Shown here: positions 1 through 39,378 of the stretch, piece after piece | How positions within the stretch are numbered: position 1 is the first letter of the stretch | How the letters are laid out: each line of letters opens with the position of its first letter | Source of the DNA: a virus | Direction: 5' to 3' (one strand) | IMG/VR virus record: IMGVR_UViG_3300045988_107209 | Coordinates: 1 to 39,378 of that record | Length of the DNA stretch: 39,378 bases | Position numbers and translations under genes: made by a program | Notes under the pieces: model-generated | Seen by the model: the letters and a program-made list of their open reading frames with translations, nothing else | Told to the model about the DNA's origin: nothing | The model's database searches: none

Positions 1-55
1 GTAATTAATGTTCTTGGCTTGCAGCCTTATTTGGATAACCTGATCAAGCTGCGTA
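1..55. repeat. 55-bp terminal direct repeat, identical to 39324..39378. Assembly overlap indicating a circular or circularly permuted genome of about 39323 bp.
   Basis: Direct comparison: gtaattaatgttcttggcttgcagccttatttggataacctgatcaagctgcgta occurs at both ends. Confidence 0.95.
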
Positions 56-72
56 GCACAAGAAGGATATAA
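1..72 (+). CDS. 3' end of the wrap-around ORF that starts at 39129. Small HTH-like DNA-binding protein, 89 aa in total.
   Basis: The reading frame from ATG 39129 continues through the overlap and stops at TAA 70..72. It contains the HTH-like stretch ITQGDLAEIIGCCSATVKTELNKLGV. Confidence 0.6.
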   Translation, partial: VINVLGLQPYLDNLIKLRSTRRI

Positions 73-99
73 AAAAGACCACTTATTAGGAAAGTGGCC
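71..99 (-). terminator. Rho-independent terminator oriented for leftward (minus-strand) transcription.
   Basis: Minus strand reads GGCCACTT-TCCTAAT-AAGTGGTC followed by TTTTTT. On the plus strand no T-run follows the hairpin. Confidence 0.45.
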
Positions 100-133
100 A
101 ATCAAAAATTAACAACTAAATTATAAACAAATA

Positions 134-153
134 ACTCAAATCTTGCAACCTGG
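134..153. repeat. Left arm of inverted repeat A (actcaaatcttgcaacctgg).
   Basis: Reverse complement of 358..377 with 18/20 matches. Both mismatches would be G-U pairs in a plus-strand RNA. Confidence 0.9.
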
Positions 154-192
154 GTATTGCCGTAAGTGACGGGGTCTGCTAAAAAAAGGATC

Positions 193-221
193 ATTATTTT
201 CATAATAGACCGATATCTCAA
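193..221 (-). promoter_or_regulatory. Sigma-70-like promoter on the minus strand (TTGAGA-N17-AATAAT).
   Basis: -35 at 221..216, 17-nt spacer, -10 at 198..193. It lies inside the segment bracketed by inverted repeat A. Confidence 0.35.
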
Positions 222-357
222 TACCTTCTTAAAAAATTGTCATAAATAATGCAAGCACGTCAGAAAAAAATCCATAATTGTAACTCGTAAAACTTCCTAA
301 GATAAAGCAAAAAAACACGTTTTAATTTGGGCATAAATAATCAGCAGACTGTGATAT

Positions 358-377
358 CCAGGTTGCAGGGTTTGAGT
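358..377. repeat. Right arm of inverted repeat A (ccaggttgcagggtttgagt).
   Basis: Pairs with 134..153. It ends 10 nt before the AAGGAG RBS of the early operon. Confidence 0.9.
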
Positions 378-434
378 AACAGATAAAAAGGAGAAAATCA
401 AAAATGAAACAATTTGTATTGAAAAAAAGTGGGA

Positions 435-1199
435 ATGAATTCGATGATGAGTCGAAAAAAATATAATGCAATGAATGACAAGCTTAATGAGTTGTTTGAA
501 AAGTTACAAGGCGATGTATCAAAAGAAGAGGGTGATGCAATTATAGAAGAGTTCCAAAATCTCATTAAGAATTGCGGAGCAGCATTTGAATTGAGAGTGA
601 TTCCTGGATTCGATAGTCCGGTTGTAACTGGTGAATCCAAAGCCGGTGCTTTAATCTTTGGAATTACCACAAATATGAAGCCTGATTTAATCACTGAATG
701 TTTCAAAGCGTGTACGCAGGCTTTTTCCAAAGAGCTTGAAAGACAAATCAACATGAACAAAGTCGATCATCAGATTTATCAATCAGGAGGAAATATCAAT
801 ATGGAAAGTAAATGTTATTACGAAAAGTTAGATCTAAGTGAAGAAGAATCTCAAAAGAGAAATTGCGAGATTCATGAAATCATAAATAGGTTCAAAACAT
901 TGGAGTCAGACATGGCCAATACTACGAATATCTTAGAAAAAGTTCGTTTAAATTCGGAGTTTATAAAATATTTGGAATCTTTAGGTCCGGCATATGAATT
1001 ATCGGTATCGGCCACACAAAATATTGATGCCCAGGCAAATCCAAGTGTTGTTGCACTAGGACTTGTAAATGGATTGACCGCAGATCAATTAGGCAAGTGC
1101 TTTGAAAACGCTGTAAATGCATTCAACACTACTCTAGAAAATGAATTCAGAGCTTATCAGGCTTTCAATAAATTAAAAGGTGAACACAATGTCAATTAG
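435..1199 (+). CDS. Hypothetical early protein with an internal two-fold repeat. Start uncertain (the ORF opens at GTG 429).
   Basis: Long ORF. Two related segments: ...ITECFKACTQAFSKELE and ...LGKCFENAVNAFNTTLE. The only strong RBS (388..393) serves ATG 404, which is in another frame. Confidence 0.65.
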   Translation: MNSMMSRKKYNAMNDKLNELFEKLQGDVSKEEGDAIIEEFQNLIKNCGAAFELRVIPGFDSPVVTGESKAGALIFGITTNMKPDLITECFKACTQAFSKELERQINMNKVDHQIYQSGGNINMESKCYYEKLDLSEEESQKRNCEIHEIINRFKTLESDMANTTNILEKVRLNSEFIKYLESLGPAYELSVSATQNIDAQANPSVVALGLVNGLTADQLGKCFENAVNAFNTTLENEFRAYQAFNKLKGEHNVN

Positions 1200-1452
1200 A
1201 GCTAGAAAATACAACGTAGAACTTCATGAATATGAAGACATTCTTCTTCCTGATGAATGTAGAACGTATGAAGATGATATGGAAAAGATGGTGCCATGTG
1301 CACAATGTGGAAGAATGTTCAGATTTGGTGAGATGTACACCTCAAGAGAAGTACATACTGCATATGGATTTGGATTTGCAGTCTGTGCAGAATGTTACGA
1401 TGGCGAAACGGACAGATTTCTAAAAGAACATGAACCATCCAAGGAGGAATAG
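1189..1452 (+). CDS. Small zinc-ribbon-like protein (CAQCG...CAEC).
   Basis: ATG 1189 preceded by AAAGGTG. Two CxxC pairs. Confidence 0.7.
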   Translation: MSIRARKYNVELHEYEDILLPDECRTYEDDMEKMVPCAQCGRMFRFGEMYTSREVHTAYGFGFAVCAECYDGETDRFLKEHEPSKEE

Positions 1453-1454
1453 CG

Positions 1455-1568
1455 ATGCCATTCTTTAAGGATATCGACGATTGGAGAGAATGGAACGACA
1501 ACCGTTATATAGATGATTCTGGTGAACCAGAAGAAGAAAAAGAGGATGAATCAAATGAAGATGAATAA
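1455..1568 (+). CDS. Small acidic protein (37 aa).
   Basis: Strong RBS AAGGAGG 7 nt upstream of ATG 1455. Below the ORF-track length cutoff. Confidence 0.5.
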   Translation: MPFFKDIDDWREWNDNRYIDDSGEPEEEKEDESNEDE

Positions 1569-2493
1569 AGTAATCAAACATAAGTTGCCAGCTACTCATG
1601 AAGAGTGGCTGGACAATCGTCTAAAGGGAATCGGTGGCTCTGATGCCGGTTCTGTTCTAGGCATGAATAAATACAAATCAGCTTACGCATTGTGGTGTGA
1701 GAAAACAGGTCGTATCCATAAAAATATCGACAATGAGCGTATGCGATTTGGCCGAGATATGGAGGATTATGTAGCAAAAAGATGGGAAGAAGAAACCGGC
1801 AAGAAATGCCGAAAGAGTGGATTTTCATTCCAATCTGTAGATCATCCATTCATGTTGGCCAACGTTGACCGCTTAGTTGTTGGTGAGGATGCAGGTCTCG
1901 AAATCAAGACCACGTCTGAATACAACAAGGATATATATTCGAAAGGAAACATTCCACCTCAGTATTATGCACAGTGTATGCATTATATGGCAGTTACCGG
2001 TCTTTCTAAGTGGTATATAGCTATTTATATTCCAGGAGTTGACTTGTACTGCTATGAAGTCCTTAGAAGCGATGATGAAGTCAATGCACTGATCGAGCAG
2101 GAGAAAGAGTTCTGGAACTGTGTGGAGAATGACATTGAACCGCCAATCGATGGGTCGGATTCCACTGCACAAGCAATCAGCGAATTACATCCAGTAGAAA
2201 ATGATGAAGACAACATTGTGGATCTAACTCCATTGCAGCAGGAACTGGATGCATTGAAGCTTGTCAAAGATAAAATCAAGGAGCTTCAGGATATTCAGAA
2301 AAAGCATGAGAATGAAGTTAAAAATTACTTAGGTGATTCTGGTATTGGAACATCTGACAAGTTCAAAGTTACATGGAAAACATCGATATCAAATACATTC
2401 GATACTAAAGAATTCAGAAAAGATGAGCCTGAACTTTATGATCAATATTTAACGCAAAGAAAAATGAGAAGATTTTTAGTCAAAGAACAGTAG
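1555..2493 (+). CDS. YqaJ/lambda-Exo-like recombination exonuclease.
   Basis: Motif GIGGSDAGSVLGMNKYKSAYALWCEKTG. Lies immediately upstream of recT. The start could be 1546, 1555 or 1561. Confidence 0.85.
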   Translation: MKMNKVIKHKLPATHEEWLDNRLKGIGGSDAGSVLGMNKYKSAYALWCEKTGRIHKNIDNERMRFGRDMEDYVAKRWEEETGKKCRKSGFSFQSVDHPFMLANVDRLVVGEDAGLEIKTTSEYNKDIYSKGNIPPQYYAQCMHYMAVTGLSKWYIAIYIPGVDLYCYEVLRSDDEVNALIEQEKEFWNCVENDIEPPIDGSDSTAQAISELHPVENDEDNIVDLTPLQQELDALKLVKDKIKELQDIQKKHENEVKNYLGDSGIGTSDKFKVTWKTSISNTFDTKEFRKDEPELYDQYLTQRKMRRFLVKEQ

Positions 2494-2507
2494 GAGGATA
2501 AATACAT

Positions 2508-3314
2508 ATGACAACAACAAATCAACAAGGAATGATTGCAAAGACGCAGTCAAACACTGTGGCCAAAAAGCAATCAAAGACCATCAAGGAGTATATCTCA
2601 GTGATGTCAGGAGAAATCGCGAAGGCATTGCCTAGTGTAATGACTCCAGAACGATTCACACGAATCGCATTATCTGCAGTATCTAATAATGCCAAGCTAG
2701 CATCATGTACTCCACAGTCATTCTTGGCTGCAATGATGAATGCAGCACAATTAGGATTGGAACCTAACACTCCGTTAGGACAAGCCTATTTGATTCCGTA
2801 TGGTGGAGCTTGTCAGTTCCAGATTGGCTACAAGGGATTGATTGACCTGGCATATCGTTCAGGCGAAGTCAAGATGATTGATGCTCAAGTTGTTTATGAA
2901 AATGATGAGTTTGAGTATGAGCTTGGAATGGATCCGGTGCTTAAACATAAACCTGCAAGAACAAATCGAGGCAAGCCAATCTATTATTATGCAACGTTCA
3001 AATTAGTGAATGGTGGCCAAGGATTCCAGGTCATGTCGTATGAAGATGTTCTTGATCATGCGAAAAAATATTCTAAGTCATATAGCAGCGGCCCATGGGA
3101 AACAAACTTTGATGAAATGGCCAAGAAGACAGTTTTGAAGAAGCTGCTTAAATATGCACCATTAAAAACTGAATTCGTTAAGCAGGTGAATACAGATGAA
3201 TCAATCAAGACAACGATTAAAGAAGATATGACAGAAGTTCCAAATGAATTCTTTGATGCAGAATATCAGGAACAACCTGGTGAAGATCCAGTGACCGGAG
3301 AAATCAAAGAATAA
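2508..3314 (+). CDS. recT: RecT-family single-strand annealing recombinase.
   Basis: PQSFLAAMMNAAQLGLEPNTPLGQAYLIPYG and downstream RecT-like core. Paired with the exonuclease gene. Confidence 0.9.
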   Translation: MTTTNQQGMIAKTQSNTVAKKQSKTIKEYISVMSGEIAKALPSVMTPERFTRIALSAVSNNAKLASCTPQSFLAAMMNAAQLGLEPNTPLGQAYLIPYGGACQFQIGYKGLIDLAYRSGEVKMIDAQVVYENDEFEYELGMDPVLKHKPARTNRGKPIYYYATFKLVNGGQGFQVMSYEDVLDHAKKYSKSYSSGPWETNFDEMAKKTVLKKLLKYAPLKTEFVKQVNTDESIKTTIKEDMTEVPNEFFDAEYQEQPGEDPVTGEIKE

Positions 3315-3745
3315 TGCGTTATCAGTTTGTAGTACCAGGAGAACCTGGGTCCAAAGGAAGGCCTCGATTCTCTAATCGTGGTAAGTATGTAAGTGTGCAT
3401 ACACCACCTAAAACAGTTGAATATGAGAATCTAGTACGATTAAGCTTCATGGAACAGTGTGGCACTCCAAGCATGCTGGAAGGGTCCCTGGAAGTGAAGA
3501 TTTTCGCGTATTTCTCACCACCTAAGAAAGTATCAAAAGTGAAACTAAATAAGATGCTTGCAAATGAAATCCAACCACAAAAGAAGCCAGATTCCGACAA
3601 CATTGCAAAGGTTGTACTGGACTCCTTAAATAAAGTGGCTTTCGAAGATGATAAGCAAGTATCAGACCTGCATGTCTTCAAGAGATATGCACAGAAACCA
3701 TGCGTAATGGTAGTTATAAATGAAATAGAACCAGAAGAAGAATAG
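3314..3745 (+). CDS. rusA: RusA-family Holliday junction resolvase.
   Basis: GEPGSKGRPRF ... KPDSDNIAKVVLDSLNKVAFEDDKQV. Confidence 0.85.
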   Translation: MRYQFVVPGEPGSKGRPRFSNRGKYVSVHTPPKTVEYENLVRLSFMEQCGTPSMLEGSLEVKIFAYFSPPKKVSKVKLNKMLANEIQPQKKPDSDNIAKVVLDSLNKVAFEDDKQVSDLHVFKRYAQKPCVMVVINEIEPEEE

Positions 3746-3757
3746 AAAGGATTGCAT

Positions 3758-4711
3758 ATGTCGGAAATCAAGGATAATAGCAAAGTTTATTATTGGATCA
3801 AGTTGAAGACTGATTTTTTCGAAAGTGACGCAATCGATTTTCTTTTATCCCAGGAAGACGGATGTAAATACGTAACCCTATACATAAAATTGTGCACCAT
3901 GACATCAAATACAGATGGTGTTTTAGCTACAAAAATTGGCAATATATTAGTTCCATACACTGTCGATAAAATTGCACGTGACACAAAGTTTTTTTCCGCA
4001 GACACAGTCAGAGCGGCCCTTGAATTATTCCAGAATTTAAGACTGATTGTATCTGAGAACAATGTGATGAAGATTGCAAATTATGAATCGATGATTGGAT
4101 CGGAAACCGGATGGGCACAAAAAAAGCGATTGTATCGTGAAAATAAGAAGAAAAATCCGTCTGAAAAAAGCTCAAAAAAAGGCTCAAAAAACACTCGAAA
4201 AACGAGCTCAAAAACAGAAAAAAAATCGAAGGACAAAGTAGAGGACATTGTCCAGGACAAAAAAAGGACATTGTCCGATAAGAGATTAGAGTCTAGAGTC
4301 AAGAGTCTAGAGTCTAGAAATAAGTCAGTCAGTAGTCAGAAGTTAGATAGTGTGGCTGCGTCAAAAAGTGCAACAAACGAAAATGTGCAGACTGACTGGA
4401 CTGACTGTTTTGTTAAACCGTCCATTTCAGAAATCGTGGACTACATCCAGGAACACAACTTGAACGTAGATGCCAAAAAGTTTTGGAAACACTACGAATC
4501 CACCGGATGGAAGACAGGTAACGATCCTATCAGGGACTGGAGAGGGCTTTTGAAGAAATGGAGCAAAGCGGAACGTGAAGAAGACAATCCAGGAACCGGA
4601 GCAATCCAACTGGATGAGAAATTCTACGCTAAACCAGTCCAGGTGTCAGAAGAGCAACTGCAAAGCGAATTAGCGCAGCTGCAGGAAAAAATCAAAAATG
4701 GAGAACTGTGA
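3758..4711 (+). CDS. Phage replisome organizer with a DnaD-like C-terminal domain.
   Basis: N-terminus YYWIKLKTDFFESDAIDFLL. Lys/Ser-rich linker. C-terminus IVDYIQEHNLNVDAKKFWKHYESTGWK. Confidence 0.8.
   Translation: MSEIKDNSKVYYWIKLKTDFFESDAIDFLLSQEDGCKYVTLYIKLCTMTSNTDGVLATKIGNILVPYTVDKIARDTKFFSADTVRAALELFQNLRLIVSENNVMKIANYESMIGSETGWAQKKRLYRENKKKNPSEKSSKKGSKNTRKTSSKTEKKSKDKVEDIVQDKKRTLSDKRLESRVKSLESRNKSVSSQKLDSVAASKSATNENVQTDWTDCFVKPSISEIVDYIQEHNLNVDAKKFWKHYESTGWKTGNDPIRDWRGLLKKWSKAEREEDNPGTGAIQLDEKFYAKPVQVSEEQLQSELAQLQEKIKNGEL
4150..4400. promoter_or_regulatory. Putative origin of replication embedded in the organizer gene.
   Basis: Phased A-tracts with ~11-nt period (GCTCAAAAA x4). Palindrome GGACATTGTCC twice (4243..4253 and 4266..4276). 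AGAGTCT, GTCAGTCAG and GACTGACTG repeats. Confidence 0.55.
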
Positions 4712-4713
4712 AA

Positions 4714-5250
4714 ATGAAAACTAAAAAACAAACCGAAAAACAAGAACTCAAATACGCTCCTGGCGATAAAGTCGTTTATCACTGTGCAGGAACAGACCAA
4801 TCAGGAACCATCATGTACGTTGACGATACGGACAAAGTAGCACCATACCGAATCGGTGGCATGAATATTCGTGAATCGGATATCGTGGAAAAGGTCATGA
4901 AGAAATGTGGCAGACCGCCCAAAAAGCAAGTGGAAGCTAAAGTCGAAGTTGTGGCCAAAGAGGAGGTTGTAGTCAATGCTGAACCTAAGCAGAAACCAGA
5001 AGAAACTCAGGTGGTTGAATCCATCCAGGAAGAAGAACCACTTCAGCAACCATCGTCAAACCAGGTTCACGAAGAAGAAACGGAAGTTGAGCCAACGCTT
5101 GTTGAGAAATACCAAGCTTTCAAGAGCACGATCAACATGGCGGAATTCAACGACCTAGTCGACTTGGTTACTGCTGACACGAAAAAGATGCGTCAGATGA
5201 TGACCGAATCTATGCAGGCAATCGCGAATGATTGCGGATTGAAAGCGTGA
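4714..5250 (+). CDS. Hypothetical protein with an acidic, Glu/Val-rich centre.
   Basis: ORF with GGAGA upstream. No recognised family. Confidence 0.7.
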
Positions 5251-5254
5251 GCCT

Positions 5255-5764
5255 ATGCAGGATATCAACAGAGTGGTTCTGATTGGCCGATTGACACGTG
5301 ATCCAGAGCTCAGAAAGACGCAAAATGGAACAAGCGTGTGTTCATTTACCTTGGCAGTCAATCGGAGACAGAATCAGGACGGAACACAAGATGCCGACTT
5401 CATCAACTGCGTTGCATGGAATAAGCTGGCCGACAACATCCAACTGTACCAGAAGAAAGGCAATCAGCTAGGAGTTGAAGGCCGAATCAATACACGCTCA
5501 TACGACAACCAGCAAGGACAGAAAGTCTATGTCACAGAAGTTGTTGCAGAGAACGTGCAGTTTTTGACACCTAGAAATGATTTTAACGAGCAAAACACTC
5601 TAGGAGTTACAAATACCTATGGCACTCAAAATTACGCTCAGAATCAATCGTATGGAGCTCAGACAAGGAATCACAATCAATCGAATGTGCAGTATGCGCA
5701 AAGCTTGACTCAACAAGCCGAAGTTGATGCTCTTGAGATTGCATCGGACGACTTGCCTTTCTGA
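5255..5764 (+). CDS. ssb: Single-stranded DNA-binding protein.
   Basis: OB-fold N-terminus [37 protein letters not shown]-rich linker, acidic tail DDLPF. Confidence 0.95.
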
Positions 5765-5799
5765 TGAAGAATGGCGAAGTTTTAAAGGAGAAATCGAGA

Positions 5800-6183
5800 A
5801 TGATGATTTTTGACTGTATAAAGATGCCGACCATCTACGTGAGAGATTACTGCACGAAATGCATTCACATGGTCGGAACAAACGAACACGACAGATTGTA
5901 CCTGGATGATGATGGACACATCCAGTACTTCAACCTGCAGAATGGCTGCGGAACTCCAGATGAATATGATTTCGTTCTAGATCCAGAAGGACATGACCAG
6001 AATAACCTTCCATTCACTGAAGAAGAACAGATCATGTATGGCCTAAGCAATATGGATGCATATTTTGGCGGAGTGGATCTAAAAAAGCATAAAGCCTTAC
6101 TGAAAGAGCAGAGAAAACAAAACGAAGAACTGCCCAAAACACTTGAATGGATTTCTTCAAAAGACGACAAGGAGGAAAAGTAA
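5800..6183 (+). CDS. Hypothetical protein.
   Basis: AAGGAG RBS before ATG 5800. The ORF is open from 5764. Confidence 0.65.
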   Translation: MMIFDCIKMPTIYVRDYCTKCIHMVGTNEHDRLYLDDDGHIQYFNLQNGCGTPDEYDFVLDPEGHDQNNLPFTEEEQIMYGLSNMDAYFGGVDLKKHKALLKEQRKQNEELPKTLEWISSKDDKEEK

Positions 6184-6203
6184 TGAAAGACTCATAACTA
6201 CGC

Positions 6204-6368
6204 ATGATTGAGACAATGCTAAAGAAACAAGATGAGCTGAATTCGGCCATCATGAAAGAGTTTGGTTTGACTACAATTTCAAAGGAACAAATCGACATGG
6301 CCACACTCGACGAGATTGGTGAATTCACTCATGAACTCAAAGGTGACTGGTGCTGGTGGAAGAAGTAG
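6204..6368 (+). pseudogene. N-terminal fragment (54 aa) of a dimeric dUTPase / all-alpha NTP-pyrophosphatase-like gene.
   Basis: MIETMLKKQDELNSAI...LDEIGEFTHELKGDWCWWKK then a stop. Full-length family members are about 160 aa. Confidence 0.45.
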
Positions 6369-6446
6369 TTGTTTTGCAGGTAATGATTTTAGAAAAAGGA
6401 TTTTTGGTTGAATACTTACCGAAGTACATTTATAAGGAGAGTTTAA

Positions 6447-6533
6447 ATGATTGAATTAATTATGTGCCATTTGATTGGCGATTATGTATTGCAAGTAGAT
6501 TTTATTGCAAAGTCAAAAGGAGAAATAAAATGA
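6447..6533 (+). pseudogene. 28-aa N-terminal fragment of a DUF3307-like membrane protein.
   Basis: MIELIMCHLIGDYVLQVDFIAKSK matches the HLIGDYxLQ N-terminal signature. AAGGAG RBS present. Stop overlaps the next start (ATGA). Confidence 0.4.
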
Positions 6534-6913
6534 CTGATTATGTATTTGAAGTAATGAAACAATTTCTGGAATCGTTCATCAATTACAACAACGAGCTTAT
6601 TTTAATTCCAAAAACAAATTTGTACGTTTGCTTACATGATGTAAATACACCCACAGATTTAAAATTTAAATTGTTAGAATATTGTAGCAGAGAATGTACA
6701 TTCGTAGAGAGATATAGCCAAGAGTGGAGAAATAGAAGGTATCAAGATGATATTTTGTTAAGAATCAACAAATGTTTAGGAACAAATTTCACACAAGAAG
6801 AAATGGAATTAGTTTATGACGTATTAGGCAATGGATGTAATCATAAATTAGCAAAAAGGTTCGTTTCAAGTGGTTACGATATGAAGTTGTTGGAGGAAAA
6901 AGAAAATGAATAA
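6530..6913 (+). CDS. Hypothetical protein.
   Basis: ATG 6530 preceded by AAAGGAG. The track ORF extends upstream without an RBS. Confidence 0.7.
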   Translation: MTDYVFEVMKQFLESFINYNNELILIPKTNLYVCLHDVNTPTDLKFKLLEYCSRECTFVERYSQEWRNRRYQDDILLRINKCLGTNFTQEEMELVYDVLGNGCNHKLAKRFVSSGYDMKLLEEKENE

Positions 6914-7241
6914 ATATCAATATGCGTTCGATAAACTGTTAACTCTAGATTCTCCTGATGTTGAACAAATTGAACAATTGAAAGTGCGTGGCGCAGACTA
7001 TTATCACGAGTTACTTGATACTTTATATGATCTGGTCGAAAAAGAAACGGCAACAACACCTGATATTGAAGGTGATGGATATTACAAAGGAGAGCTTGTG
7101 TATGATACATGGATTTGTCCTCGGTGTGGCACTAGATATGAAATCGATTATGACGAATATGAGTATTGTCCGAAGTGTGGCCAACACATTGATTTAGATA
7201 GCTTAGAACAAGAATGTGAGGATACAGAGGATGAAGAATAA
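6906..7241 (+). CDS. Zinc-ribbon protein (CPRCG...CPKCG).
   Basis: Two CPxCG pairs. Acidic C-terminus. Confidence 0.7.
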   Translation: MNKYQYAFDKLLTLDSPDVEQIEQLKVRGADYYHELLDTLYDLVEKETATTPDIEGDGYYKGELVYDTWICPRCGTRYEIDYDEYEYCPKCGQHIDLDSLEQECEDTEDEE

Positions 7242-7257
7242 AAAGGAGAATGAGTAA

Positions 7258-7554
7258 ATGAGTGGTGGAAGTTATAACTATATGTATTGTCGAATAAATG
7301 ATGAATACGTTGATAGAATGTTTGATTCGCAATTAAATAGCATGATGAAAGATTTAGTTGATGTGCTGCATGATTTAGAGTGGTGGCAATCGTGTGATAG
7401 TAGTGAAGAAAGATATCGCGATACAGTCAGAAAATTCAAAAAGAAATGGTTCAGACAAACTAAGATTGATGTGCAAAAGCAAATTGAATCAGAATTTGAA
7501 CGAACAAAGAATGAATTGTTGAAAGAGTTTGAGTATTTGAAGGATGTGGAATGA
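7258..7554 (+). CDS. Hypothetical protein.
   Basis: ORF with RBS AAAGGAG upstream. Confidence 0.7.
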   Translation: MSGGSYNYMYCRINDEYVDRMFDSQLNSMMKDLVDVLHDLEWWQSCDSSEERYRDTVRKFKKKWFRQTKIDVQKQIESEFERTKNELLKEFEYLKDVE

Positions 7555-7838
7555 TGAAAGTTTTTTTAGTCGAAAACATAAATGACATTCATGATGAATT
7601 TGTAAGAGAAGCATGTGCTCGTTTAGATAGAAAGATATGGGATCTGATAGGGTTTAGTACCAGATTTATTTCTATGGAATCATGCTTAGAACAAATTACG
7701 AATTACATCGTCAAATTAGAACGTGAGAATTTTGGGCTAAAAGAGTATAAGAAACACCAAGAAAAAGCGAACGAGAGAAGATATCGCGGTGGTGAGGAAT
7801 CTTGGCACAGAGGGTCAGCTGTCGCAAAGAAGAAGTAG
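7551..7838 (+). CDS. Hypothetical protein.
   Basis: Start overlaps the preceding stop (ATGA), consistent with translational coupling. Confidence 0.65.
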   Translation: MMKVFLVENINDIHDEFVREACARLDRKIWDLIGFSTRFISMESCLEQITNYIVKLERENFGLKEYKKHQEKANERRYRGGEESWHRGSAVAKKK

Positions 7839-7847
7839 GTGGACAAA

Positions 7848-8276
7848 ATGAACAAATTAAAAGTAAATCAAATGTTGAATGATTTGAAGTCAGCAAATTA
7901 TTGCTGCCATCGAATCATTGAGCTAAACGAGGAACTTGAAGTCCTGAATCATAAAATGCTAGGGCTTAGTCATAATCCAATTAGGTTGACAAAGGAGCAG
8001 GAGAAATCAAATGCTCCTATGCCGACCTTTCATGGCTGTTATACAAGTCCTTTAGGAATGATGGAGGAAGAATCTCAAAAGGTGGCAGAAATCAACTATT
8101 ATCGTAGACGTTTGAATGAATGTAAAGTAATAGAACTTCTATCTTTGCGCGATCAGAATATTTTGTTTGATCTATACTTTTGGAATATGAATGCATGGGA
8201 TGTTGCAGAAAAATATGGTTATACAAAGAACGGAATGTACAAACATATCCGCAGAGAAATTGGTAAATTAGTTTAA
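7848..8276 (+). CDS. Sigma-70 region-4-like (ArpU/RinA-type) late transcription regulator.
   Basis: C-terminal HTH LSLRDQNILFDLYFWNMNAWDVAEKYGYTKNGMYKHIRREIGKL. Located at the end of the early genes. Confidence 0.6.
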   Translation: MNKLKVNQMLNDLKSANYCCHRIIELNEELEVLNHKMLGLSHNPIRLTKEQEKSNAPMPTFHGCYTSPLGMMEEESQKVAEINYYRRRLNECKVIELLSLRDQNILFDLYFWNMNAWDVAEKYGYTKNGMYKHIRREIGKLV

Positions 8277-8333
8277 TTGACGTTGATAATGTTCATATAG
8301 GTATTAGTGTTTAAAAGAAGAGGTGGTACAATA

Positions 8334-9176
8334 ATGTTGATTAAAAGAGGGTATGTCATGAAAAAAGAAACACTTACATTAAGGTTTAAAGGCGAAAATG
8401 ACATTGATATAGAAACATTATCTAAGTCGCTAGACTGTGTTGTTGCGGTTTTAGGTAAAATTGCTGATTCGTCAATAAGCGAAAATGATTTTTGTAAATT
8501 TAAAGTAAAGAATATCGAAAAAGGTAGCTTTATGATAACGATAGAGCAGATTGTTGAAATGGCCGCTGTATTATTTCCATTGATGCCACCTATCCTAGAA
8601 TCGTTTAATAGTATTGTTGAACTGAAGAAAAATCTTGGTGGACAAATGCCTGCAGAAGTAATTCATGAAGGGAATAATACTATAGTCAAGTCTTGTGTTG
8701 GTAATGTAACCTATATTGATAACAGAACATATAATCTTTACACAAGAGATTCCTCAATAGAAAAGTGCTTATCAGAATTATCAAGAACTATTTCAGAAGA
8801 TGGTGAGCGGACAGGCTTTTCTATCGCAGTTACTGAAGATAAAACTGTGAAGACTGTTGAAATGGATAAAGAAGATTTAATGAGAACTAGGAATCCTATT
8901 GATGTTGAATCACTAAATGGTGATATCACCGAACAAGAAGCTACAGGAGTACTAACTGTTCGGAAGCCTGATTTATTAGGAAACAGTAAATGGCAGTTTA
9001 AATTCCTTGGGAAAACAATCAATGCAGATATTGAGGATGAAAATTTTTTGAAAAAAGTAAAGGAAAAAGAGATTAGCTTTCCACTAGTATCAAAATTGAA
9101 TGCGAAAATGCGAGTAAGATTAAAGAATGGAGATCCAATCAGTTATACAGTTATTGAGGTAAAAAGTTACGAATAA
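8334..9176 (+). CDS. Hypothetical protein; orphan gene with its own terminator.
   Basis: RBS AGAGGTGG before ATG 8334 (alternative ATG 8358). Followed by the terminator at 9237..9262. Confidence 0.7.
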   Translation: MLIKRGYVMKKETLTLRFKGENDIDIETLSKSLDCVVAVLGKIADSSISENDFCKFKVKNIEKGSFMITIEQIVEMAAVLFPLMPPILESFNSIVELKKNLGGQMPAEVIHEGNNTIVKSCVGNVTYIDNRTYNLYTRDSSIEKCLSELSRTISEDGERTGFSIAVTEDKTVKTVEMDKEDLMRTRNPIDVESLNGDITEQEATGVLTVRKPDLLGNSKWQFKFLGKTINADIEDENFLKKVKEKEISFPLVSKLNAKMRVRLKNGDPISYTVIEVKSYE

Positions 9177-9236
9177 TGCATTTTGTCCCCTAGTGGACAA
9201 GAATTCCGTGGTAAACTAATATTATAAGAAATTATG

Positions 9237-9262
9237 TCAAGACAGAGGTCTTGGCTTTTTTT
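9237..9262 (+). terminator. Rho-independent terminator.
   Basis: CAAGAC-AGAG-GTCTTG followed by GCTTTTTTT. Confidence 0.7.
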
Positions 9263-9283
9263 ATGCAAGAAAGGAGGTGTTCC

Positions 9284-9922
9284 ATGCCAGGAAGAGAATT
9301 GACAATCAAAAAATACAATCTAGATTTATATGATCCATTTGAAACAGATGGCCCATTTGAGATGCCTGTTATTAAAAAGGCACTTCATATTCCTAATGAG
9401 TTAATTGGATTCAATGAAGCAATTTCTTCAAAGCATTATCAATCTGGAATTCATATGTTTATTGATGATTATCAGTTTGAGCGCATTTGGAACACTCCCG
9501 AACGATATGTGAATGTTTTAAAACAGTATGACTGTGTTCTTACACCAGATTTTTCTCTTTACATGGATATGCCTAGAACCATGAAAGTATGGAATATCTA
9601 TAGAAGTAGATTAATTGGGCAATATCTTCAAAATTTAGGGATATGTGTAATTCCAACAGTTTCCTGGGCAGAAAGAGAAACATACACATTCTGTTTTGAT
9701 GGTATCGAACCAGGAGGAGTTGTAGCAATCTCAACTATTGGATGTATCAAGGATGAATATGCAAGATCAATTTGGAAAGATGGTGTAGATTACATGATCG
9801 ATAAACTTAAGCCTACTGCAATTCTAATTTATGGCCAATCTATTGAACATGATTTCAAAGGCACAAAAGTTATTTATTATAAAAATAAAGTCATAGAGAG
9901 GGCAAGAAAACATGGGAGGTAG
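9284..9922 (+). CDS. DUF4417-like protein.
   Basis: GIHMFIDDYQFERIWNTPERY...LTPDFSLYMDMP...WNIYRSRLIGQY pattern. RBS AAGGAGG before ATG 9284. Confidence 0.6.
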   Translation: MPGRELTIKKYNLDLYDPFETDGPFEMPVIKKALHIPNELIGFNEAISSKHYQSGIHMFIDDYQFERIWNTPERYVNVLKQYDCVLTPDFSLYMDMPRTMKVWNIYRSRLIGQYLQNLGICVIPTVSWAERETYTFCFDGIEPGGVVAISTIGCIKDEYARSIWKDGVDYMIDKLKPTAILIYGQSIEHDFKGTKVIYYKNKVIERARKHGR

Positions 9923-10241
9923 AGGAGCAAGCAGCGGTGTCAGTGAAAATGGAAAACCCTACGGGAGTGAATACACTACGGTTTATCAAAGTGGTAATAT
10001 CAAATTTGTAAAGCAAACTAATGCTAGTAATGCAAAAGCTCCGATGGAAACGATGACCAGAGGGCGAGTATATGCCACAGTAAATGATAAAGATGAAATT
10101 TCATCAATTTCTTATTATGACAATTCGAATAAACGTACAAAACAGATTGATTTAACACATGAGCATCAAAATATGAAGCCACATACTCATCACGGATATT
10201 ATCATGCAGAGCGTGATGGGAAAAGGGCGCGGCAAAGCTGA
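9912..10241 (+). CDS. Small His-rich protein with an MGGRG N-terminus.
   Basis: MGGRGASSG... THEHQNMKPHTHHGYYHAERDG. Start overlaps the end of the DUF4417 gene. Confidence 0.6.
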   Translation: MGGRGASSGVSENGKPYGSEYTTVYQSGNIKFVKQTNASNAKAPMETMTRGRVYATVNDKDEISSISYYDNSNKRTKQIDLTHEHQNMKPHTHHGYYHAERDGKRARQS

Positions 10242-10438
10242 CTACAGAGGAGAGAAAAATGGTTGACCGTGTAAAACGGTTATGGTTAAATAAAAATAAG
10301 AAAAGGTAGTCGTATAGGGGTAATTACACTTTGATGTATGCTTATCTTTTTATGATATGCACTGAGGAAACCTCCGTTCGAATCGGAGCACCTTTTCGTT
10401 TCGTTAAAAAATATCAGTTAAAATTTTGAACGCTATCT

Positions 10439-10470
10439 AAGCATCTTGTTAATTCAAGGTGCTTTTTTTA
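10439..10470 (+). terminator. Strong rho-independent terminator directly upstream of the packaging genes.
   Basis: AAGCATCTTG-TTAATT-CAAGGTGCTT (10 bp with one G-U pair) followed by T7. Confidence 0.75.
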
Positions 10471-10495
10471 TACATGAATAAGGAGGAAATATTAT

Positions 10496-10837
10496 ATGGG
10501 TGGAAGAGGACAATATGTAAATCGGGGGGGGACAGTTGGTTTAACTGTTACCACAGGAGATGGAACTGTATTTGAGTATAGGCAAAAAGGGAAGAAAGTA
10601 TTTTCTTTTTCTGGGGCATCATTTGCTGATAGTGGAAGCAGGGAAATTCCTAGGACCTTATCCGATATAGCTTCTAGGGCAAAATCTATGGGTTATAAAG
10701 TACAAAAGCTTACAAGCCGAGATTTAGCTAATAAAGATTCAGAACAACGTCGTCTAAAAAGAAAAATAGCAAAAGAAGTGGATCAATTGTGGGTGAGGGG
10801 AGCTGGCTCACCAAGAAAAGGAATGAAAGGGCATTAA
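10496..10837 (+). CDS. Small basic protein with an MGGRG N-terminus (second copy of the N-terminal motif).
   Basis: MGGRGQYVNRGG... RBS AAGGAGG upstream. Confidence 0.65.
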   Translation: MGGRGQYVNRGGTVGLTVTTGDGTVFEYRQKGKKVFSFSGASFADSGSREIPRTLSDIASRAKSMGYKVQKLTSRDLANKDSEQRRLKRKIAKEVDQLWVRGAGSPRKGMKGH

Positions 10838-10877
10838 GCCAGATATTTAATTTCAAAATAATGAAAGGAGGAATTCT

Positions 10878-11375
10878 ATGGCTAAACTGACTGAAAAGCA
10901 AAAGCTTTTTTGTGAGAAATATTTGATAACGATGAATGCAGTGGATGCTTATTTGGAAGTTTATAAGAATTGCAAGAGCCGAGATAATGCATCAAAGCAT
11001 GCATCCAGGTTATTAGCTTTACCGCATATCAGAGAATATGTGGATGAGTGTCTTGAGAAAGCGCACAGTAACAATGTGGCAGATGTTCAAGAAGTCATGG
11101 AATACCTCACAAAAGTAATGCGAAGAGAAATGAAAGAATCTGTTGTCGTTACAGTGACAAAAGAACATTCAGAGTATGTCGATACAGGAGATGGAAAGCC
11201 GAGAAAGAAAACAGTCAAAGAAGAAGTTCCTCAAATTGTTGAGATTCCTGCAAAGCTTTCTGATGCAAATAAAGCTGCGGAATTACTAGGAAAAAGATAT
11301 TCGTTATTTACGGATAAAGTTCAAGCAGAAATCGTAGTACCTAAGTTTGAAGGAGAAGATGAGCTTGAAGACTAA
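10878..11375 (+). CDS. terS: Terminase small subunit (P27/Terminase_2-like).
   Basis: LTEKQKLFCEKYLITMNAVDAYLEVY...ASRLLALPHIREYV. Lies immediately upstream of terL. Confidence 0.85.
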   Translation: MAKLTEKQKLFCEKYLITMNAVDAYLEVYKNCKSRDNASKHASRLLALPHIREYVDECLEKAHSNNVADVQEVMEYLTKVMRREMKESVVVTVTKEHSEYVDTGDGKPRKKTVKEEVPQIVEIPAKLSDANKAAELLGKRYSLFTDKVQAEIVVPKFEGEDELED

Positions 11376-12615
11376 ATCTATCAAGTTACCTAAAATAGTT
11401 GGAAAAGGATATAAATCCTATTGGAACTTCAGGGGACGTTATGCTGCATGCAAAGGTTCTCGTGCTTCTAAGAAGTCAAAAACAACTGCCTTACGCATCA
11501 TATACAACATGATGAAATACGATAAGTCGAATACATTAGTTGTGCGTAAGACTTATCGAACACTTAAAGATTCGTGCTTCACGGATTTAAAATGGGCAAC
11601 AAGAAGATTAGAGGTTGAACACTTATGGGAATTTAAATATTCGCCTTTGGAGGCAACATATCTTCCAACTGGGCAAAAAATTCTCTTTAGAGGGCTTGAT
11701 GATCCGTTAAAAATAACTTCCATTACTGTAGATTATGGGTTCCTATGTTGGGTATGGCTCGAAGAAGCTTATGAAATAACTAGCGAAAAAGACTTTGATA
11801 CATTGGATGAGTCGATTCGTGGTGAGTTACCGCCTTATCTTTGGAAACAGTGGATGATTACATTCAACCCATGGAATGAACACCACTGGCTTAAAAAAAG
11901 ATTCTTTGATGTAAAGAACGACCCTGATATATTAGCCATCACAACCAATTATAAGTGTAATGAATGGCTAGATGAAGCTGATTTAAGATTGTTCGATAAC
12001 ATGAAGGAGAAAAATCCTAGGCGATATCAAGTTGCTGGATTAGGAAATTGGGGTATTGTTGATGGATTGGTTTATGAGAATTGGAAAGAAGAAGAATTTA
12101 CACTAGATCAAGTTATTGACTGTGAATCTGTAAATGGTATTGACTTCGGTTATACAAATGATCCTGCTGCAGTTTTTATAGGTTTCATTGATACAGAACA
12201 TAAGAAACTCTATGTTTGGGATGAAATTTATAAAAAAGGTCTTTCCAATAAAAAGCTATATGAAGAGATTGAAAACGCGCATTATCAAAAGAAGTCTTTC
12301 ACAGCAGACTGTGCAGAACCTAAGTCGATTGATGAACTTAGGGGGTATGGTCTTCGTGTTGAAAAATCACAAAAGGGAAAGGATTCCATTACACATGGGA
12401 TTCAATATATTCAAGATTTCGAAATCATCATTCATCCTAGATGTGTTAATTTCATAACTGAAATTGGTAACTATACATGGGATGAAGATAGATTAGGAAA
12501 CAAAATAAATCGTCCAATTGATGATTTCAACCACTTAATGGATGCAATGCGTTATGCAGTTGAAAAATATACATTTGGACGAGTTAAATTAAGGACATTT
12601 AAAGGAGGTATTTAA
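11359..12615 (+). CDS. terL: Terminase large subunit (PBSX/Terminase_3-like).
   Basis: Walker-like CKGSRASKKSKT. C-terminal nuclease region GIDFGYTNDPAA...DDFNHLMDAMRYA. Confidence 0.9.
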   Translation: MSLKTKSIKLPKIVGKGYKSYWNFRGRYAACKGSRASKKSKTTALRIIYNMMKYDKSNTLVVRKTYRTLKDSCFTDLKWATRRLEVEHLWEFKYSPLEATYLPTGQKILFRGLDDPLKITSITVDYGFLCWVWLEEAYEITSEKDFDTLDESIRGELPPYLWKQWMITFNPWNEHHWLKKRFFDVKNDPDILAITTNYKCNEWLDEADLRLFDNMKEKNPRRYQVAGLGNWGIVDGLVYENWKEEEFTLDQVIDCESVNGIDFGYTNDPAAVFIGFIDTEHKKLYVWDEIYKKGLSNKKLYEEIENAHYQKKSFTADCAEPKSIDELRGYGLRVEKSQKGKDSITHGIQYIQDFEIIIHPRCVNFITEIGNYTWDEDRLGNKINRPIDDFNHLMDAMRYAVEKYTFGRVKLRTFKGGI

Positions 12616-13973
12616 TGAACGCATACATTATTAAACCGGATACGATATTTAAGCTATCTGACGATAAAGACATCATTAATATTGAAGTGTTGAATGGATT
12701 GATAACAAAACATAAGTCGTTAATAACAGACAGGTATAAAAAGCTATATAACGCCTATATTGGCGATTATCCGATCTTATATCAAAAAGATAAAGAATCT
12801 TATAAACCAGATAACCGTGTGGTGGTCAACTTTGCAAAATACATTGTTGATACATTCAACGGTTTTTTTATTGGCATTCCTATCAAAGTATCTTCTAAGA
12901 AAAAAGAAATTGATGATTATATCAACTTGCTAGATAAATACAATGATCAGGACGACAACAATGCAGAACTATCTAAGATTTGTAGTGTTTTTGGAAAAGG
13001 ATATGAATTGTATTTCAATGATGATTATGGAAATTTAGGAATCACTTATTTAGATCCAAGAGAAGGATTCATGGTTTATGATGAATCAACAGTTCAGAAA
13101 CCAAGATATTTTGTAACTTATCAGATTGTAGACGAGGTTATGTGTGGGTATATCTATGACAAAACATATAAGTATGAGTTCAACGATAAAGGCGGTATTC
13201 ATGTATTTAATGGCGTAGAGCATGGATTCAACGATATTCCGGCCACTGAATTTATTGAAAACGAAGAACGTATGTCTATTTTTGAATCAACATACAGTTT
13301 GATCAATGCCTATAACAAAGCAATGTCAGAAAAAGCAAATGATGTTGATTATTTCGCAGATGCCTATTTAAAAATCTTAGGTCCTAAGTTGGAAGAGTCA
13401 GATTTGGTACACATTCGTGATAATCGAACGATTAACTTTGAGTCAATGGATGGAAGTGGTGATGGAATTGTAGTTGATTTCATGTCAAAGCCAAATGCAG
13501 ATGCAACTCAAGAGAACCTTATCAACAGATTAGAGCGTTTAATCTTCCAAACATCAATGGTAGCCAACATCAATGATGAGAACTTTGGGACATCTTCAGG
13601 AATTGCATTGAAGTATAAACTACTTTCTATGTCCAATTTAGCAAAATCTAAAGAGCGTAAGTTCACGTCCGGTATGAATCGTAGATATCGTGTTTTATTC
13701 AGTAATGCAATCACTCATTTTTCTGATAATGATTGGCTAGAAGTTGAATATAAGTTCACACAAAACTATCCTGCTAACCTGTTAGAAGAAGCTCAGATTG
13801 CTGCACAATTATCAGGAATCGTATCACATAAAACTCAGTTATCCTTTATCTCAACGGTTGAAGATACGAATGCCGAATTGGAACGTATCAAAAAGGAAGA
13901 TGAGAATGATATGGTAGAAACTGAAAACCGAATCTTCCAAAATAACGAGGATTCACAAAACGATGAGCAGTAA
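12615..13973 (+). CDS. Portal protein (SPP1 gp6-like).
   Basis: 452 aa, directly after terL, with an acidic C-terminus. Confidence 0.85.
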   Translation: MNAYIIKPDTIFKLSDDKDIINIEVLNGLITKHKSLITDRYKKLYNAYIGDYPILYQKDKESYKPDNRVVVNFAKYIVDTFNGFFIGIPIKVSSKKKEIDDYINLLDKYNDQDDNNAELSKICSVFGKGYELYFNDDYGNLGITYLDPREGFMVYDESTVQKPRYFVTYQIVDEVMCGYIYDKTYKYEFNDKGGIHVFNGVEHGFNDIPATEFIENEERMSIFESTYSLINAYNKAMSEKANDVDYFADAYLKILGPKLEESDLVHIRDNRTINFESMDGSGDGIVVDFMSKPNADATQENLINRLERLIFQTSMVANINDENFGTSSGIALKYKLLSMSNLAKSKERKFTSGMNRRYRVLFSNAITHFSDNDWLEVEYKFTQNYPANLLEEAQIAAQLSGIVSHKTQLSFISTVEDTNAELERIKKEDENDMVETENRIFQNNEDSQNDEQ

Positions 13974-14931
13974 AACATATTGGCGAGATCGTGAGCTTGA
14001 ATGGAAAAAGAAACGCTTAAAAGATGAACAGGAATATGCGGATGAGATACAAGAAATATATGCAAACATGATGGATTCGGTTGAAAAGGAAATCGAATCC
14101 TTTTTTAGTCGCTATGCAAATAAAGAAAACATTACTATGGCAGAAGCTAAAAAAAGAGTTTCAAACATAGATATCAAAGCATATCAAAGAAAAGCTAAGA
14201 AGTATGTAAAGGAAAAGAACTTTTCAGATGAAGCCAATGAACAGATGAGACTTTATAACTTAACGATGAAAGTCAACCGATTGGAGCTTTTAAAAGCAAA
14301 CATTGGATTAGAACTTGTGGCAGGTCATGATGAATTGAAATCGTATACTGGTGATAAGCTGGAAGGAGCATATTTAGAAGAGATTCAACGTAATGCATCT
14401 ATCTTAGGTGATACAGTGATTGACAATGCTAAGATGGCCAAAACGGTAGCAGATTCATCTTTTAAGAATGCAACCTTTTCAGAACGAATTTGGGTCAATC
14501 AAGACCTGCTAAAAAACAGTTTATCCAGTGTTCTATCCAACGCATTGATTCAAGGCAAGAATCCTAGAGAATTTATTCCGCTCATTCGTAAAAAGTTCGA
14601 TGTATCAAGATGCAATGCAGAAAGATTGTTGCGAACAGAAATAGCACGAGTTCAAACACAAGCGCAGGCAGAATCTTATGAAGCGAACGGAATAGATGAG
14701 TATGAATATATTGCGTGTGGCTTAAAAGATGTGTGTCCTTTGTGTAAAGAAATGGATGGCAAAACATTCAAGCTTAAAGACATGGAAATAGGGATAAACG
14801 CTCCGCCTTTACATCCGAATTGTCATTGTGCAACAGCACCACATTCAGACCGTAAGGAGTATGAAAAATGGCTAAATGGATTAGCAAATGGAGAACACAA
14901 TCTAAGGTTTGACGAATGGAAAAAGTATTGA
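13963..14931 (+). CDS. MuF/SPP1 gp7-like minor head protein.
   Basis: CPLCKEMDGKTFKLKDMEIGINAPPLHPNCHCA signature. Confidence 0.85.
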   Translation: MSSKTYWRDRELEWKKKRLKDEQEYADEIQEIYANMMDSVEKEIESFFSRYANKENITMAEAKKRVSNIDIKAYQRKAKKYVKEKNFSDEANEQMRLYNLTMKVNRLELLKANIGLELVAGHDELKSYTGDKLEGAYLEEIQRNASILGDTVIDNAKMAKTVADSSFKNATFSERIWVNQDLLKNSLSSVLSNALIQGKNPREFIPLIRKKFDVSRCNAERLLRTEIARVQTQAQAESYEANGIDEYEYIACGLKDVCPLCKEMDGKTFKLKDMEIGINAPPLHPNCHCATAPHSDRKEYEKWLNGLANGEHNLRFDEWKKY

Positions 14932-15502
14932 TTTTAATACTCAAATAGAGCAACACAAAAAAGGAAACAAAGTAAATATTACAAGCCAGGCTATAAACAA
15001 AATAAAAAATGTTAGACCAACAGGGTATACAGAGGACGAAGCCCATGAGTCGATACTTGTAAGACAAGAATTATTATCCTATTCAAAGAAGTACAATAAT
15101 AGTAATGAAGTCTTAGCACTAAGAAAAATAACTGACACCGAGAAGACGCCGACAAATTTTGTAAAAGGGACAGAGGATAGTGTAGACTTTTTAGGTGATT
15201 CAGATACATTCCATTTATTGGTTAATTCTAGCAATAGATCTTTAGAATTAGTGCATAATCACCCAGGGCTTTCATATTTTTCGATGAATGATATAAATAT
15301 TTTTATGATATACCCTTCTATAAAAACAATGATGATTGTTACAAATCAAGGAAAAACTTGGTATATCAACAAACTTGATAACTTTAATTTTGAAGAAGCA
15401 AAATCTGTTATGAAAGATGCACTTGAAAAGTACAAGGATAAAGATGTTGCTATTGAAAAGTTCCTAAAAAAAGGCTATAGTTTTGGTATAGAAAGGAACT
15501 GA
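14909..15502 (+). CDS. Possible JAB/RadC-like metalloprotease-fold protein.
   Basis: SLELVHNHPGLSYFSMNDI resembles the HxH...SxxD JAMM motif, with spacing one residue shorter. Overlaps the MuF gene end by 23 nt. Confidence 0.4.
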   Translation: MTNGKSIDFNTQIEQHKKGNKVNITSQAINKIKNVRPTGYTEDEAHESILVRQELLSYSKKYNNSNEVLALRKITDTEKTPTNFVKGTEDSVDFLGDSDTFHLLVNSSNRSLELVHNHPGLSYFSMNDINIFMIYPSIKTMMIVTNQGKTWYINKLDNFNFEEAKSVMKDALEKYKDKDVAIEKFLKKGYSFGIERN

Positions 15503-15507
15503 TAACT

Positions 15508-15702
15508 ATGAAAAATAAACCAGTTTTAGATGGCAAAATAACTGACGATAAAGTTTTTTTTGAAAATCTTTTGGAAGATTGGGAAAACGCAAAAGTTTTA
15601 TATGAGAACTGGGACAAAATTTCAGAGGAATTCAGGAAAAATGAAGGCCGTCTTTCAGATGTTGATTTACCGAACAATATCCTTACCGCTTTAACATACT
15701 AA
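15508..15702 (+). CDS. Hypothetical small protein.
   Basis: ORF tightly packed in the operon. Confidence 0.6.
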   Translation: MKNKPVLDGKITDDKVFFENLLEDWENAKVLYENWDKISEEFRKNEGRLSDVDLPNNILTALTY

Positions 15703-16032
15703 ATGATGAGCATTAAAAAATATGATGTAATTATGGTCAATCAAAACGAGTGGCCTTTTATTATGCAAGGGAGTGATACTATGGATTATTATTTCACACG
15801 TGGTGAAGATAGATCAGAACAAATTAAGAAGCATATAAAAGAAGCAGCTCAAAGTATTATTGACCATGCAGATGATATTGTGGATCAATATGATTTTCTA
15901 ACAGATTTAAAGATAGAAATGAATTTAAATCCTGATAACAACTGGCTTCCAAAAGTGCAAGTTACATCTAGTTTTCTCTCTGAAAGAACTATTAAGTTAA
16001 AAAAGACAAATGAAACAGGTGATATTATGTGA
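15703..16032 (+). CDS. Hypothetical protein.
   Basis: ORF starts adjacent to the previous stop. Confidence 0.6.
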   Translation: MMSIKKYDVIMVNQNEWPFIMQGSDTMDYYFTRGEDRSEQIKKHIKEAAQSIIDHADDIVDQYDFLTDLKIEMNLNPDNNWLPKVQVTSSFLSERTIKLKKTNETGDIM

Positions 16033-16337
16033 TAAAAATTAAGATTAAACAGACAGAAAGTGATTGCCTGATTGAAGTACATGGCCATGCTCGTTACGCT
16101 CCGATAGGAAAAGATATCGTCTGCAGCGCTATCTCAGTACTATTTTTGACATTGGCCAATTCAATCGACGAAACATCCGATGCACTTTGCAGATATGATA
16201 GCCCTGATGAGAATTGCAAGACGTTGTATATCTCGGGTTTGGACCTTGCTGGAGAATTAGCAATTAATTTTTTCAGAATAGGATGCAAAAGCACAGAAGA
16301 AGCATATCCTGAATGTGTGGAACTGAGAGATGTGTAA
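16029..16337 (+). CDS. prp: Prp-family (ribosomal-processing-like) cysteine protease.
   Basis: EVHGHARYAPIGKDIVCSAISVL (His/Cys dyad). GTG start overlaps the preceding stop. Matching LQxFA substrates lie downstream. Confidence 0.8.
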   Translation: MIKIKIKQTESDCLIEVHGHARYAPIGKDIVCSAISVLFLTLANSIDETSDALCRYDSPDENCKTLYISGLDLAGELAINFFRIGCKSTEEAYPECVELRDV

Positions 16338-16586
16338 TCACAAATATTTGGAGCGTGTCGAAAAGGTTTATTTTGATCAATGGCTAGAATGCATCGTTGA
16401 AGTACGTAATCAACGGTGCATTTTTTGTGGAAAAGCCAAGACTTACAAAGCCTACATATCCACAGTACCAAACAAGACCAAGCATTTACGTCGTTAAACT
16501 GTATGGGTTATAGGCCAAGCATTTAAGCCTAAAAAAGATATGGGAAATTGACAAGCAAAGTCAGAAAAATAGGAGGAAAAATATAT

Positions 16587-17222
16587 ATGAAAAAATTCAA
16601 TGACAGACTACCTTTTTACTTACAACTTTTTGCGGATGAAACTTCAGATGAGAATGAGAGTACAGGAACAGAAAACACTCAATCAACTCAGACTCAATCA
16701 ACTGAAGGGCAAGACAACCAAGAAAAAGACAAATCATCTGAAAAGAAATATTCAGATAAAGATTTGGATGCGATTCTTGATAAAAGGTTTGCACGTTGGA
16801 AAGCTGATCAAGAAAAAGAAAAAGCAGAAGCTAAGCGCTTAGCAGATATGAATGCACAAGAACGGGCAGAAGCAGAACGTGACAAAGTTAAAAAAGAGTT
16901 GGATGAATTGAAAGCAAAAAATGCGATTGCAGAAATGACAAATGAAGCACGCAAAATGTGCACAGAGCACAATATTAACGTTGGTGATGACCTTTTATCT
17001 GTTCTAGTTAATCAAGATGCAGATAAAACAAAGAAAGCGGTTGATGCATTCGTTAAGATGTTTGAACAAGAACTAGAAAAAGCAGTTAAAGAAAAACTAA
17101 AAGGCAGCGGTCCTAAACGTGGTGGTTCAAACAAAGGGGTAACTCGTGAATCAATCTTGAATATCACTGATCCAATGGAAAGACAACGCATGATTGCGGA
17201 AAATATGGATTTATTCCAGTAA
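16587..17222 (+). CDS. Scaffolding protein.
   Basis: RBS AGGAGG. Acidic then coiled-coil KAEAKRLADMNAQERAEAERDK region. Lies before the capsid gene. N-terminal YLQLFA motif. Confidence 0.8.
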   Translation: MKKFNDRLPFYLQLFADETSDENESTGTENTQSTQTQSTEGQDNQEKDKSSEKKYSDKDLDAILDKRFARWKADQEKEKAEAKRLADMNAQERAEAERDKVKKELDELKAKNAIAEMTNEARKMCTEHNINVGDDLLSVLVNQDADKTKKAVDAFVKMFEQELEKAVKEKLKGSGPKRGGSNKGVTRESILNITDPMERQRMIAENMDLFQ

Positions 17223-17243
17223 TAGAAAAAGGAGAACTAACAT

Positions 17244-18449
17244 ATGAAAAAAATTTATAAAGGTATGAACTTGCAAATGTTTGCAGCACCTACAGAATTA
17301 ACAGGAGCAGATAACATCCAGGTTAGAGCACATGAAATTGATTTTGTTACTAGTTTTGGAAAGAATATCCAAGCTTTATTGGATGTATTAGGAATCATTC
17401 GCCCAATTCGTAAAGCAAATGGTTCTGTTTTAAAAACAAAGAAAGTAACAGGAACATTACAGGATGGAAAGGTAGCAGAAGGTGAATCTATTCCATTAAG
17501 CGAATACAAAGTTGAAGAAGAAGTATTCGATACAATTCGAATCGAGAAATTCCGTAAAGCCGTATCTATTGAAGCAATTGCAGAAAAAGGTTTTGAAGCT
17601 GCAGTATCTGATACAGATGAACAATTCCGTATTGATTTACAAGATAACATCACTGATCGCTTATATAAACAGTTGAATTTAGGTAGCTTAGTAGGGCATG
17701 AAGCAACTTGGCAAATGGCAATCGCAATGGCAATCGGTAATGTTAAACACAAATTCCAACAGATGAAACGAAATACTACTGGTATTGCCGTATTCGTCAA
17801 CACATTGGATGCTTACCGTTATTTAGGAGAAGCTAATGTGTCTATGCAGACTGCATTCGGTTTAACATACATTAAGAGCTTCTTAGGAGCAGATATTGTA
17901 TTCTTAACAGACCGAGTTGCAGAAAAAACAGTAGTAGCCACTCCAATGAACAACATCATTGCATATTATGTAGATCCAAGTGATTCTGAATTTGTAAAAG
18001 CAGGACTTTCATATACTACAGACAGCACTACTGGTTTCTTAGGATTCCATGTAGAAGGAAACTATGATCGTGCTATTTCTGATATGTTCGCAATCATGGG
18101 ATTACGTTTAATGTGTGAATACCAGGATGCAATTGCACACTTTGCAGTAGGTGAAGCAGATACCCAAACTTTACGTGATTTAACATTGACTGCTTCTGAA
18201 GGTGAAGAATCTGGAACTACAAAAGTAGCAGTTGCAGAACAGTTACAATCTATGAATAACAAATTCAAATATAAGGTAGGAGCTTCTGAAGAAACAGTGG
18301 CATATGGTGCAGATGTAAAATCTTGGAAGAACTTCGAAGAAGGAGCAGATATCAAAGCAGCAGAAACTAATCATTGTACTGTAGTAGAATGTGACAAAAA
18401 CTACAAAGCAGTATCAAAAGGTGATGTAGTTGTTGTTTTAAAGGCATAG
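17244..18449 (+). CDS. Major capsid protein (HK97-fold type).
   Basis: 401 aa, follows the scaffold gene. N-terminal NLQMFA motif. Confidence 0.85.
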   Translation: MKKIYKGMNLQMFAAPTELTGADNIQVRAHEIDFVTSFGKNIQALLDVLGIIRPIRKANGSVLKTKKVTGTLQDGKVAEGESIPLSEYKVEEEVFDTIRIEKFRKAVSIEAIAEKGFEAAVSDTDEQFRIDLQDNITDRLYKQLNLGSLVGHEATWQMAIAMAIGNVKHKFQQMKRNTTGIAVFVNTLDAYRYLGEANVSMQTAFGLTYIKSFLGADIVFLTDRVAEKTVVATPMNNIIAYYVDPSDSEFVKAGLSYTTDSTTGFLGFHVEGNYDRAISDMFAIMGLRLMCEYQDAIAHFAVGEADTQTLRDLTLTASEGEESGTTKVAVAEQLQSMNNKFKYKVGASEETVAYGADVKSWKNFEEGADIKAAETNHCTVVECDKNYKAVSKGDVVVVLKA

Positions 18450-18459
18450 GTGATTGAAT

Positions 18460-18789
18460 ATGTCGACAACAACCGTATTAAATGATGTAAAACTGCTTCT
18501 TGGTTTGCAAACTGATGATGAAAAGCTAGATACCATTGTAAGACTTACGGAAAGTCGACTTAAAGCGCTTCTAAGCGTCCAAATCATACCTGACGAACTA
18601 GAATATATCATTACTGAAGTGTCCATCAAACGTTTTAATAGAATTGGTTCTGAGGGTGTTCAAACACATTCAGTTGAAGGGGAGTCAATGTCATTTAATG
18701 ATGATGACTTCTCTTCTTTCTCTTCTGAGATTCAATCCTGGAGAGATGAGCAAGCCAATCAAAATAAAGGAAAGGTTCGGTTCTTATGA
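18460..18789 (+). CDS. Head-tail connector (gp6-like DNA-packaging/connector protein).
   Basis: LNDVKLLLGLQTDDEKLDTIVRLTESRLKALL. Confidence 0.7.
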   Translation: MSTTTVLNDVKLLLGLQTDDEKLDTIVRLTESRLKALLSVQIIPDELEYIITEVSIKRFNRIGSEGVQTHSVEGESMSFNDDDFSSFSSEIQSWRDEQANQNKGKVRFL

Positions 18790-19088
18790 GGTACGATAAA
18801 CCTGTTTACTTTCAAAGGTTTGTGCAAGGTTCTTATAACGAGAACACAGGCAACTATGAAGATGGTTCACCTGTAGAAGAAATGGTAATGGCTTCCGTAA
18901 TGGATACAAAAACACAAACTATGATACAGATATACGGACAAATCAGACAAGGTAGCCTTACTTGTCATATACAGAACATCTATCAAAAGCCTTTTGATCA
19001 TATTCGAATCGGTACAAAAAAATACAAAGTTGATTATTCAAGAAGACTCCGTACAAAGGAGTCTTTTATTCTGTCTGAGGTGCAATAA
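18786..19088 (+). CDS. Head closure / head-tail adaptor protein.
   Basis: Position and size within the connector cluster. Confidence 0.6.
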   Translation: MRYDKPVYFQRFVQGSYNENTGNYEDGSPVEEMVMASVMDTKTQTMIQIYGQIRQGSLTCHIQNIYQKPFDHIRIGTKKYKVDYSRRLRTKESFILSEVQ

Positions 19089-19436
19089 ATGGCAAAAGTT
19101 GAAATAAGAGGATTAGACAAACTGCAGAAGAAGCTAAAAAAGAATTGTTCGTTGGAAGATGTGAAAACAGTAGTCAAACAAAACGGTATAGAATTGCAAA
19201 GTAAAACTGTTAGCAATGCGGTATTTACTAAAGAATATTCAACAGGTGCTACGAAAAGAAGTATCAGAGGTGAAACACGTGATGGTGGATTCACATATGC
19301 AGAAGGGCCATCAACACATTATGCACCTTATGTTGAATTTGGAACACGTTTCATGGATGCTCAACCTTTTGTCAGACCTGCGTTTAAACAACAAGTGCCA
19401 ATATTCAAGTCAGATATGAAAAAGCTAGTTAAGTAG
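19089..19436 (+). CDS. HK97 gp10-like head-tail joining protein.
   Basis: HYAPYVEFGTRFMDAQPFVRPAF. Confidence 0.8.
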   Translation: MAKVEIRGLDKLQKKLKKNCSLEDVKTVVKQNGIELQSKTVSNAVFTKEYSTGATKRSIRGETRDGGFTYAEGPSTHYAPYVEFGTRFMDAQPFVRPAFKQQVPIFKSDMKKLVK

Positions 19437-19444
19437 GTGATGAT

Positions 19445-19855
19445 ATGGATTCGCAGCAGGAATTATTTAGTGCGTTACTAGTGCAATTAAAAAAAGAGTT
19501 AAAGAGTAAAGGAATTAGTGTATATGATACGTTCCTTCCATGTGAAGGGACACCGTATCCGTATGTATACATTGGTTCAAGTCAATTGATAGACGATTAC
19601 GGAAATAAAACAATGATTCTAGGCACTATCACGCAAGTTGTGGATGTATGGCACAACAATCCTAGGAAGCGTGGAGAATTGTCTGAAATCATACAAATCA
19701 TTAAGAAAGTGGCTAGACAAATTAACCACACAAACAATTTTGCTTTTATGATCCAAAATATCAACCAACGGATATTGTCGGATTCAAGTACAGGAGCACC
19801 ATTGATGCATGGTGTTCTTGAGTTGGATTTCAAGATTACAGGAGGAAGAAAATAA
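19445..19855 (+). CDS. Tail completion / tail terminator protein.
   Basis: Position immediately before the major tail gene. Confidence 0.55.
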   Translation: MDSQQELFSALLVQLKKELKSKGISVYDTFLPCEGTPYPYVYIGSSQLIDDYGNKTMILGTITQVVDVWHNNPRKRGELSEIIQIIKKVARQINHTNNFAFMIQNINQRILSDSSTGAPLMHGVLELDFKITGGRK

Positions 19856-20400
19856 TGAAATTTGATTTACAAATGTTCGCAGATAAAGTAATTGAAGCGG
19901 TAAATGGTAAGCAGCTTATTTATCTTTTCAGAGTTGCAAAAGATTCAAAGAAAGAAAATGCTAGTGCAATTGCTTTCCCAACAGAAAACGAACGAAACGT
20001 TACAAAAGATGCAGATACAACTGCTACAAAAGATGGAACTATTCGTACACCATCAGTGGCAGAAATTGAAATCACATCGACATCTATTATGCCAAAAGGT
20101 GATGCAATCATTGATAAATTAGAAAAGGCTATGTTGGCAGATGAATTAGTCGAATGTTGGGAAGTAAACCTAGCGGAAGAAGGAACTGAAACAAATGTGG
20201 GTAAGTTTAAAGCCAAATACTACCAAGGATATTTAACAGAATGCTCGATTTCATCTGAAGCAGAAGGCTCTGTGGAAGTTGATTTGACGTTTGGAGCAAA
20301 TGGAAATGGTGCAGATGGATATGCATCAGTAACTAAAGAACAACAGGAAATTGCATCTTACGTTTATAAAGATGTAACTAAAGAAACAGAAAGCATATAG
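19855..20400 (+). CDS. Major tail protein (TP901-1/phi13-like).
   Basis: 181 aa, positioned before the chaperone and tape measure genes. N-terminal DLQMFA motif. Confidence 0.75.
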   Translation: MKFDLQMFADKVIEAVNGKQLIYLFRVAKDSKKENASAIAFPTENERNVTKDADTTATKDGTIRTPSVAEIEITSTSIMPKGDAIIDKLEKAMLADELVECWEVNLAEEGTETNVGKFKAKYYQGYLTECSISSEAEGSVEVDLTFGANGNGADGYASVTKEQQEIASYVYKDVTKETESI

Positions 20401-20406
20401 AACATA

Positions 20407-20427
20407 GGGGCAGAAAAGCCCCTTTTA
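20407..20427 (+). terminator. Rho-independent terminator or attenuator after the major tail gene.
   Basis: GGGGC-AGAAAA-GCCCC followed by TTTT. Confidence 0.65.
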
Positions 20428-20456
20428 TATTTGTATTTAGAAAGTGAGGACTTTGA

Positions 20457-20828
20457 ATGAGTAAATACATGGAAATTGAAGTAAATGGAGAAATTTATAA
20501 ACTAGTAGCAGGATTTGGGTTCTTGCACGAGGTAAACAAAAAAGTAACTGTAGATGTACCTAATACAGGCAAGAAAAAAGAAGTAGGCTTGAAATTTATG
20601 GTTGCAAGCATCATTGATGGTGATATTGATGCATTAGCAGATTGCATTTTCTACATGAATGTAGGACAAACACCAAGATTAAAGAAAGCGGATGTCGAAA
20701 GTTATCTAGAAGACGTTGATGATATCGACAAAGTTTTTGAGGATGTAATCAATTTTTTATCTCAAGCGAATGCGTGCAAGAAAGAAGTGAGACCACTAGT
20801 GAGCACGCAGGAAGCAGAGAAGAAGTAG
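20457..20828 (+). CDS. Tail assembly chaperone (gpG-like).
   Basis: Position before the tape measure gene. The overlapping -1 frame ORF continues to 21178. Confidence 0.8.
   Translation: MSKYMEIEVNGEIYKLVAGFGFLHEVNKKVTVDVPNTGKKKEVGLKFMVASIIDGDIDALADCIFYMNVGQTPRLKKADVESYLEDVDDIDKVFEDVINFLSQANACKKEVRPLVSTQEAEKK
20753..20759 (+). promoter_or_regulatory. Slippery heptamer T_TTT_TTA for a programmed -1 frameshift.
   Basis: In the zero frame it reads aaT TTT TTA. The -1 frame is open from here to 21178. Confidence 0.7.
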
Positions 20829-21178
20829 AAGAAACATTCAATGAATTTTATGAACGTGTCGCTATGACTTGTTTTAGGTATCTAGGATTCAAAAACTTGG
20901 ACCAGGTAAATAATATTACTCCTTACGAATATCGGCTTTTAATGAAGTCTAAAGAACTTCAAATCGTGGATAAACAGTACGAAATACACTTGCAAGCTTA
21001 TTTAAATATGTCAGTGCAAGCAAGAAGGCGAGCAGGTAAAAAGATGAAACCTGTTTATACGAAATTTGATAAATTCTTTGATTATCAAAAGCAGTTGGAC
21101 AGAGTTATGGGTATTAAGAAGAAAAGCAAGTTTGATGGTTTAGCACAGTTCATAAAAGAACAAAAGAAGGAGGGATAA
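20759..21178 (+). CDS. gpT-like extension, expressed as a G-T fusion (20457..20759 joined to 20759..21178).
   Basis: A -1 frame ORF with no RBS of its own, ending 2 nt before the tape measure start. Confidence 0.7.
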   Translation: MSSECVQERSETTSEHAGSREEVEETFNEFYERVAMTCFRYLGFKNLDQVNNITPYEYRLLMKSKELQIVDKQYEIHLQAYLNMSVQARRRAGKKMKPVYTKFDKFFDYQKQLDRVMGIKKKSKFDGLAQFIKEQKKEG

Positions 21179-21180
21179 CA

Positions 21181-24100
21181 ATGGCAGAAAGTTTTAGCGT
21201 TGAGGCTATATTGTCGGCAACCGATAAAAACATGACATCAACAATGAAGAAAGCTTTAGGAGCGTGTGAATCATTTGGCGATAGAGTTAAATCTATTGTG
21301 GCTGGCGTTGGTGTAACAAAGGTTATTGGCGCAACAATGAACGTTCTAAGCTCATCTTTTGATGGTGCTATAAACAGATTTGATACCATGCAATCCTATC
21401 CAAAAGTAATGAAGTCTTTGGGGTTCGAAGTTGAGCAATCTCAAAAGAGTGTTGCAAAGCTAAATCAATCAGTTCAAGGCTTACCAACGAGCTTGGCAGA
21501 TGTCGTTACAACATCTAAATCATTGGCGGCCGTTACAGGTAATATTGACAAGGCAACGGATACTACAATCGCATTGAACCATGCGTTTTTAGCAAGTGGA
21601 TCTAGTTCTGAAGATGCATCACGTGGATTACAACAGTATTCACAGATGCTTGCTAAAGGTACAGTAGATATGCAATCATGGAGAACATTACAGGAAACAA
21701 TGGCACCTGCATTGACAAATGTTGCAAAAAAACTGGGTATTGCGAGTGGAAATACAAATGAATTGTATGAAGCATTGCAGAACGGAACTATTTCATTTGA
21801 CCAGTTAAACGATGCAATGATTGAATGTGATACTGAAACAGGTGGATTTGCAGACACTGCATTAGAAGCTTCTAAAGGTATCAAAACATCCATGACCAAC
21901 ATCAAAAGCGCAGTGCAGAACCTTGAACAAGGATTCATGTCTGCAATGAATAATATGTTGAAATCAAAAGCTATGGGAGGATTGGTTGATAATCTAGAAA
22001 AGATTAAATCTAAAATCTACGATTTCAGAAATTCAATCATGGAAACTAAGGACGATGGTTTGACATGGGATTTTAAACCAGGAGTCATGGAGAATGTATC
22101 AAAAGCTATGGATTGGCTAGCAGACAGGGCAAACAATGCAAAAGCTATGATCCAACAATTCTATGATGGCTTTATGAAAACAGATGCAGTACAAAACGCA
22201 ATCACGATGTTCGATAAAATCAAAGATGCTATCGGTAATGTAATGGATAAGTTACAAGACAGTAAAGTCTTTGAACAGTTAGGACAAGATATTGGAAATA
22301 TCATTGCAAAAGTAGAAGATGTAACTGGTAAAATTGCGGACTTTGTAGCAAATCTTAAAACAGAAGATGTTAAGAAATTTGCGAGTGCAGTTAAATTGTT
22401 AGCCGGAGCACTTGTTGGAATAAAAGTTGGTAGCAAATTAACTAGCACAATCAAGGGAGTTGTTGGCTCTGCACAGAGTGGCTATTCAAAGCTAAAATCA
22501 ATCATGGATAAAATCAAAGGCGTTGGAGGTACAGAAGGTGCTCCAACATCTAGCCCATCTTCAAGTGGTGTACATGATATTGGAAATGCAAGTATACAAA
22601 CTGCACAAAAAACATCTAAAGCGGCTCAGATTATTAATTCTGCGTTTGAAGGAATTTCTAATGTTATTTCTTCTGTGTGTGAAGGAGCGAAAGGAATCAT
22701 TACCAGTCTAGGAGATGCAATCAGTAATGTATTCGAAGGACTTGGAAATGGAATCAAATCCGCGTTAGAAGGAGTCGGTACTGTTATTGAATCATTTGGT
22801 ACTGCAATCAGTACAGTAGTGCAAGGAATCGGCCAGGGTTTAGCAACTGCATTTACAGGTTTAGGAACTGCGATTGCAATGGTACCGCCAACTACATGGT
22901 TAGCGTTGGCAGCGGCTATTCTTGCCACTGGTGCTGCTATGGCATTGGTCGGTTCACAAGGTGAAGGCTTGCAAATGGTTCTCGAAGGTGTTGCAGATGT
23001 TGTCTCTGCTTTTGGCCCAGTTATTAAAGATGTTTTTGAAGGGATTTCAAATGTGATTCAATCATTTGGTGAAACAGTAAGTGGAATCTTAAACTCAGTA
23101 TCAGGAGTGATTAAATCTATTGGACAGTCTGCATTAAATGCAGGTAAAGGTTTCAAACAACTAGCAAATGGAATCAAGATTATTACGAGCCTTAACTTAA
23201 TTGATATGGGAGCTAGTCTAGGAGCGGTAGCAGTAGGAATTGGAGCTATTGCAACTGCATCAAGTGGAATGGGCGATATTGGTGCTCAAATGATGGCATT
23301 AGCAACCGCATTAACAATGATCGTATCAACTCAAGCAGGTATTGAATCATTATCGGCAACAATTCCATCATTATCAGATGCTTTAAGCTCATTAAGCGGA
23401 ATTTCAGAACCATTAACAGTTGCGAGTGGAGCTATGACTGCATTTGCAGGAGCTATTGCACCAGTAGCAAGTTCAGTAATGGCTACTGCAACAAGTTTAG
23501 CCATGCTAGTAGCAGTGGCTTCAACAATCAGCGGAGCTTTCTCAAGTGCTTCTAGTACATCGGTGGCTTCTATTAACGCGATTATCGTAGCTATGACAAA
23601 TGCAGAAGCAAAAGCTACTACTTCGGGAACTGCAATGGGAAATAACTTTACTAAAGGGTTAGGTAGTGGTCTTAAAACAGGTGTATCAGTTGCAAAAAGT
23701 TCTTGTCAATCAATTATATCTGCATTTAATTCATGTCAATCACGAGCAGAATACTGTGGTCGTATGATTGGCCAAGGATTGGCAAATGGTTTAAGAGCTA
23801 GTGAAGGTTCTGTTAGAGTAGCGGCCGCTAGTTTAGCAGCTGCAACAGATGCGGCAATTTGTGCAAAAGCTAAGATTGGCTCACCATCTAAAATTGCAGA
23901 TAAAGATGGTATGTGGTGGGGCAAAGGATATCGCAATGGTATTTTAGGAATGGTTCCTCAGGTTAAAAAGGCTGCGGAGAAGTTGTTATACCTTCCACTA
24001 ATGAGCGCTCCTAAAATGGCTTTTGGGGGCATTGTGAGCGACTTGAACTCAGAATACGACTACACAAACAATGCTGAATTAACTATTGAAACACCACTTT

Positions 24101-24201
24101 ATATCAATGATAGAGAATTCGCACGTGCAACATATAGAGCAAATCAGAATGAGTTTGATAAACATTCTAAATTCAATGAAAGATTGCGAGGTAACAAATA
24201 A
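21181..24201 (+). CDS. Tape measure protein.
   Basis: 1006 aa, with repeated FEGISNVI/Gly-Ala hydrophobic segments. Canonical position. Confidence 0.9.
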   Translation: MAESFSVEAILSATDKNMTSTMKKALGACESFGDRVKSIVAGVGVTKVIGATMNVLSSSFDGAINRFDTMQSYPKVMKSLGFEVEQSQKSVAKLNQSVQGLPTSLADVVTTSKSLAAVTGNIDKATDTTIALNHAFLASGSSSEDASRGLQQYSQMLAKGTVDMQSWRTLQETMAPALTNVAKKLGIASGNTNELYEALQNGTISFDQLNDAMIECDTETGGFADTALEASKGIKTSMTNIKSAVQNLEQGFMSAMNNMLKSKAMGGLVDNLEKIKSKIYDFRNSIMETKDDGLTWDFKPGVMENVSKAMDWLADRANNAKAMIQQFYDGFMKTDAVQNAITMFDKIKDAIGNVMDKLQDSKVFEQLGQDIGNIIAKVEDVTGKIADFVANLKTEDVKKFASAVKLLAGALVGIKVGSKLTSTIKGVVGSAQSGYSKLKSIMDKIKGVGGTEGAPTSSPSSSGVHDIGNASIQTAQKTSKAAQIINSAFEGISNVISSVCEGAKGIITSLGDAISNVFEGLGNGIKSALEGVGTVIESFGTAISTVVQGIGQGLATAFTGLGTAIAMVPPTTWLALAAAILATGAAMALVGSQGEGLQMVLEGVADVVSAFGPVIKDVFEGISNVIQSFGETVSGILNSVSGVIKSIGQSALNAGKGFKQLANGIKIITSLNLIDMGASLGAVAVGIGAIATASSGMGDIGAQMMALATALTMIVSTQAGIESLSATIPSLSDALSSLSGISEPLTVASGAMTAFAGAIAPVASSVMATATSLAMLVAVASTISGAFSSASSTSVASINAIIVAMTNAEAKATTSGTAMGNNFTKGLGSGLKTGVSVAKSSCQSIISAFNSCQSRAEYCGRMIGQGLANGLRASEGSVRVAAASLAAATDAAICAKAKIGSPSKIADKDGMWWGKGYRNGILGMVPQVKKAAEKLLYLPLMSAPKMAFGGIVSDLNSEYDYTNNAELTIETPLYINDREFARATYRANQNEFDKHSKFNERLRGNK

Positions 24202-25727
24202 TGTATGCATTCGTAGATACAGTAAATAGTGGCATTGTCGGTACTAACCTACCGACAGAAGCCATGTCATATAATGGCGTATATTTAGAAAATGAAATTG
24301 ATGGTTATCGAACACTTTCTGTAACGGGTCGTGAGTTAATGGAATCAGAAGTTACGGATCAAGAAATTGATGGAATGGATGGTTCTTATTACAGATATAA
24401 AACTACACCTGCAAGAACGATTACTGTTAAATATCAACTGAGAGCTAGAGGAAGTAGAGAATTTCGTGATGCTTTCAATAAAATGAATAAATTGTTGAGT
24501 GGTGAGCAAGTAAAAGTCATTTTTAACGATGAAAGCGATAAGTATTTTATTGGAACAAAGACTTCAAATACACAGGTTGATGGCGGAAGCAACAACGTGA
24601 TTGGTGAAATCGAAATCTATTGCTCAGACCCACACAAATACTCAACAACAGAAAAAGAATTTAATGCTATTGATGGTGTTTTGAATATTGTTAATGAAGG
24701 AACTGTACCAGTTAGTATTGATTATGATGTTCAAACAACATCTGAAACAGGATATATTGGTTTGGTATCTGAAGAAGGAATCATGCAATATGGCAAAGTT
24801 GAAGAGTTGGATGGTGAGACGTACAAACAAAGTGAATGGTTAGCCTCAATTAAAGACTTCTACAATTGCAACGATGATATTGGCGGTACTGATGTAATGC
24901 ATCCAAGTTATGGAACGAATGGAACATTAATTGAACATACATGGTTTGGTAATAAATTTATTGGACTAGGTTCTGCTGGAACGAAAAAAGGAAATGCAAA
25001 TGGCGGATTAAGAACATTGGTATTACCTGCAGATTCAAGCGGGGATACTAGCGGAGCTAAGAACTTCTATTGTTGGTTTCATTTATGTTTTTATGCCGGC
25101 CTTATGGGACAGACTGGTGAAATGTGTATCAACTTCTTGACTGCAGATGATAAATTGATTTGTGGATGTAATTGGTACAAGACAGATGCAATCGGTAACA
25201 CTGGCCATTATGAAATATGGGCAAATGGTAAGGTGTTGAAAAATTGGGGATTTACAACATCACATTTACAAGCTCAGAATCCTTTTTATTACAAATGGGG
25301 AAGTTGCGATGTTTTAAAAGAAGGAGCGAACATCAGATTTTTCTTCTGGGCGAGATATTATAACTTCTACATCCCAGAGATTGAAAACATGAAGTGTGCA
25401 AAGATTCAAATTGCGGTTAAACAATGGGGTGATAGAGGTGGTAATAAGTTCCTGTCTATGATTGGATTTGATGTTATCGACTTTGAAAAGATGAATGTCG
25501 AAAAATGGAAGGATATTCCCAATAGGTACCCAAGTGGTACTAATATCACGATTGATGGTAAGTCATCTCATGTATATGTGAATGGAATGGCTAGACCAGA
25601 AGATGAAGTGTTAGGTACTCAGTATTTCAAAGCACCAGTTGGAACATCAGAAGTTAAAGTTACGTGCTCAGAATGGACAAAATCTCAACCAACAGTTAAA
25701 GCTAGAATAAGGGAGGCATGGTTATAA
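24201..25727 (+). CDS. Distal tail protein (Dit), extended form.
   Basis: Directly after the tape measure gene. 508 aa, suggesting an inserted domain. Confidence 0.7.
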   Translation: MYAFVDTVNSGIVGTNLPTEAMSYNGVYLENEIDGYRTLSVTGRELMESEVTDQEIDGMDGSYYRYKTTPARTITVKYQLRARGSREFRDAFNKMNKLLSGEQVKVIFNDESDKYFIGTKTSNTQVDGGSNNVIGEIEIYCSDPHKYSTTEKEFNAIDGVLNIVNEGTVPVSIDYDVQTTSETGYIGLVSEEGIMQYGKVEELDGETYKQSEWLASIKDFYNCNDDIGGTDVMHPSYGTNGTLIEHTWFGNKFIGLGSAGTKKGNANGGLRTLVLPADSSGDTSGAKNFYCWFHLCFYAGLMGQTGEMCINFLTADDKLICGCNWYKTDAIGNTGHYEIWANGKVLKNWGFTTSHLQAQNPFYYKWGSCDVLKEGANIRFFFWARYYNFYIPEIENMKCAKIQIAVKQWGDRGGNKFLSMIGFDVIDFEKMNVEKWKDIPNRYPSGTNITIDGKSSHVYVNGMARPEDEVLGTQYFKAPVGTSEVKVTCSEWTKSQPTVKARIREAWL

Positions 25728-28700
25728 ATGGAATACATAAGAATTGCAATTTTAAATCCTTACAATAAGGTTCTAGCGTTTCTAGACAATACTGTGCCTA
25801 ATGCAATGCATTATTTTGATGAAACCTTGCATACTTATTTAAAAGGCTCATCTTATACATTTGAATTTACTACAATGACTGCACATGATGATGCAGTCTT
25901 TTTAGTTGAAGGCAATAAGCTAAGTTTTAAACGTAAAGGTAAAGACTATCATTTAACGATCATGAGTGTCGAAAAAGGTGGTGACACAACAACTGTTACC
26001 GCCTATGGCCTTTGCTTAGAGTTAACGAATGAATATGTGGATGCATATAAAGCAACTAAAGCAATGTCGTTTGAAGAGTATATAAATGCGTATGGATTTG
26101 AAAGATCGTTTATTATCGGTAAAAATGAAGTATCAAATAAGAAGATTACTCATGAATGGACAGGCACAGATACAGTGCTTGCAAGATTATATTCAATCGC
26201 AAATGTATTTGATGCAGAATTAGAGTTTGTTACCGAATTAAATGATGATTATTCATTGAAGAATGTTGTGTTGAATATTTATCGTGCTCATTCAGATTCA
26301 GTTCAAGGAATCGGAAATGATAAACGCAGCACGATATTAAGATATCCAAATGATGTGTATGGAATCACGAAAACAAGTGATATTACTGAATTGTATACGG
26401 CAATCAGACCTACAGGAACAAATGGATTGCAATTGAACTCAATCAGTGGCCGAACTGTTAAGGATTCAAATGGTAATGTTCTTTATAAAGTTAACGGAAA
26501 CAATATACTAGCCCCTCAATCTAGAGACAGATTCCCTTCAACACTAATCACAAATCATTCAAACGATATGTACGCAGTGCAGATATGGTCGTATGAAACT
26601 GAGAATGTTGAAACCTTGTATGGTCAAGCACTAGCACAATTGAAAAAGAATTGTGTCCCTAAAGTTACATACGATGTTGACGCATATATTGATGGTGATA
26701 TTGGTGATACATTCACGATTGAAGATGCAGAGTATAGTCCTACATTGTATTTAGAAGCACGAATCACAGAACAAGAGATTTGTTTTACGGATTCAGAGAA
26801 ATGCAAGACTATTTTTGATAACTTTGAAGAAAAACAATCACAGATTAGTTCCGCTCTGATCAGTGAAATGAACAAGATGATTGAATTGAAAAAAGTTTAT
26901 GAAGGCTCAATCGTATCTTCAAATGGAGTTCTTTTTAAAAATGATTCAGATAGCACTAAATTGACTGCATTGGTAAAGGATGATGGGGTTGATATTACAT
27001 CTAAGTATTCAATTGTTTGGTATAAAGATGATGTGCAAATATCAATAAATCAAGCCATTACAATCAATGCCTCAGACCTATCAGAAAAGGCCGTATATCG
27101 ATTTAAAGCAATGAGCGGTGAAATACTCAAAGCAAGTGCAGAAGTCACTGTAATGCGTTTACAAGACGGTCAGAATGGAACTAGTGCTTATGTACATATT
27201 GCCTATGCCAATAGTTCAGATGGTCGTGTTGATTTTAGTTTAACAGACTCAAATCGTAAATTTATTGGTCAGTATTCTGATTCAAAACAGTATGGTTCTG
27301 ATGACCCAACCAAATACAGATGGTCAACAATTAAAGGTGAAGATGGCCAAAGTTTTGTAAGTGCCGAGGAACAATTCTATTATTCGACTTCTCAAACCGA
27401 ATTAGTCGGTGGTGAGTGGTTTGTTGGTAATGTAGTTTATCAAAGTGATAAGTTCCTTTGGAAAAGATGGAAGTGTACGTATGCTAATCCTAGTGAAATC
27501 AAGTATACGAAAGCTATTTTTGACAACACTTGGAATGAAATTGAAGCAAAGATTGGTGTAATCCATACACAAGTATCGGAAGCTAACAATCAATCTAAAG
27601 AAGCAGTTGATAAGGCAACACAAGCTCAGACGGATGCAAGTAAAGCGTATGAATTGGCTAACGCTGCTAACACTCAATCGAGTGAAGCTAAGCAACTAGC
27701 ACAAGATGCGAACACAAGCACTGGTAAAGCTCAAGAACAAATTGATGCAATTAAAGGTGATATCACTGATTCAAAGCAACAAATTCAAGACGCAGTTGAT
27801 AAGGCAAATGCCAACGCTAGTGAAATTGCTACTGTAAAAGAAACGTATGCTACAAAAGTTGATTTAACTAATGAATCAAAATCTATTCATGCAGATGTTA
27901 CAACTGAAATTGAAAAGAAAGTGGGTGAGTTGTCGACTACTGTATCAGAAACTTATGCTTCTAAGAGTGATTTAACAACACTTGAAGGAAGTATGGACAC
28001 GCAGTTTAAACAAACTGCAGATACAATATCAACTCATGCTAGTTCTATTGAAAAGCTACAATCAGATACAACTCAAGCTCAGAAAGATATTACTGATGCG
28101 ACAAAGAAAGCAACGGATGCTCAAACTCAAGCGGATAAAGCTTTAGGCAATGCTCAGAGTGCTCAAGCTTTAGCAGACCAAGCTAAACAAAAAGCAGACA
28201 GCGCTCAGGAAAATTTAGACAATGCTAACAAAGAGTTAGCAGATGCGAAAAAAAATCTAGAATCGGTGACTGGCAGAGTTGATTCGAGTGAAAAAGAGAT
28301 AAGTGATGCAAAGACTAGGCTATCAAAGGCAGAGTCAGATGTCACACAAGCTCAGAAAGATGCAATTACTGCTCAAAACAACGCTCAAACTGCAATCAAC
28401 AATGCTAAGACTGCACAATCAACTGCAGATACTGCTAAAGCTAATGCAGAGCAAGCACAGAAGGATTTGAACGATTTAACAAATCGTGTTACTAAAACTG
28501 AAACTGCAATTAAACAGAATGCAGATAAAATCACGTTACAAGCTAAATCGGTCACTGAAATAAAAGAAATTGCGAGCAGTGCAAACAGTAATGCATCAAG
28601 TGCATTAAATAAAGCCAATAGTCTAACTGATAGAGCTAACAGTGGTGAATTTAATGGACGTGGTGTTAAGAGCACTAAAGTAGAATATCAAGCCTCTACT

Positions 28701-29780
28701 TCAGGTACTTCAACTCCGACTGGTACATGGTCAAGCACACCGCCAAAGACTACTGCGGATAAACCATATTTATGGACAAGGACAATAATTACTTATAGTG
28801 ATAACACTCAGAGTACTTCATATTCTGTTGGAAGTACTCCTGAAGGGATTGTTGTTGGTGGTAGGAATTTATTAATGCAATATATACGAGCTGGTTATAT
28901 GACAACCAAGATAAATGATTTATCAATAAAGGTAGGTACAGGTGTAGATGATACGTATTTCTACTTGAGAGCACATCAAAAGCTAATTAAAGGTGAGACA
29001 TATACTATATCATGTGATGCTTCGAATGTACCGAGTGGATGCAATTGGTCTTTTGGTGTAACGCTTCAAGCTGGGACATGGCAATTATATATTAATAAGA
29101 ATGGACGATGTTATGCTACTGGAACTCCGAATGCGGATATATTACCAGGAACTGAGTTTATACTTGATGATTATTACGGAAAACCATCTACTGCAACAAA
29201 CATCATTTTGAGTAATTTCAAATTAGAAAAAGGCAACAAAGCCACTGACTGGACTCCTGCACCTGAAGATGTAGACAATGCAATAAATGAAGAACGTACC
29301 ACGCGACAGTCTGCAATTGAGACTAAGGCAAATGAAATTACATCTAAGGTTTCTGAAACTTATGTATCAAATTCGGCGTTTGAACATTATCAAAATACTG
29401 TATCAAGTCAGTTTACTCAAACGAAAAAGGACTTCACATGGTCAATCAATCAATCGGTAACTGATGCAAAGAATGAGATGAATGGTCAAATTGGCAGTGT
29501 AAATTGGCGTGTTGATGGTTTGATGGAAACTACCGATAATGTAAACAATTACATGAGCTTTGACAAAGATGGATTAACTCTAGGTAAATCAGACGGTGCG
29601 TTTAAGACAAAAATCACGAATCAAGAATGGTCGATTCAAAAGAACGGTGCAAAAGTAACGTATATAAACGATCAAACAATGTACATTACAGATGGTCAAT
29701 TTACGCAGTCTTTAAAAATCGGTAACTTTGGCTTTGTTCCAAGAGCTAATGGCTCATTGGACTTTAAAAAGATAAGGTAG
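25728..29780 (+). CDS. Tail-associated protein (Tal) / tail spike with a long coiled coil.
   Basis: 1350 aa, after Dit. Ala/Gln/Lys-rich coiled coil at about 27.56-28.65 kb. Beta-rich C-terminal domain. Confidence 0.75.
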   Translation: MEYIRIAILNPYNKVLAFLDNTVPNAMHYFDETLHTYLKGSSYTFEFTTMTAHDDAVFLVEGNKLSFKRKGKDYHLTIMSVEKGGDTTTVTAYGLCLELTNEYVDAYKATKAMSFEEYINAYGFERSFIIGKNEVSNKKITHEWTGTDTVLARLYSIANVFDAELEFVTELNDDYSLKNVVLNIYRAHSDSVQGIGNDKRSTILRYPNDVYGITKTSDITELYTAIRPTGTNGLQLNSISGRTVKDSNGNVLYKVNGNNILAPQSRDRFPSTLITNHSNDMYAVQIWSYETENVETLYGQALAQLKKNCVPKVTYDVDAYIDGDIGDTFTIEDAEYSPTLYLEARITEQEICFTDSEKCKTIFDNFEEKQSQISSALISEMNKMIELKKVYEGSIVSSNGVLFKNDSDSTKLTALVKDDGVDITSKYSIVWYKDDVQISINQAITINASDLSEKAVYRFKAMSGEILKASAEVTVMRLQDGQNGTSAYVHIAYANSSDGRVDFSLTDSNRKFIGQYSDSKQYGSDDPTKYRWSTIKGEDGQSFVSAEEQFYYSTSQTELVGGEWFVGNVVYQSDKFLWKRWKCTYANPSEIKYTKAIFDNTWNEIEAKIGVIHTQVSEANNQSKEAVDKATQAQTDASKAYELANAANTQSSEAKQLAQDANTSTGKAQEQIDAIKGDITDSKQQIQDAVDKANANASEIATVKETYATKVDLTNESKSIHADVTTEIEKKVGELSTTVSETYASKSDLTTLEGSMDTQFKQTADTISTHASSIEKLQSDTTQAQKDITDATKKATDAQTQADKALGNAQSAQALADQAKQKADSAQENLDNANKELADAKKNLESVTGRVDSSEKEISDAKTRLSKAESDVTQAQKDAITAQNNAQTAINNAKTAQSTADTAKANAEQAQKDLNDLTNRVTKTETAIKQNADKITLQAKSVTEIKEIASSANSNASSALNKANSLTDRANSGEFNGRGVKSTKVEYQASTSGTSTPTGTWSSTPPKTTADKPYLWTRTIITYSDNTQSTSYSVGSTPEGIVVGGRNLLMQYIRAGYMTTKINDLSIKVGTGVDDTYFYLRAHQKLIKGETYTISCDASNVPSGCNWSFGVTLQAGTWQLYINKNGRCYATGTPNADILPGTEFILDDYYGKPSTATNIILSNFKLEKGNKATDWTPAPEDVDNAINEERTTRQSAIETKANEITSKVSETYVSNSAFEHYQNTVSSQFTQTKKDFTWSINQSVTDAKNEMNGQIGSVNWRVDGLMETTDNVNNYMSFDKDGLTLGKSDGAFKTKITNQEWSIQKNGAKVTYINDQTMYITDGQFTQSLKIGNFGFVPRANGSLDFKKIR

Positions 29781-29788
29781 GTGATTGA

Positions 29789-31753
29789 ATGGCACAATTC
29801 AGTGGAAGTATAGGAATAAGCACAGGGCAAACAGACAAGTATTCGTTATTGTTGGATGTTTCAGAGAAATCTTATTCAATTGAAAATAACACATCTAAAG
29901 TTGAATGGTGGGTTGGTATTCGTTCAAATACTGCATACCATAATCACTATGGGTTGTCAGAAACTTATGTAGTTAATATCGATGGCACTGTAGTACACAA
30001 TGCAGTACATACACCTACAGTCAACAGTGGTGCTACTGTATGGGTAGCAAGTGGAACAACTACTGTATCACACAATGCAGATGGTTCTAAATCTATATCA
30101 GTCAGTGCATCGTTTGACAATGCAGACAGAGGAACATATTTACCAACGACAGGATCATGCAGTGGTAGTTTAAAGTTAACGACAATACCACGTGCAACTA
30201 CTCCTTCTATTGATAAACCGAGTTTAGATTGTGGTAGTGCAATTAAGATTAGTGGTACAAGTGCATCAAGCAACTTTTCGCATAAAGTTTATGTAACTTG
30301 GAATGGAACAAAAACACAAATAGGAACAATAGCTAGTGGTACAACAACCCCTAGCTTTTCTTATACCATTCCGACAGATTGGGAAAAGAATATTCCTGAT
30401 TCAACAAGTGGTATTGCTACATTTACATTAGAAACAATCAGTGGTTCAACGTCAGTTGGTTCTAAAACAGTAAATGCGACTATTAAAGTTAGAAGTAGTA
30501 TTGTTCCAACGATTGGAACTGTTGGTATTTCTGATACAAATTCAATTTGTGCAGGAATTGGACAATATGTTCAGAATCAATCGAAATTAAAATTCTCGAT
30601 TGCAACAAGTGGTAATCAAGGCTCAACGATCACATCAGTATCGACTAAATTCAATGGCCAAACATACAGTGGTAGCACATTTACAACTCAAGCGATTCAA
30701 AACAGTGGTACGTTAACTTACACAATCACAGTTACAGATTCACGTGGTCGTACTGCTACTAAGAGTGGTTCGGTATCTGTAGTTGCATACAATCCACCTA
30801 GTCTTACAAATATAAGTGCAAAGCGTGCTAACTCAGGCTATACAGTAGATGAATCAAGTGGTACGTATGCATTGCTACACTTCAAAGTTGGATTTACTAG
30901 TTTAAGTAATAAGAATGTAACATCATTCTATATTCAGTATCGAGCAAGCGGTGCTAGTTCGTGGACAAAAATTAATTCATGGGCTAATAACTACACTTTG
31001 GAACAAGATTACAAAGCAGGTAATTTATTTACCTCAACAACTACAACATATGAAATTGCATTCGGTGTTAAAGATAAATTTATGAGCGATTACTCATGGC
31101 AAATAGTTACAGTTACACCAACTTATACATTGATTAACTTTGGCAAAGATGGAAAATCATTAACTTTTTTCGGTCAAGATGGTAATAATGCTAACCGATT
31201 AACTGTTAATGGCGATTTAGTATCAAATAAATATAAATTCAGTTCAGTCAGTGAGAATACTTCATCAACTCATGTGTTGGTGGAGAATGGTAATGAAATT
31301 CAATATCGTGATTGGAATAAATTAGTTAATTCAATCAAGAGTGCGATGTATCCAGTAGGTTCAGTTTATATCACTTACAACAATGTCAACCCTGGCACAT
31401 TTTTAGGTGGAATATGGGAAAGATTCGGGCAAGGTAGAACTTTGGTCGGAGAAGGTACTGGGAATGATGGTAGTACAAGTATGTCCTTTACTGCGAATTC
31501 AACTGACGGAAAATACAAGAATACTCACTATCACGTAACTTCATTTGGTTGGGATGGAGATTATTTTTATGCAGGTAGACCAGACGGAGCAGTTAATAAT
31601 GCATACGACCGAACCTCAGTAATTCCAAATGGATATGGAATTCAAACTAGTTCTTTTATATCAAATCAAGTGCGATTGAATTGGACTGATAACTGTACTA
31701 TTGATAATGTACAACCATACATAGTTGTTTTCTTTTGGAGAAGGACCGCATAA
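29789..31753 (+). CDS. Receptor-binding tail fibre protein: DUF859-like N-terminus and tail-collar-like C-terminus. This is the expressed copy in the shufflon.
   Basis: MAQFSGSIGISTGQTDKYSLLLDVSEKSYSIENNTSKVEWW. C-terminus MYPVGSVYITYNNVNPGTFLGGIWERFGQGRTLVG...QPYIVVFFWRRTA. Confidence 0.8.
   Translation: MAQFSGSIGISTGQTDKYSLLLDVSEKSYSIENNTSKVEWWVGIRSNTAYHNHYGLSETYVVNIDGTVVHNAVHTPTVNSGATVWVASGTTTVSHNADGSKSISVSASFDNADRGTYLPTTGSCSGSLKLTTIPRATTPSIDKPSLDCGSAIKISGTSASSNFSHKVYVTWNGTKTQIGTIASGTTTPSFSYTIPTDWEKNIPDSTSGIATFTLETISGSTSVGSKTVNATIKVRSSIVPTIGTVGISDTNSICAGIGQYVQNQSKLKFSIATSGNQGSTITSVSTKFNGQTYSGSTFTTQAIQNSGTLTYTITVTDSRGRTATKSGSVSVVAYNPPSLTNISAKRANSGYTVDESSGTYALLHFKVGFTSLSNKNVTSFYIQYRASGASSWTKINSWANNYTLEQDYKAGNLFTSTTTTYEIAFGVKDKFMSDYSWQIVTVTPTYTLINFGKDGKSLTFFGQDGNNANRLTVNGDLVSNKYKFSSVSENTSSTHVLVENGNEIQYRDWNKLVNSIKSAMYPVGSVYITYNNVNPGTFLGGIWERFGQGRTLVGEGTGNDGSTSMSFTANSTDGKYKNTHYHVTSFGWDGDYFYAGRPDGAVNNAYDRTSVIPNGYGIQTSSFISNQVRLNWTDNCTIDNVQPYIVVFFWRRTA
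31479..31494 (+). repeat. Putative recombination site S0 (GTATGTCCTTTACTGC) inside the expressed fibre gene.
   Basis: Same 16-mer (GTATGTCNTTTACKGC) found inverted at three cassette starts. Lies exactly at the homology boundary. Confidence 0.75.
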
Positions 31754-31754
31754 A

Positions 31755-32009
31755 TTAAGCCGTCCTTTTCCAAAAATGTACTGTAATGTAAGGTTGAATG
31801 TTGTTATGAAATGCATCTTCACCTGTTTTAGATACATTAAATCCATATGCATTCGAGCCTTGAGTGATTGGTTTATTTTCTGCAAAAGGAGAACTTGTCT
31901 GTTTTGTTGAACCACCTCTAGCATATAATTTATGGTCATGACTTGGCATCTCATCTATAGTTAACTTATGTTTATATTCACCGCCAGTGCTATTGGCAGT
32001 AAATGACAT
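31755..32009 (-). other. Silent alternative fibre C-terminal cassette 1 (84 aa, canonical tail-collar tip).
   Basis: MSFTANSTGGEYKHKLTIDEMPSHDH...HNNIQPYITVHFWKRTA. No RBS. Its stop is 1 nt from the fibre gene stop. Confidence 0.8.
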
Positions 32010-32011
32010 AC
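31996..32011 (-). repeat. Putative recombination site S1.
   Basis: Minus strand reads GTATGTCATTTACTGC. Confidence 0.75.
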
Positions 32012-32233
32012 CTATGCAGTCCTACGCCAAAAGTAGACTGTAATGTATGGTTGCACTAAAGATACTTTTGCACTATGTTCTCTGCTACCATTTCCTACAT
32101 CAGAACTACGAACAATAGTACGTTCGGTGTAATATGTCGGGCCGTCGTTCTTTCTTAAACCATATTGTTTGTCCGAGCTATTAAGAACATCCGAGTAATA
32201 TTTACCACCTGTAGAATTCGCAGTAAAAGACAT
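32012..32233 (-). other. Silent alternative fibre C-terminal cassette 2 (73 aa).
   Basis: MSFTANSTGGKYYSD...LVQPYITVYFWRRTA. Separated from cassette 1 by 2 nt. No RBS. Confidence 0.8.
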
Positions 32234-32235
32234 AC
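32220..32235 (-). repeat. Putative recombination site S2.
   Basis: Minus strand reads GTATGTCTTTTACTGC. Identity to S0 extends through GCGAATTC. Confidence 0.75.
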
Positions 32236-32240
32236 CTTAA

Positions 32241-32441
32241 CTATTTAATTCTGTACCAAAAGTAGACAGTGATATAAGGTTGCAATAATGGTATCTTCGT
32301 TTTCATGTTTTTATTGTGATCATGAACACCCATTTGATTACCATTGCTATTAAGAAGTGCACCGTAATATATGTAACCTATATCATTACGTACCATAGAA
32401 TGAATGTACTCTCCGCCCGTGTCATTAGCCGTAAAAGACAT
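32241..32441 (-). other. Silent alternative fibre C-terminal cassette 3 (66 aa).
   Basis: MSFTANDTGGEYIHS...LLQPYITVYFWYRIK. The track ORF's upstream extension overlaps the recombinase 3' end and is not needed. Confidence 0.75.
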
Positions 32442-32443
32442 AC
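32428..32443 (-). repeat. Putative recombination site S3.
   Basis: Minus strand reads GTATGTCTTTTACGGC. Lies 5 nt from the recombinase stop codon. Confidence 0.7.
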
Positions 32444-32448
32444 ATTGA

Positions 32449-33342
32449 CTATTTGTAATAATCACAAAGCAGCTCAACACATTTTCGCTTTAATTCCATT
32501 TGTGGACGTACATAAATGTTCATTGTGATTGATACGTTGGAGTGGCCAAGCAATTCACTAAGTGATTTGTAGTCACATCCGCACTCAATGCATCTAGTGG
32601 CGAATGTATGTCGTAATGCGTGGAATTTGAGATGTGGTAGCTCAAGTTCTTTGAGGACTCTATTGTAGTAAAGTCTGTATTTGTTAGGTTCTATCGGCTT
32701 ATTTCGATTCGTTAATACATAGTTATCTGCATCACCTTGTAGAAGGATTGCGTAGTGCATTATCCATGTATTTAACGGAATCATTCGAGTACTGGAACGT
32801 GATTTAGGTGGTGTTATTGAAAGATGGCTACCATCTTCTTTGGTGTAGGTTCGTATCATGGTTTTGCTTATATTTAATAACTTGGTTTGAGTGTTTATAT
32901 CAGACCATTTTAAAGCGCACAGTTCACCTATGCGTATTCCTGTATGGATGCATAAAAGGATTCCAAAGTTTTTACAATTAATCTCAGATTGGAGGTGATT
33001 AATCAATGTTATTTGATTTTCTTTTTCAAAAATCTCTACCGCCTTAGAAGGATGGTATGGTAGTTGAATATCGACTTTGAATGGAAGTGTAAATTTTAAA
33101 ACCTGAATAATGTCTTTGGCATATTTGAATGATATACCACCTTTTCCGTCTTTACGGCCATTTTCAAGTTTTTGAAGAATAAACTCTTGTAAAATATCGT
33201 TATTCAAATCTTCAATCTGATAATTGCCTAGTTTTGGCATGATGTGATTGTGGATCACATTACAATAATTTGTGTAAGTGCTGTATTTTAGATAGATTTT
33301 CTTTTCCTTTAACCAGGATGTTAATTTGTCAGAATATAGCAT
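32449..33342 (-). CDS. Tyrosine site-specific recombinase (XerC/D/Rci-like size); candidate shufflon invertase.
   Basis: SAM-like N-terminal domain. Catalytic signature TGIRIGEL (R), HALRHTFAT (HxxR), LGHSNVSITMNIYV (H...Y). Confidence 0.9.
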   Translation of the reverse strand: MLYSDKLTSWLKEKKIYLKYSTYTNYCNVIHNHIMPKLGNYQIEDLNNDILQEFILQKLENGRKDGKGGISFKYAKDIIQVLKFTLPFKVDIQLPYHPSKAVEIFEKENQITLINHLQSEINCKNFGILLCIHTGIRIGELCALKWSDINTQTKLLNISKTMIRTYTKEDGSHLSITPPKSRSSTRMIPLNTWIMHYAILLQGDADNYVLTNRNKPIEPNKYRLYYNRVLKELELPHLKFHALRHTFATRCIECGCDYKSLSELLGHSNVSITMNIYVRPQMELKRKCVELLCDYYK

Positions 33343-33386
33343 TTTTGTTTTACCTCGCTTTTTTTATATTAATAGGAGGATTTTAT

Positions 33387-33635
33387 ATGACTAAGGTTCA
33401 TGAAATCAATTTAAATACAAAGTTATGGAATTTCTTTACGGAACATGACTTTATTATTCTTGATTTGACAGATAAACAAATCAATGAACAAGATTACGTG
33501 TTATTCAAACAAGTGTCTTTAGATGAAGGAAAAGAAACAGACACTGGTTTGTTTAGAATGACACAAATTAGAAGCATCACAACTAATGATGGTTTCAAAG
33601 ATGGTTATGTGATGTTAAACGTAACTAAATTATAG
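33387..33635 (+). CDS. DUF3850 (ASCH/PUA-like) protein.
   Basis: VHEINLNTKLWNFF...DYVLFKQV...GFKDGYVMLNV pattern. RBS AGGAGG. Confidence 0.55.
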   Translation: MTKVHEINLNTKLWNFFTEHDFIILDLTDKQINEQDYVLFKQVSLDEGKETDTGLFRMTQIRSITTNDGFKDGYVMLNVTKL

Positions 33636-33739
33636 AATTAATCGACCTTGTGAAGTCGTAAAACTCACACATGGTACAGAGACTGCACTTTAGCTCGTTC
33701 AAGCGGTCTTTTTTTGTGCCAAAAAAGAAGGAATTATAT

Positions 33740-33964
33740 ATGAATTTTGCATCTGCGTTTATTTCGATGACGCGTGGCCACAAGGTGGCGCGTAGTCACT
33801 GGAGTGGATATTGGCATATCGTCGATGGAATCATCATGATCCATACGAAAGATGGTATTGATTTAAAATTAACGGATTCAGACGATATTGTATATACAAT
33901 CAGCAATTGTGCATGTGATGACTGGCACATTGTTGACAACTATGGAGTTAGCAAGGAGAGGTAG
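33740..33964 (+). CDS. DUF2829-like protein (the family that includes the anti-Thoeris protein Tad2).
   Basis: MNFASAFISMTRGHKVARSHWSG...DDWHIV matches the M-F-x-A...G-x-KV-x-R-x-x-W-x-G ... DW-x-IV pattern. Confidence 0.5.
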   Translation: MNFASAFISMTRGHKVARSHWSGYWHIVDGIIMIHTKDGIDLKLTDSDDIVYTISNCACDDWHIVDNYGVSKER

Positions 33965-33967
33965 AAT

Positions 33968-34204
33968 ATGGAACAATTAAAAAATGCTAAATGGTGGAGT
34001 GCAGCATGCACACGCTGCTTAAAAACAATGTGTCAGACTGCAATCGCAATGATTGGGACGTCACAAATGATGGAACAAGTGGATCTTAAAGTTGTAGTAT
34101 CAAGCACTGCTTTGGCTGGAATTTTGTCATTATTGACATCCTTAGCCGGATTACCAGAAGTAGAGACACCTTGTACAGAAGATGATGAAACGAAAGATAA
34201 TTAG
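33968..34204 (+). CDS. Holin (LL-H / phi-LC3-like).
   Basis: Two hydrophobic helices (CQTAIAMIG; STALAGILSLLTSLAGL) and an acidic C-terminus. Lies upstream of the endolysin. Confidence 0.7.
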   Translation: MEQLKNAKWWSAACTRCLKTMCQTAIAMIGTSQMMEQVDLKVVVSSTALAGILSLLTSLAGLPEVETPCTEDDETKDN

Positions 34205-34218
34205 TGAAGGTGCTGGTA

Positions 34219-34614
34219 ATGAACTTTGTGATTACTAGTGAACAGATTGTCTGGTGTCTTACTTTTATTGGTCTTGTCTGGGCCACTGTTAAGATTATCA
34301 AGGAGCTAAAAAAGCCGAGTGATGATCTAAAAGCTAAAGTTCAAAGACATGATGAATTGTTGCACAAAGACAATGAGCGATTAAATTCACTTGAAAAGAT
34401 TACACTCAATCAAGAAGGCATCAACCGCAAATTAGAGGAGCATACTCGCATTCTGTCTGACCATGATGAACGGTTAGAAGAGGATAAAAAAAGAGGCGAC
34501 TTGATGTTAAAAGCGAACATGGCCATCCTCGATGGAATGTTATCGGAAGATGATAAAGAAAGCCTAAAGGCTACACGAAAGGAAATTCAGGATTTTTTAG
34601 TCGAGAAGAATTAG
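34219..34614 (+). CDS. Membrane-anchored coiled-coil protein (possible lysis accessory).
   Basis: N-terminal transmembrane segment IVWCLTFIGLVWATVKII, then a charged coiled coil. Confidence 0.6.
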   Translation: MNFVITSEQIVWCLTFIGLVWATVKIIKELKKPSDDLKAKVQRHDELLHKDNERLNSLEKITLNQEGINRKLEEHTRILSDHDERLEEDKKRGDLMLKANMAILDGMLSEDDKESLKATRKEIQDFLVEKN

Positions 34615-34626
34615 GAGAACAGAATC

Positions 34627-34731
34627 ATGGAAGAAAAAGAAGTAAAATTTGAAGAATTATCAGAAGAAGCTCAATCAGAGCTATCAAACGGAAAAGAAGA
34701 AGGTGAAGATGAATGTCATACTCAAGACTAA
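34627..34731 (+). CDS. Small acidic peptide (34 aa).
   Basis: AGGAG RBS 9 nt upstream of ATG 34627. Overlaps the endolysin start. Confidence 0.35.
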   Translation: MEEKEVKFEELSEEAQSELSNGKEEGEDECHTQD

Positions 34732-35777
34732 CTAATAAGTACATTGTCGCAAGTCCTAACAACTATATGCGCGGTAGAGGAGGTTACAAAGTATGTAAGA
34801 TTACACCGCATCATATGGCTTGTAAATGGTCAGCAGAGACTTGTGCTAGATCATTTCAGGTAGCTGGAAGGGAAGCTAGTGCCAACTACTGTATTGGTTC
34901 AGATGGTACAATTGTTGCAAATGTTGATGAAGAAAATCGTGCATGGACATCAAGTAATTACTACAATGATTGTCAATCAATTACAATTGAAATTGCTAAC
35001 GATAATACAGATACGTGGACGATCTCACCTAAAGCATGGAATGCATTGGTAAATCTATGCGTGGATGTATGTAAACGATATGGATTCAGATTGAATTACA
35101 CTGGTAATGCGAATGGCAGCTTAACCGAACATAGAATGTTCGCAGCAACATCTTGTCCAGGCCCTTATTTACATTCTAAGATGAATCAATTAGCACAAGA
35201 AGTAAATGCTAGATTGGATGGTCAAACTGTAGCTCCAACACAACCAAGTACTCCAAGCGCTCCAAGTGGGGAGAAGTACTCTACTGGTACTCCAATTTGC
35301 ACAAATACATTAAGTGTAAATTGCTATGGTACAGGTAAAGTTTATAAAGGCGATTGGAATGGTACGATTGGTAGAGTGATTAAAGGTGCCAAATATCCGT
35401 ATCGTGTAGATCGTAATGGGGTAGCGATTGGATGGACAAATGATGCAGGAATTGATACAGACCCTCATATTCCTGGAGGAAGTACTCAATCAGTTCAAAC
35501 TGTTTTAAATGGTATTCCGTCAGATTTCAACAGAGAAAGTGCTACATTCTATCCAAATACAACTTTGAAGATTAGAAAAGCACCAACTGAAAAAGGAATT
35601 GACACAGGTTTATACTACAAGCAAGGAATGTCTGTTCGATATGACGGATATGTCAAACGTGAAGGATTCGTATGGATCAGTTGGATTAGTGCATCCACAG
35701 GTGAAAGAAGATGGATGAAAGCTGGCGCATTAAATTCAAAAGGATACAATACTAATCCATACGGAAGATTTGTTTAA
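34713..35777 (+). CDS. Endolysin: N-acetylmuramoyl-L-alanine amidase (Amidase_2/PGRP-like) with SH3-like cell-wall-binding domains.
   Basis: ITPHHMA, ANYCIGSDG, ITIEIAN, EHRMFAATSCPG. PST-rich linker. C-terminal FVWISWISASTGERRWMKAG. Confidence 0.85.
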   Translation: MSYSRLTNKYIVASPNNYMRGRGGYKVCKITPHHMACKWSAETCARSFQVAGREASANYCIGSDGTIVANVDEENRAWTSSNYYNDCQSITIEIANDNTDTWTISPKAWNALVNLCVDVCKRYGFRLNYTGNANGSLTEHRMFAATSCPGPYLHSKMNQLAQEVNARLDGQTVAPTQPSTPSAPSGEKYSTGTPICTNTLSVNCYGTGKVYKGDWNGTIGRVIKGAKYPYRVDRNGVAIGWTNDAGIDTDPHIPGGSTQSVQTVLNGIPSDFNRESATFYPNTTLKIRKAPTEKGIDTGLYYKQGMSVRYDGYVKREGFVWISWISASTGERRWMKAGALNSKGYNTNPYGRFV

Positions 35778-35906
35778 AATTTAATAAAATAAGTGTCAAA
35801 AACTCAAATATTGACACAAAACAGTACAAAATGTACGTAAAATGATTCAAAATATCAAAAAATGACACAAAAGTTGAACTAAACTATATTTTTAATGACT
35901 AAATCC

Positions 35907-35938
35907 GAGCCTACGTGTAATGCGTAGGTTCTTTTTTT
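35907..35938 (+). terminator. Rho-independent terminator ending the late operon.
   Basis: GAGCCTACG-TGTAATG-CGTAGGTTC followed by T7. Confidence 0.75.
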
Positions 35939-36020
35939 GTTGTGAAATTATAATAAAATTGAGATATAAATTATGTCTTGATTATATCTTGAAAAAAATT
36001 TAATATTTTAAACAAAACTA

Positions 36021-36049
36021 TTGAATTACGATGTTTAATATGTTAAAAT
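36021..36049 (+). promoter_or_regulatory. Near-consensus sigma-70 promoter with an extended -10 element.
   Basis: TTGAAT, 17-nt spacer ending TGt, then TAAAAT. Lies about 30 nt upstream of the xre-like gene. Confidence 0.65.
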
Positions 36050-36080
36050 CCAAGTGTACAAAAGAAAGGTGGTGATTGAG

Positions 36081-36281
36081 ATGGGATTCAAAATTAAGGA
36101 ATTGCGAGAAAAAGAAAATTTATCTCAGGCCGAATTGGCACAAAAATCAGGTGTATCACAAAATTTAATTGCCCGTTTAGAGAGTGGAGCTTTAACGAAT
36201 ACCACTACAGATACTCTTCTTAAAATATCTAAAGCATTAAATGTGAAAGTTGAGCAAATTTTTTTTACAGATAATGTTTAA
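36081..36281 (+). CDS. XRE-family HTH regulator (Cro/repressor-like, 66 aa).
   Basis: IKELREKENLSQAELAQKSGVSQNLIARLESG. Confidence 0.85.
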   Translation: MGFKIKELREKENLSQAELAQKSGVSQNLIARLESGALTNTTTDTLLKISKALNVKVEQIFFTDNV

Positions 36282-36330
36282 CATTTGCTGATAGTACTAC
36301 CAACGACTACCACAGAAATAAAACATAAGA

Positions 36331-36348
36331 CCGGTGCGGTACTTGAGG
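36331..36348 (+). repeat. Site D: third copy of the B-type ~20-nt motif (ccggtgcggtacttgagg).
   Basis: 15/18 identity to the reverse complement of 38468..38490. Lies immediately upstream of the RBS of the next ORF. Confidence 0.7.
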
Positions 36349-36368
36349 ATGGAGGAAAGGAAAAACAA

Positions 36369-36587
36369 ATGGAAGAAAATAAAGTAAAAAGTCTTATTGA
36401 CGCTTTAGATCTAGTGAACGAACAAATGGTACAGAAACAAGAAATAAGCACAATAGCCGTTGCCGTCAAGCTTGAGGGTTTGGATCAGGTAAACGAGGAA
36501 CTTGACAAAATGCTTATTAAATTAGAAAAAGCCAACTCATTGGCAGATGAATTGGCTTCAAAAATTAAAGACTTATGTTCAAAGTAA
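36369..36587 (+). CDS. Hypothetical coiled-coil protein.
   Basis: ATG 36369 preceded by GGAGGAAAGG. The upstream part of the track ORF has no RBS. Confidence 0.55.
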   Translation: MEENKVKSLIDALDLVNEQMVQKQEISTIAVAVKLEGLDQVNEELDKMLIKLEKANSLADELASKIKDLCSK

Positions 36588-36777
36588 TCTCAGATTTGCA
36601 ATGTGGGCAGACATTGCTACCTGAAGAAGCTTTGAAGGTATTGCCGCATTTAGGGCACTTTACGTCGATGCTTAGATTGTTGACTTGACTAGCAAGGTTT
36701 CTCTCTAAAGATTTTTGTAAGTCACGCTCAAGTCTACGCATATCTGATTTACTACCGATATTGTACTTTTTAGTCAT
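36565..36777 (-). CDS. Zinc-ribbon protein (CPKCG...CPHC).
   Basis: Strong RBS GGAAGGAGGTG. Two CPxC pairs. Confidence 0.75.
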   Translation of the reverse strand: MTKKYNIGSKSDMRRLERDLQKSLERNLASQVNNLSIDVKCPKCGNTFKASSGSNVCPHCKSEITLNISL

Positions 36778-36802
36778 TTATTACACCTCCTTCCAAAAGG
36801 AG

Positions 36803-36811
36803 ATTGTATCA
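36803..36811 (-). promoter_or_regulatory. Extended -10 promoter element TGaTACAAT (minus strand).
   Basis: Lies about 12 nt upstream of the RBS. Palindrome GTATGCTTGCAGCATAC (36831..36847) sits in the -35 zone. Confidence 0.45.
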
Positions 36812-36858
36812 CATAGAAAATCAGAAAAAGTATGCTTGCAGCATACAAAGGAGAATAT

Positions 36859-36984
36859 ATGCAGATTACAGTAATTCGAAAATCAGACAATTCAGTCATC
36901 ACTCGTATCTTTGAGGATGAAGAAGGAATCAAAGAGATCACGGATGATGATTATGAGGTCTTAATTGAAAAAGACTCGAATTAA
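36859..36984 (+). CDS. Small acidic protein (41 aa).
   Basis: RBS AAAGGAG. Followed by hairpin GACTCG-AATTAA-CGAGTC. Confidence 0.45.
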   Translation: MQITVIRKSDNSVITRIFEDEEGIKEITDDDYEVLIEKDSN

Positions 36985-36991
36985 CGAGTCC

Positions 36992-37246
36992 CTATTTATC
37001 TAGATTGTTGTTAGTGCTTTTATCTGGATTACTACGAATGAACTTAGTGCCATCAGAGTTCTTTACACCGTGATACCCATTTACTTCGCCTCTCACAGCT
37101 TTGTTGTAAGCTTGGGTATTCGTGTATACAACGCCGTTGATACTCACTCTGTTGTTTAGCCCAGTAGAAGTTTCTGAAACAACTTTAACTCTAGCTCTTG
37201 CCAGTTTGATCGTGTCGTTCTTTGTGTCAATGATCATAGGCAACAC
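36992..37246 (-). CDS. DUF3892-like protein.
   Basis: C-terminal GTKFIRSNPDKSTNNNLDK resembles the DUF3892 signature (YxRTxPDxxxxDNL). The start could be 37246 or 37237. Confidence 0.5.
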   Translation of the reverse strand: MLPMIIDTKNDTIKLARARVKVVSETSTGLNNRVSINGVVYTNTQAYNKAVRGEVNGYHGVKNSDGTKFIRSNPDKSTNNNLDK

Positions 37247-37345
37247 AGTCGGAATCCATTATCTGAACAAACATGATAAGGACTGGCAAAATATGCTGAA
37301 TAGAATACTGGATGACCTAAAAAAGCATACAAAGGGGGAATGAAC

Positions 37346-37543
37346 ATGAGCTTAAAAGTAGAACCCAAACAGGTTGATATTACAATCGACAACTATCAAA
37401 GAATCGAAAAGTTAAGCCAGGAGCTTCATGAAATGTTCGTAGACGGAGGCTTTAATATGGCTTTGGTAGAACAAAAAGAAGCTGAACTTCACAATGAAAT
37501 CCAGCTTTTAAAGAAAGTAAAGATTAGTGTAAGCCTTACTTAA
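37346..37543 (+). CDS. Hypothetical small protein.
   Basis: RBS AGGGGGAA before ATG 37346. Confidence 0.55.
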   Translation: MSLKVEPKQVDITIDNYQRIEKLSQELHEMFVDGGFNMALVEQKEAELHNEIQLLKKVKISVSLT

Positions 37544-38051
37544 CATTGATGCTAATGCCACCATCAGGTTCACGAATGACTTCTAAATTTGATTCTCCTG
37601 GGACATCTGGAAAAACATTTATAGTGTTTAGACTTGAAAAGTCTGTGTTTTTGATAAAACTACTAAGTTCACTTTTTGAAGTTTCGATACCATCTAGGTC
37701 CAGGCTATAAGACATGATACGAATATTTGAAATATCAAAAGGGTAGTTTGCTTTATATTCACAGTCCTGAATGATGATGTACGGTCTACCAAGGCCCATT
37801 CGGTAGCCTAGTTCAAGAAAGACATTAGGATTGTGACCCGTGATATCTACGATTACAAGGTCATCATCTTTTAAGTGGTTGAATATGTCATCTGTTAAAA
37901 CTGAAGTCTTAGCAATTTTATCTACTCGTATAGGTTCAAAATCTAATTCTGAGCATACTGGTTTCAACAGGTGCTTCAAAACTTGATCGGAATGAATACG
38001 AACTTCTGATCCTTTATCACCTATAGGAGTAACAAAAAAGCATTTACGCAT
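37536..38051 (-). CDS. Nucleoside 2-deoxyribosyltransferase-like / TIR-like Rossmannoid protein (171 aa).
   Basis: CFFVTPIG ... DDLVIVDITGHNPNVFLELGYRMGLGRPYIII. Strong RBS GGAAGGAGGTG before ATG 38051. Confidence 0.5.
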   Translation of the reverse strand: MRKCFFVTPIGDKGSEVRIHSDQVLKHLLKPVCSELDFEPIRVDKIAKTSVLTDDIFNHLKDDDLVIVDITGHNPNVFLELGYRMGLGRPYIIIQDCEYKANYPFDISNIRIMSYSLDLDGIETSKSELSSFIKNTDFSSLNTINVFPDVPGESNLEVIREPDGGISINVK

Positions 38052-38075
38052 ATAAATCACCTCCTTCCAGGATAG

Positions 38076-38084
38076 ATAGTATCA
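38076..38084 (-). promoter_or_regulatory. Extended -10 promoter element TGaTACTAT (minus strand).
   Basis: Same RBS/-10 block as at 36784..36811. Confidence 0.45.
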
Positions 38085-38121
38085 TTGAATTTTCAAAAGT
38101 GCACATAAACAAAAAAATTCT

Positions 38122-38143
38122 CTGGGCAGTACTTGAGGTGTCA
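38122..38143. repeat. Left arm of inverted repeat B (ctgggcagtacttgaggtgtca).
   Basis: Reverse complement of 38468..38490 with 2 transition mismatches and one 1-nt bulge. Confidence 0.9.
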
Positions 38144-38467
38144 TTTCAAGCATAGAAAGGAATAGATTCCATTAGTGCTCATTGCTATCGTCAAGAATCA
38201 TGGTTCTAGCGCTACCTACAAACATTCGCAGAATCTAGATTCTAAAACATGAGGTCCCCTTATCATACTGACATGGCAAAATCTGAATGACATGAAAATA
38301 TCTCTTGTTCGCAAATCAAAAGAAATAGACGCTGTTTTGTTTTTATCATAAAAGAATGAGGTGAAGAATCGCCTCCAAAACTAATTATTGCTCTAATATC
38401 TAAAAATTAATCGGACAAAAGTGTTCGCACACAAAACAGTGACCTAATCATGTTGATAAGTAAGAAG

Positions 38468-38490
38468 TGGCACCTCAAGTGCTGCACCAG
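38468..38490. repeat. Right arm of inverted repeat B (tggcacctcaagtgctgcaccag).
   Basis: Pairs with 38122..38143. Both mismatches would be G-U pairs in a plus-strand RNA. Confidence 0.9.
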
Positions 38491-38536
38491 AACATAGTAG
38501 AACATAGTAGAACGCAGTAGAAAGGAGTAGAACATG
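38489..38536 (+). repeat. 4.8 tandem copies of a 10-nt unit (AGAACATAGT, AGAACATAGT, AGAACGCAGT, AGAAAGGAGT, AGAACATG).
   Basis: Read directly from the sequence. The fourth unit supplies the RBS and the fifth the ATG of the next gene. Confidence 0.9.
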
Positions 38537-38845
38537 CAAGAATTATTACCTATTGGAAGTGTCGTGGTTCTTAAAGAAGGAACAAAGAAGTTGATGATTA
38601 TCGGAAGACTTCAAGCAAATCCTAAAACAAAGAATCTCTACGACTATGCAGGATGTCCATGGCCAGAAGGCTATATGGATAAGGAACATTGCTACGTATT
38701 CAATCACGATGATATTGATCTTCTTTATTATCTAGGAATGCAGGATATAGAAGAGTTCAATTTCAGATTCAAATTGGATGAAGCAATCGAAAAAATAGAA
38801 AGTGAAGGATATAAACATGCCAAGAGCAAACACATCAGCCAATAA
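38534..38845 (+). CDS. DUF4176-like protein.
   Basis: LLPIGSVVVLKEGTKKLMIIGR...YDYAGCPWPEGY...YVFNHDDIDLLYYLG. Confidence 0.6.
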   Translation: MQELLPIGSVVVLKEGTKKLMIIGRLQANPKTKNLYDYAGCPWPEGYMDKEHCYVFNHDDIDLLYYLGMQDIEEFNFRFKLDEAIEKIESEGYKHAKSKHISQ

Positions 38846-39113
38846 AGCAACAGCTGCGAAAAAAAGAACTGTAAAAAAAACAGATGAAATCAAAGAACAA
38901 CAATGTGAATTGGCTCCGTTTGCAAACAATTCACATGAAACAGAGTATACAAGAATGATGCACAGATACTCTGAACTGGATAAAAGAGAGAAGGCAGTGC
39001 GCAGAAAGCAGCGTTTCGCAAACTGGATGTTATTTGCGAGTGTTGTGTTAGTGATTGGATGTATGATCGCTACTGCGTTTGTATGTACGACCATCCAGTC
39101 TATTCGACTGTAG
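38817..39113 (+). CDS. Small basic protein with a C-terminal transmembrane helix.
   Basis: RBS GAAGGA before ATG 38817. Transmembrane segment WMLFASVVLVIGCMIATAFVC. Confidence 0.6.
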   Translation: MPRANTSANKATAAKKRTVKKTDEIKEQQCELAPFANNSHETEYTRMMHRYSELDKREKAVRRKQRFANWMLFASVVLVIGCMIATAFVCTTIQSIRL

Positions 39114-39128
39114 AAAGGAGTTCAGCTT

Positions 39129-39378
39129 ATGAAGAATATTAGAACAGTCTCTTGTATGGAATATGATGCAGAAGTTGAGGACAAGATCCAGAAGCTTACA
39201 AAGTATGCATATATCACGCAGGGAGACTTGGCAGAGATTATTGGATGTTGCAGCGCAACGGTTAAGACTGAGTTGAATAAGCTTGGCGTTCAATCCAATT
39301 GTTTCGGATGGCCAACCGCAAAGGTAATTAATGTTCTTGGCTTGCAGCCTTATTTGGATAACCTGATCAAGCTGCGTA
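39129..39378 (+). CDS. 5' part of the wrap-around HTH-like ORF (continues at 56..72 of the circular molecule).
   Basis: RBS AAAGGAG before ATG 39129. The ORF is still open at the window end and continues through the overlap. Confidence 0.6.
   Translation, partial: MKNIRTVSCMEYDAEVEDKIQKLTKYAYITQGDLAEIIGCCSATVKTELNKLGVQSNCFGWPTAKVINVLGLQPYLDNLIKLR
39324..39378. repeat. Second copy of the 55-bp terminal overlap.
   Basis: Identical to 1..55. Confidence 0.95.

Follow-up and report, generated by a model that had tools for sequence, protein, structure and literature searches.

Long-range plus-strand pairing, most simply in RNA, between inverted repeats that precede the early operon of uncultured gut phages and enclose DNA flipped in one lineage

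Processing stems for RNase III include the long-range stalks around 16S and 23S rRNA in their precursors and the intercistronic sites of T7 early mRNA. Inverted repeats of a different use flank the invertible switches fimS of E. coli and the RecV switches cwpV and flgB of Clostridioides difficile, where imperfect repeats of ~20 nt, the substrate of a tyrosine recombinase, enclose 150-300 bp just upstream of an operon; for cwpV and flgB the transcribed leader RNA includes the invertible stretch. Folded DNA strands are themselves recognised in the integron attC sites and in the attP hairpin of the CTX phage. In phage lambda, oop is a short leftward unit between a small regulator gene and the replication/recombination genes, and its terminator overlaps the 3' end of the regulator gene. 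The Correia elements of Neisseria consist of ~26-nt inverted repeats enclosing 100-150 nt and can create promoter sequences at their ends; the hairpins in their transcripts bind RNase III and are cleaved or protected, with altered expression of the adjacent gene (PMC2649163).

The element described here lies at positions 134-377 of the window, by which we mean the whole stretch of 39,378 nt analysed (IMGVR_UViG_3300045988_107209). The same 55 nt stand at both ends of the window, a circular contig that holds a tailed-phage genome of ~39.3 kb (Table 1). The order terminase, portal, capsid, tail appears to apply, judging from ORF sizes and positions; further genes are a tail-fibre gene with spare cassettes, an amidase endolysin and an XRE-type regulator. 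No DNA match to the window was obtained among 50,697 phage records, and the phage is without a cultured relative. Its terminase reaches at most 60% identity to those of uncultured faecal phages and ~50% to those of Bacillus and Streptococcus phages. All related contigs come from human-gut metagenomes, and the predicted host is of the Bacillota type. In 185,579 representative bacterial and archaeal genomes no prophage with the arm pattern was found, and two isolated single-arm matches were the only ones returned. The group is regarded as temperate because one relative (L094) has both a CI-like repressor and an integrase of the arm type directly upstream of the common early region. Since the contig is circular, with the 55-nt overlap, the 88-aa gene upstream of the element spans the window end. 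Its product is probably a small protein of the helix-turn-helix type; no family match was detectable for it, and widening the family through this protein led to near relatives only. The first gene of the downstream operon is kept in relatives.

Table 1. Positions of the features discussed, in window coordinates.
Feature	Position	Strand	Remarks
Upstream 88-aa gene	39129 across the circular junction to 71	+	3' end 1..71; stop codon 69-71
Intrinsic terminator (predicted)	67..99	-	Stem 99..77, then TTTTTTATAT; abuts the upstream gene's stop codon 69-71
Leftward promoter-like site	120..148	-	-35 TTGCAA 148..143 in left arm; -10 TATAAT 125..120 in flank
Left arm, 5' strand of long-range helix	134..160	+	Arm positions 1-27
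Core TGCAACC	144..150	+	Arm positions 11-17; partner GGTTGCA 361-367
Asymmetric internal loop, 12 nt, CGTAAGTGACGG	161..172	+	Between outer and second helix
Second helix, 5' strand, GGTCTGCT	173..180	+	Pairs with 343-350
AT-rich interior, ~160 nt	181..342		Conserved blocks 250-285, 290-342
Second helix, 3' strand, AGCAGACT	343..350	+
Right arm, 3' strand of long-range helix	351..377	+
RBS AAAGGAG and ATG	387-393; 404	+	First gene of the early recombination/replication operon (387..406)
Exonuclease (YqaJ)	1513-2493		Early operon; YqaJ Pfam mark on homologous locus L219
RecT	2508-3314		Early operon; RecT Pfam mark on homologous locus L219
Replisome organiser	3752-4711		Early operon
Large terminase	11347-12615
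Tyrosine recombinase, 297 aa	32449-33342	-
Second long-range helix, left arm	38126..38147	+	Early region; sequence unrelated to the 134-377 arms
Second long-range helix, right arm	38464..38485	+	End lies 35 nt upstream of the DUF4176 gene's RBS

A sequence-only reading of this DNA had described 20-bp imperfect inverted repeats at 134..153 and 358..377. They are present and longer than was claimed: the repeat search extends them to 24 nt (134-157 / 354-377, 21 of 24 positions Watson-Crick), and with G-U allowed 26-27 pairs follow in succession (134-160 / 351-377). The second helix reported inside the arms was also found, adding 8 pairs that stack after the 12-nt one-sided loop. This loop carries a conserved TGACGTG-like motif, which reads TGACGGG in the window. 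As had been pointed out, the non-Watson-Crick positions are one-sided, all three mismatches in the 24-nt arms being G-U in the plus strand and A-C in the minus strand, and the RBS of the operon starts 10 nt past the right arm, with 9 nt between them. The degenerate arm pattern (at most 3 mismatches) occurs at two places only in the 39-kb window, which are the arms themselves, against none in 100 shuffles of the window. The predicted folding energy is -67.5 kcal/mol for the plus strand (z = -5.6) and -62.6 kcal/mol for the minus strand (z = -3.3). Rfam 15 gave zero matches at gathering score over the whole window, and only chance-level ones (E > 0.5) in 1-520.

The element is found at the identical genomic place in ~85 gut phage contigs, which represent ~70 distinct sequences. 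The search with the degenerate arm pattern yielded 39 IMG/VR loci and 57 metagenome-contig loci, further loci were reached via neighbouring genes, and the pairing alignment comprised 69 distinct sequences in the window's orientation, with duplicates removed. The left arm is near-invariant among them, and all of its variants preserve plus-strand pairing. The right arm exists in two main versions, GTGATATCCAGG and GCAGTACCTAGG, which pair with the same left arm via different G-U wobbles. Over 34 pairs in 69 sequences, plus-strand pairing holds in 2345 of 2346 cells (99.96%), compared with 83% for the minus strand; G-U occurs in 15 pair columns and A-C in none (binomial p = 6e-5). A 15:0 ratio is unexpected under neutrality, because only half of the transitions from Watson-Crick pairs give plus-strand G-U. 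A mutational strand bias was considered as the source of the wobble pattern and discarded, the transition polymorphisms in the flanking genes being balanced (279 A/G vs 227 C/T). The left flank of the relatives shows a conserved hairpin and a spacer with TATAAT, and the distance from the right arm to the RBS stays at 6-16 nt whichever of three different downstream genes follows.

Compensatory changes accompany this conservation. The second helix varies by G-U or compensatory substitution in two relatives (L018 and L035). A more divergent family (L220, L224, L225) carries the upstream gene of the window followed by a different downstream operon. Its element is shorter (172-177 nt), its arms differ from those of the window at six outer positions, and its stem has 27 pairs, with 6 G-U and 0 A-C; the changes at arm positions 1 and 5 are fully compensatory, and its second helix also shows compensatory changes (GATCCGC/GCGGATT). 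The core TGCAACC is common to both arms in 68 of the 69 distinct relatives, the exception (L126) having a G in the left core, and is retained in the L220 family as well. When this family is compared with that of the window, conservation is far higher at arm positions 11-24 than at positions 1-10. Pairing alone is not sufficient to account for this, which points to an added constraint at the level of DNA, for example a -35 element, a protein site or a crossover site.

Stems with arm sequences unrelated to those of the window, 24-29 pairs long, occupy the equivalent position in three further groups (L195, L197 and L183). L195 and L197 were reached via the exonuclease (55-57% identity); L183 has an exonuclease 96% identical to that of the window and a different spacer. 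The small upstream proteins of these groups share only ~20-24% identity with the window's, and the placement is common to all: after a small regulator gene and a hairpin, just ahead of the next RBS. The L195 stem has 27 pairs (5 G-U, 0 A-C), that of L197 has 29 (4 G-U, 1 A-C), a second stem of L197 has 24 (3 G-U, 1 A-C) and that of L183 has 24 (4 G-U, 1 A-C). Folding is stronger for the plus strand in both groups compared, at -72.9 vs -47.1 kcal/mol in L195 and -62.8 vs -48.5 kcal/mol in L197. When stems were scanned in 25 loci on both strands, these four and the stem of the L220 family scored 18-24 and every other stem at most 16.9.

A scan of the whole window for stems placed the element at 134-377 first and a plus-strand stem at 38126-38147 / 38464-38485 second. 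The latter has 22 pairs, 3 of them G-U, and encloses 316 nt in the spacer that precedes the DUF4176 gene. Across 40 distinct relatives, G-U appears in 9 of its columns and A-C in 0; the interior, 222-428 nt long, is frequently replaced by unrelated sequence. A weak likeness between the arms of the two stems (CTCAAnTnnTGCA), noticed by eye, was taken to be within the range of chance. Summed over all stems and families, the wobble positions that favour the plus strand number ~46 and those that favour the minus strand 3.

The G-U bias, which the sequence-only reading had taken from three positions to favour an RNA structure, thus extends to 15:0 columns across the family and recurs in the other stems. 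As the pairing bias, the stems elsewhere and the second stem all agree, there is strong evidence that selection acts on plus-strand nucleic acid pairing, most simply pairing in RNA. What was found is a helix of at least 20 pairs kept as expected of selection on the transcribed strand (26 + 8 pairs; 99.96% vs 83%; 15:0). Our preferred reading, to which we assign a probability of about 0.55, is that the arms would form a long-range plus-strand RNA stem that serves as a double-stranded RNA processing or stability site in read-through early transcripts. According to this model, the early transcript would read from the small-regulator gene over the spacer into the recombination/replication operon. 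The helix would close off the ~160 nt AT-rich spacer, the probable home of one or more promoters and of operator-like motifs, and both arms would be present in read-through transcripts only. The perfect stem would then offer a substrate for a double-strand-specific RNase of the RNase III type, or act as a stability or insulation element; it could separate the upstream message from the downstream one and define where the operon mRNA has its 5' end. A transcript that begins within the spacer would carry the right arm only and so escape. We infer that selection acts on RNA and not on single-stranded DNA, and likewise the existence of the transcript and its cleavage; RNase III is suggested as the enzyme by two properties of the helix, its length and its perfection. 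The same wobble pattern would result from a hairpin in plus-strand single-stranded DNA.

On the plus strand no U tract follows the hairpin at 77-99, which would therefore not stop transcription, so that read-through is plausible; no plus-strand promoter was identified upstream of 134. On the minus strand the same hairpin is followed by TTTTTTATAT and is the only strong predicted terminator of that strand in the plus-strand early region; the arrangement of an A-run and then a hairpin recurs in L195, L197 and L220. The TATAAT of the leftward promoter-like site keeps its offset in 66 of the 68 distinct flanks, and equivalents of the site were seen in three of the three distant groups examined (TTGCAG-N17-TATAAT in L220, TGCTATAAT in L197 and TGTTATACT in L195). 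This leftward promoter may be the reason why arm positions ~10-24 are conserved beyond the needs of pairing. Together with the terminator, it would give a predicted antisense RNA of ~45 nt from the minus strand, running from 113 to ~68 and thus with its 3' end across the upstream gene's stop codon. As a measure of background, 4 promoter-like matches were found in 1-1500, compared with 5.6 expected from shuffles.

The interior enclosed by the helix (181..342) contains poly-A tracts of variable length, indels and two alternative left-hand versions. No conserved RNA fold was predicted in it, and it holds a conserved inverted motif pair, TGACGTG / CACGTCA. Probably it carries promoter or operator DNA. 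A promoter scan of 37 aligned elements on both strands gave moderate candidates on the plus strand (GTGACG-N15-17-GATCAT/TATATT and (A/T)TGCAA-N15-19-CATAAT) and on the minus strand ((C/T)TGACG-N16-GACAAT); their spacers vary with poly-A length, and none is convincing.

The principal alternative, which we consider unlikely, is that the element is a programmed invertible switch. The arms would be the sites of the 297-aa tyrosine recombinase or of a host enzyme, and flipping 158-353 would alter the direction of an internal promoter or the behaviour of the leader RNA, thereby switching the early operon. The arrangement is the one expected, inverted repeats flanking a short intergenic segment beside an operon, and the resemblance in size and repeat length to fimS and the RecV switches that the sequence-only reading had drawn is real. 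Moreover, a natural inversion was found. In one IMG/VR contig (L001) the flanks are in the usual order and 158-353 is reversed exactly between the arms; in BLAST comparison with its nearest relatives the flanks are collinear and the arm-to-arm segment alone is reversed, at 93-97% identity. These nearest relatives (L222, L011, L012) have the usual orientation. The arms of L001 are reciprocal chimeras (left ...ATCT..GGATAT, right ...ACCC..GGGTAT): the left arm has kept the outer T8/T10 and gained the inner A21, and the right arm has kept the outer C8/C10 and gained G21. The crossover therefore took place between arm positions 10 and 21, within TGCAACCTGG, that is, in or just after the core TGCAACC (arm positions 11-20 being identical), the very core that both arms share in nearly all relatives and in the L220 family. 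An assembly artefact is unlikely, because the arms have only 10 identical bases in common, far under assembly word sizes; the 55-nt overlap of the window suggests a word size of k = 55.

The inverted state is nevertheless rare. It is shared by contig 137085 (loci L010 and L003), which is 100% identical to L001 over 2587 nt and hence counts as the same lineage, leaving a single independent case among ~70 distinct sequences. Every other copy, whether complete (36 viral, 48 metagenomic) or partial, is in the orientation of the window, so that the claim of an invertible segment stands for one lineage, with 48 of 48 complete metagenome copies unflipped. Some 10 contigs end inside the element, and these ends were considered as a sign of mixed orientation and set aside: the breaks do not coincide with the predicted branch point, and they can be explained equally well by differences between strains and by poly-A tracts, which makes them uninformative. 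Inversion of the DNA would also turn round the inner wobbles (arm positions 21 and 24-26, and the second helix); these fit the plus strand in the window's orientation only, and in L001 they become plus-strand A-C mismatches. The family-wide pattern therefore indicates selection in a single orientation, which the element has had for nearly all of its history.

The payload proposed for the switch was a minus-strand promoter (TTGAGA-N17-AATAAT, 221..193) that inversion would aim at the operon. The site is present in the window and is not conserved: the -10 AATAAT is private to the window, relatives keeping the stretch read AAGAAT, and the promoter is partly deleted in several relatives, the inverted lineage among them. 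The idea that inversion aims this promoter at the operon is therefore not supported. No conserved orientation-dependent promoter or terminator was found within the segment, nor any internal terminator; the weaker conserved promoter candidates named above lie on both strands. The minus-strand terminator just outside the left arm would fit a switch, in that it would end leftward transcripts.

An invertase does seem to be active in the lineage. The 297-aa enzyme is the sole recombinase found in the window, in a scan that took in part of the ORFs, and three spare C-terminal cassettes lie between it and the tail-fibre gene. These occur in differing orders and orientations among 51 related loci, as expected from inversion at the repeats of the constant/variable junction. 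A separate arm-type integrase in relatives leaves the 297-aa enzyme free for the role of invertase. The crossover repeats of this shufflon (GTATGTCnTTTACnGCnAAT) are, however, unlike the arms. The right arm with the second helix has its best genome-wide match in the C-terminal coding end of fibre cassette 3, and its score of 28 is marginal, the maximum for shuffled queries being 30 and 1 of 40 shuffles scoring as high. A recombination site common to the arms and the shufflon was accordingly rejected, the similarity to cassette 3 being suggestive at most. Stems with other arm sequences in four phage groups would not be explained by the sites of one recombinase. The rare flip could also be due to the phage's RecT and exonuclease, or to replication template switching, acting on the 24-nt repeats. 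We regard the inversion as an occasional recombination event and not as the purpose of the element; a programmed DNA switch may exist and is compatible with the RNA stem, but the counts of orientations, the wobbles that fit one orientation and the analogues of unrelated sequence argue against it as the main function.

Two further readings give the arms a role at the level of DNA, and both seem to us quite improbable. In the first, the conserved inner halves of the arms (CCAGGTTGCA) are paired operators that bind a phage regulator, for example the 88-aa protein; the sites would overlap the leftward -35 and loop out the spacer to control promoters, RNA pairing being secondary. The strong conservation of arm positions 11-24 compared with 1-10, the -35 that the left arm supplies to a conserved leftward promoter, the inverted pair in the interior and a spacing of ~220 bp, which would suit looping, all fit such an arrangement. 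It leaves unexplained the 15:0 strand bias of the wobbles, the 34-pair complementarity, which includes outer positions that diverged with compensation, and the fact that unrelated arm sequences do likewise in other phages, and its suggested regulator belongs to no detectable family. The second, no better placed, regards the stems as folded-strand sites of a phage DNA-rearrangement system recognised, as hairpins or as paired repeats, by the small tyrosine recombinase, in the manner of attC sites and the CTX attP hairpin; the regulatory cassette between the arms could then be inverted or exchanged. If it were true, a temperate gut phage would be switching its lytic early operon heritably by the inversion at 134-377, and the swapped interiors of the second stem would represent cassette exchange. 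Finally, a miniature inverted-repeat transposable element of the Correia type inserted in the spacer is largely refuted already and very improbable: the ~26-nt terminal inverted repeats, the ~190-nt AT-rich interior and the promoter half-site at one end recall Correia elements, which combine the same properties with RNase III binding (PMC2649163), but the element is single-copy in the window, representative genomes hold no copies apart from the two single-arm matches, its genomic position is constant in all relatives and no target-site duplication is visible.

If the stems prove to be genuine RNA elements, a design not described before is common to temperate phages of human-gut Bacillota, in which long-range double-stranded stems, two per early region, enclose promoter-bearing spacers upstream of RBSs and structure is kept while sequence changes between phage groups. 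Such a design would offer a new handle on the separation, timing or stabilisation of early, possibly lysis-lysogeny, transcripts in phages that lack a cultured representative, and the ~70 natural variants are a ready set for covariation work. The locus also carries a caution for inverton surveys, since what looks like a classic invertible promoter, and has flipped at least once, shows substitutions that favour strand-specific pairing. Should the inversion be programmed after all, few if any intergenic invertons would have been described in a gut phage before it; the authors of a 2026 survey present their putative viral invertons as the first to be reported from metagenome-assembled gut viral genomes (PMC13501310).

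Compared with the described systems, the leftward promoter-terminator pair (148..67) is laid out like lambda oop, a likeness for which we claim no homology; unlike oop, the unit is predicted from sequence only, with an RNA of ~45 nt. Correia elements move and number in the hundreds, whereas the phage element is single-copy, fixed in position and found in a phage of a predicted Bacillota-type host. With fimS and the RecV switches it shares one natural inversion seen, and it differs from them in a wobble pattern that fits a single orientation. The predicted phage stem resembles the RNase III stems in kind and has no sequence similarity to any curated family. The T7 sites are local hairpins and the stem described here is long-range; the rRNA stalks enclose structured RNA and this one an AT-rich spacer without a conserved fold. 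As in the known RNase III stems, a perfect or near-perfect RNA stem of more than 20 pairs, here predicted, stands between the cistrons of a polycistronic transcript, and, as in the rRNA stalks, hundreds of nucleotides separate its two strands, which close off the intervening segment.

The stem that precedes the early operon is not the only long-range helix of the window: a second one, upstream of the DUF4176 gene, is listed with the other features in the table below. Its arms are kept in 40 distinct relatives, among which nine columns hold G-U pairs, that is, pairing preserved on the plus strand, versus none with the mirror-image A-C mismatches. The enclosed interior occurs in at least four unrelated versions that are exchanged among relatives; TTCGCAAA and a hairpin, GAGGTG...CCTCC, recur as short motifs across these unrelated interiors. 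In the tandem repeat that lies between this stem and the DUF4176 gene, the last unit, GAAAGGAGTA, contains the ribosome binding site of that gene.

Features of the window discussed in this part
Feature	Position	Strand	Remarks
Leftward promoter-like site, conserved	within 67-148	minus	-35 in left arm of the first stem; -10 TATAAT at 125..120
Intrinsic terminator	99..77	minus	paired with the leftward promoter-like site
Tail-fibre gene	29789-31753		start of the shufflon region
Three spare C-terminal cassettes	31755-32009, 32012-32233, 32241-32480	minus	after the fibre gene
Tyrosine recombinase, 297 aa	32449-33342		next after the spare cassettes
Second long-range stem	38126-38485	plus	22 pairs, 316 nt enclosed; before the DUF4176 gene
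Four tandem 10-nt units	38490-38533		GAACATAGTA, GAACATAGTA, GAACGCAGTA, GAAAGGAGTA; immediately before the DUF4176 ATG

The first gene of the early operon is split in the window (404-1199), with a 20-codon frame running from the ATG at 404 to a stop at 466 and a long frame extending from 429/444 to 1199. In the related phage loci L219 and L222, the frame that begins MKQFVLKK extends to 125 aa, and a separate gene of 134 aa comes after it; the 256-aa product of the window looks like two homologous halves fused. Because runs of seven A occupy 423-429 and 455-461 of the split gene, either a frameshift or a slip in sequencing could have occurred.

The region 29789-33342 is a tail-fibre shufflon. 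All three spare cassettes start with MSFTAN.TGG and end with QPYITV.FW.R..., and related contigs differ in the order and orientation of the cassettes, as well as in the cassette joined to the fibre gene. A 97-aa ORF located at 33671-33964 gives a sub-threshold match to a Thoeris anti-defence Tad2-like domain (E = 7e-4, 20.5 bits versus a cut-off of 25).

Neither an arm-type integrase nor a CI-like repressor is present in the circular genome of the window, in which just ~300 nt (35778-36080) separate the endolysin and XRE genes. At the matching position, the related locus L094 (1-6400) carries genes for a 359-aa integrase, for NYN, bPH and DUF3800 proteins, and for an HTH repressor of 129 aa. 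Many contigs of the family in IMG/VR begin near this interval.

In the segment enclosed by the first stem, the poly-A tracts at 262-270 and 309-315 vary in length among the aligned relatives, from about 5 to 11 A, which alters the spacing in every candidate promoter that spans them. The leftward promoter-like site and its terminator predict an antisense RNA of ~45 nt whose 3' end would overlap the stop codon of the small-regulator gene upstream, and the same arrangement is also found in three distant phage groups.

In L197, a locus of a distant group, the stretch from the small regulator gene to the exonuclease gene contains two consecutive plus-strand long-range stems (2745-2980), and minus-strand terminator-like hairpins, composed of an A-run and then a GC stem, follow both the regulator gene and the first of these stems.

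Follow-up and report, generated by a model that had tools for sequence, protein, structure and literature searches.

We describe a locus in a human-gut phage of Holdemanella (Erysipelotrichaceae), in the Bacillota, that we consider, with a probability of about 85%, to be a phage-encoded multiple-inversion switch, or shufflon, acting on the C-terminal tip of a tail-fibre/baseplate protein. The window, by which we mean the whole stretch of 39,378 nt that was analysed, is a circular and complete genome with a 55-nt terminal repeat. The locus opens with a fibre gene encoding 654 aa; behind it lie three inverted promoterless C-terminal cassettes and then the gene for a 297-aa tyrosine recombinase. 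ORF and site mapping placed all of these elements at the coordinates given in an earlier note, which had been made from the DNA sequence alone. The whole invertible region, taken as the maximal segment from the first recombination site (A) to the last (D), spans 31479..32443, in keeping with the inversion of window positions 31471..32451 in the related contig L069.

The fibre ORF (29789..31753, plus strand, 654 aa) is divided into a constant part of residues 1-563 (29789..31478, plus strand), delimited by the ORF call, Pfam and 99% collinearity with L069, and an expressed tip cassette of type T6 (31481..31753, plus strand), an ORF segment encoding 90 aa plus the stop, whose type is found silent at other loci. 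Pfam matches PF05895 (DUF859) at aa 17-505 and PF21939 (Gp10_C) at aa 518-653, and the constant part also holds Gp10_C up to about its position 50. The swapped domain had been labelled a tail collar in the earlier note; Pfam gives Gp10_C instead. The tail protein family phrog_372 matches the fibre at 4e-80, and a sequence comparison with the PDB returned only chance-level Ig-like matches, leaving the full fibre without a solved homologue there. An AF2 model of the tip domain is confident in its constant half and in the strands at the C-terminus and poor in the variable middle (mean pLDDT 63.5), and Foldseek matched it to the C-terminal domain of T4 gp10. Because the variable middle is poorly modelled, the model was applied solely to the constant core and the gp10_C assignment, and not to receptor inference. 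The position of the gene after a Tal-like gene, together with its domain content, suggests that the fibre is the receptor-binding protein (RBP).

The three silent cassettes are minus-strand ORFs separated by 2 and 7 nt. They encode an 84-aa tip of type T15 (31755..32009), which covers Gp10_C positions 53-139 and is expressed in L013, L161 and L153; a 73-aa tip of type T8 (32012..32233), expressed in L152, L158, L033 and L034; and a 66-aa tip of type T10 (32241..32441), counted from its ATG, or 79 aa if begun at an upstream GTG. T10 is expressed in L069, and tips of this type also in L031 and L157. As had been observed, the tip peptides share their ends, starting with MSFTAN(S/D)T(G/D)G and finishing with QPYI(T/V)V(Y/H/F)FW(K/R/Y)R. 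Cassettes cover the Gp10_C profile at positions ~53-139 only, with the start of the domain missing, and their 3' ends form additional repeats of 27-44 nt. Across the related loci 121 silent cassettes were counted, of which 114 keep an intact ORF with a conserved C-terminus. They were also said to have no ribosome-binding site, which agrees with our counts: an SD-like motif accompanies 8 of the 121, compared with 19 of 27 real genes of the window. Queried as exact proteins, the recombinase and the 90-aa tip taken as a free ORF matched the source contig only, or nothing.

All four cassette starts carry the sequence GTATGTCNTTTAC(T/G)GC. In the 39,378 nt of the window the motif GTATGTCNTTTACKGC has exactly four copies, a count that stays the same with one mismatch allowed; 0.02 copies would be expected by chance, and none of 100 shuffles reached four. 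Sequence search places one forward and three inverted sites, in the arrangement first proposed: site A, GTATGTCCTTTACTGC, on the plus strand at 31479..31494; site B, GTATGTCATTTACTGC, inverted at 31996..32011; site C, GTATGTCTTTTACTGC, inverted at 32220..32235; and site D, GTATGTCTTTTACGGC, inverted at 32428..32443. The three silent sites are thus direct repeats of one another. Site A is further supported by the L069 junction and the site logo, site B by its place at the edge of the segment inverted in L013, and site D by the reciprocal junction in L069. The sites are embedded in inverted repeats of 45-47 nt that are 72-80% complementary. Each consists of an asymmetric 7-bp core between imperfect inverted arms, AGTAAAT and NTTTACT, and the core, GTATGTC, is invariant over the 160 unique sites in the logo from related loci. 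In the fibre frame the site is translated as S-M-S-F-T, and it supplies the ATG of each cassette.

The most direct evidence for inversion comes from L069, a phage contig from the sibling sample SAMEA4545414 that is 99.0% identical to the window. Its flank is collinear with window positions 27067..31517 at 99.0% identity, and 31471..32451 is inverted at 99.0% identity. This is exactly what an inversion between sites A and D would produce, with the internal sites unchanged, and the resulting fibre of 630 aa joins the constant part to the 66-aa tip. The fibre junction reads constant part-GTATGTC-TTTTACGGC (T10), and the reciprocal junction beside the recombinase reads recombinase flank-GTATGTC-CTTTACTGCGAATTC (T6). 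The exchange is reciprocal at both junctions and restricted to GTATGTC, with different sequence on either side, which confines the crossover at site A to the 7 nt at 31479..31485. Other pairs tell the same story: L011 (+T5 +T8 -T6) and L049 (+T6 -T8 -T5) are exact inversion products, the L152 arrangement can be reached from the window through two inversions, and L013 and L047 represent a further alternative arrangement with breakpoints at the repeats. The prediction that the fibre site recombines with any of the inverted sites, swapping the tip in frame, is thereby borne out by isomers in relatives, L069 foremost. Alternative junctions, which the earlier note had suggested looking for in related contigs, were found in L069, L013, L161, L153, L152 and L158, and each of the four proposed tips (90, 84, 73 and 66 aa) stands in the expressed position in some genome.

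A wider survey of about 60 related contigs found 1-8 sites in each and at least 81 tip types in total. Of the sites in each of 38 complete loci, exactly one is joined to a long ORF, and in 14 of these 38 loci an internal silent cassette is flipped. Fourteen of the 31 recurrent tip types were seen both expressed and silent. At least 10 contigs, L069 included, end within the shufflon or at its edge, which is the expected result of mixed populations; L007, L030 and L038 were left out of this count because the stored locus ends before the contig does. Switching may be frequent within one population. Relatives occur as integrated prophages, as in L058, which lies within a 597-kb scaffold beside host genes. 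At L007, the recombinase flank is duplicated and inverted, which, like the contig ends, is a circumstantial hint that isomers may coexist in one population.

The recombinase gene (32449..33342, minus strand) has its stop codon 5 nt from site D, as had been noted, and the catalytic signature is complete (R137, K180, H241, R244, H267 and Y277). Pfam finds PF00589 and PF14659 in the 297-aa product; an arm-binding domain is absent. The gene adjoins the cassettes in 52 viral (IMG/VR) and five genome loci. In every related locus it is the neighbour of the first site, an arrangement conserved over ~57 loci in which protein identity falls as low as 61%. Its position and conservation suggest that this adjacent enzyme catalyses the inversion. 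More distant relatives, at 33-39% identity, sit in invertase-like contexts. The 13 NCBIfam matches are generic Xer/Int models far below their cut-offs (the best, XerA, at 72.7 bits against 220), with no Rci-type model among them. FimB/FimE-type membership failed as well, at 25.5 bits for PRK09870 (cut-off 221) and 18.7 bits for PRK09871 (cut-off 222), and the window ORFs scanned, which included only a minority of the small ones, gave no resolvase-type match. The locus had no megablast match among INPHARED phages and the best tblastn match to the recombinase there is only 38% identical, so no annotated isolate phage could serve as a comparator.

ORF searches of the window's complete genome found no integrase other than this recombinase, and an assignment as the phage's integrase was considered on that ground and dropped as the main reading once separate ones were seen in relatives. 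L094 and L106, whose recombinases are 93-95% identical to that of the window, each have a separate integrase of 359-374 aa. The co-resident integrases of relatives are only 24-26% identical to the shufflon recombinase, and the one in L106 has the arm-binding domain PF14657. The earlier note had named a role purely as integrase among the findings that would overturn its proposal; what was found is a separate integrase beside the same recombinase. Because relatives with the same recombinase carry their own integrase, the 297-aa enzyme is most likely a dedicated invertase.

Under the mechanism we propose, the armless recombinase would recognise a short site with the GTATGTC core, of which the fibre frame contains one copy and each promoterless cassette has an inverted one at its head. 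If strands were exchanged within GTATGTC between the copy in the fibre gene and any copy of opposite orientation, the intervening DNA would be inverted and the 563 constant residues would continue in frame into another cassette. The first third of the T4 gp10_C-like domain would then come from the constant part and its variable middle from the cassette, with the conserved closing strands, QPYIxVxFWRR, also coming from each cassette. A phage population could in this way present four alternative tips of 90, 84, 73 and 66 aa. These presumably differ in receptor specificity, and a tip swap would be expected to alter host range.

The alternative that survives best, although we regard it as improbable, is that the inversions are rare accidents of homologous recombination at the 45-nt inverted repeats, for example through RecE/RecT, with the recombinase being unrelated or an integrase. 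The window does encode RecE and RecT and has no other integrase, and the isomers are at least 1% divergent and come from different samples, as is the case for L069 and the window (~1%). However, the exchange falls at the invariant 7-nt core while the flanks differ, and identity around the core is just 72-80% over 45 nt. The conserved neighbourhood of recombinase and site, the separate integrase of relatives, the upkeep of intact silent cassettes and the contigs that terminate in or at the shufflon also speak against occasional accidents.

Less probable still is a dual role, in which the recombinase would carry out shufflon inversion and also genome integration and excision or multimer resolution. 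It is the single recombinase of a complete circular genome, relatives are integrated as prophages (L058 among them), and the solved structures closest to it are integrases and Xer proteins. Against this, the window contains no fifth site with one mismatch allowed, the enzyme has no arm-binding domain, and the relatives with a 93-95% identical enzyme have an integrase and repressor module of their own. That module sits exactly in the region replaced in the window, so the simpler reading is that the lysogeny module was lost. We give very little credence to the remaining reading, that each of the three small ORFs is translated on its own, for example into a fibre chaperone or decoy, which the earlier note had listed among the outcomes that would refute its proposal: each opens with an ATG and is called as a gene by annotation programs, but SD-like motifs are rare among the cassettes, only the last two thirds of the Gp10_C domain are present in them, the ATG belongs to the recombination site, and other genomes carry identical cassettes joined in frame to the fibre.

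With the dedicated switch as the preferred reading, two further suggestions can be made about its use. The switch is kept in a phage with neither an integrase nor a CI module, and so may act outside classical lysogeny. The conserved site might also let co-infecting or co-resident phages trade whole tip cassettes as an integron-style shared library, an idea that we hold tentatively and think rather unlikely. Cassettes are 98.3-98.5% identical where flanks are 88-93% identical (L013 against L047, and the window against L013), and in L152 the cassettes are 95.5-98.3% identical compared with 85% for the constant part of the fibre.

Several known systems share parts of this design. The R64/IncI1 shufflon uses the Rci recombinase and 19-bp sfx sites, with a 7-bp spacer core and asymmetric arms, to exchange pilV tips. 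Like the present locus, it combines a tyrosine recombinase with multiple inversions that swap C-terminal adhesin tips, and L025-L029 and L048 have an R64-like layout, with convergent cassette pairs between inverted sites. The R64 target is a plasmid conjugative-pilus gene, whereas here it is a virion protein, with no Rci model among the NCBIfam matches and an unrelated site. Gin of Mu, Cin of P1 and Min of p15B follow the same logic, as they exchange the C-terminal portion of a tail fibre by inversion and alter host range, in multiple segments for Min too; these are, however, serine invertases that work with an enhancer and Fis, and the enzyme described here belongs to the tyrosine family (PF00589). 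It differs from lambda-type integrases in having no arm domain and in that every copy of its putative site falls within the shufflon. Shufflons of type I restriction-modification hsdS genes, with a tyrosine recombinase beside them, occur in Firmicutes, Mycoplasma and Bacteroides. In these, as here, an armless tyrosine recombinase lies by silent promoterless half-gene cassettes that feed an expressed specificity gene, but the target is the DNA-specificity subunit of a host defence system and not a virion protein; a survey is available (PMC9881135).

The closest parallel is Rin, a tyrosine-recombinase multi-cassette RBP shufflon of siphoviral prophages in Bifidobacterium breve and Bifidobacterium longum (Mavrich et al. 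2018, PMC6109161) that was also described in Eggerthella lenta prophages (2022, PMC8778435). The earlier note had, with a caveat, known of no tyrosine-recombinase fibre shufflon in a Gram-positive siphovirus; these publications precede it. In both systems a phage-encoded armless XerD-like tyrosine recombinase adjoins a tandem array of promoterless cassettes for the RBP C-terminus, the N-terminal RBP gene is constant, each cassette starts with a short asymmetric repeat, and genomes differ from one another by inversions. Rin prophages have a separate canonical integrase elsewhere; in our case one is present in relatives and absent from the window. The armless recombinase, the constant gene with its cassettes, the repeats and the alternative arrangements make the present locus Rin-like in organisation. 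The INPHARED tblastn search with the recombinase gave no Bifidobacterium phage among the matches listed or the ten commonest organism names. Rin hosts are Actinomycetota and ours Bacillota; the Rin site is the 11-bp TTCCCTAACCC, compared with GTATGTCNTTTAC here; and Rin targets a TP901-1-like RBP head, in contrast to a T4 gp10_C-like domain split mid-domain. A further difference is that the site here is translated and provides the cassette ATG.

A 2026 preprint (PMC13596623), in its available text, describes a recombinase-flanked multi-cassette region that reaches into the distal part of the tail-fibre gene of a BV01-like phage of Phocaeicola vulgatus, a temperate human-gut phage for which all configurations were detected in reads. 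According to that text, the system has a Bacteroidota host, a 10-bp motif, TGGGAGAACT, and three cassettes that yield six isoforms. The motif TGGGAGAACT is absent from the Bacteroidales relatives of our recombinase that were checked. Open-access full-text literature on Holdemanella phage inversions and phage intragenic invertons yielded no description of the present system.

This work extends tyrosine-recombinase RBP shufflons from phages of Actinomycetota and, probably, Bacteroidota to phages of Bacillota, where they are first seen here. Holdemanella and other Erysipelotrichaceae are common human-gut bacteria, and to our knowledge almost none of their phages have been studied. The family is abundant in gut metagenomes, with 52 IMG/VR and five genome loci. 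A phage can have as many as eight sites and the family at least 81 tip types, which would make this locus an unstable basis for predicting host range, defining viral OTUs and assembling genomes. With a crossover narrowed down to 7 bp and a recombinase of only 297 aa, the system offers a compact and experimentally tractable model, and it might become a tool for programmable RBP-tip swapping in Gram-positive phages.

The fibre gene (654 aa) lies at 29789..31753 on the plus strand, and three silent cassette ORFs converge on it tail to tail from the minus strand, at 31755..32009 (84 aa), 32012..32233 (73 aa) and 32241..32441 (66 aa counted from the ATG), with gaps of 2 and 7 nt between the ORFs. 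Beyond them, the minus-strand ORF of a 297-aa tyrosine recombinase (32449..33342) has its stop codon 5 nt from the last repeat. The ORF list and the raw sequence bear out all the coordinates proposed in an earlier note made from the sequence alone. A motif scan of the window finds the 16-mer GTATGTCNTTTACKGC at 31479 in forward orientation and at 31996, 32220 and 32428 inverted; these four copies, still four with one mismatch permitted, compare with 0.02 expected by chance in 39,378 nt. According to a repeat finder, each site core stands at the head of an inverted repeat of 45-47 nt (72-80% complementary), and a further set of repeats is made up of the cassettes' 3' ends. This arrangement is far above chance. 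Separately, where the expressed tip meets the convergent silent tip, their conserved 3' ends make up an imperfect palindrome of 42 nt (31712..31796, 71% complementary) centred on the two stop codons; in the fibre mRNA it could act as a terminator-like hairpin whichever tip is expressed.

The earlier note held that inversion between the forward site and an inverted site swaps the fibre tip, a mechanism that natural isomers, with the crossover mapped to 7 bp, now support. The window sequence is that of ENA contig COST17-1_SAMEA4545415 scaffold_423. Looking up the 84-aa and 73-aa cassettes as exact proteins retrieved a second contig from a sibling sample, COST17-1_SAMEA4545414 scaffold_2573 (L069/L071 among the related loci, to which we give L-numbers). 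L069 is collinear with window 27067..31517 at 98.97% identity and inverted relative to 31471..32451 at 98.98%. Its fibre has 630 aa and consists of the constant part and the 66-aa tip, type T10, in place of the 90-aa tip, T6, expressed in the window. In the window, the fibre junction reads const-GTATGTC-CTTTACTGCGAATTC (T6) and the recombinase-side junction reads ..ATAGTCAAT-GTATGTC-TTTTACGGC (T10); in L069, these become const-GTATGTC-TTTTACGGC (T10) and ..ATAGTCAAT-GTATGTC-CTTTACTGCGAATTC (T6), while the internal sites are unchanged. The two differ by a clean, conservative, reciprocal exchange within the 7-nt GTATGTC.

Pattern scans for junctions of the constant part with the 73-aa (T8) and 84-aa (T15) tips yielded further isomers. 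The L152 locus reads const|T8, T10, T6, <-T15, recombinase, which is two inversions away from the window; L153 and L161 have const|T15, L158 has const|T8 and L157 has a const|T10-like junction. The alternative arrangements that the earlier note suggested seeking among relatives are thus present in these five loci and in L069, and each of the window's four tips is therefore seen expressed somewhere. The shufflon, or its edge, is where at least 10 contigs terminate, L054-L057 and L069 among them. In L007, the 127-nt recombinase-proximal flank is present twice, inverted and at 95% identity (4400-4526 and 5176-5302), with one copy joined to T8 and the other to T10; the stored locus stops there and the contig continues. 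The doubled flank probably reflects the route that the assembly took through a mixed population. Together with the contig ends, it gives circumstantial support to the coexistence of isomers in one population.

GTATGTC is invariant in a logo of 160 unique sites, with a-g-t-a-a-A-t to its left and N-T-T-T-A-C-t to its right. We infer that the flanks are imperfect inverted arms of 7 bp each and that GTATGTC is the asymmetric 7-bp spacer between them; inverted arms with an asymmetric spacer are the classical core layout of tyrosine recombinases. The mapped window/L069 crossover lies in the GTATGTC spacer.

The recombinase occurs at 65-98% identity in 52 IMG/VR loci. The 13-nt core was located in each relative, the cassettes were translated from it and, after clustering at 80% identity, these loci hold 81-82 cassette types. 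Read from the recombinase side, with signs for orientation, the window is +T10 +T8 +T15 -T6, T6 being expressed, and in relatives these cassettes are ordered and oriented differently: L047 is +T10 +T15 -T6, L013 is +T10 +T6 -T15 and L018 is +T10 +T6 -T8 -T3. Inverting L011 (+T5 +T8 -T6) between its outer sites gives exactly L049 (+T6 -T8 -T5). A blastn comparison shows window 31479..32011 inverted in L013 (98.5% identity) between flanks that are collinear at ~92%. Among 38 complete loci, which hold 1 to 8 sites each, every locus has one site and no more fused to a long ORF, and 14 have a flipped internal silent cassette, as multi-segment inversions predict. Fourteen of the 31 recurrent cassette types are seen both expressed and silent. 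The 67-aa T0 cassette is silent in all eight loci where it was seen (L001, L002, L005, L008, L009, L016, L032 and L052) and is always the cassette nearest to the recombinase; the related T10 is usually recombinase-proximal too, yet it is expressed in L031 and L069.

Cassette DNA is 98.3-98.5% identical where the flanks are at 88-93% (L013 vs L047; window vs L013), and between the window and L152 the cassettes are 95.5-98.3% identical and the constant part of the fibre 85%. This points to phage lineages trading cassette arrays at the sites or close to them.

The possibility that the cassettes are independently translated small proteins was not borne out. An RBS-like motif (GGAG/GAGG/AGGA at RBS distance) precedes just 8 of 121 silent cassettes, compared with 19 of 27 real genes of the window. 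As 114 of the 121 are intact ORFs of 55-115 aa ending in the conserved motif, the silent cassettes appear to be maintained but not translated on their own. Many 90-aa ‘genes’ in the protein database are silent copies of the tip expressed in the window, for example P0005 (94% identity, 134 member sequences).

The shufflon recombinase has domains PF00589 and PF14659, without an arm-binding domain, and catalytic residues R137, K180, H241, R244, H267 and Y277. Its closest solved structures are Tn1549 Int and XerA, and it reaches no NCBIfam equivalog cut-off. That it serves only as the phage integrase, a case the earlier note had considered, is disfavoured, since relatives with a 93-95% identical enzyme have a separate integrase. 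Relatives are prophages (L058 adjoins host SpoU and AI-2E genes). In early regions of related phages, retrieved via RecT, contigs with the 93-95% identical enzyme have that integrase between the lysin and early genes: 374 aa with Arm-DNA-bind_4 in L106 (same contig as L021) and 359 aa in L094 (same contig as L019), each at 24-26% identity to the shufflon recombinase. L086, on the same contig as L015, has an S24/HTH CI-like repressor. The best reading is that the shufflon recombinase is a dedicated invertase, which presumably catalyses the inversions.

Its distant relatives (33-39% identity) sit in invertase-like settings. One in a Bacteroidales MAG (L061:5555-8105) is flanked by 750-nt inverted paralogous OMP/lipoprotein genes. 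Perfect or near-perfect (97-100%) inverted repeats of 24-29 nt bracket the recombinase gene in three contigs of gut phages (L065:1576-2996, L066:1063-2502 and L067:4578-5988). These loci resemble recombinase cassettes that invert themselves, or switches for surface proteins. In L039, L050 and L051, the match is limited to the N-terminal 216, 153 or 68 residues and few sites are left; they look like decayed, frozen shufflons. Adjoining the recombinase in the window, a 97-aa ORF (33671..33964, plus strand) has a weak match to a Tad2-like (Thoeris anti-defence 2) domain (E = 7e-4; 20.5 bits, below the cut-off of 25).

A scan of the window's non-structural ORFs of at least 250 aa found RecE, RecT, a replisome organiser and two ORFs without a Pfam match, and no second integrase. 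From lysin to early genes (35778..39378), the window's content is limited to small ORFs and an XRE-type HTH of 75 aa; the integrase or CI/S24 repressor genes found there in L094, L106 and L086 are absent, the module having been replaced. A 55-nt terminal direct repeat (1..55 and 39324..39378) makes the window a circular, complete ~39.3-kb assembly. The phage may be a non-integrating or virulent derivative still keeping the shufflon. INPHARED holds no close annotated phage. In genomes, recombinase relatives occur in a Holdemanella MAG (96% identity; Bacillota, Erysipelotrichaceae), Floccifex (75%), Erysipelotrichaceae bacterium (69% and 65%) and the isolate ‘Firmicutes bacterium M10-2’ (61%).

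The evidence supports the locus as a tyrosine-recombinase tail-fibre-tip shufflon in mechanism. The suspicion that it is of a new kind did not hold up. A 2018 paper on the Rin shufflon of Bifidobacterium prophages, in which Rv cassettes and 11-bp rix sites accompany a constant Rc gene, presented it as the first tyrosine DNA invertase encoded by a phage (PMC6109161). Eggerthella lenta prophages are reported to have the same layout (PMC8778435), and a multi-cassette tail-fibre shufflon with activity verified by reads has been described in BV01-like Phocaeicola phages (PMC13596623). A survey of programmed inversions also includes tail fibre genes of phages in its list of targets (PMC9881135). The open-access literature searched describes no such system for Holdemanella, Erysipelotrichaceae or any Bacillota phage, and none with a DUF859/Gp10_C target. 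The window system operates like the Rin and R64 shufflons. Pfam and NCBIfam place its recombinase outside the Rci, FimB/E and serine-invertase families. Six IMG/VR loci (L025-L029 and L048) resemble R64 in that their cassettes form convergent pairs (+ - + -) with inverted sites at the boundaries; gaps of 31 nt separate back-to-back sites, and a locus holds up to 8 sites.

The fibre is a tail protein in PHROGs and has Pfam domains DUF859 (aa 17-505) and Gp10_C (PF21939, aa 518-653). The matches of the three small cassette ORFs are confined to the distal portion of Gp10_C, with the 84-aa cassette spanning profile positions 53-139, and no silent cassette could make the domain by itself. An AF2 model of aa 500-654, built from a 47-sequence alignment, is confident in the constant half (pLDDT 84-93, model residues 11-50) and the last strands and poor in the variable middle; Foldseek matches it to the T4 gp10 C-terminal domain (2fkk, 5iv5). 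The crossover at aa 565 therefore falls within one folded domain, and the model depicts a variable insert with the constant part on one side and the conserved QPYIxVxFWRR strands on the other. In one sub-lineage (L036:7985, L037:7009 and L045:4693), the constant part 5' of the expressed site has only 65-73 codons, and the shufflon there targets a stand-alone ~150-aa Gp10_C protein, not a 650-aa fusion. In the window phage, the fibre presumably binds the receptor, and swapping its tip would affect host range.

Follow-up and report, generated by a model that had tools for sequence, protein, structure and literature searches.

Inverted-repeat arms in the early control region of a human-gut siphophage as probable strands of two long RNA helices

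Introduction

Do the short related sites that recur in the early control region of a phage genome act as DNA or as RNA? The question is raised by the 39,378-nt virus record IMGVR_UViG_3300045988_107209 (the window, by which the whole stretch is meant), which belongs to a temperate siphophage family of the human gut. The original prediction described a family of five to six sites of about 20 nt, and proposed as roles an operator network, targets of the phage recombinase, or an RNA-level motif. On the evidence below, we hold with a probability of roughly 0.6 that four of the six sites are the arms of two long RNA stems in the plus-strand early transcript, and that these stems likely mark points of cutting or insulation.

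Results

The sites and their pairing partners

Every site sequence quoted in the original prediction matches its quoted position; the sites show no dyad symmetry, in agreement with the claim that they are not internally palindromic, and they are placed as described with respect to the ribosome-binding sites of the genes that start at 404, 36369 and 38534. The core GCNGNRYTTGAG has four exact matches, compared with 0.19 expected, and over the 39 kb scanned GCRRNRYTTGAG matches only A-left, A-right, D, B-left and B-right. When one mismatch was allowed in GCRRNRYTTGAG, 16 matches were found in the 39 kb versus 7.4 expected; the 11 extra ones are dispersed through coding DNA, in line with chance. 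In about 100 related contigs the exact motif is confined to homologous positions. Five members of the family are thus real, statistically unexpected and conserved. The sixth (35802-35817) is regarded as a chance match, because it fits the core only with a mismatch, has no pairing partner (the best reached −14 kcal/mol) and belongs to a separate direct repeat (35796-35821 / 35847-35872). The five are neither equivalent nor independent copies, as they comprise two inverted-repeat pairs (A and B) and one orphan (D):

134..158, plus strand: A 5' arm (A-left), the 5' strand of the 25-bp closing helix A; inverted repeat and MFE fold
353..377, plus strand: A 3' arm (A-right), the MFE partner of 134-158; inverted repeat, duplex energy and covariation
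38121..38147, plus strand: B 5' arm (B-left), the MFE partner of 38464-38491, with one bulged base
38464..38491, plus strand: B 3' arm (B-right); inverted repeat, MFE fold, duplex energy and pair counts
36331..36348, plus strand: D, an orphan copy of the B 5' arm

Fibre repeats aside, A and B are the best inverted repeats genome-wide, with 88% Watson-Crick complementarity over 24 nt for A and 86% over 22 nt for B; when wobble pairs are counted, they extend to helices of 25–27 bp. The Shine-Dalgarno sequence of the gene with its start at 404 follows the A 3' arm after 11 nt, and that of the DUF4176 gene (ATG 38534) follows the B 3' arm after about 30 nt. The consensus drawn through all sites did not hold up as a conserved entity: A- and B-type arms agree at just 9 of the 12 core positions, and a variant of A found in relatives (A2) lacks TTGAG, from which it follows that pairing rather than the consensus is conserved.

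Pairing is specific to the plus strand

Wherever the arms mismatch, the plus strand has a G·U wobble and the minus strand an A·C clash. The plus-strand duplex was the more stable in 59 of 59 arm pairs (36 for B and 23 for A), with predicted energies of −43 to −51 kcal/mol for the A and B helices. The means were −47.5 (plus) versus −34.0 kcal/mol (minus) for the 36 distinct B arm pairs, and −44.9 versus −30.4 kcal/mol for the 23 distinct A arm pairs. In 22 of the 23 A variants the plus strand was favoured by 13–17 kcal/mol; the exception, the variant L023 from a lineage with an inverted A segment, had a margin of just 1 kcal/mol. The number of G·U pairs per duplex was 2–5 on the plus strand and 0–1 on the minus strand, save for three in L023. 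Folding of single sequences gave z-scores of −6.1 (plus) and −4.0 (minus) for A and of −7.6 and −2.6 for B. At 25 + 8 bp (A) and 27 bp with a bulge (B), both helices reach the length of an RNase III-type helix, that is, some two turns or more (at least 20 bp) of near-uninterrupted dsRNA.

Substitutions in relatives retain pairing and include the full G-C / G·U / A-U series. In the helix B alignment all cells (399/399) are standard pairs on the plus strand, 9 of the 21 pairs are variable, and two positions run through a complete series (GC:15 / GU:2 / AU:2 and UG:13 / CG:5 / UA:1). Covariation was computed from closely related sequences. In shuffle controls for helix B (500 shuffles per measure), few shuffles reached the cells-paired or the covariation-score measure (9/500 each), but many reached the both-sided-change measure (187/500) and the pair-type measure (129/500). 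For helix A, the A2 variant, present in 15 further contigs, has TTCGAG in place of TTTGAG, and a change in the partner arm compensates for it. The joint A1+A2 consensus has 34 pairs, of which 8 are changed on both sides and 8 on one side, and 13 of 2210 cells are broken; its score was −50.4 on the plus strand versus −21.0 on the minus strand. The evolutionary signal thus lies on the transcribed strand, and the minus strand is the worse of the two.

The wobble asymmetry, the pair-keeping substitutions and the compensated A variant together lead us to read the arms as RNA helices of 26–34 bp. Strand-specific pairing and its evolutionary maintenance are shown by these sequence comparisons. Of the suggested roles, an RNA-level motif is therefore supported as to level, but its unit is a long-range plus-strand duplex of two arms and not a single-stranded leader motif.

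Among relatives, the genes on either side and even the sequence between the arms are exchanged, but the arms remain constant. Since pairing alone would permit more drift, this near-invariance suggests an added sequence-specific constraint, for example a protein or an overlapping minus-strand promoter. An operator network, in which the 20-nt sites are bound as double-stranded DNA by the Xre/Cro-like or the 89-aa HTH protein and paired sites loop promoter DNA, would account for arm sequence conserved beyond the demands of pairing, and for the restriction of the sites to the control region, near gene starts. Asymmetric operators exist, e.g. the stoperators of mycobacteriophage L5. The missing dyad symmetry speaks against operators. 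The arms, moreover, are identical in relatives that differ in their Cro type, in their CI (with or without an S24 peptidase domain) and in the gene that precedes A; in the A2 variant the shared core is altered and pairing is retained; and the substitutions are wobble-compatible on one strand only. A stronger candidate for an operator is a palindrome pair on either side of the cro promoter (35999-36014 / 36032-36047). We consider an operator role for the arms very unlikely.

Helix A and the sequence it encloses

Upstream of helix A are the early regulatory genes, and downstream of it is the recombination/replication module (YqaJ, RecT, RusA, replisome organiser, SSB). The helix consists of 25 bp plus an extension of 7–8 bp, with a looped-out spacer of 123–200 nt:

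159..352, plus strand: A spacer, A/U-rich and non-coding
173..180, plus strand: inner extension of helix A, GGTCTGCT, pairing with 343-350; MFE fold
343..350, plus strand: extension partner, AGCAGACT; MFE fold and joint A1+A2 consensus

The joint consensus structure retains a 7-bp extension with compensatory pairs (e.g. UA:56 / CG:9). The spacer alone showed no significant structure on either strand (z −0.7 and −1.4). Its identity among relatives is 73–98% in alignments, with AGCACGTCAGAAAAAAAT as the most conserved block, and the A2 variant carries a 123-nt version in its place. Promoter-like sequences are enclosed by helix A, and the spacer may therefore have a role at the DNA level.

A rival reading is an invertible switch, in which a site-specific recombinase, e.g. 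the fibre-adjacent tyrosine recombinase, flips the A and B segments and turns promoters toward or away from the early genes. Inverted repeats do flank both segments, as they do in invertons; the A spacer holds promoter-like hexamers with a minus-strand terminator just outside; and in the window a tyrosine recombinase gene adjoins three alternative fibre C-terminal cassettes. One lineage (L023/L058 and L025/L059; two contigs, each from its own assembly) moreover carries a precise inversion of the A spacer, with the crossover confined to CCAGGTTGCA. This is one lineage in about 100 contigs, 10 integrated prophages included; all others, judged from assembled contigs, carry A in the orientation of the window, and B is inverted in none. 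Contig 130080 (39.5 kb) and many near-complete relatives have all A and B arms but neither the recombinase nor the cassettes. No cognate invertase travels with the sites, and an integrase present in other relatives is missing from the window. The fibre sites GTATGTCnTTTACnGCnAAT share just ~TCAnnTnCnGC with the arms, and the CCAGGTTGCA crossover region is found in none of them. The rare inversion could have arisen between 25-bp repeats through the phage-encoded RecT and YqaJ exonuclease, and a DNA-level reading leaves the strand-specific wobble and the compensatory changes unexplained. The proposal that the sites are recombinase targets thus finds no support for an active system, and we assign an invertible switch very little probability.

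A different use of helix A is suggested by two candidate elements on the minus strand:

148..120, minus strand: promoter-like TTGCAA-N17-TATAAT, 10/12 matches, a candidate with its −35 hexamer inside the A 5' arm
99..77, minus strand: predicted intrinsic terminator, which would end an antisense RNA of about 45 nt from 148..120

In an antisense circuit, this small RNA from the A 5' arm, or leaders carrying a 3' arm, would pair with an arm and decide whether the helix forms, thereby gating the replication module, with D as a second target. The promoter spacing is kept in the A2 variant (TTGCAG-N17-TATAAT); in the terminator hairpin, a G·U of the minus strand corresponds to an A·C clash on the plus strand, and in all variants checked the hairpin is the better fold as minus strand; arms end 3–30 nt upstream of ribosome-binding sites, and D pairs best with a 3' arm (see below). 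Promoter calls are weak in AT-rich DNA, though, the count of promoter-like matches being that expected by chance, and no comparable circuit is evident at B. The antisense circuit, which extends the helix model rather than replacing it, seems to us quite unlikely.

Helix B and its interior

Helix B (26–27 bp, one bulge) encloses a structured non-coding domain of 240–450 nt ahead of the DUF4176 gene:

38148..38463, plus strand: B interior, non-coding and structured on the plus strand; type 1 in the window

The interior occurs as four allelic types, and relatives carry the three others (240–450 nt) between the same arms. Folded alone, it gave z-scores of −2.83 (plus) and +0.60 (minus). The consensus fold of types 1 and 1b scored −73 versus −38, with 6 of 2841 cells broken. 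A search of the whole window with the Rfam 15 covariance models returned nothing at gathering score, and at E≤10 the control region yielded chance-level matches only.

Type 1 interiors are 98.7% conserved across backgrounds whose flanks are just 84–99% identical, the same arms hold four unrelated or diverged interiors, and the arms sit exactly at mosaic break-points. These features would fit modules of the MITE kind (in the manner of Correia, ERIC and RUP), for which the arms are terminal repeats used in insertion or exchange and RNA folding is a by-product; D then resembles a stranded arm copy. Against this, no empty sites were found, no target-site duplications are visible flanking the units, and the units have no associated transposase. 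IMG/VR scans with the arm sequences returned only the same loci of this phage group, besides chance matches in coding DNA, and the strand-specific wobble points to selection on the RNA itself. A mobile element is decidedly unlikely in our estimation.

Site D precedes the Shine-Dalgarno sequence of the gene that starts at 36369 by 3 nt. On the plus strand it pairs best with the B 3' arm, which holds for the window and for 15 of the 16 relatives tested (−29 to −35 kcal/mol). D shows pair-breaking variants and lacks a partner close by; 20 relatives yielded no D-like site. We take D to be a copy of the B 5' arm that was left behind or is an alternative to it. The conservation of D beside a ribosome-binding site is left unexplained by the helix model.

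Formation of the helices depends on both arms being present on one transcript, which the same-strand operon context makes plausible. The sites all follow the cro-like gene within the rightward-transcribed operon, no plus-strand terminator was found between the arms, and in the relative L001 the B unit is located directly between two plus-strand genes.

Discussion

The most likely role of the helices, by inference, is RNase III-type processing or insulation of polycistronic RNA. RNase III is the host double-strand-specific ribonuclease, and helices of such length serve as its substrates. Cleavage of helices A and B by RNase III would divide the early RNA into separate units and set the 5' ends, and hence the stability and translation, of the cistrons starting 10–45 nt downstream; at B, it would also free the enclosed structured RNA. 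Speculatively, the B unit could be a so far undescribed structured phage RNA of about 290–490 nt, with four exchangeable allelic types inside invariant closing arms, that is excised from the early transcript via its closing helix and acts on its own (e.g. in host takeover or the lysis-lysogeny decision), and the A unit a long-range helix combined with an OOP-like antisense RNA switch gating the replication module; we find this combination rather unlikely.

The closest likeness is to known RNase III helices: the 16S/23S rRNA stems, the T7 early-region sites, the lambda sib and N-leader sites and the SP82 early RNA sites in Bacillus. Shared with these are a long near-perfect duplex in polycistronic RNA, between cistrons or around a structured RNA, and wobble or compensatory maintenance on the transcribed strand only. 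Phage RNase III sites, however, are local hairpins of about 60 nt, whereas the A and B arms are 200–450 nt apart, as in rRNA operons, and cleavage is here a prediction. Unlike the phage hairpins, helix A has promoter-like DNA between its arms and helix B an exchangeable structured domain, and the arm sequence of both is conserved far beyond the known requirement of RNase III.

Invertons (fimS, hin, the Bacteroides capsule promoters, and the Gin and Cin segments of Mu and P1) likewise have short inverted repeats around 200–450 bp of non-coding DNA upstream of genes, and the one precisely inverted lineage and the recombinase-driven fibre shufflon in the same genome add to the resemblance. A and B differ in having no travelling recombinase, in an orientation fixed in about 99% of contigs and in mismatches that obey RNA pairing. 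The Correia elements of Neisseria, enterobacterial ERIC and pneumococcal RUP/BOX also have terminal inverted repeats that form RNA hairpins in mRNAs; RNase III can act on them, and their ends can bear promoter hexamers. They occur as multiple dispersed copies, each present at a site or absent from it, whereas A and B are single-copy at two fixed syntenic positions of one phage group. Lambda OOP, between cII and gene O, resembles the candidate minus-strand RNA in having its own promoter and terminator at the junction of regulatory and replication genes and in overlapping the 3' end region of the upstream message; the predicted antisense RNA is about 45 nt long versus 77 nt for OOP, and any tie to helix A is conjectural.

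Phages of this group are common in human-gut metagenomes: 514 blocks of an assembly collection record the exact DUF4176 protein encoded beside helix B. Their early control region holds two strongly conserved RNA structures that are described in no database. For inverton screens they carry a caution, as intergenic inverted repeats, an inverted lineage and a recombinase can mimic an inverton where selection is on RNA pairing. If the B interior is a free RNA, it would represent a new class of phage non-coding RNA with allelic types. If the helices are processing sites, they would show how a Firmicutes prophage splits a mosaic, module-swapped early operon into separately controlled messages.

Sites in the early control region

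The original prediction described five to six related sites of about 20 nt, confined to non-coding DNA, and this observation was largely right. All of its sequences were found where it had placed them. The core GCNGNRYTTGAG gave 4 matches against 0.19 expected, and a motif scan bore out the restriction to non-coding DNA, the exact matches to GCRRNRYTTGAG in the window being the five sites listed here and none besides.

134-158, A 5' arm (A-left)
353-377, A 3' arm (A-right)
36331-36348, D
38121-38147, B 5' arm (B-left)
38464-38491, B 3' arm (B-right)

With one mismatch allowed, GCRRNRYTTGAG had 11 further matches, which were dispersed over coding DNA at chance level. The sites were also conserved: in each relative the exact motif was confined to the positions homologous to D, B and A. 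A sixth site (35802-35817) was dropped, as its match needs a mismatch, it has no partner and it falls inside an unrelated direct repeat. This repeat, TCAAAA..TGACACAAAA, is present in two copies 51 nt apart, 3' of the endolysin gene (35796-35872), and is followed by a strong plus-strand terminator (35907-35931).

A repeat finder joined four of the sites into two inverted-repeat pairs, 134-157/354-377 and 38126-38147/38464-38485, which are the top inverted repeats genome-wide if the tail-fibre cassettes are excepted. Among relatives the arms were essentially invariant, whereas their surroundings changed: the A spacer between the A arms was 73–98% identical, and the genes that precede A and those that separate D from B were shuffled cassettes.

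The sites had been proposed to act as operators. They have no internal symmetry, the adjoining regulators are swapped among relatives while the arms stay unaltered, and a separate palindrome pair flanks the cro promoter; these data do not support the operator assignment. The palindromes, TTTAATATTTTAAACA / TGTTTAATATGTTAAA (35999-36047), lie before the cro-like gene around a promoter-like TTGAAT-N17-TAAAAT with an upstream TG, and make a stronger candidate for an operator than the sites first reported.

Phage and genomic setting

The window is a siphophage genome with a circular assembly (terminal duplication of 55 nt). The ~4 kb in which the sites lie start at the endolysin gene, span the circle junction and reach a recombination/replication module (YqaJ exonuclease, RecT, RusA, replisome organiser and SSB), and all sites are within a predicted rightward early operon beginning at the cro-like gene. 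Relatives encode an integrase and a CI-type repressor, which in some has an S24 peptidase domain, and have a Cro-type gene close upstream of D; it follows that the phage family is temperate. Integrase and CI are absent from the window itself. Here the interval from endolysin to cro-like gene (35778-36080) is only ~300 bp; the same interval in two relatives (L016:958-3830 and L023:689-3621) holds integrase, accessory genes and CI repressor, and the window phage resembles a derivative that lacks the lysogeny module.

In distant blastn searches of GenBank phages the control region had no relatives, and searches with the terminase and the recombinase placed the phage only among uncultured human-faecal and Firmicutes phages. 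IMG/VR and metagenome contigs, by contrast with GenBank, contained numerous relatives of the control region. A scan of genome contigs with the A arm gave chance matches and no prophage among the matches listed. Three IMG/VR matches to a 17-mer of A-right (L068, L073 and L087) fall in coding DNA, L068 being a repetitive protein gene, and a fourth locus, L080, showed no homology to the region; all four were set aside as unrelated. Analogous repeats were not found in two more distant DUF4176 phages (L034 and L035).

Pairing of the arms in plus-strand RNA

In plus-strand RNA all mismatches between the arms are G·U wobbles, which become A·C clashes on the minus strand. The plus-strand duplex was the more stable in 59/59 distinct arm pairs (36 for B and 23 for A), with mean energies of −47.5 (plus) versus −34.0 kcal/mol (minus) for B and −44.9 versus −30.4 kcal/mol for A. 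There were 2–5 wobbles per plus-strand duplex and 0–1 per minus-strand duplex, except for 3 in L023, a variant from the lineage with an inverted A spacer (see below). Over 19 distinct arm pairs, 399/399 cells of the B helix were standard pairs and none was broken; 9/21 pairs were variable, including the series GC/GU/AU and UG/CG/UA.

A variant A element with the arms TCTCGGGTTCTGCAACCTGGGTATCAC / GTGGTATCTAGGTTGCAGGATTCGAGA and a spacer of 123 nt was present in 15 further contigs. The shared TTTGAG is here TTCGAG, with the partner arm altered to match, and several other positions have shifted between Watson-Crick and wobble pairs. The joint consensus of both A variants had 34 pairs, 8 of them changed on both sides and 8 on one side, with 13/2210 cells broken and a score of −50.4 for the plus strand versus −21.0 for the minus strand. 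Single-sequence folds gave z values of −6.1 (plus) and −4.0 (minus) for A, and −7.6 and −2.6 for B. Taken together, the pairing data and the single-sequence folds indicate that the conserved entity is the plus-strand pairing, and hence RNA helices within the early transcript; the comparison shows two such modelled helices, of 26–34 bp, to be kept by selection. Their ends lie 11 nt (A) and about 30 nt (B) before the ribosome-binding site of the cistron that follows. Of the proposal of an RNA-level motif in 5' leaders, the RNA level stands and the form differs, with long-range helices in place of a leader motif.

Inversion of the DNA between the arms

The sites had also been suggested as targets of the phage tyrosine recombinase. 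A precise inversion of the A spacer between its arms does occur in one lineage, that of L023/L058 and L025/L059; polymorphisms put the crossover within CCAGGTTGCA. No second inverted case turned up in 37 distinct A units (IMG/VR and metagenomes), 40 informative metagenome loci or 10 integrated prophages, and B was inverted in no case. Minus-strand relationships were absent among B interiors and across 33.3–38.1 kb, on which ground inversions from D to B-right and inverted B forms were rejected. The recombinase plainly serves the three alternative fibre C-terminal cassettes beside it. Moreover, contig 130080 (39.5 kb) has all A and B arms and neither recombinase nor cassettes, and many more near-complete relatives are absent from the recombinase matches. 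With inversion confined to one A lineage and the arms kept in relatives that lack the recombinase, an active DNA inversion system at A and B is not supported. For a rare inversion between 25-bp repeats, the phage's own RecT/YqaJ pair would be an ordinary route.

The tail-fibre shufflon itself (31471-33342) is kept by some relatives and missing in others. Each silent cassette encodes an alternative C-terminus, starting MSFTAN... and ending ...QPYITVYFW....

29789-31753, fibre gene, with a 45-nt inverted repeat in common with three silent cassettes
31755-32009, 32012-32233 and 32241-32480, minus strand, silent fibre cassettes
32449-33342, minus strand, tyrosine recombinase, 297 aa

What the helices enclose

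Folded alone, the A spacer had no significant structure. The B interior alone was structured solely on the plus strand (z −2.83 versus +0.60 for the minus strand). Between the same arms, the B interior came in four types.

Lengths of the B units, including arms and a few flanking bases
Type 1 (window), 381 nt
Type 1b, 336-342 nt
Type 2, 450-493 nt
Type 3, 287-289 nt

Type 1 was 98.7% identical across backgrounds whose flanks had diverged to 84–91%. The consensus fold of types 1 and 1b contained 75 pairs with 19 one-sided changes and 6/2841 cells broken, and scored −73 for the plus strand versus −38 for the minus strand. An interior structure common to the four types was not recovered, their alignment being too poor; the closing helix alone is shared, with 0/1629 cells broken over all four. 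In L001 a plus-strand gene directly adjoins the B unit on either side, consistent with an intercistronic RNA element.

The B interior matched no Rfam family, and Rfam searches at gathering thresholds (whole window) and at E<=10 (35700-39378 and 1-600) gave nothing meaningful. The tRNA/tmRNA scan was empty, and tRNA-like words in the interior led nowhere. Small ORFs were rejected on reading the sequences, since the minus-strand peptides lack conservation between types. Interiors of all types (e.g. the window, L007 and L032), though otherwise diverged, have in common a near-palindrome CTTTTCGCAAAAG (CTTGTTCGCAAATC in the window, e.g. 38323-38335) and, looped out by the first hairpin, an SD-like UAGAAAGGAA. 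An array of 4–5 tandem 10-nt GTAGAACATA-like units (38484-38542) leads from the B 3' arm into the start region of the DUF4176 gene, its ribosome-binding site and start codon included, and L001 carries a similar array.

Site D

D equals the B 5' arm of type 1b over 16–17 nt. In the window and in 15/16 relatives tested its best plus-strand partner was the B 3' arm (−29 to −35 kcal/mol, 0.9–2.1 kb apart), and substitutions in D would disrupt this pairing. A D-like site was not found in 20 relatives. D also adjoins a ribosome-binding site. We read D as a copy of the 5' arm, either stranded or alternative, presumably left at cassette insertions. The DNA from D to the B 5' arm (36349-38120) is a mosaic of small cassette-like genes in both orientations, the content of which varies in almost every relative; among the products are a Zn-ribbon protein, a DUF3892 protein and a 171-aa protein of PHROG 3634 that matches nothing in Pfam. 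A linker with a ribosome-binding site (36782-36861) is re-used near 37324, with AGCATACAAAGG at 36840 and 37324.

Promoters and possible function

Promoter scans gave match counts equal to chance. In a survey across relatives the only candidates that recurred within A or B were on the minus strand, and no plus-strand promoter was consistently present there. A minus-strand candidate that both A variants retain is followed by a terminator.

148..120, minus strand, promoter-like site TTGCA(A/G)-N17-TATAAT (TTGCAA in the window), -35 hexamer in the A 5' arm
99..77, minus strand, intrinsic terminator hairpin optimised for that strand, its stem having G·U on the minus strand only

The two would together yield a candidate antisense RNA, about 45 nt long (72-148, minus strand), placed like lambda OOP at the junction of regulatory and replication genes. 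As a lead, it might account for part of the sequence conservation of the A 5' arm. Downstream, an ORF of 20 codons (404-466), which has a good ribosome-binding site, overlaps the start of a 252-aa ORF (435/441 onward) out of frame across a run of seven A; a leader peptide, a frameshift or an error in the assembly might explain this.

Bacterial RNase III cleaves double-stranded RNA of about two helical turns, for instance in the stems of rRNA operons, the early sites of T7 and lambda sib, and would therefore be expected to cut the A and B helices. Such cleavage would divide the early message into units, determine where the messages downstream have their 5' ends and release the B interior; processing is thus the function that we infer for the helices. 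Literature searches on phage invertons and long-range repeats found nothing on this element. Overall, the predicted pair of long-range RNA helices is a lineage-specific and undescribed feature of a prevalent group of gut prophages, and one of the two, as modelled, closes a structured RNA domain.
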